This document shows, in pieces, positions 1-64,000 of a DNA stretch of 64,000 bases (position 1 is the stretch's first letter; every line of letters begins with the position of its first letter). Under the pieces are notes generated by a model. It saw only the letters and a program-made list of their open reading frames with translations. It made no database searches and was not told where the DNA came from. This DNA comes from Octopus vulgaris. Its lineage: Eukaryota. The position numbers were made by a program, and so were the translations under genes. The stretch is taken from positions 124,000,001 to 124,064,000 of the forward strand of contig OX597818.1 in NCBI GenBank assembly GCA_951406725.2. Reading direction: 5' to 3'.

Positions 1-378
1 ATTATAGAATTATTTTGTTTGTTAATTGTTTAAATTATTTTCCATTGCTTTCGTTTTTTTTTTTTTTTTTATTTTTTTTTACACGCGTAACAATTAAATT
101 AATTTAACAATTAAGAAAAAAAATTAGGGTTAGTGACAGGATGCTGTCTCAGTTTTAGACGCAGCAAATGATTTTAGTTGAATGGAGGTAATCGATTGGT
201 TAAAATTGCCGAAATGCTCGGATTTTCAGACGAAATATCTTACAAACTATAGAATTTTCTCAATAAAACCAAGAAAAAAATGATGTTTTATAAACACATT
301 CTACCAGTATACGAAGTTTAAAAGTGTTTAGTTAACTAGAAATTGTGTTGACATCTGCCGTTCAAAAGGAAAAGATCC
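1..378. mobile_element. Right half of a palindromic Merlin-like MITE (same family as 2101-2693)
   Basis: Ends in ...ttcaaaaggaaaagatcc, the reverse complement of the terminus at 2101. About 250 bp match 2101-2500 in inverted orientation. Confidence 0.75.
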
Positions 379-385
379 CGTGATA

Positions 386-637
386 GGCGATCTTTCGATA
401 CTAGTAACATAACTGTCACTTATAAACCACGTGAGTTTACTTACATTTCTGAACACACATATATATATATATATATATATAGATAAGTATATGAAAGAAT
501 GGAGTTGAACGACTAGTTAACAAATATCCTTTATTCTCGACATATGTTTCGAAGGCTGCATATTCTGATGTGAATTTGCTACCCAGGTATCGGTTATCTT
601 TCGAATTATCCTTAATAAGATAATTCATTCAATTACT

Positions 638-673
<36 letters not shown>

Positions 674-850
674 CACTGCGTGACATCGTGAGCAGGGGTC
701 ACTGGGTTGACATTTATCTTGTGAGTGTACCTTTAATTCAAAAGGTTACAGTGCGCAGTGTAAGAATGTACATATATATATGTTCAGAAATGTAAATAAA
801 CCCACGTGGTTTATAAGTGACACTTATGTTACTAGTATCGAAAGATCGCC
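386..850. mobile_element. MITE with ~75 bp TIRs starting GGCGATCTTTCG, with a (TA)n-flanked internal insert
   Basis: ggcgatctttcgatactagtaacataa... at 386 is inverted as ...ttatgttactagtatcgaaagatcgcc ending at 850. No clean TSD seen. Confidence 0.7.
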
Positions 851-1083
851 TGATCGTACAATACATCACACAGACACGTGTGTATTGTATTCAAACTGTG
901 GCTGTGTCCCAGGCTTATTATTATTTTTTTAAATCAAGTATTTCCCTTTCCATATTTTCATGGAAGTTCCTTTGTTTCCCGATACACCATCAAACTGAAA
1001 CTACAGAAAATACGAAAAAAACTTAAGAACTCCATCCCCTAAAATAGTCGTGTTTTCAAATACCTTCTTTCTTTCCATATATA

Positions 1084-1119
<36 letters not shown>

Positions 1120-1313
1120 ACACACACACGAGAAAAATATGAAATTGAACATCAGGGGTAGTTTTACCCAACTATCTTCGAAAAAAGAAATAAGGATTGG
1201 AGAACGAGAGCGTAAAGAGAAAAGAAGTGGGACTAAGTTCTTTGAAAGGGGAATAGTGAAAATTTAAACCACAATGACCAGAATTCGATATATGATAAGG
1301 ATTGCCTTATACA

Positions 1314-1615
1314 TTTGTTTTGCCGAACCGCTAAGTTACGGGGACGTAAACACACCAACATCGGTTGTCAAGCGATGTTGGGGGAACAAACACAGACACA
1401 CACATATATAATATATATACATACATACATACATACATACATACACACATATATACGACGGGCTTCTTTCAGTTTCCGTCTACCAAATCCACTCACAAGG
1501 TTTTCGGTCGGCCCGAGGCTATAGTAGAAGACACTTACCCAAGGTGCCACGCAGTGGGACTGAACCCGGAACCATGTGGTTCGTAAGCAAGCTACTTACC
1601 ACACAGCCACTCCTG
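1314..1615 (-). mobile_element. tRNA-derived CORE-type SINE (family A), 3'-truncated
   Basis: Reverse complement of the head caggagtggctgtgtggtaagtagc, B-box-like gggttcagtccc, CORE-like accttgggtaagt, and a central (TA/CA) tract. Many copies in the window. Confidence 0.85.
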
Positions 1616-2100
1616 TCATGTTGATAAAAACTGCACCTTTCATAGGGATAGCCAAACCACTCCTGATCCCTCATAATTATTTCAAGCTGTGTTTAAGACA
1701 CTTCAACAAAAGGCCTTGTTTTTTTTTGTTTTTTTTATATACCACCCACGATAATGAATCTTTCACTAAAAAGGGGAAAGAAAAAAATCTTCAATTTTAT
1801 TACAATTGTTGACAACATAAAACGTTCACCTCTTTCCTAGTAGATCCGATTTTTACACCGACAGTGTAGATAAAGAAAAGTTATTTACATTTGATAAGGC
1901 TTGATACAGACTATAAATCAATATAGCTGTCTTGCTCAACAGTTATGTAATATGTGCGCATGTGCAGTAAGCAATTGGCATTTACGAGATGTATTAGCAG
2001 CATCCATCTTGTTGCGTAATAAATGTTAGTTAAAACTACGTTACAGTTTATTAGCAGTCGGGAACAAAATAAATGGAAAGAGGGTGTAAGAATTAACACT

Positions 2101-2693
2101 GGATCTTTTCCTTTTGAACGGCAGATGTCAACACAATTTCTAGTTTGTTTTGCCGAACCGCTAAGTTACGGGGACGTAAACACACCAACATCGGTTGTCA
2201 AGCGATGTTGGGGGAACAAACACAGACACATACATATATAATATAAACACTTTTAAACTTCGTATACTGGTAGAATGTGTTTATAAAACATCATTTTCTC
2301 TTGGTTTTTTTATTGAGAAAATTCTATAGTTTGTAAGATATTTCGTCTGAAAATCCGAGCATTTCGGCAATTTTAACCATTACCTCCATTCAACTAAAAT
2401 CATTTGCTGCGTCTAAAACTGAGACAACATCCTGTAACTAGCCCTAAACCTTCCCCCTAACCTTAACCCTAAATTTTTTTTTCTTAATTGTTAAATTAAT
2501 TTAATTCTATTGCTTTAGTTTTTTTTACACGTATAACAATTAAATTAATTTAACAATTAAGAAAAAAAAATTAGGGAAAATTACAATTTTCTCAAGAAAG
2601 CCAAGAGAAAAAATGTTTTATTTTGACACATTCTACCAGTATACGAAGTTTTAAAGTGTTTAGTTAACTAGAAATTGTTTTCCGTTAAGATCC
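2101..2693. mobile_element. Palindromic Merlin-like MITE with 8-bp TSD and internal TAACCC-like repeats
   Basis: Termini ggatctt...aagatcc with TSD ttaacact at 2093-2100 and 2694-2701. GG termini plus an 8-bp TSD fit Merlin/IS1016 (superfamily inferred). Confidence 0.75.
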
Positions 2694-3829
2694 TTAACAC
2701 TTCCTTCTCTAAGCTTAGATTCGAAACCGAATCCAAGAATTCTCGGTCGTCCAAACCACGACGATCAACAGGCGCGAAAAAAGGTTTTCTTTATCTTGTC
2801 AAAAGTTGATTGATCATCACCCTTTGACCTGCGACCTTAGCATGTCAGGCGAAGTTCAACTGGACAAGCGCTGACCTATTTAGGTACAAACTGACCTATT
2901 TAGGTACATACTCTCAGTATGTCTGTCTTTCTAACTGCTACTTTTTATTATAAATACAAGGGTGAAAGAGAAAAGCGGGCAGACAATCGCAGCAGAGACT
3001 GGAGCAGACAGATGAGATAGGGTTTTTGGCAGACGATAGACACCCAAGGTTTTTGGCAGACGACAGAGACAGAGAGAAATGTTCGAAGTGCCGATAGACT
3101 ACTGTTTCGAATGAAACACACACACACACAGACAAAAATATTAATTCCTAACATAACTTCTCACGAATGTACTCTCTATTTCTAGCAACTCGTAGCAGTT
3201 GCCTACATCTGTAAATAAATTCCTTTCAATCATGAAACGGTTTACGTATTTGTTTACATACACACTTAACCACTACAGGTGTGGCGAAGAATTAAAATGC
3301 TCAGTAAATTATTTTTTCAATGATTTTATCTTACATTTTTCAAAACAAATATCTGGAGTGGGAAGTTAGTTAATTCTATGCACATTCACAAATACATACA
3401 CACATGCTTGCATATAATTATTACACATAAATCTAGGCAATCACACAAACGAATACACATAATTATACTTTGATGAATAGATAATCACATACAGTTCTGT
3501 AAAAACAAACGAGTCACGTAATTACACAAATGAATTTATAATCACACGAATGAAAACAAATTCATATACACATTTCTAAAAAATACCATATATACTTACA
3601 AACACATTAGCGCATCTATGTACACACGTGTACCAGTTTATAATGGACTGCGTGTATAAATGTGTGTAATCTAAAGAATTTACACCATTTCTGAAACGTA
3701 GTCTTCTTGTTTACGATACTTTTAAAGAATTATTATTGTTGTTATAACCATTTCTTTTATTGGCTACACGGGCTCAAGACAGACGACAATATCGAAGGTT
3801 AAGTTACAGCACACACACAATAATAATGG

Positions 3830-4222
3830 TTTCAAATTTTGCCACAAGAGCAGCAATTTTGGGGGAGGGGTAAGTCGATTACATCGAACCAGTATTCGTC
3901 TGGTACTTAGTTAACTGACCTCGAAAGCATGATAGGCAAAGTCGACCTCGGCGGAATCTGAACTTAGAACGTAGTGACAGATGAAATACCTATTTCTTTA
4001 TTACCCACAAGGAGCTAAACATAGAGTGGACAAACAAGAACAGACAAAGGTATTAAGTCGATTACATCGACCCCAGTGCGTAACTGGTACTTAATTTATC
4101 GACCCCGAAAGGATGAAAGGCAAAGTCGAACTCGGCGGAACTTGAACTCAGAACGCAACGGCAAACAAAATATGGCTACGCATTTTGCCCGGCGCGCTAA
4201 CGGTTCTGCCAGCTCGCCGCCT
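3830..4222 (-). mobile_element. Two adjacent family B SINEs (tRNA head, Meta/Sauria-like core)
   Basis: Reverse complement of the head ggcggcgagctggcagaa and the core gactttgcctttcatcctttcggggtcgataaattaagtaccag, seen twice. Confidence 0.8.
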
Positions 4223-4225
4223 TAA

Positions 4226-4581
4226 TAAGAGCACTCAGAACGCGCAAACCTCTGCCAAATCCTCTCAACGATTAACCAGAGACGATTTTTAAAATGAGAA
4301 TATTTGAAATAAACTCGACTGCTCTCACAGACGAGAATACTAAAAATTAACCCAACCACTCTCAAATATCAAGTTAAAAAAAAAAGGGGGGGGGGGATAA
4401 TCCAAAATCTTTGTCCGGTATCGGATTGATTCCAAAATCTAATCAGTTCGTGCCGGTCACGAGGCCAAACATCCCTAAAAGTTCCAAACGAATCCATCCA
4501 GCAGTTCTTGAGACATCTTGTCCACGGATAAACAAATACGACCGAAAACCATATCTCCGCCTTCGCTAGGGCAGAGGTAAT
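4226..4581. mobile_element. Helentron-associated (HINE/DINE-like) non-autonomous element
   Basis: Subterminal inverted motif aacctctgcc...ggcagaggt plus a short terminal hairpin. Related copies at 27695-28078 and 29058-29186. Confidence 0.5.
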
Positions 4582-4649
4582 AATCCCTTCTACTATAGGG
4601 ACAAGGTCTAAAATTTGGATCGGGGTGTAAGTCGATTACATCGATCGAT

Positions 4650-6160
4650 CCCTTAGATCTTCTAGACTGAAGTGTACGTAAAGATTTGTTGGAAAAAAAT
4701 TCTTCCGCCGGAGGGTGAGGGGTGAGGAGTTTCGGAAAACTCACACGACCCAACATTTTCTCCCACAACTTAGAGGAAAATGGCATTTTTAAAAACTTTA
4801 TACAAATACCTTTCAAACGATGTAGATGACAATTACAAAGAAATTTGTAAGCAAAGTTTTTGGGAGGTGGGGGGGGGGGTCTGGAAAACGAAAATTTCGG
4901 ATTAGACGGGATTGTCTTCAATTATTTTTTCAACACACTCTTCGGAATGATGGAAAGCATTTTTTCACGAAAAAAATATTTAAATTTATTATTATTTTTT
5001 TCACTTCCGCCAACTCCTTCCATCCCAGACCGGACCGATTTTGGTAAATTTCCCCCGCCCCCGAGGACGCACTTAAAACCCATGAAAAACATTTTCGGCT
5101 TTAAAAAAAATTCAGAGGCGTAGGAGTGGCTGTGTGGTAAGTAGCTTGCTTACGAACCACATAGTGTCTGGGAATTCAGTCCCACTGCGTGGCACTTTGG
5201 GCAAGTGTCTTCCACTATAGCTTCAGGCCGACCAAAGCCTTGTGAGTGGATTTGGTAGATGGAAACTGAAAGAAGCCTGCCGTATATATATATGTTTGTG
5301 TGTGTATGTTTGTCCCCACAACATCGCTTGACAACCGATGCTGGTGTGTTTACGTCCCCATAACTTAGCGGTTCGGCAAAAGAGACCGATAGAATAAGTA
5401 CTAGGCTTATAAGTCCTGGGGTCGATTTGCTCGACTAAAGGCGGTGCTCCAGCATAGCCACAGTCAAATGACAAACAAGTAAAAGAAAAAAAATAGAGGA
5501 AAATGTGTGATGTTAGTGAGATCTGGAATTATGCCAAAGTAACACGCTTAGTCCATTGCTGGGATATTAGCAAAGAAAAACGAAAGTCGGGTATTGAAAA
5601 ATCAATACATATTTGAGTGAGAAAAAGAATGGGGATGGTCGGACTTGCGATGTGCTAGAAACAACAGCCAAATCTCCCTTAAATCACTTTTTCCACTGAA
5701 AGAGATTTTTCTTTTAATCCGAAAAGGTTTCTCCCGTGTTTTTAAGTGCGTAGTGAAAAAAAATTGCCCAAAATCGGTCCGGACTGGGGTGGTGAGGAGG
5801 TGGCGGAAGTGAAAAAAAAAAAAATCAAATTTTCAAATTTTTTTTCCCGTGAAAAAAATGCCTCCAATCATTCCAAAGACTGCTGAAAAAAAAAAACCGT
5901 GAAAACAGAGAAATTCCAACTTATATGGGCCGTCTGATCTGAAACTTTCCCACAGCCCTTCCAAAAAAAAGTTTGCCCACAAATTTCTTTGTAATCGTAA
6001 TCTACACCGTTTGAAAGGTATTTGTGTAAAATTTTATAAAAAGATAACCATTTTCCGAGGGGAAAACGTCAGGTTGTGTAAATTTTCCGAAATTCCCCAA
6101 ACCCCCGGAAGAATTTTTTCCAACAAATCTTTACATACTCAATCTAGAGGGTCTAAGCGA
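4650..6160. repeat. Diverged ~450-bp inverted repeat arms (4650-5112 and 5700-6160)
   Basis: gtaaagatttgttggaaaaaaattcttccg pairs with cggaagaattttttccaacaaatctttac, and ccggaccgattttgg pairs with ccaaaatcggtccgg. Confidence 0.7.
5117..5490 (+). mobile_element. Family A SINE, full length
   Basis: Runs from the head ggcgtaggagtggctgtgtggtaag to the tail acaagtaaaag. Confidence 0.85.
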
Positions 6161-6503
6161 TTATTTGTTAAAAATTTCGTTAAAAAATATCTTTTTTTCG
6201 GGAGGTTATGAGGCAACAAAGTCGGGGCGGGGTATATACATCTGTGTTATCGAACACACCCAGTAACATATGCAGAGCATTCTCAAAACCCCTGATCAAG
6301 CTAAACACCACGCCAACTGATTGCTTACTTTGCAGTCTAATGTTTAGGTTTCATTCAGCGGCAAAGAAAGATCCATGAAAAGCACGATTACACTGAACCA
6401 AGATAAAATTTAAACGAAGTAGTACATCCCCCATGCATATCACTTAAACGTTCAACAAACCATTCGAGTACTTGGCAAGTGCACAATCGCCTGAACCGGG
6501 TCC

Positions 6504-6549
<46 letters not shown>

Positions 6550-7814
6550 CCCGCATGTGCCTATGTTTATATCCCCATAACAAGTGTTTCGACAAAAGCG
6601 ACCGATAAAATAAGTACTAGGCTTAAAAAAAAGTACTGGGGTCGATATATTCGACTAAAAAAAAAAATTCAAGAGCCCCCCCCCCCCAACATGGCTTGCA
6701 GTCTAATGACTGAAACAAGAAAAATAAAAAAGAAAATAAATAAACCCCGATGACAATATTGTGCAATAATAGCTAACTGAACCGATGACTTGAATCAAGT
6801 CTCAAGACAAAAAGTTGTATTCGTTCTCAACTTTTTAACAGTATTCTTATTCATTTTCAATGGTGTCTTTATCGTGAAGGTCGTCAAATAAAATTGAAGC
6901 GTGGTTAACAATAACTTATTTTATAAAACATGCCATCACTAAGTTATTTTCTGTGACCAACAAGAGAATGTGAAATCGTAATTGCAAGGAGATTTTTCTC
7001 CTCAAAGTCTATTGAATTATCACTTTTAAAAAATCCACCATGTGACATTGTTGCCATGCACGATTAGGTTCGCTATTACTGTCTACAGTCTAAAAGGCAA
7101 AAAGTATGTTAACGGTTTCAATAACGAGTATTTGCAGTTCATTATCTCTTCCGTATCACCTTAACGCTTGAAAAGAATGAGATACACGCTGGGGAACTGG
7201 CAATTCTCATGGGAAAGAAGTTACTATGTTCAAACACAATAACCGTTCCGCCTGAAGATTTCAGAATTATCACTATCAGAAGTGAACGCAGCATGACACG
7301 GAAAACAACCATCACGCCTCCACTCTGACACGAGATTAGCTGGAAAAACTTGCCCCGATGTGCTGAACAAATCAATGTTGAGCTTAAGTTCCCCCAAAAA
7401 GAGCTACGAGGAACGAACGGAGTCATGTATCAAAAGTTAAACAATGACAAAGCCAACATAACTTCTGTCCCATTGATCTGTCCAACAAATAATTGAAGTA
7501 CAGAATGTTTGCCCTTAATATTGTCCCAAACTCAAAGAATTCTTAGTTCTTTTTCACCCTGCTTTTACATCTAAAAATTATTGTTATTTTCGAAAATGTA
7601 TTTGCTTTCATGCTTAGGCCATTCTATATTTTGGCCATGCCCTTCGAGAGTCTACCAGCAATATGCAATAGAGCTTACGGATCTTGGGAAGCTGGTCCTA
7701 AGCAAGCCTCTCCCTCATATTTAAGAGAGATTATGATTATATAGTCTGACGTGTTCCTGCTGTATTTAAAATATGATATATGATTCAGGAGAAATTAAGC
7801 TATCATGTCTATCA

Positions 7815-7971
7815 CAATGGGTCTCAACTGGAGCCCAAATGACACTTGCGGACCCATATAAAATTTTAAGATTTATGTGCAGTAACTTGGTTATACTTCT
7901 ACAATACACAAAATATTTTAATTTTTTTCATACAATTTCTAATAATATTTAGTTATGGTTGAGAACTACTG
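7815..7971. mobile_element. hAT-type MITE with 8-bp TSD
   Basis: TIRs caatgggtctcaac / gttgagaactactg with TSD gtctatca on both sides. Confidence 0.8.
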
Positions 7972-8863
7972 GTCTATCAGAACAAACAGCCGTGAAAATC
8001 GTAAATATAGCCTTCCTTCGCTGGCTCAAAGTACTTGTTTAGCTCCAGATCAGCGTTCATTGAACAGAACTATGATGAAATGCATTCCAGCCATGAAAAT
8101 GTTTATTTAGTGTATTTAATTACGATATGGTATGATTTGAGGGAGATTTAGGTGCTAGTTCTACCTTTTCAGAAAGCTGGCTGGTAAAAGGTGCTTAGAG
8201 AAGAGGTACTAGGTGGTAAGCGGAAGAGTCAGGAAAGTTTCGGTTACATATATTGATAGATATGCATAAATTCTATTATAAAGAGTATTCTTTACGTTGT
8301 GAGTATATTCAAACTGGTGAACATGAGACTTTCGAAAGTGATGAAAGTGAAAATCCACAAATTCAAACCGAAAAGTATCTTATTTCCATTTAATTCTCAA
8401 TGTTTGTAGTTCAAAATATGATTTTATTAGAATTTAAGAATTGGTACACATTATATTTTGATCTAAATTATGAATTAATTCCATCAATACAAGAAACTCA
8501 ATTAATCAACATCAATTATCATGCGAACATTTCCTTTCAATCAACTCATATCAGTTAACATTTTCCACAATGCATAGATGTTATGGGTTTGTAATGTTCA
8601 ACCATATCTTAAATAATTCAGAAAAAAAATCATTGTATTTTTTTACTGATTATCATTTATTTTTCACTTTCTCAGTCATGTTATAGACACATAACGAAAA
8701 AGTACCTAATAAGGTTTACCAAAACAAAAGGATTTTTTTTATTTTTGGGGGGACATAACTAGTATTTATTGTCCCTGATCATTTTCCTCACATTTTAATG
8801 CATTTTTATGAAAGGAAAGTTCATGGAAATACACTGAAAATTATATCAAAAGTTTTAATTTTT

Positions 8864-9280
8864 GGTGATCTTTCGTCTCTAGTAGACCTTTCCGTCAATT
8901 TCCGTAAATTTTTTTTTTTTTTTTTACATATGGGCTTGCGGGAACTTTTGAATATACATACATATACACATATACCGAGTAAAAAATTTCAGTTATATCT
9001 TTCACACATTACTCTCTCTGTCTCTTCACACACACTAACAAAAGCACTTCACTTACACAACATACTTTCTGTCTCGCACACCTCATCAAACACACACACA
9101 TGTACATCAATGCTTGCCATGCACGGTAACTTCAAAAGAACTTCCCTCGTCATACAATCACTTTCTCTTAGTGTCTTTCGCTCTCATTACTTCAAAAGTT
9201 CCCGCAAGCCCATATGTAAAAGAAAAAAGGATTTTTTTACGGAAATCGACGGAAAGGTCTACTAGAGACGAAAGATTGCC
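8864..9280. mobile_element. MITE with ~85-bp TIRs
   Basis: ggtgatctttcgtctctagtagacctttccgtc...gcgggaacttttgaa is inverted at 9191-9280. The TIR start resembles that of the 386-850 element. Confidence 0.8.
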
Positions 9281-10004
9281 TTTTCTTTTTTATTACACCC
9301 AGAAAAGTTTATGCCTTTTCAAACATTCAATATATTCATTCATGGTCGCTGCACAACATTGAAAACAATCTATCACAACCTGATTATACCAATACGAAAT
9401 AAAAATATACGTAAAAATAAATTTCTAGTTGGCGTTTAGTTTAAGCAATAATAAAAAGGCACAAACGAATCAGTCTACTACATAGAGATCGAAGAAAAGT
9501 ATTTCTGCATAATAATCTGCAGTGTCCCATTCTTCATATACGACATTACGTTGTGCAACGTTTAAATGCACATCGATTTATTTTCTTTATATTTTTTCTT
9601 GCTTAACATTTTAATCTACAAATGTTTAACAAAAAACTATGCATTACTAATAAACTAGGCAATTAAGTTGTAAAAGAGGCATGGCCTTGTCACCTCCCCG
9701 CCCCGTACACACACATTTATACATATAAATACAGAGAATGTATATATAAGATTTCAAGTAGGCCAAAGCAAGAGTTCGTAGTTTATTTGTGTCCGATAAA
9801 ACTCATTATTCAAGATACCGCGCTTAAATACATTAAGAACATGTACTTAGTTTAGCACACTGTTTAGAAGAATTAAAATGGAAGCTGAATGACGCCGAAA
9901 CCTTTAACACAAACGTAAATGGAAAAAAAAAAATCTAGAGAGCTTCCTCCGAGGTTCGAAACTTAATTCATCTTTTCCGGAGCTCGCTGTACTAACTACA
10001 TATG

Positions 10005-10158
10005 CCTATTTCTTTATTACCCACAAGGGGCTAAACATAGAGGGGACAAACATGGACAGACATAGGTATTAAGTCGATTACATCGACCCCAGTGCGTAAC
10101 TGGTACTTAATTTATCGACCCCGAAAGGATGAAAGGCAAAGTCGACCTCGGCGGAATT
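10005..10158 (-). mobile_element. Family B SINE, 5'-truncated
   Basis: Core and tail match other family B copies. Confidence 0.8.
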
Positions 10159-10904
10159 GCCTAACTACGTATGCCACATATTTATGGAGTATATCATACG
10201 TTGTATAATTTCTTTCGCGTAAATGGAAAGTAACTTCTTTATTAATTTGTCTATTAAAAAAATATAATTTCACACTATAATCTTGATGTTTCCAGGCGAA
10301 AAAGCTTCGAAAACTTGCTGCTTAAAAAAAAAAAAAATTCATTTCATACCGTTTTATTAATAAGTGGGGGATATTTTTCTATGAAAAATTCACTAATAAA
10401 ATTTTATTCACCATAAAATATATTTCTAAAAATTATCTAATACATAAAGTTTTTTGGGTTTTTTTTTGCAAGGAGAAAAAAGCTATTAATTAAATGAAAA
10501 AAAAAAAAGGCTCTAGTTTCAAATAACGATTTTTACTAAATTTATTTTTAAGCTGTAGCTTTTCCGACGCCAAAGTTCAACTTTAATCAGTGTAAAGATT
10601 AAGAAGATACGGAAGAGCAAGAGGAAAAGAATGGACGAGCGAAAATGCAGTAATACCAAACTTTTGAGAATTTTCCAATGATAAATCTTTATTTCAACCG
10701 ACACTTTTTCTTTCTTTCTTTCTTTCAGCGGAGGATAATCTATACGCACGTATTTTCGAAGGATTAAGATTCGGTGTTTGGCTGAGATCGAGATTCAATA
10801 ACAAAATTTGTCATTCCGACCGTTTTCCATTGATTCGCGTGAATGAAAAAAAATGTCCTTTAAATAGTAAACTGGTTAATATAAAGCGTTACATATATCA
10901 GAAA

Positions 10905-11290
10905 ATCAAAAAAAAAATGTGTGTAATAGGTGTAAAACAACTTCCTATGAACGAATATGACAAAAAAAATTCGCGCACGCGAAAGGGGGTGGGGAGAGGC
11001 CTCGGAAAATTCACATCGGGAAGTTCCGAAAGCGTCTGAGGGGCTGACCCGGGCACCAAAACAAAAAAAAAATAGTGTAATATGTGTAAAACAACTTGCT
11101 CTAAACGAATATGACAAAAAAAATGCGCTCTCGCGAAAGAGGGGTGGGGGAGAGGCCTCGGAAAATTTATATCTTCAGTCCACGGCCTTTAAACTAAGAA
11201 AAAATAGTGTAATTGGTGTAAAACTACTTGTTCTAAACGAGTATCAAGAACACACACTCACACATGAATCATAAACTCCGTATTTTTGTA
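10905..11290 (+). repeat. ~150-bp tandem unit (about 2.4 copies), probably inside a Helitron-like element
   Basis: gtgtaaaacaactt...aacgaatatgacaaaaaaaat...ggggagaggcctcggaaaatt occurs twice, with a partial third copy. Confidence 0.65.
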
Positions 11291-12022
11291 CATATTTCGC
11301 AAAAAAAAAAATAAATAAAGAGAAGAAATTCTGGAATGTAGATTCAATAATAATAAAAATGACATATACAACTTGAAACAACGTGGTCGATAGACATGCT
11401 TGAAATAGCAGTTCTCGTCAAACTCAAATTACAACTAGTTTTGAGGAGGGAAAAAAAAAAAGTAATGTTTCCTAAATACACTAACTACATTAGCACCAAG
11501 GACGGAATAGCCACGGTTACACCCTTTAGTATAGCTATCTTTCTGTTAATCTGAAATCAGTCAATTAGTGGTACTTACTTACAAGTGTAAACAATTAGAA
11601 AAGAAAAACAAGGAAACTACATAAAAGAGAAAAAGAATTACAGAAAGGGACTTTTATGAAAACAATTTTGATTCTACCACACTACGTATTAGGGAAATAA
11701 ACATTTGAGTTTACAAGCGTGAAAATAAAAATATCCAAAACAAAAAAAGTAGAATCTAAATAAATATTTTACTTTAGAAGCTGAGTCTTATTATTCTTAT
11801 TATTAAACAGAAACTCGGAATAACAATGATGCAAGAAGCCTGTTATAAAAACATTAATGTTAAATATATGAGACAGAGAAAAGGAGAGAGAGAGAGAGAG
11901 AGTATAGAAGTATTTCTTGTGATAAAATCTAAATAGGCAGAGAGATGAGAGTATGTATTTATAAAATACGCGCAAACATTTTTTAATAGCGCTGTAATGG
12001 AATGAATTATTAAAATACTTAC

Positions 12023-12068
12023 GGACCAGAATAGCCAGAAAGATTATATGACCTAGTCTTAATTCCAT
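12023..12068 (-). CDS. Probable first coding exon of a secreted or membrane protein (signal-peptide-like MELRLGHIIFLAILV, phase-1 intron). Downstream exons not identified.
   Basis: ATG in gcaacgATGG context, a basic then hydrophobic N-terminus, and a consensus donor C|GTAAGT. Lies about 205 nt downstream of a TATA/Inr start. Confidence 0.55.
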
Positions 12069-12269
12069 CGTTGCGTGAATCCAAAAGTAGAAGGAAAAAA
12101 TAGCTACTTAACGCTTTGTATAATGAGGATGAAACAATATATAGAGGTGTTTTGTTTTCTTTTTATTCGCTTTCGATGTGTTTACACGAAAGCTAAAAAC
12201 TAATTTTTGGTATTCACGAACAAACAGTTGAGTGCCTTTTCACTTAAGTTCCACCGAAGTCACTTCAGT

Positions 12270-12350
12270 CAACTGAGATTACTGTTCCGACTCATTGATA
12301 AATAGTCTGCCAATCCTACCGTGCCTCAAATTAACTCTATGACGTCAGCA
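12270..12350 (-). promoter_or_regulatory. Pol II core promoter: CRE, CCAAT, TATA-like box and initiator
   Basis: TGACGTCA at 12340-12347 and CCAAT at 12310-12314. On the minus strand TATTTAT starts at 12304 and Inr TCAGTT has +1 at 12274, giving -30 spacing. Confidence 0.6.
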
Positions 12351-13194
12351 GATTTTCATCAATCAGAAGCCACAATTTTCTCCAGCCAAATTTCCAGTCT
12401 CTACATTTCCACACATCAGAAAGAAACTCTCTCTCTTTCTCCCATTCTCCCTCTTTATTTCTCTTTCTCTCAACGATTCCCACCCGTTTTAGCAGATTCA
12501 ATAATCTTTCGCAACCCATGTTTCGAAAATATATTCTACTGCGTCGCGCTTTTCTGTTTGATACTTGAAATATCCATGAGGTTTTTGTTTACAATAAACA
12601 TTATGTTGTGGTTCCTATGCTTTTATATAACTGTGTAACTTATTCATAAACAATTTACAATTCATCAAATATTTCAAAAGTAAAAAAAAATTATCTTCCT
12701 TTTAGAAATATACTACCAGACAAAGATTGATACGCGTAGCACTATATAGCTTGTTTCTATTATAATTCCATTCACATTCCTCGTACTTTTATAGGAATAA
12801 TAAATCAACCTAGTACTTGTTATTTTATTCTATCGTCTACTAAATATAAAAGTCAACGAGACATTGGTGAGATTTGAACTCAGAACGTAAAAAAACGTAA
12901 CTAAATACCACCAGCATGTCGTCAGATGCTACAATAATTCTGTGTACCTGTCGGAAACGACAACCAATTCTTACTTGAATCACACCCTATCATTACAAAA
13001 GAAAGTTATAATTAGTAGTAATATTTTTAATTGCAGCAAGTACAGTGTTAAAAAAAGTAGTAGTAGTAGTAGTAGAGAACCACTACTGTTAGTGATATTT
13101 TTAGCAAGCAGATTTCATCTCCAATTGTTTATTTTGTAAACAACTCAACATTTCTATGTTGAAAATATATATCTCTGTATCTCAATGCAACTTA

Positions 13195-13425
13195 ATAAAG
13201 CGCGCTTGCCACCTCCTTCAAAGTAACAAGATGGCGCTTCACTTTGCTGGTGATGCTCAATGAAGTGGAAATGTGTGCAGAGTTTCAATTTCTTATAAAT
13301 GCTTATGATTTACATGTTTTGCATTCAACTTTGGCTGTCTTTGCTCCCTCAGCTTTGTAGTAAAGACCACTCCTGTATGAAGTTACACAATGAGACAGCA
13401 ACACCTAACCAACATGGATAAGGTT
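13195..13425 (+). promoter_or_regulatory. Candidate TSS or first exon of a plus-strand gene
   Basis: GCGCGC and the YY1-type motif AAGATGGCG at 13228-13236. Possible donors at 13250 and 13423. CpG appears depleted downstream. Confidence 0.4.
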
Positions 13426-14987
13426 ACTTGGTTGTTATGTTAGTTACATGTTCAGCTTTTGAAGTCTTTTAATCATCAATTTAAAATGTTATGCTACCTG
13501 TTGAAAGTATATAATAACATATTTTCTGGAGAACTATGATCATGATTACTTTATTATCTTCAAACTTGCGATTCAGTAACCGTGAAAACCAATCAAGAAT
13601 ATTTTAATCATTTCCTTTGTCCCCACCCTGTGTGTGAGTATATGAGTATGTTGGTGTTTAGTCACTATTCAACTTCAATAAAGCAGACCCATGTTCAAAG
13701 GTACCCCAACTATGCCCATCTCATCATTTTTAAGTTGGGTGTGAGTTGTGGAAGTTACAGCAACTGCTGTATTTAGCAGGAAGAGCGAATACATAGAGAC
13801 TCCATTACTCACTTGACCAATCTATCATTTACCATGCTGGTGGGAACTCGGAATTATTTTATTTCCAAATAATTACACTTTTATAGGCAAACATACATTT
13901 AGGTATGTATTACACACACACACATACAAGGAAAAGAAAATGATATGAAATTATTCATATTCAAATGTGATAGATGGCAGAACAGTAACCAAAATGCCTT
14001 TTGATTTTTAAGTTCATCCTTTTACATTTAAGATGAAGCTTCACCAATGTTGGTTTTGCCTTTTACATTTTCATTTCCATTTTCACCACTGAGGACTTTA
14101 GCTTTCATCATTCATCATTGTTAAATAGCTACCACACAAATAGAAACATTGGTTTATCTAACTATACCCTTTCCAAAAAACTTATATTTTCTTCCATTAA
14201 ATTTTTATTAACAAAAGTTCTTTTAAACCTTGGTATATATTAAAACTTGAGATATTTTTTAGAAATATTAACCCAGTTAATACTAATAAATCTTTCCAGA
14301 TTAAGTATAGACATTACGTAATTTCTTGAAATAATTTTCCCAAACTTAGGTGTAACCATAGTCATTATGCAATTCTTATATTATTTTACTGAAACAACCC
14401 TCACATTAACCAATCATATCTTTTATAGGTAATTATAGTTATGCAAGACTTGGATTACTTTCCCATACAACTAATACATCACCCAATCCTGTAATTCAGC
14501 ATTTTGTGTACTTAACTGTTAATGTGGGACTTGAACTTAACTATTCTCCCACTGCAAGTGACAGAAAAAAAGTAGACCAATGATTGGGAGTGGCGAGGAA
14601 TAGTAGTTAAGTCAGTAGTTTCCTTACATCACAATACACAAACCATGAAAACTAGGCAGCACAGCTGCCAATACATGCCAGCCTAGGCTGCCTATCAAAA
14701 CATGAGCATCAAGCTTTCCTATGTTTATTAACTATACTATTAGCATGTTACTACTGTACTACAAAATATTTTGGGTCAAACTGTTTTAACATTTCCATGT
14801 GTGGTGTGAGCATGCGCACATGTGTGCTTGTGTAAATCCACACATACATACATACATGCATGTGTATGTATGTATGTATGTATGCATGTATGTATATATG
14901 TATGTTTGAGTTTAGTCTCTCTGTGCAGCGCCTTGGGCAAATGGCTTCTATTATAACCCCAGACTGACTAAAGCCTTGTGGGTAAAT

Positions 14988-15317
14988 TTCATCATCATCA
15001 TCATCATCGTTTAACGTCCATTCTCCATGCTAGCATGGGTTAGACGGTTTGACCGGGGATCTGGGAAGCCAGAAGGCTGCACCAGGCTCCGGTCTTATCT
15101 GGCAATGTTTCTACAGCTGGATGCCCTTCCTAACGTCAACCACTCCGTGAGTGTAGTGGGTGCTTTTTACGTGCCACCTGCATTGGTGCCAGGCGAGGCT
15201 GGCATCGGCCACGGTCGGATTGGTGCATTTTATGTGCTACCTGCACGGAAGCCAGTCAAGGCTGGCACTGGCTTCGGCCACGATTCGGATGGTGCTTTTT
15301 ACGTGCCACCGACACGG
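14988..15317 (-). mobile_element. Family C SINE (V-SINE-like core, (GAT)n tail)
   Basis: Reverse complement of aggaagggcatccagctgtagaaac...ccatgctagcatgg...gttaaacgatgatgat. Confidence 0.8.
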
Positions 15318-15618
15318 AAATTAAAAGAAGCTTGTATGGATGGATGGATGCTTATTTGGGGAATTTTTTTCTTTTTCCCTTTGCATAATTCAAACCAGTC
15401 ATTAACAAGATGGCAAGGCTCTTTTGTTTAAATCAAGACAGGTCTTAATGTTTGTCATTACCTGAATTGGTCGGTGTATGCAAATATGTGAATGTATGCA
15501 GTGTATGCATGTGTGTATGTGGATAAACTTGCAGTCATCAGTGTACATACTACAATAGAATGCAAATGTGTGTTTCATCTCTTTTTATGTGTGCACATAC
15601 ATATATATTCCATATGTA

Positions 15619-15990
15619 TGGAAGCACTCCGTCAGTTACGACGACGAGGGTTCCGGTTGATCCGAATCAACGGAACAGCCTGCTCGTGAAATTAACATGT
15701 AAGTGGCTGAGCACTCCACAGACACGTGCACCCTTAACGTAGTTCTCGAGGATATTCAGCGTGACAAGGCCGGCCCCTTGAAATACAGGTACAACAGAAA
15801 CAGGAAGTGAGAGTGAGAGAAAGTTGTGGTGAAAGAGTACAGCAGGGATCACCACCATCCCCTGCCAGAGCCTTGTGGAGCTTTTAGGTGTTTTCGCTCA
15901 ATAAACACTTGCAACGCCCGGTCTGGGAATCGAAACCGCGATCCTATGACCGCGAGTCCGCTGCCCTAACCACTGGGCCATTGCGCCTCC
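15619..15990 (-). mobile_element. Family D SINE with tRNA-Arg-like head and TSD
   Basis: Head ggaggcgcaatggcccagtggttagggcagcggactcg...ttcgattccc, flanked by tccatatgtat. Near-identical copy at 59131-59514. Confidence 0.85.
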
Positions 15991-16571
15991 ACTCCATATG
16001 TATATGTGATTGCCTGCATATGTTCACCCAGAAACTTCAAAAGTAGAATTCCTGAAATATTTTACAAACCTTCATTGTTCCTCTAACCAAGTATATCTGG
16101 AGAATGCTGATCAGTTTGCCTTATTCTTTTTTAAATAATCCAAGCATTACTAAGTTTCTATGTCAATCTGTTGTTTATATATGCCTATGATGATAAGAAC
16201 AAATGATTTGGACTTATAGGCAAGATGTGATGTACTAATTACAGGTCCAACAGAGGCTGCTATTCTTGCTAATGTTGTTGGCATTCTCTAGTAGTTGGAA
16301 TACATATACCCAGGCATAATTTTCTACTGGTATGATGAATATTTCTCTTCTAAGTTTCTATCTAAGTAGGTCTGTCCATTGACCTTTAGTTTTTCATGGT
16401 GAAGCTGTAAACTCGGAGTATTTCTTCAGGAGTTCTCCACTTAATCTCATGTTACTACCTTCACTGTTGAATATGCATATGATTTACTCATTTCTCTCTT
16501 CACTGCTCTGTATGTGTTGTCTGAGTGATACAATGTGGCACTCAAAGTCTGTGTGGACTGATCTTATACCC

Positions 16572-16786
16572 ATTTCTTTACTACCCTCAAGGGGCTAAAC
16601 ACAGGGAGGACAAACAAGGACAGACAAACGGATTAAGTGGATTAGATCGACCCCAGTGCGTAACTGGTACTTCATTTATCGACCCTGAAAGGATGAAAGG
16701 CAAAGTCGACCTCGGCGGAATTTGAACTCAGAACGTAACAGCTAAGCATTTCGTCCGGCGTGCTAACGTTTCTGCCAGCTCGCCGA
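16572..16786 (-). mobile_element. Family B SINE
   Basis: Head, core and tail match the family consensus seen in the window. Confidence 0.8.
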
Positions 16787-17111
16787 CCTTCATCTCCATC
16801 CTTCCATTTAATATAGATCCAGTCAGTGTCACTTTTGTTGTGGGAATTACTAGCTGTTGTTAGTATCTTCATAGTCTTGATGTCCACGTTGTGAATTTTT
16901 TCAAGTGTCTAGTCGAAGATTCCGAATGTTAGTCCTAGCACTGGGACAGTGAAAAACATTGTGGGATATAGTCTTATTGAATACAAACAGCCCCATGCTA
17001 CATACTTTCCAAAGCCTACTGAACTATTCTTTTGTCACTCTGGTCTTACTAACAGCATCAACAAATGTGATATTCTCATTGATTCAAAAGTATTTGCAAC
17101 ATTGGCAACAT

Positions 17112-17277
17112 AGGCGCAGGAGTGGCTGTGTGGTAAGTAGCTTGTTTACCAGCCACATGGTTCCGGGTTCAGTCCCACTGTGTGGCACCTTGGGCAAGTG
17201 TCTTCTACTATAGCCTTGGGCCGACCAAAGCCTTGTGAGTGGATTTGGTAGATGGAAACTGAAAGAAGCCCGTCGTA

Positions 17278-17310
<33 letters not shown>

Positions 17311-17512
17311 GCGTGTGTGTGTTTGTCCCCACCACCATTGCTTGACAACCGATGCTGATGTGTTTATGTCCCCGTCACTTAGCGGTTCGGCAAAAGGCAC
17401 CGATAGGATAAGTACTGGGCTTACAAAGAATAAGTCCTGGGGTCGATTTGCTCGACTAAAGGCGGTGCTCCAGCATGGCCACAGTCAAATGACTGAAACA
17501 AGTAAAAGAATA
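17112..17512 (+). mobile_element. Family A SINE, full length
   Basis: Complete head, central (TA)n and tail. Confidence 0.85.
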
Positions 17513-17653
17513 ACATCTGTTTCCTTGTTTTTAGCTTTTAATGTTGTATGTGTAAAAGCCAACCAATCTGACACATCACTTCAGCATTCATTGCTCTTTT
17601 GAACAGGTTAATGATGGCTAACTTGTAGAATGGGAGTTTTCTATACTAGTAAT

Positions 17654-17900
17654 TGTATGTATGTATGTATGTATGTGTGTGTATGTATGTATATATGTAT
17701 GTATGTATGTGTATGTATGTTTGTATATATGTATGTGTGTGTGTATGTATGTGTGTATGTATATATGTATGTGTGTATGTTTGTATATATGTATGTGTGT
17801 GTGTATGTATGTATGTATGTGTGAGTGTGTGCGTGTGTATTTATGTATGTATGTGTGTGTGTATGTATGTATGCATGTATGTATGTAAGTATGTATGTTT
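17654..17900. repeat. (TATG/TG)n compound microsatellite
   Basis: Seen directly in the sequence. Confidence 0.95.
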
Positions 17901-17979
17901 TTTAATCTTTTACCTGTTCCAGTCATCTGCCTGCAGCCATGCTGGGGCACCAATTTGAAATTTTTTTTTTGTTGAATGT

Positions 17980-18883
17980 ACCAACTCCAGTACATATTCA
18001 TTTGAATATTTTTTAAAGCCTAGAACTTACTCATGCAAACTCTGGCAGAACAAAATCCCACCGTAACTGTTGAGGAACCAGCAGAGAGGCTTCGATTTGG
18101 TCATTCAACCATTCATCGACAGCAAATTGGGTCAATGGGTTCCTCACAAACTTTAACCATGTGCAGAGAGTGAATGTGTGCTCGTCTTTGCTGCCGTGTC
18201 TCACAAATGAACCTTCTTTGGGCCAAATAGTGACTGGTGATGAGAAATGGGTTCTCTATAAAAATGTCAAGTGCTGAAGACAGTGGGTAGGGAAAGGAGA
18301 AACACTGGCACCCCAGGCTAAAGAAGGTCTTCACCCACATAAGGTGTTATTTGTTTAGAGGGATATCAAAGGTTTAGTCAGTCTACTTGGATCTTTTAAA
18401 CCCAAGCCAAATGATAAAAAAGGAGATCTACTGCAAGCAGCTTGAGTGGCTTAAGTCAGTGGTAGAAGAAAAACAACCATCTTAGGTTTGAAGATGAAAG
18501 GTGTTCTTCCATCAGGATAATGCTTGGCCACATACAGTGAGGATGACATTCCAAAGCTGGAGCAGTTTGAATGGGGAACAATGCCCCACCTACCATATTC
18601 ACAAGACATTGCCCCATCTGATTATCATTTATCCAATCTTCAAAATTATTTGGATAGAAAAAACATGAATTTTGTAGAAAAGGTCAGAACAGTACTAGAG
18701 GAGTATTTTTTGTCATGGACAAATGAATTTTGGAAGAGGAGCCTTGCAAGTCTACCAGATAGATGGAAGAGCATTGTAGAAAATAAAGAAGAGTATATTT
18801 TAGATTAAAAAAGAACTTTGTTTATCTTAATTTTGAAAATTAAAAATATAAAAAAACTACATTGTTTATGAGATGACCCAATG
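17980..18883 (+). pseudogene. Degraded mariner (DD34D) transposase with right TIR
   Basis: Translations include VTGDEKWVLY, FHQDNA and PYSQDIAPSDYHL (the YSPDLAPSDY motif), interrupted by stops and frameshifts. Confidence 0.85.
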
Positions 18884-18926
18884 TATACAACATACATACG
18901 TACATACAGACAGACAGACAAACATA

Positions 18927-19157
18927 AGGCGGCGAGCTGGCAGAAATGTTAGCATGCCGGGCGAAATGCTTAGCCATATTTCGTCTGCCATTACGTTCTG
19001 GTTTCAAATTCTGCCGAGGTCGACTTTGCCTTTCATCCTTTCTGGGTCGATAAATTAAGCACCAGTTACGCTCTGGGGTCGATATAATCGACTTAATCCG
19101 TTTGTCTGTCCTTGTTTGTCCCCTCTGTGTTTAGCCCCTTGTGGGCAATAAAGAAAT
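18927..19157 (+). mobile_element. Family B SINE, full length
   Basis: ggcggcgagctggcagaaatgttagc...ccccttgtgggcaataaagaaata. Confidence 0.85.
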
Positions 19158-19553
19158 ATATATGTATGTATGTATGTGTGTATATGTATGTAAGTATGTG
19201 TGTGTGCATATATATATATATATAATACACACACACACACAGAAGGAGAGAGATAGTATGAGATAGATAAACTGGGAAGTTAGCCAAACAGAATGTCATA
19301 CTTAACCAAAACACAAATAGGTTCTTTATGAAAATAAAGTGACATCACAAAACTCACTGCCAATCAAAACCTGTTCCTATGTATAGGGAACCAACCAACC
19401 AACCAACCAACCAACCAACCAACCAACCAAAACACTAACGTCAAAGCAAAATTTTTTTTTTTTGACCAAAAACATCCACCAGAAAGAATAAGATGTCACC
19501 AAAATTATAATGAATCAAAAATTAGATCCCTTAACATAAGAACATACATATGT

Positions 19554-19770
19554 AGGTGCAGGAGTGGCTGTGTGGTAAGTAGCTTGTTTACCAACCACAT
19601 GGTTCCGGGTTCAATCCCACTGCGTGGCACCTTGGGCAAGTGTCTTCTACTATAGCCTCGGGCCGACCAATGCCTTGTGAGTGGATTTGGTAGACAGAAA
19701 CTGAAAGAAGCCTGTCGTATATATGTATATATATATATGCGTGTGTGTGTGTTTGTGTGTCTGTGATTGT
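19554..19770 (+). mobile_element. Family A SINE, 5' half
   Basis: Head through the central microsatellite. Confidence 0.8.
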
Positions 19771-19842
19771 TGTATACATGTATATATGTATATGTGTGTA
19801 TGTGAATGTGTGTGTGTGTGTGTATATATATATATGTACATT

Positions 19843-20410
19843 ATCATCATCATCATTGTTTAACATCCGTTTTCCATGCTAGCATGGGTTGGATGATTTG
19901 ACTGAGGTCTGGCTAACCAGATGGCTGCACCAGGTTCCAATCTGATCTGGCAGAGTTTCTACAACTGGATGCCCTTCCTAATGCCAACCACTCCGTGAGT
20001 GTAGTGGGTGCTTTTTATGTGCCACCTGCACAGGTGCCAGACGAGGCTGGCAAATGGCCACGATCGGATGGTGCTTTTTATATGCCACCAGCACGGAGGC
20101 CAGGCGAGGCTGGCAATGGCCACGATTGGATGGTGCTTTTTACGTGCCACTGGCACAGAGGCCAGTTGAGGCTGGCAACGACCACGATCGGATGGTGCTT
20201 TTTACATGCCACCTGGCACAGAGGCCAGTTGAGGCTGGCAATGGCCACAATCGGATGGTGCTTTTTACATGCCACCGGCACAGAGGCCAGGTGAGGCTGG
20301 CAACAGCCACGATCGAATGGTGCTTTTTACGTGCCACCGGCACGGAGGCCAGGTGAGGCTGGCAAAGGCTACAATCGAATGGTGCTTTTTACGTGCCACT
20401 GGCACGAAGG
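19843..20410 (-). mobile_element. Family C SINE with an expanded internal ~59-bp tandem array (about 7 units)
   Basis: The unit ggatggtgctttttacgtgccaccggcacagaggccag..gaggctggcaa..gccacgatc repeats across 20005-20405. Confidence 0.85.
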
Positions 20411-21954
20411 CAGTCGGGGAAAAGATAACCAGACAACAGTAAAAACAATGTAATGAACAAACAAATCTCTTTATGAACCAACAATCAATATTCCTTGTGA
20501 ACTAACCAGCCAACATCTTCTGACCTCACTGTGAAATAACACGAACTTCACTCAACTCCAAACTCTGAACCTTTTGAACTCATTCAGATCATTACTATTT
20601 ATACTTTGCTTGGACCAGTCTATCTCTTGCAAACGGTGAGGTCGTAACTCCCATCACAACAATATGTTTGTTCGATTTCTACTTCACACACCCTGTTGAC
20701 TGTTCCTACATATGTGATAAAATCATAATTCTCTTTTTTCATTATATTCTAGCACTCCATTCAAGTGTTTAATAAAGAAGTTTTATCACCGAATTTGTTA
20801 GACAGTAATTCTATTGTTCCTTTAAAACAAATTTCATTGGGTTTTTGGGCAATAAAAAATCACAGTAACATTTATGCTCTAATTGGAGCTAATTTTCGCA
20901 ATAACAATCTCACTTTTTGTTTATTCGACCATGATGTGCAATCTTGCTTTAAAATCTTCTCCTACCTCTAGTAGTGTGATGCAATAGTTATACCTTCCTC
21001 TGAGTTATAACTGAATTCATTAATCAAGTTTGAAATGCCATCTGGCAAAAACGAACTTGCCTCATCTTTGGACTTCTTTGAATATAGTTCCAATAATTGT
21101 TGTTGTAGGTGTTGCAGTAATAGTTGCTTCTGAAACTCCTGTTGCTCCTCTTGTTGTTGTTTTTGCAACTGTACTATGGAAGCTAATGGGTCTTCCATTA
21201 TTTAGCAAGTTGTATCACAATTAAATTGTTAAATAGCATACTTGAGCTTCAAAATCCTTGTCGCCTGATGTTGCAACGTAGATTGTTACATACAATAAAT
21301 AAGATAACTAGACAACGGTAAAAACAATGTAACAAGCTAACAAATCTCTTTATGAACCAACAATTGATATTCCTTGTGAACTAACCAACTGACACCTTCC
21401 GACTTCACTGCAAACTAACATGAACTTCACTTGACTTCAAACTCTGAACTTTTTGAACTCACTTGGATCGTTACTATTTATACTTTACTTGGACCAGTCT
21501 ATCTCTCACAAGGGGGGTGTCATAACTCTCATCACAACATATCCCCTTTTGAGATTTTGACTACTGTGAGAAAGTGGAATTTCTTTTATTTTTTTCTTTC
21601 TAACACCTCTCTCTTTTTTCTTTTAGCCGTTGTATCTTAACTGTTACCCGACTTTTAAGGGTAGTACTGTTCATTGCACAAAGCACTTTTTCTTTTCATT
21701 GTACTAAGCACTCTTGTTTTTGTTTTTCTTTTTCTTGAAAATTTGATATCTTTTTTGTTCAGGTATTACTTCCAGATATTCAGTTTGTTTTCGTTTCTGA
21801 AGCTAGTTCTATAGGGTTCAATATCTCTTGGTGTTGACACTTCAAACATATCATAGAAGACTTCCATTGGTATTACCCTTCGTCCTTCTGTATGCTTCAT
21901 CTTTGACTGGTTAAGGTGTCTCTCATGTTCCAAATATTGTCCTTTAATTAAATA

Positions 21955-23247
21955 TTAGGTTGTCAAGAAAGTTCTTGCGGTTTTTAAATTTTAAATTCAG
22001 ATGCACATATCTCGGCTCAAACAAAACTTTATTAATCGAAATAAACACCATCAGAATCGATACACTTTTGCCAATGTGAAACAAGTTTATTTATGCCAGT
22101 AGTGTAAAAATCCGGCGTTCTGGTGGTGATGAAGTCGTTTAAGGCGTGTTTGGCATCGTCTTGGTTTTTGAAGCATTTCTCACTCAGGAAGTGGTCGAGA
22201 TGCTTGAAAAGTGGTTGTCGGTAGGCGAGAGGTCTGGTAAGTATGGCGGTTGAGGCAGAATTTCGTAGCCCAATTCGTTCAGCTTCTGCAGGGTTAGTTG
22301 TGCGACGTGCGGCTGAGCGTTGTTGTGGAGAAGAATTGGTCCTTTTCTATTGACCAATGCTGGCTGTTGTTGTCTGAGTTTCTTATGCATTTCATCCTTT
22401 TACTGACAGTACTTCTCCGCCATAATGGTTTCGCATGGATCCAAAGAGCTGCGATGGATGAGACCGTCCACAGACCACCAAACAGTCACCATGACCTTCT
22501 TTTGGTGCAACTTTGGCTTCGGGCATGGAGCTTCGTCGACGTCCAAACACTGATCTGAGCGTTGCCAGCTGTTGTAAAGAATCCACTTTTCATCACAAGT
22601 CACAATCCGGTCGAGAAACAAGTTGTTCTTGTTGAGTAATAGAAGGGAAGACAACACTTCAAAACAGCGTTTTTTTTTTGTTTTTTGTTTTTGGTATCGG
22701 TCAGTTCATGCGGCACCCATTTCTCAAGTATTTTTGTTTTTCCAATCTCTTTCAAGTTGTCGGAAATTGTCGTATAAGTTATGTCTAATTCAGAAGCAAG
22801 CTCTCCAACAGCTGTGCGAGGATTGGCTTCCGCTAAGGCTCTTAGTTGATCATTGTTAACATCCAATGGCCAACCACTACACTTATCATCTTCAAGACTC
22901 TCGTCACGGCTATGAAAATTCTTGAACCACCATTGTGCTGTACGTTCATTAGTGAATCCTGGGCTAAACACATCGTTGATATCGCGTACTGTTTCACCAG
23001 CTTTTCGACCTAGCTTGAACTGGAATAAGAAAATTGTGCAAATTTGCTTTTTGTCCATGTTGTATTCAACGTTCCGGTAAAAACGGTCTAATTATTCAAA
23101 AAGAAAAAGAGTAACATGATTAAGTAGAGCGAAAAACGGGCTTTAAAATGATATATAAAGTCAAAGTAATTTAACGAAAATTAATTTGAAAATACATAAT
23201 TTAAAACCAAAATTTAAAATTTCGCAAGTGCTTTCCCGACAACCTAA
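21955..23247 (-). mobile_element. Full-length (~1.29 kb) mariner, cecropia/Hsmar1-like, with disrupted transposase, nested in the Gypsy element
   Basis: TIRs ttaggttgtc...gacaacctaa with TA TSD. Protein pieces MDKKQICTIFLFQFKLGRKA, WVPHEL, IVTCDEKWILY and PPYLPDLSPTD. Confidence 0.92.
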
Positions 23248-23514
23248 TACATCATATTACCTAATCTTTTGATTACACAGCCATCCTCCCAACCTTCTTT
23301 ACCATTTTTGTAATTTTTAAAATGAACTTTATCTCCTACTTCAAAATGTTTTGTAATATTTCTTGTATTTTCTTTAAATGTATTTTTTGTCTTCCTTTAT
23401 ATGTATTTTTTTCCTGGCAATAATTTATCAAAGATCGATTTTATTTTACACGTGAACATTAACTCTGATGGCGATTTTCCTGAATTAGTATTTGGAATTG
23501 GCGTTTTTCTATAT

Positions 23515-24027
23515 CAGGGGTGGGGAAGCTTTTTAGTGTGGCGGGCAAAAATTTCCAAAGAAAAAGGTCCGCCAGCAGATCACACATTCTAACTCTTACA
23601 TCTGTGTAAATCTTGTATAGATCTATGTATAATTCAATATACATTAATAAAGATAAGTTTAACACATTAAATTAACGTGTAACATCTTCATCAACGCTAC
23701 CACATAATTTAGGACGCTTATATTATTTATGGGGTATTCTATATTTTTCAGCTAGAGTGTATTGGCTCTCAAGTGGGTGGTACAAACCTACCAATATGTG
23801 TTTTATAATAAAATCAGAAATTCCATGCAAATGGCAATTACCGGACGATTTTCTGTTCAAGTCTAACCATTTTAAGTCATATCGCAAATAGACATACGAA
23901 TATTGTATAAATTTTATAATTGAAAAGTTTACTATATTTTGTATATACAAGTATAGCAACCAGTGGGTGCAATAAAATGGGCTTGCATGTGCACTTGCAC
24001 CCACGGACGGGTGTTTCCCCACCCCTG
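23515..24027. mobile_element. hAT-type MITE with 8-bp TSD, nested in the Gypsy pol region
   Basis: TIRs caggggtggggaa / ttccccacccctg with TSD ttctatat at 23507-23514 and 24028-24035. Confidence 0.88.
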
Positions 24028-25385
24028 TTCTATATACTCTCAAAAATTTCGTTAATTCCTCATCATTACTTTGCTCTTTTGAGCGTGTCGACAAATCTTT
24101 CCACCTACCCATTTTGACCTCGGATGGTAGGCTGGAGTAAAGATGTGCTTTATGGCATGTATTTGATTTTAGGCAAAAAATAGAAAAAAAATTCACACTT
24201 CTCTTCAGTGAGTTTGAAACCATAATCCTTAATCTTTTTAAAGATACACTTCATGTGTTCAATATGCTCATTCCATGATTCACGTTTGATTAACACATCA
24301 TCAAGATAAGGAATAGTAAATTGACAGTCTGCCATCATCATGTCCATCACCTATTGAAATATTGCAGGTGTTACCTTCAGTCCAAAAGTAGTCTACTGTA
24401 TTTGAGTAGACCTATGTGCGTGTTGACCATTAACAGCTCTGAGCATTTTTTGTCTACTTTGATTTGTTGATATGCATCAGACAGAGCGAGTTTTGAAAAT
24501 ATTTTTCCTCCTAAATGGAGGAAAGATATGTGTAAACAACAAATTTTTAAAAAGCGGTGCTAGTCAGTACCCTCTGTCACTAAATGTTTTGTAAAAATAT
24601 CTTCTGGGGTCAGTAGTGGATAATGGTTCATTTTTAAACAGTCATTTAAACTGGTCAAAAAATTGGCACACAACCTAATTTTGTTGTTTTTCTTATTTAT
24701 ACAGAGCTTCCCATTTCGCGTAATCCACATTTTCAATGATTCTGTTTTTTGCCAATCTATCCAATTCATCGTCCACTTGCTGTATTGTCACAAAAGGCAC
24801 TTTACTATTAGGCTTCAACACAAGTGTAATGTTATCATCTAATTCAAAATATGCTTCAGTCTTTGTGCGTTGACCTAGTTTGTCTGAGAAAAAAAAATTT
24901 TCTCTTTAACTCTTCAGATAAATTATTTTTAAAGGAACAACCATTTACATTTTTACAATAGAGATATATAAGGAGGTCCCATAAATCAAATAATTCTAAC
25001 CAATCAGTATCAAACAGATCGGTTGCATTTTTAACAATGAAGAATTTTGCCTTGTATGTTTTCCCTCAAAATGTGATATTAGTCCACATTTTGCCAGTGA
25101 AATGTAATTTGTCACCTATCACAATATGAGCAGATTTCACTGTTTTTCTCAACATAGGTTTCCCTATTTTCTTCCATGTGTCCATATATATTATTAAAAT
25201 ATCACTTCTAGTATCCAATTGAAGTTTAATATATATTCCATTTATTTTTATGTGTACGAATTTTCTTATTTGGGAGTCGATTTTTGTTTTTGCTGAAAGC
25301 ACTCTAGAATTTTTAACATTTGACCTTCATAATTTTGTTCTGCAGTGTGAACTCTTGTGACCAATTCTTTTACAACTGTAACAAG

Positions 25386-25802
25386 AGCCCATCACCAATG
25401 GAGAGTATTATGCCAAATTGCTTAGACAGTTATGAAAGGTTATCAAAACCAGATGCCCAGGAAAACTGACAAAAGGGTTCTTGTTTCGTCAGGACAATAT
25501 TCCAGCACATAAGTCTTTACTTTCAATTGCTGCTGCGCATGATTGTGGCTTTGAACTGGTTGATCACCCTCCCTATTCTGATTTGGCCCCATCTGGGAAC
25601 CAGTATTGTAGTAATAATGATGTCATATCTATTGATCATGACTTTTTTGACCAACAGGATGAAAGCTTCTTCACCAATGGGATCCAAGTTCTGCAGCACC
25701 AATGGAAGAAGTGTGTGAACCTCAATAGGAACTATGTTGAAAAATAAACCTCATTCCATGAGAGTATCTTGGTCAGCCTATGAACTTTTCAGCCAGCCCT
25801 CA
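25386..25802 (+). pseudogene. Mariner transposase 3' fragment (irritans/Hsmar2-like)
   Basis: FRQDNIPAHKS...GFELVDHPPYSDLAPS...WKKCVNLNRNYVEK followed by a TIR-like end. Confidence 0.85.
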
Positions 25803-26223
25803 TTGAAGTAAAAATAAATAACATACATAGCTTCGTTTTGGTGGAGGAAGAAATATTCAATATTTCATGAATTTGCCACAAAGACCGCTTATGATTTTCC
25901 AAAGAATATTGATATTTTAGCTTCCTATTTTTTAGTGAGTTAGTGTTTTAGTTACAAGTGTGAATATTTATTTAAGTGAATTATTATTGTCTAATATGTG
26001 CCGATATATTGAAGGAAGACAACTGAAAATTTTTTTAATTATATTTTAATTTTTATCATATCTTTATACATTATATTTTAATCATATCTTAGTTTATGAA
26101 TATGAGTGTTTAGGTACTTGAATGCATTATTCAAGTGAAATATATTTGTCAATCAATTGTGGATATATTGACAGAAAATTGCATATTTATAACTATCAAT
26201 TTATAACTGTTTATATTAGTTAC

Positions 26224-26645
26224 TCTTTACTCTTTTATTCTTTTACTTGTTTCAGTCATTTTGACTGCGGCCATGCTGGAGCACCACTTTTAGTCGAGCA
26301 AATCGACCCCGGGACTTATTCTTTCTAAGCCCAGTACTTATTCTATCGGTCCCTTTTGCCGAACCGCTAAGTGACGGGGACGTAAACACACGAGCATCAT
26401 TTGTCAAGCAATGCTAGGGGGACAAACACAGACACACAAACATATACACACACATACATATATATATATATACATATATATACGACAGGCTTCTTTCAGT
26501 TTCCGTCTACCAAATCCACTCACAAGGCATTGGTCGGCCCGGGGCTATAGCAGAAGACACTTGCCCAAGATGCCACACAGTGGGACTGAACCCGGAACCA
26601 TGTGGTTGGTTAGCAAGCTACTTACCACACAGCCACTCCTGCGCC
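26224..26645 (-). mobile_element. Family A SINE, full length
   Basis: Reverse complement of the full consensus. Confidence 0.85.
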
Positions 26646-26859
26646 TAGTATAATCCCGTATATCATTCGCGCTCTGAATCATTCTGGCATCAAATATTGT
26701 GATTTGTGTGTACTCTTTTTGTAACAAAGAATCTGAAATTTCAATGTATTATATTTCATATTATTTTAATCTACCTATTGATATAAATAGGGGGTAGCTC
26801 ATTTTGGAGTGGGACAGTATCGTCTGGAGTTTGGATAGCCATGGATATTTTTGTATGAT

Positions 26860-27282
26860 TGGCACCCATACCAACCGGGCACCCATGCCAACCCCACTTT
26901 GCTTGCGAAGACATGTTGGGGCAAGCGAAAGCGAAATCGAATTGAACCAGCCAGGATCCCTCATCTGGTGGTACGTAAAAAGCACTATCCGACTCGTGGC
27001 CGATGCCAGCGCCGCCTCGACTGGCTTCCGTGCCGGTGGCACATAAAATACACCAATCCGACCGTGGCCGTTGCCAGCCTCGCCTGGCACCTGTGCAGTG
27101 GCACGTAAAGCACCCACTACACTCACGGAGTGGTTGGCGTTAGGAAGGGCATCCAGCTGTAGAAACATTGCCAGATAAGACTGGAACCTGGTGCAGCCTT
27201 CTGGCTTCCCAGATCTCCGGTCGAACCGTCCAACCCATGCTAGCATGGAGAACGGACGTTAAACGATGATGATGATGATGAT
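26860..27282 (+). mobile_element. Family C SINE, little decayed
   Basis: CpG-intact core ggcgttaggaagggcatccagctg and a (gat)n tail. Confidence 0.8.
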
Positions 27283-27694
27283 GGCGTAACTTGTTATTTC
27301 AGATAAGTACACTTGTGATAGGTTGATGATAAATAATTACAGCCCTAAAACCATTACAGCCTCTTAAGATCAGTCTTCTTCATCACTTCATCCCAACTCT
27401 CCTTAGATCTCCCTCTTCCACAGACTATAATTGCTTGAAGCATTCATTTCATCTTCATACAACTGACATCATCCATACACACCACATGCACAGAGCAGTG
27501 CAGTTTGCTCTATACATCCGATTCCTTTTATATCCAGCTGTTCTCTCAGCTCATTTGTCCTCTTTCAATCATATATGCTAATATCATTCATCTAGCAATG
27601 CCTGCTTGCTTCATTTTTGTCTACATAAAAAAGAAAAGGAACTGAAACAATTTTACATTCTTGTTATTGTAGAACAGAGGTTCCTGATCATTTT

Positions 27695-28078
27695 TTACCT
27701 CTGCCAAAGAAGGTGGTTATGTTTTTATCAGTGTTGGTTTGTCTGTCTGTCTACCTGTGTGCAAAATAACTCAAAATGTTGTGAACGGTATTTAATGAAA
27801 CTTGCAGGAAAAGTTGGTAATGACACAAAGAACAGATGAAGAAATTTTGGTAGTAATCCGGGAATTTTTATGGATTCCTGAAGGATCTTTCTTTTGTAAT
27901 ATTTACTTTACATGAAATATTACAATGTTACGTTCTTTGATTATCTCCCTTGAAAACACGTTCATCGTTTCCACATAACCTATGGTGGTGTTGCTGTTTC
28001 CAAAGTTTATTTTTGTTTCTCTATTAGTAATTTTACTCGCGTATCTATCTTAAAATGAGCTGCTTGGTAGAGGTCTGT
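27695..28078. mobile_element. Helentron-associated (HINE-like) element
   Basis: ttacctctgccaa...gtttgtctgtctgtc...cttggtagaggtctg, with subterminal inverted motifs and a GTCT microsatellite. Confidence 0.5.
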
Positions 28079-28079
28079 G

Positions 28080-28570
28080 GAGGATGATATGACAAGCCTT
28101 GACTATTGGGATTGACTCAAAAAGCTCAGGCTTTGCTCCCTTCACCACTGCCGTGAGCTCTGTATCTTCTGTATGATGTGGAAAATATTCCATCAACATT
28201 GCCCATCTTTAAAATTCGCCTGAGGCTTGACCCCTGTGCTATCCGTCCACTACAGAAATGTTCGTGTCGTATCACAACACTATGACAGAACTATTTCACT
28301 TCAATTGGCCCTGCTCTCTTCAACATTGTGCCAGACACACATAAAGGAGGAAAGTGACTTCACAGTATTCAAACGATCCCTAGATGATTACCCCCAACAA
28401 ATACCAGATAAACCACCAACACCCAGATATGTCTCTGAAAATAATAACCCTCCGCTTGAATGGGCTATGGTTCCCCAGAGCTGACTGTGTACCTCTTCCA
28501 GGTGGTGCTATTAAATTAGACATGTCCTGAGTCAACTTTGGCCGAAACTTATCTAAGTAATCTAATCTAT
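28080..28570 (+). mobile_element. LINE (CR1/L2-like) 3' fragment
   Basis: Degraded ORF2 C-terminus (RLKKLRLCSL...; FTVFKRSLDDYPQQIPDKP) and a short tandem tail. Confidence 0.6.
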
Positions 28571-29664
28571 GCTGTAACCTTTTAATCAGAGCATGACAAC
28601 GTGGGTAGAGGCTGATATCTTAACATTTCTGATGGTCTTAAGAATAAAAAAAAAATTATCAAAGATTTATATAGAACTACATTCAGAGTATGTCTAAAAG
28701 CTATTGTGTTTAGACCTGGTTTCTATCCTCAAACTGTTCCTTTATAAAGAACTCTGAAATTAGAAAAAATCAAAAATCTGAAACAATCTTGGTTCCATGA
28801 GTATCTGATTGTGGTGATCGTAGTTTTGATGGTGATTGTGGTGATCGTAATTTTGACGATGATTGTGATGAAAACAGATACAGTGTTGATGATGACGAAG
28901 GTCGAGATAAGTATAGGAGGAGGATAAAATAGTGTTGGTGGTTATAATGGCAACAGGAGTGGTGTGATGTGTGATGCTGAGGTAACAGTGGTAACAGTGG
29001 TGTTGATGATAGTTTTAGTTGTGTGATGGTGGTGAAAGTGACTGTGTTATTTTTTTTTTACCCCCTCCAAGGAGATTATGTTGTTGCCATCATTGGTTTG
29101 GGAAATTGGGCAATTTTCAGCATGCATGTATATGGGTGGAAATGAGCTGCTTGGCGGAGGTCTGCACTCTCCGAGTACTTTTCTAGTTTTATCTATGTTT
29201 TATTCTGATGGACCCCCATAGCCATTTAGTGTTTAAAAACTATTTATAGAAACTTCTTTTCAAAATTCCTATTTTGTTTTTCACACATTAACTTGTGTAG
29301 GTTGAACTATGTAAAATATTAGAGAAAGAAACCTAGCTATTTCTTGCAATACATACATCTAAAGCAATTTTTTTTCAGGGGCCCTTAATATACTATTGTG
29401 GAACCCCAATTTACTATTTTGTTACATGGACCCCCACAAAGATCTTATATGGACCCCAGCTGATAACGACTGTTGTTGAAGAAAGAAATAGAAACATTTT
29501 TATGACTTAGGGATCGTCCACTCTGTAAGGAGGTTGGTATTAGGAAAGGCATCCAGCCATAAAAACACTGCCAAAGCAGACAGTGAAGCCTGGTGCAGTC
29601 TTCTGCCTAGTCAGCCCCTGTCAAACTATCTGACCCATGCCAACATGGAAAATAGACTTTAAAG

Positions 29665-29920
29665 TGATGATGATGAGGAGGAGGGGGAGGAAGAAGAAGC
29701 AGAAAAGAGGAAGAGGAGAAGTAGGAGGATGAGGTGGAGGAGGAAGAGGAGAAGGAAGAGGAGGAGGAAGAAGCAGAGAAGAGGAGAAGGAAGAGGAGAA
29801 GGAAGAGGAGGAAGAAGAAGCAGAGAAGAGGAGAAGGAAGAGGAGGAGAAGTAGGAAGAGGAGGTGGAGGAGGAAGAGATGGAGGAGGAAGAGGAGAAGG
29901 AAGAGGAGGATGATGATCAT
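29665..29920. repeat. (GAG/GAA)n purine-rich trinucleotide tract
   Basis: Seen directly. It follows a family C SINE tail at 29515-29675. Confidence 0.9.
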
Positions 29921-30650
29921 TCAAGGTCCATGTCCTATTACCATGTTTTATTGCACTTTGTATACAAGCATCATATACTCTGCTCTTTATGCTTACAGAA
30001 AAATTCTTTGTTTCCATCTAATCCTTACTCTGGCTACTCTGCTTTTGGAAGATCATACCACTGCTAATTAAGTCATATGGCTTACTGGTCTCTGACCTTT
30101 TTGGAGCACCACAATTTGGCTATAATAAGCAAGACAGTTTTTTTTTATGCAGACTGGGTGATCAGGTACATAACAAAACACAAAATGCTGCATAAAATAC
30201 AATTTAATTATATATATATATATATATATAATTTACAAAATTAGGGCAAAAGAAAAATTCTAATGCCAAATATGCCGAAAAAAAGACAAAAATTGTCAAT
30301 AACCATTATAATTTATGCGTCTTGAAACAAACTGATAGACATTTCTAAACAATTCGTTATTACCGAAATTGGTAAAAGAGACCGATAGAATAAGTACTAA
30401 AGGCGGTGCTCCAGCATGGCCGCAGTCAAATGACTGAAACAAGTAAAAGAGTAAAAGAGAAAAAGAGAGTAACCATTATAATTTATGCGTCTCGAAACAA
30501 ACCGATAGAAATTTCTAAACAATTCGTTTTTTACCGAAATTGGTCCCAATTTCAGGGTTAATTAATAAGAATTTAACCTTTAAAGGTATTTTTTGATATG
30601 CTGGCCATGGATAAAAATTTTTTCCCGAAAAAAATTTTATCCTACATTAG

Positions 30651-30756
<106 letters not shown>

Positions 30757-31094
30757 CATATATATATTATTCATGCACTATGCTTGTCTCTCTCCCCACC
30801 CCCTGCTCCTGCAGCCCAATGATACTTTTTTTTTTTATCCCTCTCTCTCTTCTCCTCCTGCTGTCAACTGTACCATTTGCTATCTTGCTACGCCCCTATA
30901 CATCTGTGTTCACCACTTCCTGCACTCCCCCTTTTCCTACCCTCTCCTATTTTGCACTTTGTTGAACTCCCTTGCTTACTCACCCTGTTCAATTAATCCT
31001 ACACCTACTACTCCACTTACATTCACCTCCCTATACCTGATTATTCCAGAAATAATGTTAAATATCTTCAAAAAGAAACAAAAAAACAAAATTC

Positions 31095-31319
31095 TCTTTT
31101 TATTCTTTTATTTGTTTCAGTCATATAATTGTGACCATGCTGGAGCACTGCCTTAAAGGGTTTTTTTTTTTTTTTTTTAATTGAAGAAATCAACCCCAGG
31201 GCTAATTCTTTGTAAGCCTAGTATTTATTCTGTCGGTCCCTTTTGCTGAACACCAAGTTACAAGGGCATAAACACACTAGTATTGGTTGTCAAGTGATGG
31301 TGAGTAGACAAAAACAGAA

Positions 31320-31361
<42 letters not shown>

Positions 31362-31428
31362 TCTCAGTGGTTTTTCAGCATGCCGGACACCATCCCGGAA
31401 ATTCTGCGTACCCGTGCTAACATTTGTA

Positions 31429-31465
<37 letters not shown>

Positions 31466-31664
31466 AGTTAATCCAAACAAGAAAGCACAAAAAAACACAA
31501 CAATGCGAGGACGTGGAACAAATATAGTATTATTGGACGCTCAGGAAAGAAGGAAAGAAGGAGGGTATATATGTATATATATATATATATATATATACAT
31601 ATATACATGTATACACACTCACATATATACATGTATCTGTAAATATATGTATATATGTGTGTAA

Positions 31665-31697
<33 letters not shown>

Positions 31698-31708
31698 CAG
31701 ACACATAC

Positions 31709-31742
<34 letters not shown>

Positions 31743-32312
31743 CATATAAAATTAAATAAGGGTAGAAATTGATATTAATCAATTAAAACCAGTGGCCTAG
31801 CATATTTAAAAAGTCCGAAGATTAAAAATATTTTTACATACAAAATTTAGAGGATTGACCACTAAAAGTGGACAGCCTGTATGCTAGATATAGACGTCAA
31901 AATCGCCATTTTCCACAGAGAATGTGTTCTCAAGAAAAAAATTGAGCAAAAAACCAAAGCGTAAAAATTTTATTTTGTGTATTTTCATTTGTTATGCTTA
32001 CTTTTACGCTTTGGTTTTTTGCTCAATTTTTTCTTGAGAACACATTCTCCGTGGAAAATGGCGATTTTGACATCTATATCTAGCATACAGTCTGTCCACT
32101 TTTAGTGGTCAATCCTCTAAATTTTATATATATCATATACATATAAATGACAGTCTTCTTTCAGTTTCTGTCTACCAAAACCACTCACAAGGATTTGGTC
32201 AGCCCAAGATTATAGTAGAAGACACTTGTCCAAGGTGCCCATGCAGTGGGACTGAACCTGGTGCTAAGTGGTTGGGAAGCAAGCTTCTTACCACACAGCC
32301 ATGCCTGTGCCT
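31095..32312 (-). mobile_element. Old family A SINE split by ~830 bp of inserts in its central (TA)n
   Basis: The tail half at 31095-31320 and the head half at 32148-32312 are collinear on the minus strand. Confidence 0.7.
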
Positions 32313-32329
32313 GTATTGGTATACTGTTA

Positions 32330-32527
32330 TCACGCTGGGCGAAATGCTTAGAGGTATTTCGTCTGCCGTTACGTTCTGGGTTCAAATTCCGCCGAAGTCG
32401 ACTTTGCCTTTCATCCTTTCGGGGTCGATAAATTAAGTACCAGTTGCGCACTGGGGTCGATGTAATCAACTTAATCCGTTTGTCTGTCCTCTCTGTGTTT
32501 AGCCCCTTGTGGGTAGTAAAGAAATAT
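32330..32527 (+). mobile_element. Family B SINE
   Basis: Core and tail match. Confidence 0.8.
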
Positions 32528-32983
32528 ATATTGGTATATTCTACAAATCACATTGCTTCAATAATTTTGACATGTCTCAACAAGAAATAGTTTCAAACGT
32601 GACATCCCTCAACAAAAGATAGTTTCGTTTATAAAACTGATTTCTTCAGTTAAGGCTAATAAAATTTTAAGTGGATATATCTGATTTACGTAGTAAAACG
32701 GTTAAGCATGGAAAACAATTGCAAAATAACCACAAATCTGCCTTCAATTTAACAGATTATTAATAGGCACACCTTCCTTGTTGTTAGTTCTTTAAATCTA
32801 GGGTTTAGAGTTTACTATGTGTGTATCTATGTGCGTGTGCATGTGTGTGTGTGGGTGTGTGTGTGTGAATGAGTGTATGTGATGTGGACATGCATGTGTA
32901 TATATGTATACACACTCACATATATACATGTATCTGTAAATATATGTATATATGTGTGTAAATATATATATATTGTACATACT

Positions 32984-33047
<64 letters not shown>

Positions 33048-33056
<9 letters not shown>

Positions 33057-33444
33057 TAAGAGAGTGGTCACTATATTGATCATAGCACCAGTTAATCCAA
33101 AAGGTTTCAACCACGAAAAATACATGTTTCCCATGAAAGCCAGTACGACTGTTAGCTCACACGGACAGGGCAAATAAAAAATAACAAAAATACAGATTAT
33201 TTTGGGACAATTGTTTCGCTATTAATGAATTAAATGTAATATATTAAATGTAATATATTAAATGTAATAGCGAAACAATTGTCCCAAAATAATCTGTATT
33301 TTTGTTATTTTTTATTTGCCCTGTCCGTGTGAGCTAACAGTCGTACTGGCTTTCATGGGAAACATGTATTTTTCGTGGTTGAAACCTTTTGGATTAACTG
33401 GTGCTAGGGTGATCAATATAGTGACCACTCTCTTATATTTATTT
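33048..33444. repeat. Near-perfect fold-back palindrome, ~175-bp arms, PLE pLTR-derived
   Basis: 33048-33224 is the reverse complement of 33265-33444. The arms include GAAAC-AATT-GTC. Confidence 0.9.
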
Positions 33445-33578
33445 TGTGAAAATATTATAATATGTTATAAAATATTATAATAATCCAGGTTTCTCGTAGC
33501 ACTAGGCCACTTGGTGTGGAATAAATATACTATTAAATTAGTATCTAATTCTCTCACCCTTATTAATTAATTATATAC

Positions 33579-33633
<55 letters not shown>

Positions 33634-33634
33634 C

Positions 33635-33669
<35 letters not shown>

Positions 33670-33670
33670 C

Positions 33671-33773
<103 letters not shown>

Positions 33774-34219
33774 AACACACACACATATATATATATACAT
33801 ATATATATTAAATTAGAGATAAAACCATTATTAGGCAAATCAAACAGTGAAAAACATAAACCAAAACATAGAAATAAATTTAATTAATATAATATACAAA
33901 ATATATAAAATATAATATTCAAAATTTAAATTATTTAGATTAAAAGTTAAAAATTAAAAAAAAATTTAAATATTAATTTATACTTATAAATTTATATATA
34001 TATATATATATATATTATTATTTTTATTTATATTTTTATTTTTATTTTTTTTTTTATTTTTTATTTATTTAATTATATTTATTTATTTAAATTTATCTAA
34101 ATTTCTTTTTTTTATTATTTAAATTTATGGATATACATATATACATATACACACATACATATATATAAATAGTCCTCTATTTACCTAATATCAAGGTCTC
34201 ATTCTTTTGTTGTCACTTT

Positions 34220-34332
<113 letters not shown>

Positions 34333-34350
34333 TATGTATATATATGTATG

Positions 34351-34409
<59 letters not shown>

Positions 34410-35119
34410 AACAAAAGAACGAGACCTTGATATTAGGTAAATAGAGGACTATTTATATATATGTAGGTGTGTATATGTATATATGTATATGTGTGTGCAT
34501 ATGTAAAATTTACACACCACATACACAAAGAGATCAAAATAGACGTGTGTGTGAACACATAAATAACTATATGTGTAATATGGCTTATTCATCTGCTTGT
34601 TTCTTTTCTTTTCTTTTCTTTCATTTTTTTTTCGATTTGTCTATTTACATATTTCGGGTGGAAAACATGAAATCACACTTCTAGCAGCCAAAATTCCACA
34701 TGAAAATAATCAATCGCTGGAAACTATATTATCGGTTTCACTCATATGCTCTATGGTTGATTGAATGAATAGTTTAATGATGACGGGGTAGGTGACGGAG
34801 GTTGTTTGTTGGTTGATTGGTCGGGTGTTTGATTATTGAGAGCGTAAGATAAACTAAAATAAAATAGTCACCAATTTATTCATGCTATTCCCTCCACTGA
34901 CGTAACCATGGTATCATTTTCTTTATATTTAACATTGTGACGTAACATGTTGATACCCAATGGAACAAAGAAAAGTCACCTAGAGCAGCTTTGCATAGCC
35001 ATTGCTAACAGCAGTGAGCCATGAACAACGCCCAATGCTAGCCTTCTGGAGCCGGATGCAGATAGTCGTAGTAGAGTTAACAACCACAGAGCTTGTGTTT
35101 TCATAACACACAGACACAG

Positions 35120-35154
<35 letters not shown>

Positions 35155-35267
35155 AGCATGTGTGTGCATGTGCTACTCTATTTCACATACATAGAAATAT
35201 CTAAATATGTCTTAGATGAAAATATGAAATACATACATAAATACATACATACATACATACATACACT

Positions 35268-35307
<40 letters not shown>

Positions 35308-35352
35308 CAGATAGATAGATAGATAGATAGATAGACAGATAGATAGATTGAC

Positions 35353-35388
<36 letters not shown>

Positions 35389-35436
35389 TGACAGAGAGAC
35401 AAACAAACAGACAGATAGTGATAGAGGTGCAAATAG

Positions 35437-35475
<39 letters not shown>

Positions 35476-35595
35476 ATATATATATGTATATTATATATGT
35501 GTATATATATTTATATATATTATATGTATGTATATATATATATATTTATATACATATACACACGTATCTATCTATCTATCTATCTTCTATCTATC

Positions 35596-35661
<66 letters not shown>

Positions 35662-36060
35662 CAGCCACTACACATTCTTTCTTTTCTCTCCTTGTTTCTT
35701 TCTGTGTTCCTGTCTGTGGAAGAGTGTTGGCTCGAAACGTTAAAGACTTTTTCACTTCCCGAGAATTATACTAATACATCTGTTTGTCTTCTACACCACC
35801 TGTCTTCGTCTTTTGTTTTTTTTTTTGTGAATTCTCCCTATCAGGAGTGGCTGTGTGGTAAGTAGCTTGCTTACCAGCCACATGGTTCTGGGTTCAATCC
35901 CACTGTGTGGCACCTTGGGCAGATGTCTTCTACGAAATCCACCCACAAGGCTTTGGTCAGCTCAACACTATAGTAGAAGACACTTGCCCAAGGTGCCACG
36001 CAGTGGGACTGAACCCAGAGCCATGCGGTTGGTAAGCAAGCTACTTACCACACAGCCACT

Positions 36061-36119
<59 letters not shown>

Positions 36120-36395
36120 GAAGCTGGCAAATAACATGACTGCCCAAAATCAAGATCTTTAGTGAAAAACTACTTTATGTATGAATGTACCTGATGTGAC
36201 CCAGACTGCAAGATTGATGCAACATAGTATAAATGGCAGCATCCCACCCACAAAGGATAGTTTCAAGGATGGGTCAAAATGATCGTCGTACAAAATGATG
36301 TGTTATACCAATTCCAATATTCTGTTTCAGCACAATTTCACATCAGGAATCTTACATCATATTTATTTATATACATATATATACATACATACATG

Positions 36396-36433
<38 letters not shown>

Positions 36434-36478
36434 GTTGGTAAGCAAGCTACTTACCACACAGCCACTCCTATATATATA

Positions 36479-37005
<527 letters not shown>

Positions 37006-37018
37006 TCTTTAAGGTTTA

Positions 37019-37250
37019 AGGCGGCGAGCTGGCAGAAATGTTAGCACCCCGGGCGAAATGCGTAGCCGTATTTCGTCCGCCGTTACATTCTGAGTTCAAA
37101 ATCCGCTGAGGTCGACTTTGCCTTTCATCCTTTCGGGGTCGATAAATTAAGTACCAGTTACACACTGGGGTTGATATAATCGACTTAATCTGTTTGTCTG
37201 TCCTTGTTTATCCCCTCTGTGTTTAGCTCCTTGTGGGTAGTAAAGAAATA
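37019..37250 (+). mobile_element. Family B SINE, full length
   Basis: Matches the family consensus. Confidence 0.85.
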
Positions 37251-37920
37251 TATATATATATGAAGAATAAAATGTTTTGAATGACAACAACAATACACTA
37301 TAATACAAACTATAGACTATAATAACTGTTGTAATTTAATTATCCATAGACTATGGATGATTAAATTACAGCAGTTATTATAGACCATTGTTTGTTTTAT
37401 AGTGTATTGTTGTGTAATTCAAAACATTTTATTCTTTACAAACAATATACAATGCTCCAATACTCTCCTATATATATATACATGTGTGTGTGTGTGTGGG
37501 GGGGGGTTAAATAAAATGAGACTACAAAGCCAAGGGCTATGTGGAATTTTCAGGACATTTATAAAAATAAAGTTAGTCTTACAGCCTTCTATAGCACTTA
37601 CAAAGACTTACCTGCCACCTTGGGTCTTCTGCATACCAATACCTCTCTTATATATATATATACCTCTCTTATATATATATATATATATATATAAGAGAGG
37701 TATATATATATATAAGAGAGGTATTGGTATGCAGAAGACCCAAGGTGGCAGGTAAGGCTTTGTAAGTGCTATAGAAGGGCCATAGTTAAACTCTTGGTTC
37801 AATAATAATATGAGTGTGGAGTCTAATGTAGGTCTTGTATGAGCATGTATATGGTAAATAAAAAGAGAAAATAAAGCCATGGTTTTGTGGAATTTTCAGG
37901 ACATTTATAAAAATAAAGTT

Positions 37921-37970
37921 AGTCTTACAGCTGTTTCTGGGACATCAAGGATATCCCTTCATCAGGGATA
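37921..37970 (-). ncRNA. Minimal hammerhead-ribozyme-like motif
   Basis: Minus strand reads CUGAUGA-a-GGGAUA-uccuuga-UGUCCC-a-GAAAC-AGCU-GUA. Stem I is poorly paired. Confidence 0.55.
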
Positions 37971-38671
37971 ATGTGAAATGGTTAAATAGAGGGAAATAGT
38001 AGAGTTCAATATAAGGGGTTATTTCAGAAATGGATGGAAATAAGAAGTATAAAGGGAAATAGGAGAATAACAGTAAAAATAAATAATAGAAAAGATAAAA
38101 AATGTATGTAGGATAGAACTGCAACTATAATATCCTATGTATATTTTTATTTAAAAATTTTTTAAAAATGTTTCCTTTATTCTCTTATTTCCCTTTATCC
38201 TTTTCTGCTGCTTTAAATAAAGTATATATATATATATATATGTATATACATATGTATATGTAAAAAAATACAAACTGGGACAAGAAGGCAAAACATTTAG
38301 AAGATGATACAAAAAACACGGACGGGACATTCGAAGCCTTCAATCTTCTGTCAAGAACCGGATATATATATATACACACACATACATACAAACACACATA
38401 TACATATATATATATATATATAATTATAATAATAAGGGTTTTTGCAACAAGTTGCTTAAACCACATACCGAAAATATTAGAAATAGCAGCCAAAGGACTA
38501 CTATTTTGGCTGCTATTTCTAATATTTTCGCTATGTGGTTTAAGCAACTTGTTGCAAAAAACCCTTATTATTATAATTATATAATTTTTACTGAATATGG
38601 TCCTTTTCCATACCGAAATACTACCAGGAGAAATTTATTGATTTATTAAATTAATTATATTTCCCCCTTTA

Positions 38672-38723
<52 letters not shown>

Positions 38724-38820
38724 CATACACTACATACACCACTACATACACACACACATATAGATATGTGTGTGTGTGCATATGTTTGTATGTATGTATG
38801 TATATATGTTTGTATGTACG

Positions 38821-38874
<54 letters not shown>

Positions 38875-39324
38875 TCCATGAAATACATGAGCAATGATTG
38901 TTCTTCCCTTGTGCAGTAACAAAACAACTTAATGTATAAACTATATGAAGTGTATTGTATTAATTTACCATCTTTTTTTCTTCCCCACAACATGCAATGA
39001 CACATTTTTTAAATTTTACATTTGCTTCTAAATGAGAACTTACTATGTTATGCATAAAAAAAGAAAGAGCCTAAAAAAATCGTATGTGCCTTTATTACCG
39101 GCTTCCTGTGTTATCATTGGTGTCATCTGTTGGTTAATTATCTCATCACAACAGAATGCTGACCTCCTTACTGACTTGATGACAGCAAGATATGATTAAA
39201 TAAGACATGTCACATGAACAACAAGAAGTTGACAAATGATTTAAGATTAAGTCATTAGATGCAATTTTTAATTTGTAGGTTCTCTGCTGAAGGTAACATT
39301 TTGTGCCTGCTATCATCGTTGTTG

Positions 39325-39399
39325 CCATCGTCGTCATCATCATCATCATCATCATCATCGTCGTCGTCGTCGTCGTCGCCGTCGTCATCATCATCATTC

Positions 39400-39441
<42 letters not shown>
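39325..39441. repeat. (CAT/CGT)n trinucleotide repeat
   Basis: Seen directly in the sequence. Confidence 0.95.
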
Positions 39442-39442
<1 letters not shown>

Positions 39443-39871
39443 AATTCACTTTTCAATGATTTAAAGCATATCCTCCAATATTACATCCCTCGGGTTTTAA
39501 TCACATATTTATATGAATGTTACTGCTCTACTTTCTCACAAAATGTTTTTTTTTTTAAATTTTTCTTCTTAAAGCCAAGCAAATGGCATTAATTAGAAAC
39601 CTAGTTGATGAACTCAATTATAACCCCCTATATAAAACAAAAAGAAAGACATTCTGGACTTTTATTTTTTCATGAGTAAAGTAAGTGCAAAGCCCCTACG
39701 GCCTATGATCAGATGTAGAAACTTAATCTTGTTCATCAAGAACTCAACTGTGTGTATAGAAATAGGCCTGGTAGAACTAGCCACTGAGTATCTGCTTGCT
39801 GGTTTATTATGGTAGTCACAAAGAAAGATGTAGTTGATAAAGGGGAATATTTGACAATATTCCTGCCAGTT

Positions 39872-40315
39872 AAAGTGGTGTGCTGGCAGAATCATTAGCA
39901 TGCTGGGCGAAAAATGCTTAGCAGTATTTTGTCTTTCTTTGTATTCTGATTTTAAATTCCACTGAGGTCAACTTTGCCTTTCATATTTTTGGGGTTGCTA
40001 AAACAAAACCAGTTAAATACTGGGGTGGATATAATTGACTATCCCCCTTCTCAAAAAATTACCGGTCTTATGCCAAAATTCAAAATCAATATTCCTGCAA
40101 GTTAAGACAGTGAGCTGGCAGTATCATTAGCATTCTGGGAAAAATGCTTAGCAGTATTTTGACTCTTTGTGTTCTGAGTTCAAATCCCGCTGAGGTAGAC
40201 TTTGTTTTCGTTCTTTTGCTGTTGATGAAATAAGGACCAGTTGAATACTGGGGTCGATGTAATTGACTTTCTCCCTCTCCCAAAATCACTGGCCTTGTAC
40301 CAAAATTTGAAGCCA
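39872..40315 (+). mobile_element. Two tandem old family B SINEs separated by a repeated target sequence
   Basis: Two heads and two cores. caat(a/g)ttcctgcNagt occurs at 39855, 40087 and 40314. Confidence 0.75.
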
Positions 40316-41269
40316 ATGTTCCTGCTAGTCATAAGGACAAAGTTCCAAGATAGTCTCATAAGGAAGTAAGATACAGATTGTATATTGAAATAATGGATCA
40401 GCAAGATGTGAATCTACTAAGTGCACTGATGGGGGAACAGAATATCAAAAAATTGTTGAAAATCACATCTAAAGTGTTCATCAAATGTGTTTGAAATCAT
40501 AGCAAATTTCTTCATTGAATACAGCCAAAACAAAGGCATCTGAAGCACCGTTACTACATATGATGTGCAAGAGAAACAAGCAATGCGACAAGACACCTAA
40601 CAAACTACTGGTTCTGAAATGAAGTACATATTCAGCTGCAATAAGCTATTCATTTCATAAAGTGCAACTTATGTTGAATAAATCAATCTTTGCTTTCACA
40701 ATGATGACTAAGAAGCTGTTGGTCAAAGCTATCCATATTGATTTTGAAAACGAATCTCCTCAGTTCAAGCTGCCTCCTTCAGATGTGATACTTCAGTTGA
40801 TCGAGTGTAGAAATACAATTAGTTTCTGCAACCAAAAATTATAAATGATCTCAGTAAAGAAGGTGCAAACTCCTTGGGAATCGGTAAAGGAACTTAGGCT
40901 TGTGCAGCAGGACATGTGCAAGCTCTTTCCAAAGCTTTTGAGTAGAGTGTGATGCTGAAAATATAAATCATTAACAACTCCTAGAGAGAACAAGGATATT
41001 GGAGATGTAAAGGTTTATGGACAGAGCTGGATTATGTGAGAGAAGAGCTTGGTCCAGAAGTAACCAATGGGGAAGCCAAAATGTGCAGTGCATATCACGG
41101 GAACTTGCATTCAAGGATGTCTGTATATCAGTCCCAGAGAATCAATATAAGATGGTGAGACAAGAGTCAAAATTGGTTAACACTGGCAAGTTAATTTTCA
41201 GTTACAAATAATCTACAAGTATTGATGGTGGAAGGGAGTGGCACCTCACTTGCTGCTCCAGAATGCACT

Positions 41270-42027
41270 ATAAATGTTTGATTATATTGAGATCCAGTGA
41301 TTATTGGGGATAATCCAAGTGGTTTACTTTACATTTGTGCTTTTTGTACCAATTTTGGATAACATTAATTGTGTGAATTGGTGCATTATTGTCCTGGAAA
41401 ACTGATCTACCCTCAGAGAATAATGTTTGCAGTACAGGATAGATATGATCAGCCAAAATACTCAGATAATCCTTATCATTAACTCTGCCTTGTTAAACAA
41501 CTAAAGGGATTCCATGATATGACTGCCAAAACCCTCACAGACCCAATTCCATACTTCATGGCAGGGGCCAAACAGTCAGGGTTGGAGGCTTCTTTGGGCT
41601 ATCTCAAGCCGTAAACTTCCACTGAAGTATGAAAGAGATTGAATGTTGATTTATCAGAGAAGACAACATTGTTCCACTGAGACACTGACCCCTTCTGGTA
41701 GTCTAGACACATTTTTTTCCCTCTTATCAATCTTGATGGGGAACAGGAGATGTTTAGCAATTTCAACCCTCTTCTGATATCCAGCTGTATGGAGCACACA
41801 ATGAATGGTTTAGGTTGGCACAAGATTGGCCAAGTGGTTTAGCTTTGTTACTTTTGTTGCTATAGTTTGATAATTTTTTGATTCAATATATTTCACTATT
41901 CTGTGGTTCCCCCCTGTGACCTTTGCCTACTCTCTAGAATTATGCTTGCCAGAGAATGTTTTTACCTTGGTTTTGGAATACCAACATGAATTTAGAGATT
42001 GTACTTCTTGAAACATTAAACAACATT
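41270..42027 (-). pseudogene. Degraded Tc1-family transposase
   Basis: QWNNVVFSDKSTFNLF (first catalytic D) and FQDNNAPIH (second D). Confidence 0.75.
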
Positions 42028-42559
42028 AACTTAGCGGTTCGGCAAAAGAGACCAATAGAATAAGTACTAGGCTTACAAAGAATAAGTCCTGGGGTCAATT
42101 TGCTCGACTAAAGGCGATGCTCCAGCATGGCCATAGTCAAATGACTGAAACAAATAAAAGAGTAATTCAGTAGTTTTACTGCCATCAATACTCCATCCAC
42201 TTGTCTGCTCTGGAAATCAGAAAGATCAAAAATTTAAACTTATCTAAATATAAATAATTGCAAAAAGAAAGAAAGGAAAACAGATGACAGCATGTTAGGG
42301 AGAGGTTCTTAACTACTTTGCCTTTCCTAGGAATTTGTCTTTCTCTCCATGACTCCTTGCATCTATGAATAAAATTCCCTCCCAAATTTTAAATAAAATC
42401 TAAAATATGTTTTTAGTCTTTTTATTGAATATGAATTAGTCACATTTTACAAAATATGTATAAGTTTATATATAATAACATTATACAAAAAGTGAAATAT
42501 TTGACACTGCTTCTTAGCACTGCTTCTTAGTTTTTTATATCGAATATGAATCAGTCAAA

Positions 42560-43400
42560 TTATTAGTGAGATACTTGACTCTGCTTCTTAGCTACAAGAT
42601 CTTCAATGCGTGGTTGAATGCCAAAGCAGGCACAACATAAGTCCCTTTCAATATTCAGCCTGTTTCTGTACTTGGTCTTGACAGCAACAAGCATGGAAAA
42701 TGCAGCTTCACAAAGATACGTAGATCCAAGCATAGCTAAAATCCAGAGCCTGATGTGAGATCAGAGAGTAAACAAGAAGGTACTCGATCCAGAATGTTTC
42801 AAGATCCAGTTCTTTGAAGTCTTCCTTAGCTGGGGAGTTGAACTTCAGCTCAAGAAACTCCTCTTGCACTTCATCCAAAACATCAGTCACTTCACACTGA
42901 AATGGGTTCCTGATGAATTTCCAAGCTTCACACTTTTTTCCATCTATATCTGGGAAGTATCTGATGAATTCTGTTTTCAAGTTAGTTAGATGAGTGGTTA
43001 TTTGTTTGTTTAACTCAGAATTAAGGTTACCATGAATGAGAGCAGAATCCAAGTAACTAAAACTTGCAGTATTTCCCTGCTGGATATGACATTTCCAGAG
43101 GTCAAGTTTGGCCATGAAGGTTCGAATGGTGTCATGGTGTGTGAAAATGTTAATGTTTTTCTCTTGTAGTTTAAGGTCGAGAGTGTTCAATGCTTCGAAG
43201 ATGTCCACTAGGTAAGCTAGAGATAGCTGAAAACCTTCAGACTGGAACTTGTCATGGAGATTTGCCTTCTGGAAGCCTCAACAACCATTGAAGTTTGTTG
43301 CTGAAATGCCCACAACTGTCTAACTTAGCTTGCTTCATGGAATGTACTTTTGTTTCAAAGAATGCCTTGAGTTTGTCTACAAGAGCAGGATGTGTTGTCC
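42560..43400 (-). pseudogene. hAT (Buster/Charlie, ZBED5/FAM200-like) transposase C-terminal fragment
   Basis: LAYLVDIFEALNTLDLKLQ...KLDLWK...FIRNPF...LETFW. A possible 5' TIR cagtggtacttaacc lies near 44650 on the minus strand. Confidence 0.85.
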
Positions 43401-44967
43401 TCAAGTGGCATTCCAAGGGTGAGGGTCACATTCCATCATTGCTCAAAATTTTGTAACATATCACACACTGGGGGACTTCTGTGTCACCCTTTTGGGGAGG
43501 GACATGAATCCAAATCGAATATATTTGTCAAAATACTTCCATTTCTTTGTACTCATTGTGAATTATTTGATGTGCAGTGGACAACACAAATATATGAACA
43601 AAAGATAAGGCACGTGTAAGGTAATGTCAAGGCCCAAGTTAAAATGCTTGCCCAAGTTAGAATGCTTGGAGAGAAAAGTACTGAAAAAAATTTTAAGCAA
43701 AAAAAATTTGGAATAAAAGTTAAATTAAAAGAAAAGTTATGCGAAAAATTTCTACAATAAAATGTTGTATTTATTTGTATGAAAATCTAAAAAAAAATTT
43801 CTTTAAAAAAGAAAAGATTGTGCATATCTTTCAATTTCATCTAGTACTTTCTGAAATATTTAAATCTGAATTTTAGTTTAACATTTGGCTTTATATTATA
43901 ATTATTTTTCTTGCAAAAAGATTTGCTATATTTTAGCATGAATATTTAATGTTAAAAATTTTGATTTTATTGTTAAAATTTTTCATTTTTTCAATCTGTG
44001 TTTTAATTTTTTGGGGACTTTATTAAATTGAATGATAGTAGAGCCTTTTACCTAATTTTTGTTTTTTAATTCCTATTTTCAAATATATCATACTTCTCAT
44101 CTTGCTAAAATTTTTAAATAGTTTTCAATTTTCTAAATTAAGTTAATATTTCTTAGTATGTTACTATAATGGTTTGATAATGTTTCAGCATATCTCTTGA
44201 TTTTTAAGAATTACATTATTTCATATATATGAAAACTATGGATCAAACTTGTTTATAAGCTATTAACTGAAAAAGATGTTTGTCTTTCCATGGTAATAAT
44301 ATCTAAGATTTATACCAGCAGTCCTTAACATAAATCTTGTAACAACAAAATTACAAGATAAAGGCAAAAGTTAAAGCTACAATTCGGAATTAGGGAGGGT
44401 TTCAAGGGATATGAAGTGGGGTCAATAGGTACAGAAAAGAGTAAGTGGCACTAAGATAGTAGAATAAGAAAACTAAAAGTACAAGGTGATACTTTTAAAT
44501 TTTTCATAAACTTCTCATTATTTGACCATGCTCTCGTTAAGAGAATAACAAATATAATTAGAGAAATTCCTGCTTTTTCTCAAGGGCTCGCACCCCCTTG
44601 GAAATTAGTAACACTCTTGTGGAGCGTGCCCCTCAGGTTAAGTACCACTGTTTTAAGGGCTACTTTATTTCCACCCATAGCACCTTCTCATATGCATGAC
44701 TAACTGAAATTGTATACTCAGTGGTTTACACTAACCCTGAAAAAGGTAAAGCAAATTTTGTGAGGTTTGTTATGGAATACTTGAGTTTTAGTTGGGGAGG
44801 AGTTTCTGGATATCAGTAACCTAAGAGTATTTGATTTTCAAAGCTTCTTGGGCATAGATTCCAAATCTTTTATCCCTGGTAGGGATAAATTTTCAATTTT
44901 AATGAGGGAAAGGAAGACCTCACTAACCCCACCTCATCATTTACTTTCCCTTACTTCTGAGCTGACA

Positions 44968-45186
44968 GAGGTGGTGAGCTGGCAGAATTGTTAGCACGCC
45001 AGGTGAAATGCTTAGTGGTATTTCGCCTGTCTTCATATTCTTAGTTCAAATGCCGTCAGGGTTGACTTTGCCTTACATCCTTTCAGGGGCGATAAAATAG
45101 GTACTAGTTGAGTACTAGGGTCAATGTAACTGTCTATCCACCTGCCCAAAATTTAAGGCCTTGTGCCTTCAATAGAAAGGATTATT
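44968..45186 (+). mobile_element. Family B SINE with TSD ttctgagctgaca
   Basis: Head and core match, with a 13-bp direct repeat on both flanks. Confidence 0.8.
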
Positions 45187-45759
45187 TCTGAGCTGACAAG
45201 ATACTTTTAATTATACATGGTTATTATCAGTTCAAATATGCTTGGGACTTATTCAAACTCATAAGAAGGTCATTCACCATGATTTGTCACAGAGAAAATT
45301 TCTGGCTATAGGCAAATGGTGTAAATTACACCATTACACTATTTGTCAACAACGAGAAATTTTCTTTATGACAAAACACACTGAATGACTTTCCTACAAG
45401 TTTTAATATGCCACAAGCATATTTGAACTGGTAATAATCTTGTAGTTATACACATTACTGCTTAGCATTTTTAACTATTTGTTAAAGTGTATTCTAGTCA
45501 CACTCTCCATCTGTAAATGAGCTCATATTTCTGTACAACTAAATGTAAATTTACCTGTAGTTAGAAAAAACATGGGAGGAATGTAGCTGAATTTTGAAAG
45601 ATGGACATTTGCATTATACATGAGTGCATCATCAACCACCATTTTATTTTATAGGGAGTAAATATAGAAAGTTCCATATAGAATTTTCTTCATATGGTGA
45701 ACTAGAATATAAAGAGATGGTATACTGTTACATTTGAATGAAACCTTAAACAAACATAA

Positions 45760-46155
45760 AATTATTAACCATCTTACAAACAATAACTCTGAGTACCTTT
45801 TCAAACTCCACCCGTCTAACACCCGTGGACATGTTTACAAAGTCAGAAAACAGTACAGCTCCCATGACTTTAGGAAACATTTTTTCACGCTAAGAGTTGT
45901 TGAAGCATGGAATAAACTGCCAGCATCAGTTGTTAGTTGTCGGAGCACTGCATCCTTCAAAACTTCCATGCTTTCTGAGATTCGCCAACACTACACCTGA
46001 TTTTCTCCCCTCCATACACACACAAGCATGTATCTGACTCATACATTGTTTGCTTTCCAGACATTTGCACATTAATGCATATACTTTATACGCACTTTCT
46101 GACAAGTTGTGGTGCACCTGAGCACTGTATACAATGATTTCATTATTATTATATT
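45760..46155 (+). mobile_element. CR1-type LINE 3' end
   Basis: NTRGHVYKV...RKHFFTLRVVEAWNKLPASVV (CR1 ORF2 C-terminus), a 3' UTR and an (att)n tail. Confidence 0.85.
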
Positions 46156-46389
46156 TTATTTCAGTTCCAATTTCTGCTGCAATATTTTAAAACTTCCTCT
46201 TCTTCTTGTCCTGTACTTTTCCAGGATCAATTAATTAAGATTATTAATATTCATGCATTCTCATTTTTGCTGCCAGTTCAATATTTTTATAGGTAATGCA
46301 TATTACAGTAAAAAAAATAATTGTTATTGAAACAAAATTGCAAAAAACCAACTCTAGTTAGGACAAATTCTAGTAACTGTAGTGTAGAA

Positions 46390-47406
46390 ACCGAGAGGAA
46401 CATAATAGAGAGCATCTAGCATGTAACAAACTCCATCCACCTAAGTATCGAGGTAACTATTGATTACCCCACAAGCCACCCAAACAATAAACTCCCTGTC
46501 TTTGATACCGAACTTTGGTTAGAGACTGTGAACAACAAGTGTGCAGCTCTTCCACTCCTATTACATAAGCCCATAGGTTCTAAATATATTGTTCACAAGA
46601 ACTCAGCTTAGTCACACAATATGAAAATGAACATACTGATAGCAGACATAGTTAGGATAATGAACAATGTGTACCCCCTATGTGGACCCTATGATACAAG
46701 GAAATATGTACAGGACTTCATGCATTACATGCAATTCTCTGGATATGATCAGAAAGATAGGATTCGGGTAATCAGGAGAGCTAGAGAGAAGTCAGATGGC
46801 ATTATATGTAATGAAACCAGTGGTACCTGCCCTAGATACAGAGGTAAAGACTGGAATTGGGTACAGAGAGTGTATGACAAAGCAAGCAGGGTGAGCACAT
46901 GGTATAAGAGCTGACAAATATCAAGGAGTGATGTTTGTAGGGGCCACAGCCCATGGGGAACTAACCTGTAGATTTAGGAAAGCTCTGAAGGAGACCAAAC
47001 TCAACATTAAGATCGTTGAAAAGCTAGGGAGCTCCATCAGATCACAGTTATGTAGGACGTACCGCTTTTGAGAATACCCCATGCACCAATGAGAATTGCA
47101 TGGTATGTAAGATTAAACATTAGAAATGTAGTCTACAGCATAAGATGCATAGAGGGTGCTTGTAAAGACAAGAACATGACATACACTGGTGAGACATCTA
47201 GAAGTATTGCAGAAAGACTAAATGAACATCTGAGACAATATGATGACAGAAAACAGTCCTCCATACTCTACCAACATGGAGGCACACTGAGCCGACTTAA
47301 CATCCACATTTTATCGAAGCACCTGAAGGACCCATCACTCAGACAAATACAGAAGTACATCCTCATAAATAAAACATACTCTATACTAAATAGGAAATAC
47401 ACATAG
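46390..47406 (+). mobile_element. Penelope-like element, degraded: RT thumb plus C-terminal GIY-YIG endonuclease
   Basis: KLPVFDTELW (LPFLD-like) followed by NVVYSIRC...TYTGETSRSIAERLNEH, the typical PLE GIY-YIG motif, with stops and frameshifts. Confidence 0.85.
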
Positions 47407-47480
47407 AAGGTAGTGATACTCCTATATCCACAACATATACATACACGGGTAGATTTCTTAGTAGACTGTTATGTAGGCAA

Positions 47481-47548
<68 letters not shown>

Positions 47549-47555
47549 TTATATA

Positions 47556-47586
<31 letters not shown>

Positions 47587-47597
47587 CTTTATATATG

Positions 47598-47629
<32 letters not shown>

Positions 47630-47798
47630 ACATAAGGGACGTTAGCCATCCGAATGTGGCTAGGGACAGGGCAGGGCGGTGGGGGTGTAACTGATGCATT
47701 TAGCCCCAGGCGATCATCAACGTCACCAGAAGGGCTGATGCCATCACGGCGTCCTCTAGCCTGCAAAGGGAGATCATTCCCCGAAGAAGCGGATGCCA

Positions 47799-47843
47799 CA
47801 TACGGACCCAGGTTTCAAGGTGTTTGCCTATCGTCAACGTATG
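47799..47843 (-). ncRNA. Minimal type I hammerhead-like motif (inverted copy)
   Basis: Reverse complement of 48148-48192. Confidence 0.65.
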
Positions 47844-48147
47844 GCAGGCACCGCCCCTCGACGAACGACTCTCTGTGCAGGCTATCTATATAAAGATTTT
47901 CACAGTAAATACATTTACTGATGTAGAAAATCTGTTCGACAGTAACACCCCCACCGCCCTGCCCTGTCCCTAGCCACATTCGGATGGCTAACGTCCCTTA
48001 TGTTATCGAGCAGTTACTGTCTATACCTCGTTTAGAGAATTATTATTGCTGTCGAACAGATTTTCTACATCAGTAAATGTATTTACTGTGAAAATCTTTA
48101 TATAGATAGCCTGCACAGAGAGTCGTTCGTCAAGGGGCGGTGCCTGC

Positions 48148-48192
48148 CATACGTTGACGATAGGCAAACACCTTGAAACCTGGGTCCGTATG
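48148..48192 (+). ncRNA. Minimal type I hammerhead-like motif, C3U variant
   Basis: CAUACG-UUGACGA-u-AGG-caaaca-CCU-u-GAAAC-CUGG-GUC-CGUAUG. Stem I is a perfect 6 bp and predicted cleavage is after 48186. Confidence 0.65.
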
Positions 48193-48419
48193 TGGCATCC
48201 GCTTCTTCGGGGAATGATCTCCCTTTGCAGGCTAGAGGACGCCGTGATGGCGTCAGCCCTTCTGGTGACGTTGATGATCGCCTGGGGCTAAATGCATCAG
48301 TAACACCCCCACCACCCTGCCCTGTCCCTAGCCACATTCGGATGGCTAACGTCCCTTATGTTATCAAGCAGTTACTGTCTATACCTCGTTTAGAGAATTA
48401 TTATTGCTATATATATATT

Positions 48420-48454
<35 letters not shown>

Positions 48455-48907
48455 ATATATATATAAATACAAAATGGGACAAGAGCGCAAAACATTCAAA
48501 TAGACAATACAAAAAAACACTGCTGGGTCATTCGGAGCCTCTAATCTTCAGTCAAGAACCGGATCATCCTTGCAATTTTGGCTGATTAATCTTGAGATTG
48601 CTCCAATCTGGCCAGCCCCAAGGAAAAACTAAGCTGCGAGCATTAGATTTCTTGGAAAAAGGATTGAATGTATACGAAACAAGGACAGAAAAACGGACGA
48701 TGTTACACGAATATAAATACAAAAAACAAAAAATAATACGAATATAAATACAAAAAACAAAAAATAATACGAATATAAATACAAAAAAATAATACGAATA
48801 ATATATATCTATATATATTAGTAGGTAAATGGCTATGTAGCGAGAGATGTAAGTAGATAGATAGGTAGATAGGTACATAGCTAATCTAATAGAGACAAAC
48901 AAGCACA

Positions 48908-48957
<50 letters not shown>

Positions 48958-49705
48958 GAAACAGATGGAAACACATGACCATATACACACATGCACACTC
49001 CATGCACAAAGGCACATATGGAGACACATCCTTACTTAACAGATGCATGTACATAGTCACACAAACACATACACATAGACACGTTCAAATGTGCACATAC
49101 AAGGAGACAGAGGTACACACACAAATACACACACACACACACACGTGCACACACACACACATAAGCATGCACACAAACACTTGCGCATGCATGTACACAC
49201 ATAATCACATGAATATTCAAAATACATAATAAAAACATACACACATGCATACATGCATATAAACATACATACATATACACACATCTACCTACCTACATAC
49301 ATACATACATACATACATACATACATACATACATACATACATACATACATACACACACATCTACCTACCTACCTACATACATACATACATATGTGTATAC
49401 ACATGCATGCTGATATACACACATGCACACAAACAACCAAAAAGAACACAGCTCCAATAATGAACAGATTCAATAACTATTGAAGAGGTTACAAGAAGCA
49501 CTGAAAATGTTAGAAGAAAAATATATAAGTAAATGAGTGGAAACTGAACGTGTGAGTGTGTTAATTAATAAGGCATTAAAACAGAATGACACTCCTCAGA
49601 CACAACAAAGTAAATTTTATAAATTGTCGAAAAGTAAATCACATAGCAATGCCAATAAAAAATTCAAAACAAGACGGGTGAGAAAATGCCTTTAAAACGG
49701 CAGTG

Positions 49706-50014
49706 CTGTTGTTGTTTGTTCCTTCTCAAGCCATGCCTGACTAATAAGGGCCGTTTTCCCAGTTTCATTGGCGTATAGGGTCTCCACCTGGACAGGATCC
49801 GGTCCATCGCAGGTGAGCAGCTAGATGCAGGAGGAAACAGTGAGAGAAAGTTGTGGAAAAAGAGTCAGCAGAAGTTCACCATTACCTTCTACTGGAGCCG
49901 CATGGCGCTTACATATTTCGCTCATAAACACACACATCACCCGGTCTGAGATTCGAACCCACGATCCCTTGACTGCGAGTGTGCTGCTCTAACCACTAGG
50001 TCATATGCTTACAC
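49706..50014 (-). mobile_element. tRNA-derived SINE related to family D with a different tail
   Basis: Head tgacctagtggttagagcagcacactcg...gttcgaatctc, an (aac)n tail and flanking taaaac(g/a)gca. Confidence 0.7.
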
Positions 50015-50217
50015 ATAAAACAGCAATAGATGAATTAAATGGTGCAAATCAGAAAGCGATTCAAGAGATATGAATTGATCAGCTTGAAGCAAAAAAGGTC
50101 TGATCATGTTCACATTTTTGAGAAATACCTTCAGTACACTGAGTCTTTGGATCAGCATGGTGCTGGACAAATAAGTTTTAAATATTTCAAATGATCTAAA
50201 TATCTTTCTAAAACATA

Positions 50218-51022
50218 GGGCAGTGAGCTGGCAGAAGCGTTATCAACACTGGGTAAAATGCTTACTCTTTTACTCTTTTACTTGTTTCAGTCATTTGACT
50301 GCGGCCATGCTGGAGCACCGCCTTTAATCGAGCAACTCGACCCCGGGACTTATTCTTTTGTAAGCCCAGTACTTATTCTATCGGTCTCTTTTGCCGAACC
50401 GCTAAGTAACGGGGACATAAACACACCAGCATCGGTTGTCAAGCAATGCTAGGGGGACAAACACAGACACACAAACACACACATGCATATATATATATAT
50501 ATACATATATACGACGGGCTTCTTTCAGTTTCCATCTACCAAATCCACTCACAAGGCTTTGGGCGGCCCGAGGCTATAGTAGAAGACACTTGCCCAAGGT
50601 GCCATGCAGTGGGAGTGAACCCGGAACCATGTGGTTGGTAAACAAGCTACTTACCACACAGCCACTCCTGCTTAGTAGTATTTTGTCCGTCTTTATGTTT
50701 TACGTTCACATTCTGCCAAGTTTGACTCTGTCTCTTATCCTTTTGGGCTTGATAAGATGTAATCGACTTACTCCCGCCCCCAAAACTGCAGGCCTTGAGC
50801 CAAAATTTGAAATGAATATTTTTCTAAAACATAAGGCAGCAAAGTGGCAGAAGCATCAGCACAGTGGCCAAAGTGCTCAGTGGTATTTCATCCATCTTTA
50901 AGTTCGAATTCTGCAGAGAATTTAGGGGGTCAATAAAATAAGTACCAGTTGAACACTGGGGTTGATGTAATCGACTTGTCCCCTCTACTGAAACTGCTGG
51001 CCTCGTGTCAAAAATTCAAAAT
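50218..51022 (+). mobile_element. Two tandem family B SINEs, the first interrupted by an inverted family A SINE (50263-50670)
   Basis: The B head at 50218 resumes at 50670 and a second B head starts at 50833. The target aatatYtttctRaaacata occurs three times. Confidence 0.75.
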
Positions 51023-51263
51023 CAATATTTTTCTGAAACATAGCAGTTTGTCAGCCTCTGTTCAATTCGCACAATGTCTCAAAGGGACTCTTTCTCTCCA
51101 ATGAAGAACACTGCCACAATGTATCCTGGATGTGAAAGGAATATTAATGAAGGCTAAAAAGTGAGCCAAGTGGAAGGGAAAGTTTTTAATTGAGGGCAGG
51201 AACTAATTGCCAATCTGTAAGAATCTGCGAAGATGCATCTATAAACTTTCCTAGTTCACATTA

Positions 51264-53951
51264 TGTTGTAAAGTGGTCACTTGCCACTGTTGTATCTGTC
51301 TTTTGACAACAGTTGTCGCTCTGACAGATATTGTTATATTCCAAAGCCATCAATAGAATGGTTCTATCTGGCACTGTACGACCCTCAGTCATACAGTGTT
51401 ATCAGTGCTTTCATTCTAGAGATGCCTGGATGTCTCACATGGAACTCTTTTAGCATTCTCTTCTGTACTGTCTGTGGTATGATGACCCTCTGAGTGTACA
51501 TTAATACACCATCACATATAGAGTACACATTCACATCTTGGTGGTTCTTTACATCAGATCTTTCTTTATTTCCTTTTGTCGATCAAAGCTTTCTTTTTTT
51601 TCTCATTCGTAAATTTGGCATTTCTCGCATTTATTTTTATTTTTTCCAAAGTTACTGGTAGTTCACACATGATGTCCCTCATTACTTCCTTTTTGTTTCA
51701 TTTCATCAACCTCGTTCGATCACTTGACTGCTCCTTTTACACTATTGTACAAAGCGCCTATAAGTGTCTCCCATAAATTAAATCTCTCCATACATTCAGT
51801 GCCAAATAAATTCCTGAAATTTTTTCAACACATAAACATTCACTCTTGTGGTTCAACCTTTGAGCATTATATTACAAACGTGTTCACCCATGAAATATAA
51901 TTTTCTTCTTGTAAAACCATATGCTATTTTGTTTTAACATAATTTTGGTTTACCCATTTGTTCCCATGCTTTCATCATCATCATCATCATCATCGTTTAG
52001 CGTCCGTTTTCCATTATTTATGATTGTGATACCACTTCCTGTGTCTACTTGCATTCTGAACCTAGTATTTTCAATTCTCACATTCACAAATTTTCTGTCT
52101 GTTGTAGTCACAACTTTTCCTGCTGACAAACTATTTATTTTTTCTTGTTTGTTCCATTTTCTTATCATTCTAGTTTTGCAGTGCAATTTTATATGTCCTG
52201 TAAGCCCGAAGCAAAAACACTTTGCTCTTTTATACAGACAATTTTTTTTCAGGTGCATCCCACCACATATCATACATGGGTCTACATGCCAATATATTTT
52301 CTGTCTTTTCTGCAACGCTTTGTCTTCCAAATTTTTTGCACTGGTTTTATGTGGAAACACTCTTTCTGTTGAATTTTTTCTGTGTCATGCCTTAATTCTA
52401 ATATCCTGTCATACTCTTCCAACAGTTTCTGCAATATCAAATCCTGATTCATTTTCAGTTTTGATAGAATTTTCATTTGGATTTCTGCATCCCTTCTATT
52501 TGTCAATCCTTGAGCAAAAATCAAACACTTGAAAGAATCTGGAGTAAGCATATCTAGCCTAAATCTCTCACATTCTTTGTTCACTCTACCTGTATAAGTA
52601 GTGAAGTCTTCATCTTTGCTCTTTTCTGTTTAAGCATTTCCATGTGGTATCAAACAGTGAGATAATATCATCTGTGTCGGTGAAATTTATGTCAGACACT
52701 TTTTTTGGCAGTGTGAAGTTACTATATACTTCTCATGCTCTAATGTCTCTAGTTTTCTTAAAACTTGATGCCATTTCATATCATCTGTCCAATGCTTACA
52801 TTCCCTTTAAAAAATTTGCTGATATCTTCGAAAGTAAGCCTCAAAGGTTTCCTTCTACTGGGTAATATTTGAATTTGCTTAAGGAATTTGCAACATGGTC
52901 AGGTGAAAATGTTTTCTCTGGATGGGTTATCAACTTCATTAACTGTAACATTTGCTGCTACAATTCTTGTTGTTTTTGTTGTTTCTTGAATTATTGTTGT
53001 TGCTGGTTTTGTAATTCAACTATCCTATCCCAGCTAACAAGTCTTCCATATTTTACGATTTTCGTAAGTTTGCACAATAAGATTTTTGTTTCTTTTTTGT
53101 CGCGGTATTTAATTTTCCATGCGAATTAGTTTAAGCTCTCCGTATGAGTGTTTATTTTTCCTCACTCCACGTAAATTTGTTTTTCCTCATTGCCATTGTT
53201 GTAAAGTGGTCTTTTGCCACTGTTATATCTGTCTTTTGACGACAGTTGTCGCACTGACAGATATTGTTATACAAGGCAGCGAGCTGGCAGAAACGTTAGC
53301 ACGCCAGGCGAAATGCGTAGCCGTATTTCGTCTGCCGTTACTTTCTGAGTTCAAATTCCGCTGAGGTCGACTTTGCCTTTCATCCTTTTGGGGTCGATAA
53401 ATTAAGTACCAGTTACGCAATGGGGTTGATATAATCGACTTAATCCGTCTGTCTGTCCTTGTTTGTCCCCTCTATGTTTAGCCCCTTGTGGGTAGTAAAG
53501 AAACAGATATTGTTATATTCCAAAGTCATTGATAGGCGCAGGAGTGGCTGTGTGGTAAGTAGCTTGCTAACCAACCACATGGTTCCGGGTTCAGTCCCAC
53601 TGCGTAGCATCTTGGGCAAGTGTCTTCTGCTATAGCCCCGGGCCGACCAATGCCTTGTGAGTGGATTTCGTAGACGGAAACTGAAAGAAGCCTGTCGTAT
53701 ATATGCATATTTATATGTGTGTGTTTGTGTATCTGTGTTTGTCCCCCTAGCATTGCCTGACAACCGATGCTGGTGTGTTTACGTCCCTGTTACTTAGCGG
53801 TTTGGCAAAAGAGACCGATAGAATAAGTACTGGGCTTACAAAGAATAAGTCCTGGGGTCGATTTGCTCGACTGGGGGCGGTGCTCCAGTATGGCCGCAGT
53901 CAAATGAAACAAGTAAAGAGTATAGAATGGTTCTATTTGGCACTGTACAAC
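51264..53951 (-). mobile_element. Degraded Ty3/Gypsy element with short (~120 bp) LTRs, the 5' LTR interrupted by two SINEs
   Basis: LTR tgttgtaaagtggtc...ggcactgtac at 51264-51382 and 53197-53951. PBS-like tggcaatgagg, gag FKCLIFAQGL, zinc knuckles, protease VDTGS. Family B SINE 53273-53503 has TSD acagatattgttata, and a family A SINE lies at 53534-53922. Confidence 0.85.
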
Positions 53952-55320
53952 TAAACAAGTTGGATCATTATAACGTTCACTCAGTACCACAATATAATTA
54001 CTATATCAGCACAGACATGTCTATCAACACAGTCTTCTGTCAACTGGTTACTGGTCTATTTATAATGACTGGCTACTACCACTTTTTACTGGGAAGGGTG
54101 TACAATTTCACTGCAAAACATATTAAATTACTGCTTTGAAATGAAAGCTTAAATGGTGTTTTTATGTTGGTTTTTGAAATGATTTGAGACATTTATAATT
54201 TTGTCTGACTCTATGCAAAGAAAGCAGCATTGTATGTTATAAATACAAGCTTCATTTCACCTTTGCATTATTGAAGAGGGTAGGGCAAAAAAAATTTCGT
54301 TTATTTTTTATGTAGGCTGGTTTGAGGAGTGAGAATACCTGTACTGATACATTTTATATTTCTATCAGGCATGTGACTTTATTCTGAAAGCCAGGGGAGG
54401 GAATGGTATAAAAAAGTGAAATTTAAAAAAAAAATGATTTTTTTTAGTTTTGGTAGTCATTTCTTGTATGCCACAAAATAGCTGCAAGAAGATCTCCTTT
54501 GTTGTGTCTGTTGGTTCAACTGGAATCCATGAATGCTTGGGAGGTACTGCTATTCCAATAATCAAATAAGGGTTTCATTTAAAAATAAAAACAAAATGCT
54601 AAAAATTATTTTTTCAGAGACTTGGCTGTTATTTCAAGTATGTCAAGTGACCATATTGAGCTGCTCTTTCATTTTGTCTGCTGGTCCGATAAGCATCCAC
54701 ACATGTGAAAACAAGTTCTCAAGTTTAAAAACATCTAGAATGTTGATACTGGGCTGAGGTGAGTATTCCAAAAGACAGGAGAGAGAGTTAAGGATTTTAA
54801 AAGAATTGAAATTTTGACAATAAATTTTTTCTCTTGGAATCTTAATCTTCATATCTTTACTATATGAAATTCACAAACAAAAACTTGGTGAAAAATGAAA
54901 AACAAAAAATGTATTTAAAATTTTGAGTAGCTGTTTTGGGGGCAAAGTTGTAATCTTTGCCGTTGAAAATAGGATTCAAATAGGATTCAAAACAATTTTT
55001 GAAAAAAAAATGTAAAGCAATTAAGGAGGGAATAAGTATTCAGCACATCTGCTCCTAATTTCCTCCACATTTCTGCTGTTTATACTCACTAATTGCTGAT
55101 GCAGACCAACACTACTTTGCCCAGATCTTACAGTTTACTTTGTGTACCTGAATGGGTGTGTGTGGGGGGTGTCTATGTGTGCGTGTGTGTATGTGTGTGC
55201 ATGTGTGTTGTGCGTGCATGTGTGTGTGTGTGTATGTGTGTGTGTTTGTGCATGTATGTATATGTGTACACACATTCATAATGTTTAATGTCTGCCTTCC
55301 ATGCTGGCATGGGTGGAACA

Positions 55321-55353
<33 letters not shown>

Positions 55354-55492
55354 ATTATAATAAAGGGTTATTTGCAACAATAATAACCCTTTATTATAAT
55401 TATATAATTTTTACCGAATATGGTCCTTTCCATACCAAAAGACTACTAGGTGAAATTTATTGATTTTATTAAATAAATTATATTTTACCCTT

Positions 55493-55532
<40 letters not shown>

Positions 55533-55627
55533 GGGAAGCTTTATGAAAATAAACAAAAGACGAAGGCAGGCGGAATACAAACAAACAATTGTATTAGTAT
55601 GGCGCTCAGGAATATAAATAAAACAAG

Positions 55628-55665
55628 TCTTTTACGTTTCGAGCCTACGCTCTTCAACAGAAAGA
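55628..55665 (-). ncRNA. Ultra-minimal hammerhead-like variant
   Basis: UCUUU-CUGUUGA-a-GAGC-guag-GCUC-GAAAC-GUA-AAAGA. A degenerate relative lies near 35712-35748 on the plus strand. Confidence 0.4.
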
Positions 55666-55678
55666 TACACAGAAAAGA

Positions 55679-55724
<46 letters not shown>

Positions 55725-55938
55725 CATACATATATATACATATATTCATACATACATATATATATATATAATTAATTGTTATTTACCCTTATACTATCTT
55801 GTGACGCACATGGTAATCTTGGAGGGAAAATACAAATTCATTGGATGTGCTGACTAGCTTCTGTTATTTCTCGATGGCACTGGATCGGGATGCAAAGGGT
55901 AGGTTCATAGCATTTTCAAATTTATAAATTATCGAATT

Positions 55939-55996
55939 ATTGTACTGATGACAGGAATGAATTTGTATAATTCTAACCCAGAAACATGTCCACAAT
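55939..55996 (+). ncRNA. Minimal hammerhead-like motif in a PLE pLTR fragment
   Basis: AUUGUa-CUGAUGA-(stem II)-GAAAC-AU-GUC-cACAAU. Stem I has 5 bp plus one mismatch. Confidence 0.6.
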
Positions 55997-56250
55997 TAAT
56001 CGAAGACTGTTTGATTTTGTTATTTTCCTTCTTTTGCCTATGTGAGTTAAAAGTATTGTTATCTGTGGAGTAATATCTGTAGCAAAAAGGAATAAGCTGT
56101 CTTTGGCTGCTATTTCTAAATTTTCGGTATGTGGTTAAGCAACTTGTTGCTGAACCCTTAATTTTATATATATATATATAATATTATTATATATCTCCTG
56201 TACAACAGTACATCTATTTCTTGGTCACTCTATCTCTCTCTGTCTCTGTC

Positions 56251-56288
<38 letters not shown>

Positions 56289-56883
56289 GTCACTGGGTAA
56301 TCATGTACCTCTTCTATAGCAAGACACCTATTTCTGCCTCACATTTTATGTGTCACACTCTAACCTTTCACCATCTGATACTGGATCACCTCCTCCAATT
56401 CCTCTCTCCATTATAGCAAGACATGTCTCTTGTCACCATCTAACCTTTCATCCTCTGATGCATGTTCCCCTCCTCAAATGCTCCTGCCTCTCCCATAATT
56501 CCTTGTCTTGCAAGTTATTTGGTGACCCTGCCAATGATGGTGCTACATAAAAAGTATCCAGTCCACACTGCAAAGTGGTTGGCATTTGGAAGAGTGTCCA
56601 GCTGTAAAAATCATGCCAAAATTAACCTCACCTGTGCTAGTGCTACATAAAAAGCACTGAGTCCACTCTGCAGACTGGTTGGTGTTAGGAAGGGTATTCA
56701 ACCATAAAAACCCTGCCAAAACAGACACAGTAGCCTGGGGTAGTTTTTCCACTTGGCCAGCTCCTGTGAACTGTCCTACCCATGCATGCATGGAAGATGG
56801 ATGTTAAACGATGATGATGATGATGATGTATATGCATATATGCATATACTTATATACATATATGCATACACATAAACACACAC

Positions 56884-56979
<96 letters not shown>

Positions 56980-56994
56980 GTACATGTATATACA

Positions 56995-57865
56995 CAAGGT
57001 GCAGTGAATAAACTGTTGTTTAAATTACACAAATGAAAATTAGACTGACATCTCATTTTGACAGATATATTTACAAAAATTACATAAAAATATCTTGAAA
57101 TACTAAAGAGTAAATTTGTTCAATAAAATTGCCATTGGCTTCAACCACAGCCTCCAGACGACTTCAGAATCTCCTGCAACTCTTCTTGATGGTTTCCTTG
57201 TTTAAGTTGGTGAATGCTGCCATAATCCTTGCCTTCAATGTTCATCTTTGATGTTACAAGGAGTTTTGTTGGACTCTCGTACAACCTTGCTACACACATA
57301 ATAATCAAGGGGGTTGCAGTCTGGGGAGTTGGGGGGGGGGGGGCAGATGTTAAGGGGTGATGTGGTTGCAAAAATTGTCTGACAGGCATGATTGGGTTTT
57401 CCTGCTTGTGTGGCATGGTGCAGAGTCCTGTTGCCAGACATAGAGTCTTCCAGCAGCCATTCTCTTGACCCCAGACACTTGATGTAGGTCTCTTTGTGAG
57501 TGTGAGGCTGTGTGGGAAGATGAATGGAAGCATAACGTTGCCATCACTAGTGATCACTCCAAACACCATGATGTTGACTGGATGCTTGATTTTTACCACT
57601 GTTGGTACATATCCTCAGATTGCACTGTCCTCAGATTGACTCCCAAACACTCTGAAATGTTCATATTGGAGCTTCTGGCATGAATGCCAAACAGTAGAGT
57701 ATGTAATTTCCAAATTTCTGGCAGAGTGAATTGCATCATGGTGCTGTTTTTCTCACAGATGGTGCCCAACTGACCCTACTATACTGTATAGTCAACAAAA
57801 TCAAAAGCAATGCATATGCACAAAATTAGAATATAAAATGGTGATAATTTACTCATCACACCTTG
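56995..57865 (-). mobile_element. Tc1/mariner-superfamily element (maT/DD37D-like), internally deleted
   Basis: IMVFGVITSDG, YVWQQDSAPCHTS and PPNSPDCNPLDY, with imperfect TIRs caaggtg. Confidence 0.8.
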
Positions 57866-57952
57866 TATATATATGTGTGTGTGTGTGTATACATATGTAT
57901 ATATATATATGTGTGTAATATATGTGTATATATATGCATATATATGTATATA

Positions 57953-57991
<39 letters not shown>

Positions 57992-58086
57992 GCATACATA
58001 TGTATACATATATATATACATATATATATATATACATACATACATACATATACATACATACATACATACATACATACATACATACA

Positions 58087-58177
<91 letters not shown>

Positions 58178-58461
58178 ATTTCTTGGGCTTGGACTCAACT
58201 AATTTTACATACACATACAAACTATACATGTGAGTAAATAAATTTGTGTATATGTGGCCTGCATAAACGTGTGTGTGTGTGTGTCTGTGTGTCTTCTTGG
58301 GCATAAACATGTGTATATATATATGTGTGTTTGTGCATGTATGCATGCGTATGATTGTATGATTATGTGTGTTGGCTTGGTGTGTGAATTCAAATTACCA
58401 TAATATCAAAAGAAATAATTTAATAATTGTGCAAAATCAAAAGATAAACTTGAGCCACACA

Positions 58462-58500
<39 letters not shown>

Positions 58501-59130
58501 ACACACACACACACACACATACATGGGCATGCATACACAATGATCAACACAAGTCAATAGACACATACACACACACACACACACACATATACATGGGCAT
58601 GCATACACAATGATCAACACAAATCAATAGACACATACACACACACACATGCATACACACACACACATGCATACACACACACACACACACACACACACAT
58701 GCATACACACAAACATAATGCACACATGGATATAAACAATTTCACCAAGGAATGATAATCAATAACCATTAGTTAGTCTAGTTTTGATCTGAAAAGAGTT
58801 TGTGTGTTAAGGCTTGTAACTTGCTGAACTTCTAACAGACACTTGCAACAGATAGATATCAGCTTTAAATTCCCTTTATCATCTTTTTTTTTGTTCTGTT
58901 TTAATTAGTTTTGTTGTTGTTGTTATTGTAATATCTTATGATGATATTTGTTGGTATAATATATTGATTTGCTATGCTAAAACACTCCTGGAAACTTCAT
59001 ACATCCTCATACTCATTATAAGTGCTACTTGAGTCTACAGTGTAAGTGTAAAAAGGAAAGTGTAGTGGGAAAATGTTAGAAATGATCAAGTTAAGTGGGT
59101 CTCTCTACTCTGATAAGGAAATTATTGCGT

Positions 59131-59514
59131 GGAAGCACTCCGTCGGTTACGACGATGAGGGTTCCGGTTGATCCGAATCAATGGAACAGCCTGCTCGTGA
59201 AATTAACGTGTAAGTGGCTGAGCACTCCACAGACACGTGCACCCTTAACGTAGTTCTCAGGGATATTCAGCGTGACACAGAGAGTGACAAGGCCGGCCCC
59301 TTGAAATACAGGTACAACAGATACAGGAAGTAAGAGTGAGAGAAAGTTGTGGTGAAAGAGTACAGCAGGGATCACCACAATCCCCTGCCGGAGCCTCGTG
59401 GAGCTTTTTAGGTGTTTTCGCTCAATAAACACTCACAACGCCCGGTCTGGGGATCGAAACCACGATCCTATGACCGCGAGTCCGCTGCCCTAACCACTGG
59501 GCCATTGCGCCTCC
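59131..59514 (-). mobile_element. Family D SINE with tRNA-Arg-like head
   Basis: Near-identical to 15619-15990 and flanked by gaaattatt. Confidence 0.85.
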
Positions 59515-59631
59515 TATGAAATTATTATATAGTTGGCAAGAGACCGGGAAAAGCTATATTAGCCTTTGAGTGGCTGTGTGGAAACAAGTTTGCTTCCCAG
59601 CTACTAAATCAATCCATCTATATGGTTTCTA

Positions 59632-59863
59632 GGGTGACGAGCTGGCAGAAACGTTAGCACGCCGGGCGAAATGCGTAGCCATATTTCGTCTGCTGCTACG
59701 CTTTGAGTTCAAATTCTGCCGAGGTCGACTTTACCTTTCATCCTTTCGGGGTCGATAAATTAAGTACCAGTTGCGCACTGGGGTCGATGTAATCGACTTA
59801 ATCCCTTTGTCTGTCCTTGTTTGTCCCATCTATATTTAACCCCTTGTGGGCAGTAAAGAAATA
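59632..59863 (+). mobile_element. Family B SINE with TSD
   Basis: Flanked by tatatggtttctaggg on both sides. Confidence 0.85.
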
Positions 59864-60544
59864 TATATGGTTTCTAGGGCAAATTTTTGTACATTGATAG
59901 CTTTGAAGGTTTTAAACAAAATGAAAGCAATGCATTAGAGTTAATGCTTACATAAAGAGAATGAGTGTCAAAGAGTGTGGTAAATATATAGAGAGACATA
60001 GTTTGATGGTAATAGAAAGTGGGAGATTTGTCGAACAAAATGTAGTGTTATTTCTCAGAGTAAATTATATTCTTTTTATTATTTATGAACAACATTGCCT
60101 GAGGGATGCAGAATTTGAAAATCAAATCTGTTTTTTTTTTGTTTTGAGAATGCAGAGTTTCAGACACTTTTTGGGTTAAACATACATATATAACCATTGC
60201 TTCATATTGTCAGATGATGGCTGTCTCACAATCATCCCGATTATTCTGATTTACTTTCATCCGGGTTAACAGGAAATAAAATGATAGTGAGTCATCATTC
60301 ATCCGTCATTGGATTTAAAAATCTCTTATTATAATATAATAATAATGAAATTATTGTATACAGTGCTCAGAAAAAAATTTTTTACTGGAAGAGATTTGAA
60401 ATCACCACCTGTGTTGTATTACTACTTCTCAACACCCATGCTTACTGGGCCGACAATAGCTTGTACAACACTCTTGACCTCTCTCAGTCATGATAGTGGG
60501 TTCCAGTGACAAGCGTTACACTTATATATGTACATATCTGCCTG

Positions 60545-60605
<61 letters not shown>

Positions 60606-60631
60606 TTATCTATCTGTCTATCTATCTATCT

Positions 60632-60878
60632 ATGCCAGTGGCATGTAAAAAGCACCATCCGATCGTGGCCGTTTGCCAGCCTCGTCTGGCACGTAAAAAG
60701 CACCCACTACACTCACGGAGTGGTTGGCATTAGGAAGGGCATCCAGCTGTAGAAACACTGCCAGATCAGACTGGGCCTGGTGCAGCCTTCTGGCTTCCCA
60801 GACCCCAGTTGAACCGTCCAACCCATGCTAGCATGGAAAGCGGACGTTAAATGATGATGATGATGATGATGATGATGA
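60632..60878 (+). mobile_element. Family C SINE, 5'-truncated
   Basis: Core and (gat)n tail. Further copies at 56520-56826, 61870-62162 and 62555-62875 (minus). Confidence 0.8.
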
Positions 60879-61053
60879 TATATATATATATATATATATA
60901 TATACACCTTGCTACCTGTCTATCTATTTGTATGTATGTATGTATGTATGTGTATATATATAGACAGATAGATATAGTTTATATCTAGTTAAAAGAAGAA
61001 AAGGAAATAGACATAAGGAAGTTAACAATTATTAACAAATTGGTCATCTTCAC

Positions 61054-61150
61054 TTCTTACAGGCATTTCAATTAATACTCAATAATTTAATAATAAATTT
61101 GTACATTAAATTTACATTTACGTGACATGAGCATAATTTCATCAGAGAAA
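61054..61150 (-). ncRNA. Hammerhead-like motif with extended stem II
   Basis: UUCU-CUGAUGA-AAUUAUGCUC...GAGUAuUAAUU-GAAAU-GCCU-GUA-AGAA. Stem I is 4 bp and stem II about 10 bp. Confidence 0.6.
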
Positions 61151-61328
61151 AAAAGATGTATCTTGGGATGTTATGTGTGGATCTATCAATTCATTTCAGC
61201 AAGCTAAATGTTATGGTTTATGATCTGTATTACTATATGCTTGGGTAAAGGATTTACAGATTGATTAGAATATGATTAGGGATAAAGTAAAGTAAATAAA
61301 ATAATAAAACTAGAACAATAAACAAAGT

Positions 61329-61483
61329 CGCTGTGTGGTAAGTAGCTTGCTAACCAACCACATGGTTCCGGGTTCAAGTCCCACTGCGTGGCATCTTGGG
61401 CAAGTGTCTTCTGCTATAGTCCCGGGCCGACCAAAGCCTTGTGAGTGGATTTGGTAGACGGACTCTGAAAGAAGCCTGTCGTA

Positions 61484-61528
<45 letters not shown>

Positions 61529-61752
61529 GAGTGTATGTGTTTGTGTGTCTGTGTTTGTCCCCCTAGCATTGCTTGATAACCGATGCTGGTGTGTTTACGT
61601 CCCCGTCACTTAGCGGTTCGGCAAAAGAGACCGATAGAATAAGTACTGGGCTTACAAAGAATAAGTCCTGGGGTCGAGTTGCTCGACTAAAGGCAGTGCT
61701 CCAGCATGGCCGCAGTCAAATGACTAAAACAAGTAAAAGAGTAAAAGAGTAA
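61329..61752 (+). mobile_element. Family A SINE
   Basis: Matches the family consensus. Confidence 0.85.
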
Positions 61753-62915
61753 GGTAAAAATAGAGATGTTTGCGGAAAGATAAATATAAATAAGGTAAAT
61801 TTATACTTAATAAATATAAAATATTCATTTATAAAGTATAAATAAAATTATTAAAATATATATATGTATAGCGAGGTAGTTGCCAGTGCTGCTGGACTGG
61901 CTTCTGTGCAGGTGGCACATAAAAAGCACCATTTGAGCAATGCCGTTGCCAGTACTGCCTGACTGGCCCTCATGCCGGTGGCACGTAAAAGCACCCACTG
62001 CACTCTTGGAGTGGTTGGCGTTAGGAAGGGCATCCAGTTGTAGAAACTCTGCCAGATCAGATTGGAGCCTGATGCAGCCATCTGGTTTGCCAGACCTCAG
62101 TCAAATCGTCCAACCCATGCTAGCATGGAAAGCGGATGTTAAACAATGATGATGATGATGATGTACATATATACACACACATACACACACACACATTCAC
62201 TTACACACATATTCATATATGTATACACACATATACATATATACATGTATACATGCATACACACATACATACATATACATGCATATATATGCATGCAGAC
62301 ACATATATATTATCCAAAATGTATAGTATTAAATATTCATCATGGTTGGACTTACCAATTGGTTTCGTGTAAAGAATACAATGGAGTGTTTGGTAACAAA
62401 CCGATTAGATAACTTTATGCTCATCAGAGTCAGCTGATATGGAGGGGAATATGGTGACTGTTCCGGATATACAAGTGCATATACTGACAGATATACAAGT
62501 GCATCTTTCCTTGACTTATGGTCTCTTAGATGATGTATGTACACACACACACACATCATCATCATCATCGTCGTTGTCATTGTTTAACATCCGCTTTCTA
62601 TGCTGGCATGGGTTGGACGGTTTGACAGAAAACTGGCAAGCCAGAAGGCTGCACCAGGCTCCAATCTGATCTGGCAAAGTTTCTACAGCTGGATGCCCTT
62701 CCTAACACCAAGCACTCCGAGAGGGTAGTTGGTGCTTTTACGTGCCACTGGCACAAGGGCTAATCAGGCAAAAGGTATTTCTTATGTGACACCTGCATGG
62801 GAGCCAGTCCAGCGGCACTGGCAACGATCATGCTTGAATGTTGCTTTTTACGTGCCACCGGCACATGTGCCAGTACTCATCACCTCTAAAAATGAAATTA
62901 ATATATGAGTATGTA

Positions 62916-62967
<52 letters not shown>

Positions 62968-63169
62968 ATTATACTTATGCTTTTTTTTTATACATATGTG
63001 TGCATATGTATATGCATGTATATGTATGTATATGTGTATGTCTATGCATATGCATGTATGTATATATATGTATATACATGTGTGTGTGTGTATATGTATG
63101 GATTAGTTGTACATACATACGCATGCATGCGTATGTGTGTTCAAGATGTTATATTCATATGTACATTTA

Positions 63170-64000
63170 GGCATCAACATTTTACTAAAATGTTGGACGA
63201 CCTGGCCCAAAACCTAGGCTCATCAAGCTGTCTTTTTCGGACCACACTGAGGCAACCTCTTACCATCTGGCCTCAGTTAAAGCTGGGCGTGAAAATCGGA
63301 CCACCTTCCGAACACGCCCAGGCTTACCGTCCGATCTACGTCCGAAGCTACGTGTAGCGGCTTCCCTGAATAGGAACTCAGCTCTACAGGAAAGCTTCAG
63401 TCTTCGGAAGATGGACAAATCTGGAGATTTGTCAAGACTGATGAAACGTGGAAGAGAGATACCAGCTGGTCTGAGTGCTCTCTACCCACAATAACTAAAA
63501 AGACTACAGCAACTCAGGGAAACTAAGCCAGGACAATCTGCCATCCTCCACACACCATCATAAACTGCGAGCAGGGTACAAATTGTTGTCCTTTAATGCT
63601 CGCAGTTTATGCAACAAAATACATTTGTTCAACGCCTACGTCAGAAGTGTTGACCCTGACTTCATCACTGTCACGGAAACATGGGTGCATTCCTTACTCT
63701 GTGATGGGGTTTTCAACATCACGGGGTACAACCTCTTCCGTAAGGACCGCACTAACCGCCGTGGTGGTGGTGTGATGGTCTACGTTCGTTCAAATTTTTT
63801 GGTAATTCCTTGTGCCGATTTGAACGAATCACAAGAAGTTTTTTTCTGTGACGTACGTATGACCATGTCAACACTCCTGCTTGGCGTTGTTTATCGTCCC
63901 CCAAATTACCATCAGGACACACAGCTTTGCAACATCCTCCGAGCTGCAGCCAGGAAAACAGCCACTTATGTGTTTATTGCAGGCGATTTCAATCATCCTG
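63170..64000 (+). mobile_element. CR1/L2-group LINE: ORF1 end and ORF2 APE endonuclease running off the window
   Basis: ORF1-like end CAGGGAAACTAA. An open frame reads LSFNARSLCNK...VTETW...GYNLFRKDRTNRRGGGVMVYV...VYRPP...IAGDFNHP. Confidence 0.9.

Follow-up and report, generated by a model that had tools for sequence, protein, structure and literature searches.

Structure of the insertion block

The window, a stretch of 64,000 nucleotides from the Octopus vulgaris genome (assembly GCA_951406725.2, contig OX597818.1, positions 124,000,001 to 124,064,000), contains an insertion block of 782 bases that lies between two (TA)n tracts (47627-48408; all coordinates are window positions). The block is built from a non-coding repeat unit of 358 nt, named U (48051-48408), with the plus strand as the ribozyme sense. 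An inverted copy running from U314 to U1 (47627-47940) is followed by U248-358 (47940-48050) and then by U1-358 (48051-48408), in other words, arm A, which carries the tail and measures 469 nt (U248-358 plus U1-358), meets arm B, 314 nt long and tail-less (U314 to U1), head-to-head. Both ends of the block lie in (TA)n, where a target-site duplication cannot be told from the tract itself. The features of the locus are:

47476-47626, no strand: (TA)n-rich target tract left of the insertion, the same target as at most family ends
47627-47940, minus strand: arm B, tail-less and inverted, from U314 (at 47627) to U1 (at 47940), 98.7% identical to U1-314
47799-47843, minus strand: second hammerhead copy, from stem I to stem I, with a predicted cut after 47805 (motif scan)
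47940-47942, no strand: head-to-head arm junction with a CAG microhomology of 3 nt (alignment)
47940-48050, plus strand: upstream unit of arm A, 5'-truncated (U248-358), 98% identical to 48298-48408
48007-48050, plus strand: internal tail copy within the upstream unit of arm A
48051-48408, plus strand: complete unit U of arm A, 358 nt, non-coding, predicted structured RNA (fold z, consensus pairs)
48107-48235, plus strand: long rod in the predicted fold, spanning about U57-185 and tipped by the hammerhead
48140-48198, plus strand: type I hammerhead with a predicted cut after 48186 (motif and covariation)
48365-48408, plus strand: tail of 44 nt, between sites B (U314) and A (U358)
48409-48470, no strand: (TA)n-rich target tract right of the insertion

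The outer end of arm B (47627) would represent priming site B, and the tail is predicted to form a hairpin in which 48367-48372 pairs with 48403-48408, the base of this hairpin lying between sites A and B.

An earlier note on this DNA had described a module with a 358-bp period, and this period is found, with 47940-48050 recurring at 48298-48408 (98.2% over 111 nt). The order X-Y-X'-Z-Y'-X'-Z that it had proposed, including the inverted copy, is borne out, with X corresponding to U248-314, Y to U1-247, and Z to U315-358. The block is indeed GC- and CpG-rich (48.9% GC versus 35.9% in the window; CpG observed/expected ratio 0.80 versus 0.58), and its copies are young, with five differences among them as read from the sequence; four of these five are CpG transitions, and the copies were probably identical at the time of insertion. 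Two details had to be corrected. The junction had been assigned the 7-nt microhomology CAGTAAC, but aligning both source sequences leaves only the 3 nt CAG, and the tandem had been read on the minus strand, while its ribozyme-sense strand is the plus strand.

Copies of the unit in the genome

The genome that was searched comprises 2.8 Gb in 227 contigs. A first-look search with U, following up the suggestion that its copy number be determined, gave 1553 candidates, of which the best 40 are 90-100% identical. An exact 25-nt pattern, consisting of the tail end plus TA, matched 750 times against none for its reversed control, far more than chance would give; this pattern itself requires TA, and TA ends are also found in most loci that were collected by similarity. 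Loci retrieved with the 25-nt pattern belong mostly to a subfamily that is 81-95% alike to U, and a pattern of the U314 end plus TA, which is specific to the subfamily of the window, gave 43 matches. The window locus itself is therefore ordinary, being one of hundreds of insertions. A sister family, B, yielded 3022 candidates with copies about 90% alike among the best 40, and families A (that of U) and B are colinear over the whole unit and roughly 60-65% alike by eye. More distant relatives of the unit, at L069:25-264, L091:110-351, and L191:2293-2355, form further subfamilies, the last of which has U3-A8 in its core and CGCG as the palindrome of stem III.

Directly adjoining the module is a second short repeat that ends in (TA)n (48471-48815, minus strand). 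It has 4217 candidates that are 93-95% alike, is often found beside family A copies, begins with a hammerhead-like CTGAAGA without a clear GAAA, and contains a 31-nt triple tandem (48707-48799).

The hammerhead motif and RNA fold

The two opposed hammerheads that had been noted in the block are of type I (48148-48192 on the plus strand and 47843-47799 on the minus strand), and when both strands of the 64-kb window were scanned for the motif, they were the only two matches. Stem I is the perfect 6-bp helix described earlier (CATACG/CGTATG), extended by an outer 5 bp, and the GUC site ends at 48186. The remaining parts are the core TTGACGA (U3.G8), GAAA, a stem II of 3 bp on a U.U mismatch with the loop CAAACA, and a palindromic stem III, ACCTGGGT. 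An Rfam scan of 44000-52000 (E≤5) returned no match to a hammerhead model, only microsatellite-driven miRNA matches, and the hammerheads are therefore called from motif and covariation.

For the latter, we used 134 motif matches (70 distinct) in the collected loci, duplicates removed, found with a pattern that fixed GAAA, GU, and two As and left the 3-8 pair free. Covariation among genomic copies, which the earlier note had asked for in the stems, is present, core positions 3 and 8 being C-G in 53, U-A in 45, U.G in 36, and C-A in none of the 134. The 8 nt of stem III and loop 3 are self-complementary in 128 of them, with CTAG, CTGG, CATG, TCGA, and CGCG as loops and a predicted stem III self-duplex of -9.8 to -11.4 kcal/mol, and this palindrome suggests that the hammerhead would cleave as a dimer. 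When 18 rows were picked by hand from the 70, 97.7% of the cells paired, 10 of 19 pairs carried double changes, and none of 500 shuffles scored as high, although these rows are related (about four lineages) and the structure was drawn from the same rows, which overstates their independence. Core variants of the unit are U3-A8, U3.G8, and C4. For the complete unit, the fold z was -3.6 as a linear and -3.4 as a circular molecule, and 18 of 68 consensus pairs show double changes in an alignment that left out four rows, among them L169:2506-2867.

For PLEs (Penelope-like elements), PMC4209133 (in the text available) reports hammerheads in opposed pairs, the U3-A8 variant, cleavage as a dimer, and a helix III that is palindromic. 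In the axolotl, HHR_Amex2 has a U.U mismatch in stem II and a 2-bp stem III, and cleaves better as a dimer (PMC7229834). What points against a ribozyme step in the window copy is its U3.G8 wobble and weak stem II. Eight of nine Xenopus retrozyme dimers tested did not cleave, according to the text available of 10.64898/2026.07.22.740005, and cleavage was dispensable for insertion in the experiments described in PMC11167929. The window locus has one sense and one antisense hammerhead, and with a single sense-strand copy it falls outside the two-unit 'active' criterion of 10.64898/2026.07.22.740005, as worded in the text available; other loci are multi-unit (L203, L214, and L217).

A two-site insertion footprint

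To describe how copies are arranged, we took 68 of the 750 tail-(TA) loci, namely the first 72 in genome order minus four, all four of which have an arm starting near U314. A script classed 53 of the 68 as having an inverted arm that starts at U309-316, one as having a short arm of this kind, three as having an inverted arm at 233, 297, and 306, respectively, and 11 as having none. Among these 11, L202 does have a U316 arm and L214 runs beyond the examined stretch, which leaves 67 resolved loci. In 55 of these the opposite arm starts at approximately U314, in three at 233-306, and in nine there is no inverted arm; a start at U358 was seen in none (0/67), and no locus has two tails. Conversely, when 30 loci were picked by their U314 end, 20 faced an arm starting at U354-358 and 10 had no inverted partner arm. 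Copies across the family have fixed 3' ends and variable 5' truncation.

In PLEs that encode an endonuclease (EN+), the typical footprint consists of a partial tandem, a truncated copy lying inverted beside it, and, at one end, a tail of 30-40 bp (PMC8557442, in the parts available). A partial tandem with an adjacent inverted 5'-truncated copy, a one-sided tail, and a (TA)n target are all present at the window locus, and, judged by sequence, the layout of the block matches this published footprint. The same arrangement occurs in young autonomous PLEs of this genome (see below). All 11 inverted insertions of element P2 that were examined have one tailed and one tail-less arm, seven of them having been chosen as opposed pairs, and locus L085 of element P1 follows the same rule.

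The earlier note had attributed the inversion to a one-off template switch at a 7-nt microhomology. As the main mechanism this is disfavoured, since inversion is the normal insertion form of the family, with the inverted arm at a fixed second site (~U314) in 55/67 loci and the junctions located anywhere, mostly with 0-3 nt of microhomology. A fixed arm start combined with scattered junctions fits two priming events better than a switch by one cDNA. The other elements of that interpretation, a retrozyme-type unit, a hammerhead, and a Penelope-like link, are supported.

Proposed mechanism and RNA template

It is highly probable that the block is a PLE-mobilised retrozyme, and we are quite confident that insertion of a retrozyme-type unit into a TA microsatellite, leaving a PLE footprint, is the best explanation of the block as a whole. 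The reverse transcriptase (RT) and GIY-YIG endonuclease of a PLE likely act in trans on the unit. What has been observed is the unit, its copy family, the TA target, a pair of fixed arm starts separated by 44 nt, seamless tandem units, one of each arm start per inverted insertion, and a haplotype that is common to both arms. The proposed course of events would begin with transcription of tandem copies and cleavage by the hammerhead as a dimer via its palindromic stem III. Monomers would then be ligated to circles of about 360 nt, or uncleaved multimers would serve as template. The PLE protein would nick both strands of (TA)n and prime two cDNAs on the same RNA, one per site, at U358 (site A) and U314 (site B), the two sites flanking the tail hairpin. 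Both cDNAs would run back through the units, and their ends would be joined at 0-3 nt of microhomology. According to PMC11167929 (in the text available), a PLE protein for which a dimeric structure is predicted cleaves both strands and extends them, and in vitro two RT starts bound the tail. The full proposal, in which a dimeric RT-endonuclease primes once at each site flanking the tail hairpin while rolling around a ribozyme-made 360-nt circle, is put forward tentatively. If true, it would explain the tandem, inverted, one-sided-tail structure of PLEs, it would provide footprint evidence that animal retrozymes ride on PLE machinery, and the family would be a genome-scale record of PLE insertion.

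The earlier note had proposed a circular or multimeric RNA template, which is supported by arrays of six to seven near-identical units and by the scarcity of copying stops at the ribozyme cut site. Arms of this length occur in L202, L203, and L214. Across 22 loci with several segments, every one of the 31 variable columns that had at least four copies was a singleton (insertions relative to the reference were left uncounted), and L214 and L217, with seven and eight segments, respectively, showed no substitution. Of 94 passages across the cut site, 3 show a copying stop no more than 10 nt away from it, and because stops were this rare, without a pile-up of 5' ends at the cut, we rejected a cleaved linear monomer as the main template. 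The stop rate was higher in U137-250 (4-5 per 1000 nt) than in U57-136 (1.6 per 1000 nt), which predicted RNA structure would explain as well as cleavage. A search of sequencing runs for the unit turned up none recorded as RNA. Parts of the unit are covered by contigs from four runs whose RNA origin is a guess. Among them, two 390-nt contigs (X1 record 3 and X10 record 8) have a length that fits a closed 360-nt cycle, but tandem DNA gives the same, and we gave them no weight. A circle junction at the cut site has the same sequence as a tandem junction.

It is conceivable, if rather doubtful, that the same PLE insertion used an uncleaved linear multimer transcribed from a few long arrays, with no circle involved and a hammerhead that acts afterwards or never. 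The main substrate in PMC11167929 (in the text available) was uncleaved RNA, young arrays are homogeneous and identical units need no circle, and the coincident arm ends described below imply 5'-ended linear RNAs, at least for the short class. However, arms of at least six units are found in 3 of 68 loci, multi-unit loci are of differing haplotypes (the units of 16 such loci differ at 0-20 positions), and linear copying only shortens arrays, so that many long masters would be needed. Moreover, a unit length of 349-362 nt has been kept, with a covarying core, across families that are only about 60-65% alike. A ligated circle would most simply account for uniform long arrays in several haplotypes, and we moderately favour a circular template.

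Both arms share one haplotype

Haplotypes were compared over 35 polymorphic sites in 123 segments of the 40 best-scoring loci. Opposite arms of one locus agreed at 1123 of 1154 comparisons (97.3%), versus 73437 of 110081 (66.7%) between different loci, and gene conversion between arms could add to this sharing. The pattern can be read as two cDNAs from one RNA that were joined end to end. Junctions between arms fall anywhere in the unit, mostly with 0-3 nt of microhomology. In 13 of 63 junctions there were inserted or unresolved bases, and of the other 50, 21 had at least 2 nt of microhomology, whereas random joining would give 16% (p about 8e-6; the reference unit used here is not always that of the locus itself).

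The ends of the two arms are not independent of each other. In 17 of 53 arm pairs they lie within 15 nt of the same template position, with a permutation mean of 3.6 and none of 20000 permutations reaching 17. This excess comes from 25 loci in which neither arm reaches a full unit (16 versus 5.3), while the other 28 loci show none (3 versus 2.3 expected, modulo 358). Such coincident ends also fit a model in which, after a single priming, one cDNA folded back or switched onto itself and the endonuclease cut the copy at a fixed site. This model, which includes the template switch of the earlier note, would produce both the inverted arm and the one-sided tail. Nearly symmetric junctions in 16 of the 25 short loci fit this model, as does the window locus, where arm B is wholly contained within arm A, and self-priming with resolution by an endonuclease has been proposed before (PMC3846280 and PMC8557442, in the text available). 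Nevertheless, we consider this unlikely. Of 53 loci, 22 have a tail-less arm that outreaches its tailed counterpart by more than 25 nt and 12 show the opposite, no symmetry exists among the 28 longer loci even modulo 358, U314-end insertions without an inverted arm do occur (10/30), and the two RT starts seen in vitro bound the tail (PMC11167929, in the text available). Fold-back self-priming may account for the short loci with symmetric junctions, or for the window locus considered by itself. For the family, insertion by two primings is the probable route.

Neighbouring and autonomous Penelope-like elements

An old, broken PLE covering the RT thumb to GIY-YIG, with many stops and frameshifts, lies directly upstream of the module (46350-47476, plus strand) and resumes at ~48800-49580. 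Because its 3' region resumes past the module, the module sits inside the microsatellite of this old PLE, which hosts two later insertions. The element has 2393 first-look candidates, the best other copies being 79-84% alike, and it was rejected as the parent of U since there was no significant match to U in 19 of its other copies. Before it, the translation of 45780-45990 (plus strand) resembles what we take to be the C-terminal end of a decayed LINE-type ORF.

Two young autonomous PLEs that insert in (TA)n were found in the genome. The first, P1 (L081-L088 and L093-L096), has an intact 781-aa RT-GIY-YIG ORF, a 40-nt tail, repeats of about 93 nt in its 3' region, and a U3-A8 hammerhead-like motif. 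Its upstream ORF of 333-479 aa has no good Pfam match; an optional ORF1 is known from PLEs (PMC8557442, in the text available). The second, P2 (L089 and L242-L260), is 4270 nt long with a 775-aa RT-GIY-YIG ORF and a 464-aa upstream frame, and occurs as full tandems whose unit junction itself contains a (TA)n run. The best 150 of 13291 candidates in a search with the P2 RT were all 100% identical, and P2 is very active. By eye, the pLTRs of both P1 and P2 contain a hammerhead-like motif.

The earlier note had suggested looking for any PLE ORF attached to the unit. We searched with the Pfam GIY-YIG model (best 150 of 6136 candidates) and then ran a profile of families A and B over PLE loci, and in 65 PLE loci and 12 P2 loci this profile matched no pLTR joined to a PLE ORF. 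Five profile matches among the 65 loci were read as separate insertions, L089 being the one inspected base by base. No clear homology of U to P1 or P2 was seen. Likeness of the tail to that of P1 is weak (its score was reached by 5, 114, and 152 of 1000 shuffles), and a tail-like sequence on the strand opposite the P2 stop region received no score from the profile and was set aside.

A reading of U as an autonomous PLE's truncated pLTR, or as the terminus of an LTR or DIRS element, is very unlikely to hold. The decayed PLE ORF directly upstream could be taken in its favour, as could the reports that PLE pLTRs carry type I hammerheads and that truncated PLEs have opposed pairs 100-700 bp apart (PMC4209133, in the text available). 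However, the neighbouring PLE shows no significant match to U in 19 other copies and continues after the module, tandem arrays run from U358 into U1, neither a common flank nor a coding body was seen next to the 68 loci, and A and B align colinearly along the full unit. The variable 5' ends, tandem units, and lack of an internal region argue against an LTR or DIRS terminus, a possibility that the earlier note had raised. A satellite or MITE-like DNA repeat spread by DNA-level recombination, with the hammerhead as a relic, is highly improbable, since, even though tandem arrays exist and satellite-type expansion is discussed in 10.64898/2026.07.22.740005 (in the text available), the copies are dispersed with fixed 3' ends, variable 5' truncation, a one-sided tail, and a covarying core.

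Classification and relation to known elements

On testable features, we file the unit as a non-LTR retrozyme that would work like an EN+ PLE insertion. There is a type I hammerhead per unit (motif and covariation), the unit is non-coding, with its 358 nt in the range of 150-450 nt and its GC content of 48.9% below 50%, it forms arrays of six to seven, and its RNA is predicted to be stable and self-paired, as judged by the z values given above. An RT plus GIY-YIG ORF, as in an autonomous PLE, is absent, and the unit is classed as non-autonomous; absent, too, are the fixed terminal repeats around an internal coding region that mark LTR and DIRS elements.

The closest retrozymes are Rtz_353 of the axolotl, with HHR_Amex2, and the 350-390-nt repeats of mussels (PMC7229834, in the text available). 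With animal non-LTR retrozymes, the unit has in common a non-coding tandem unit of about 360 nt, a GC content below 50%, and a self-paired RNA, and with HHR_Amex2 the type I fold, a 2-bp stem III with a tetraloop, and the U.U mismatch at the base of stem II. It differs from them in occurring mostly as short dispersed insertions with an inverted arm, a 44-nt one-sided tail, and a (TA)n target, and in its core variants. In the main texts of PMC7229834 and 10.64898/2026.07.22.740005, the words 'inverted' and 'tail' are not used of retrozymes. Shared with the EN+ PLEs Penelope/Poseidon, Neptune, and Naiad are the partial tandem plus inverted 5'-truncated copy with a tail at one end, the microsatellite target, and a hammerhead upstream of the 3' ends (PMC8557442, PMC11167929, and PMC3846280, in the text available). 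In contrast to these, the unit has no RT or GIY-YIG ORF, its tail is 44 nt instead of 30-40, and homology to the pLTR of the two active PLEs here was not found. MRC1 and similar non-autonomous Chlamys elements are likewise non-coding, parasitise PLEs, and show both pLTR-like partial tandems and multimers in head-to-tail order (PMC8557442, in the text available). However, the MRC1 type resembles its partners at the 3' end, whereas the unit has no matched partner, and the Chlamys clade lacks canonical hammerheads according to the abstract, while the hammerhead is conserved in the unit.

PLEs have been named as strong candidates for moving animal retrozymes (PMC7229834), and animal retrozymes have been argued to be non-autonomous PLE sequences in a 2026 preprint (10.64898/2026.07.22.740005), so the class is already known. 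In the text available, the latter backs the link by co-occurrence and phylogeny and leaves the mechanism open, and PMC8557442 describes the formation of the tandem, inverted, and tail structures of PLEs as unresolved. As far as our searches reach, the unit family is new within the known retrozyme class, though it may already be catalogued. Footprint rules of this kind were not found stated for a retrozyme in the mostly open-access literature searched. The value added here lies in rules that can be counted, namely one tailed and one tail-less arm, the same haplotype in both, near-identical arrays, and no copying stop at the ribozyme site. What makes them countable is a 360-nt non-coding template with hundreds of young insertions, and they discriminate two-primer from fold-back models. 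The two currently active PLEs in the same genome are candidates for reconstitution.

In LINE-1 twin priming, primers from the two target strands use one RNA, which results in an inversion joined at microhomology. The unit family differs in that the second primer would use a fixed site 44 nt from the first, so that one and the same sequence is present in both arms. Resemblance to the L1 type is seen in L004, L006, and L030, which have internal inversions without a U314 start. Other minority structures are a 28-nt deletion exactly at the hammerhead cut region in L152 and a short extra inverted piece at the junction of L202.
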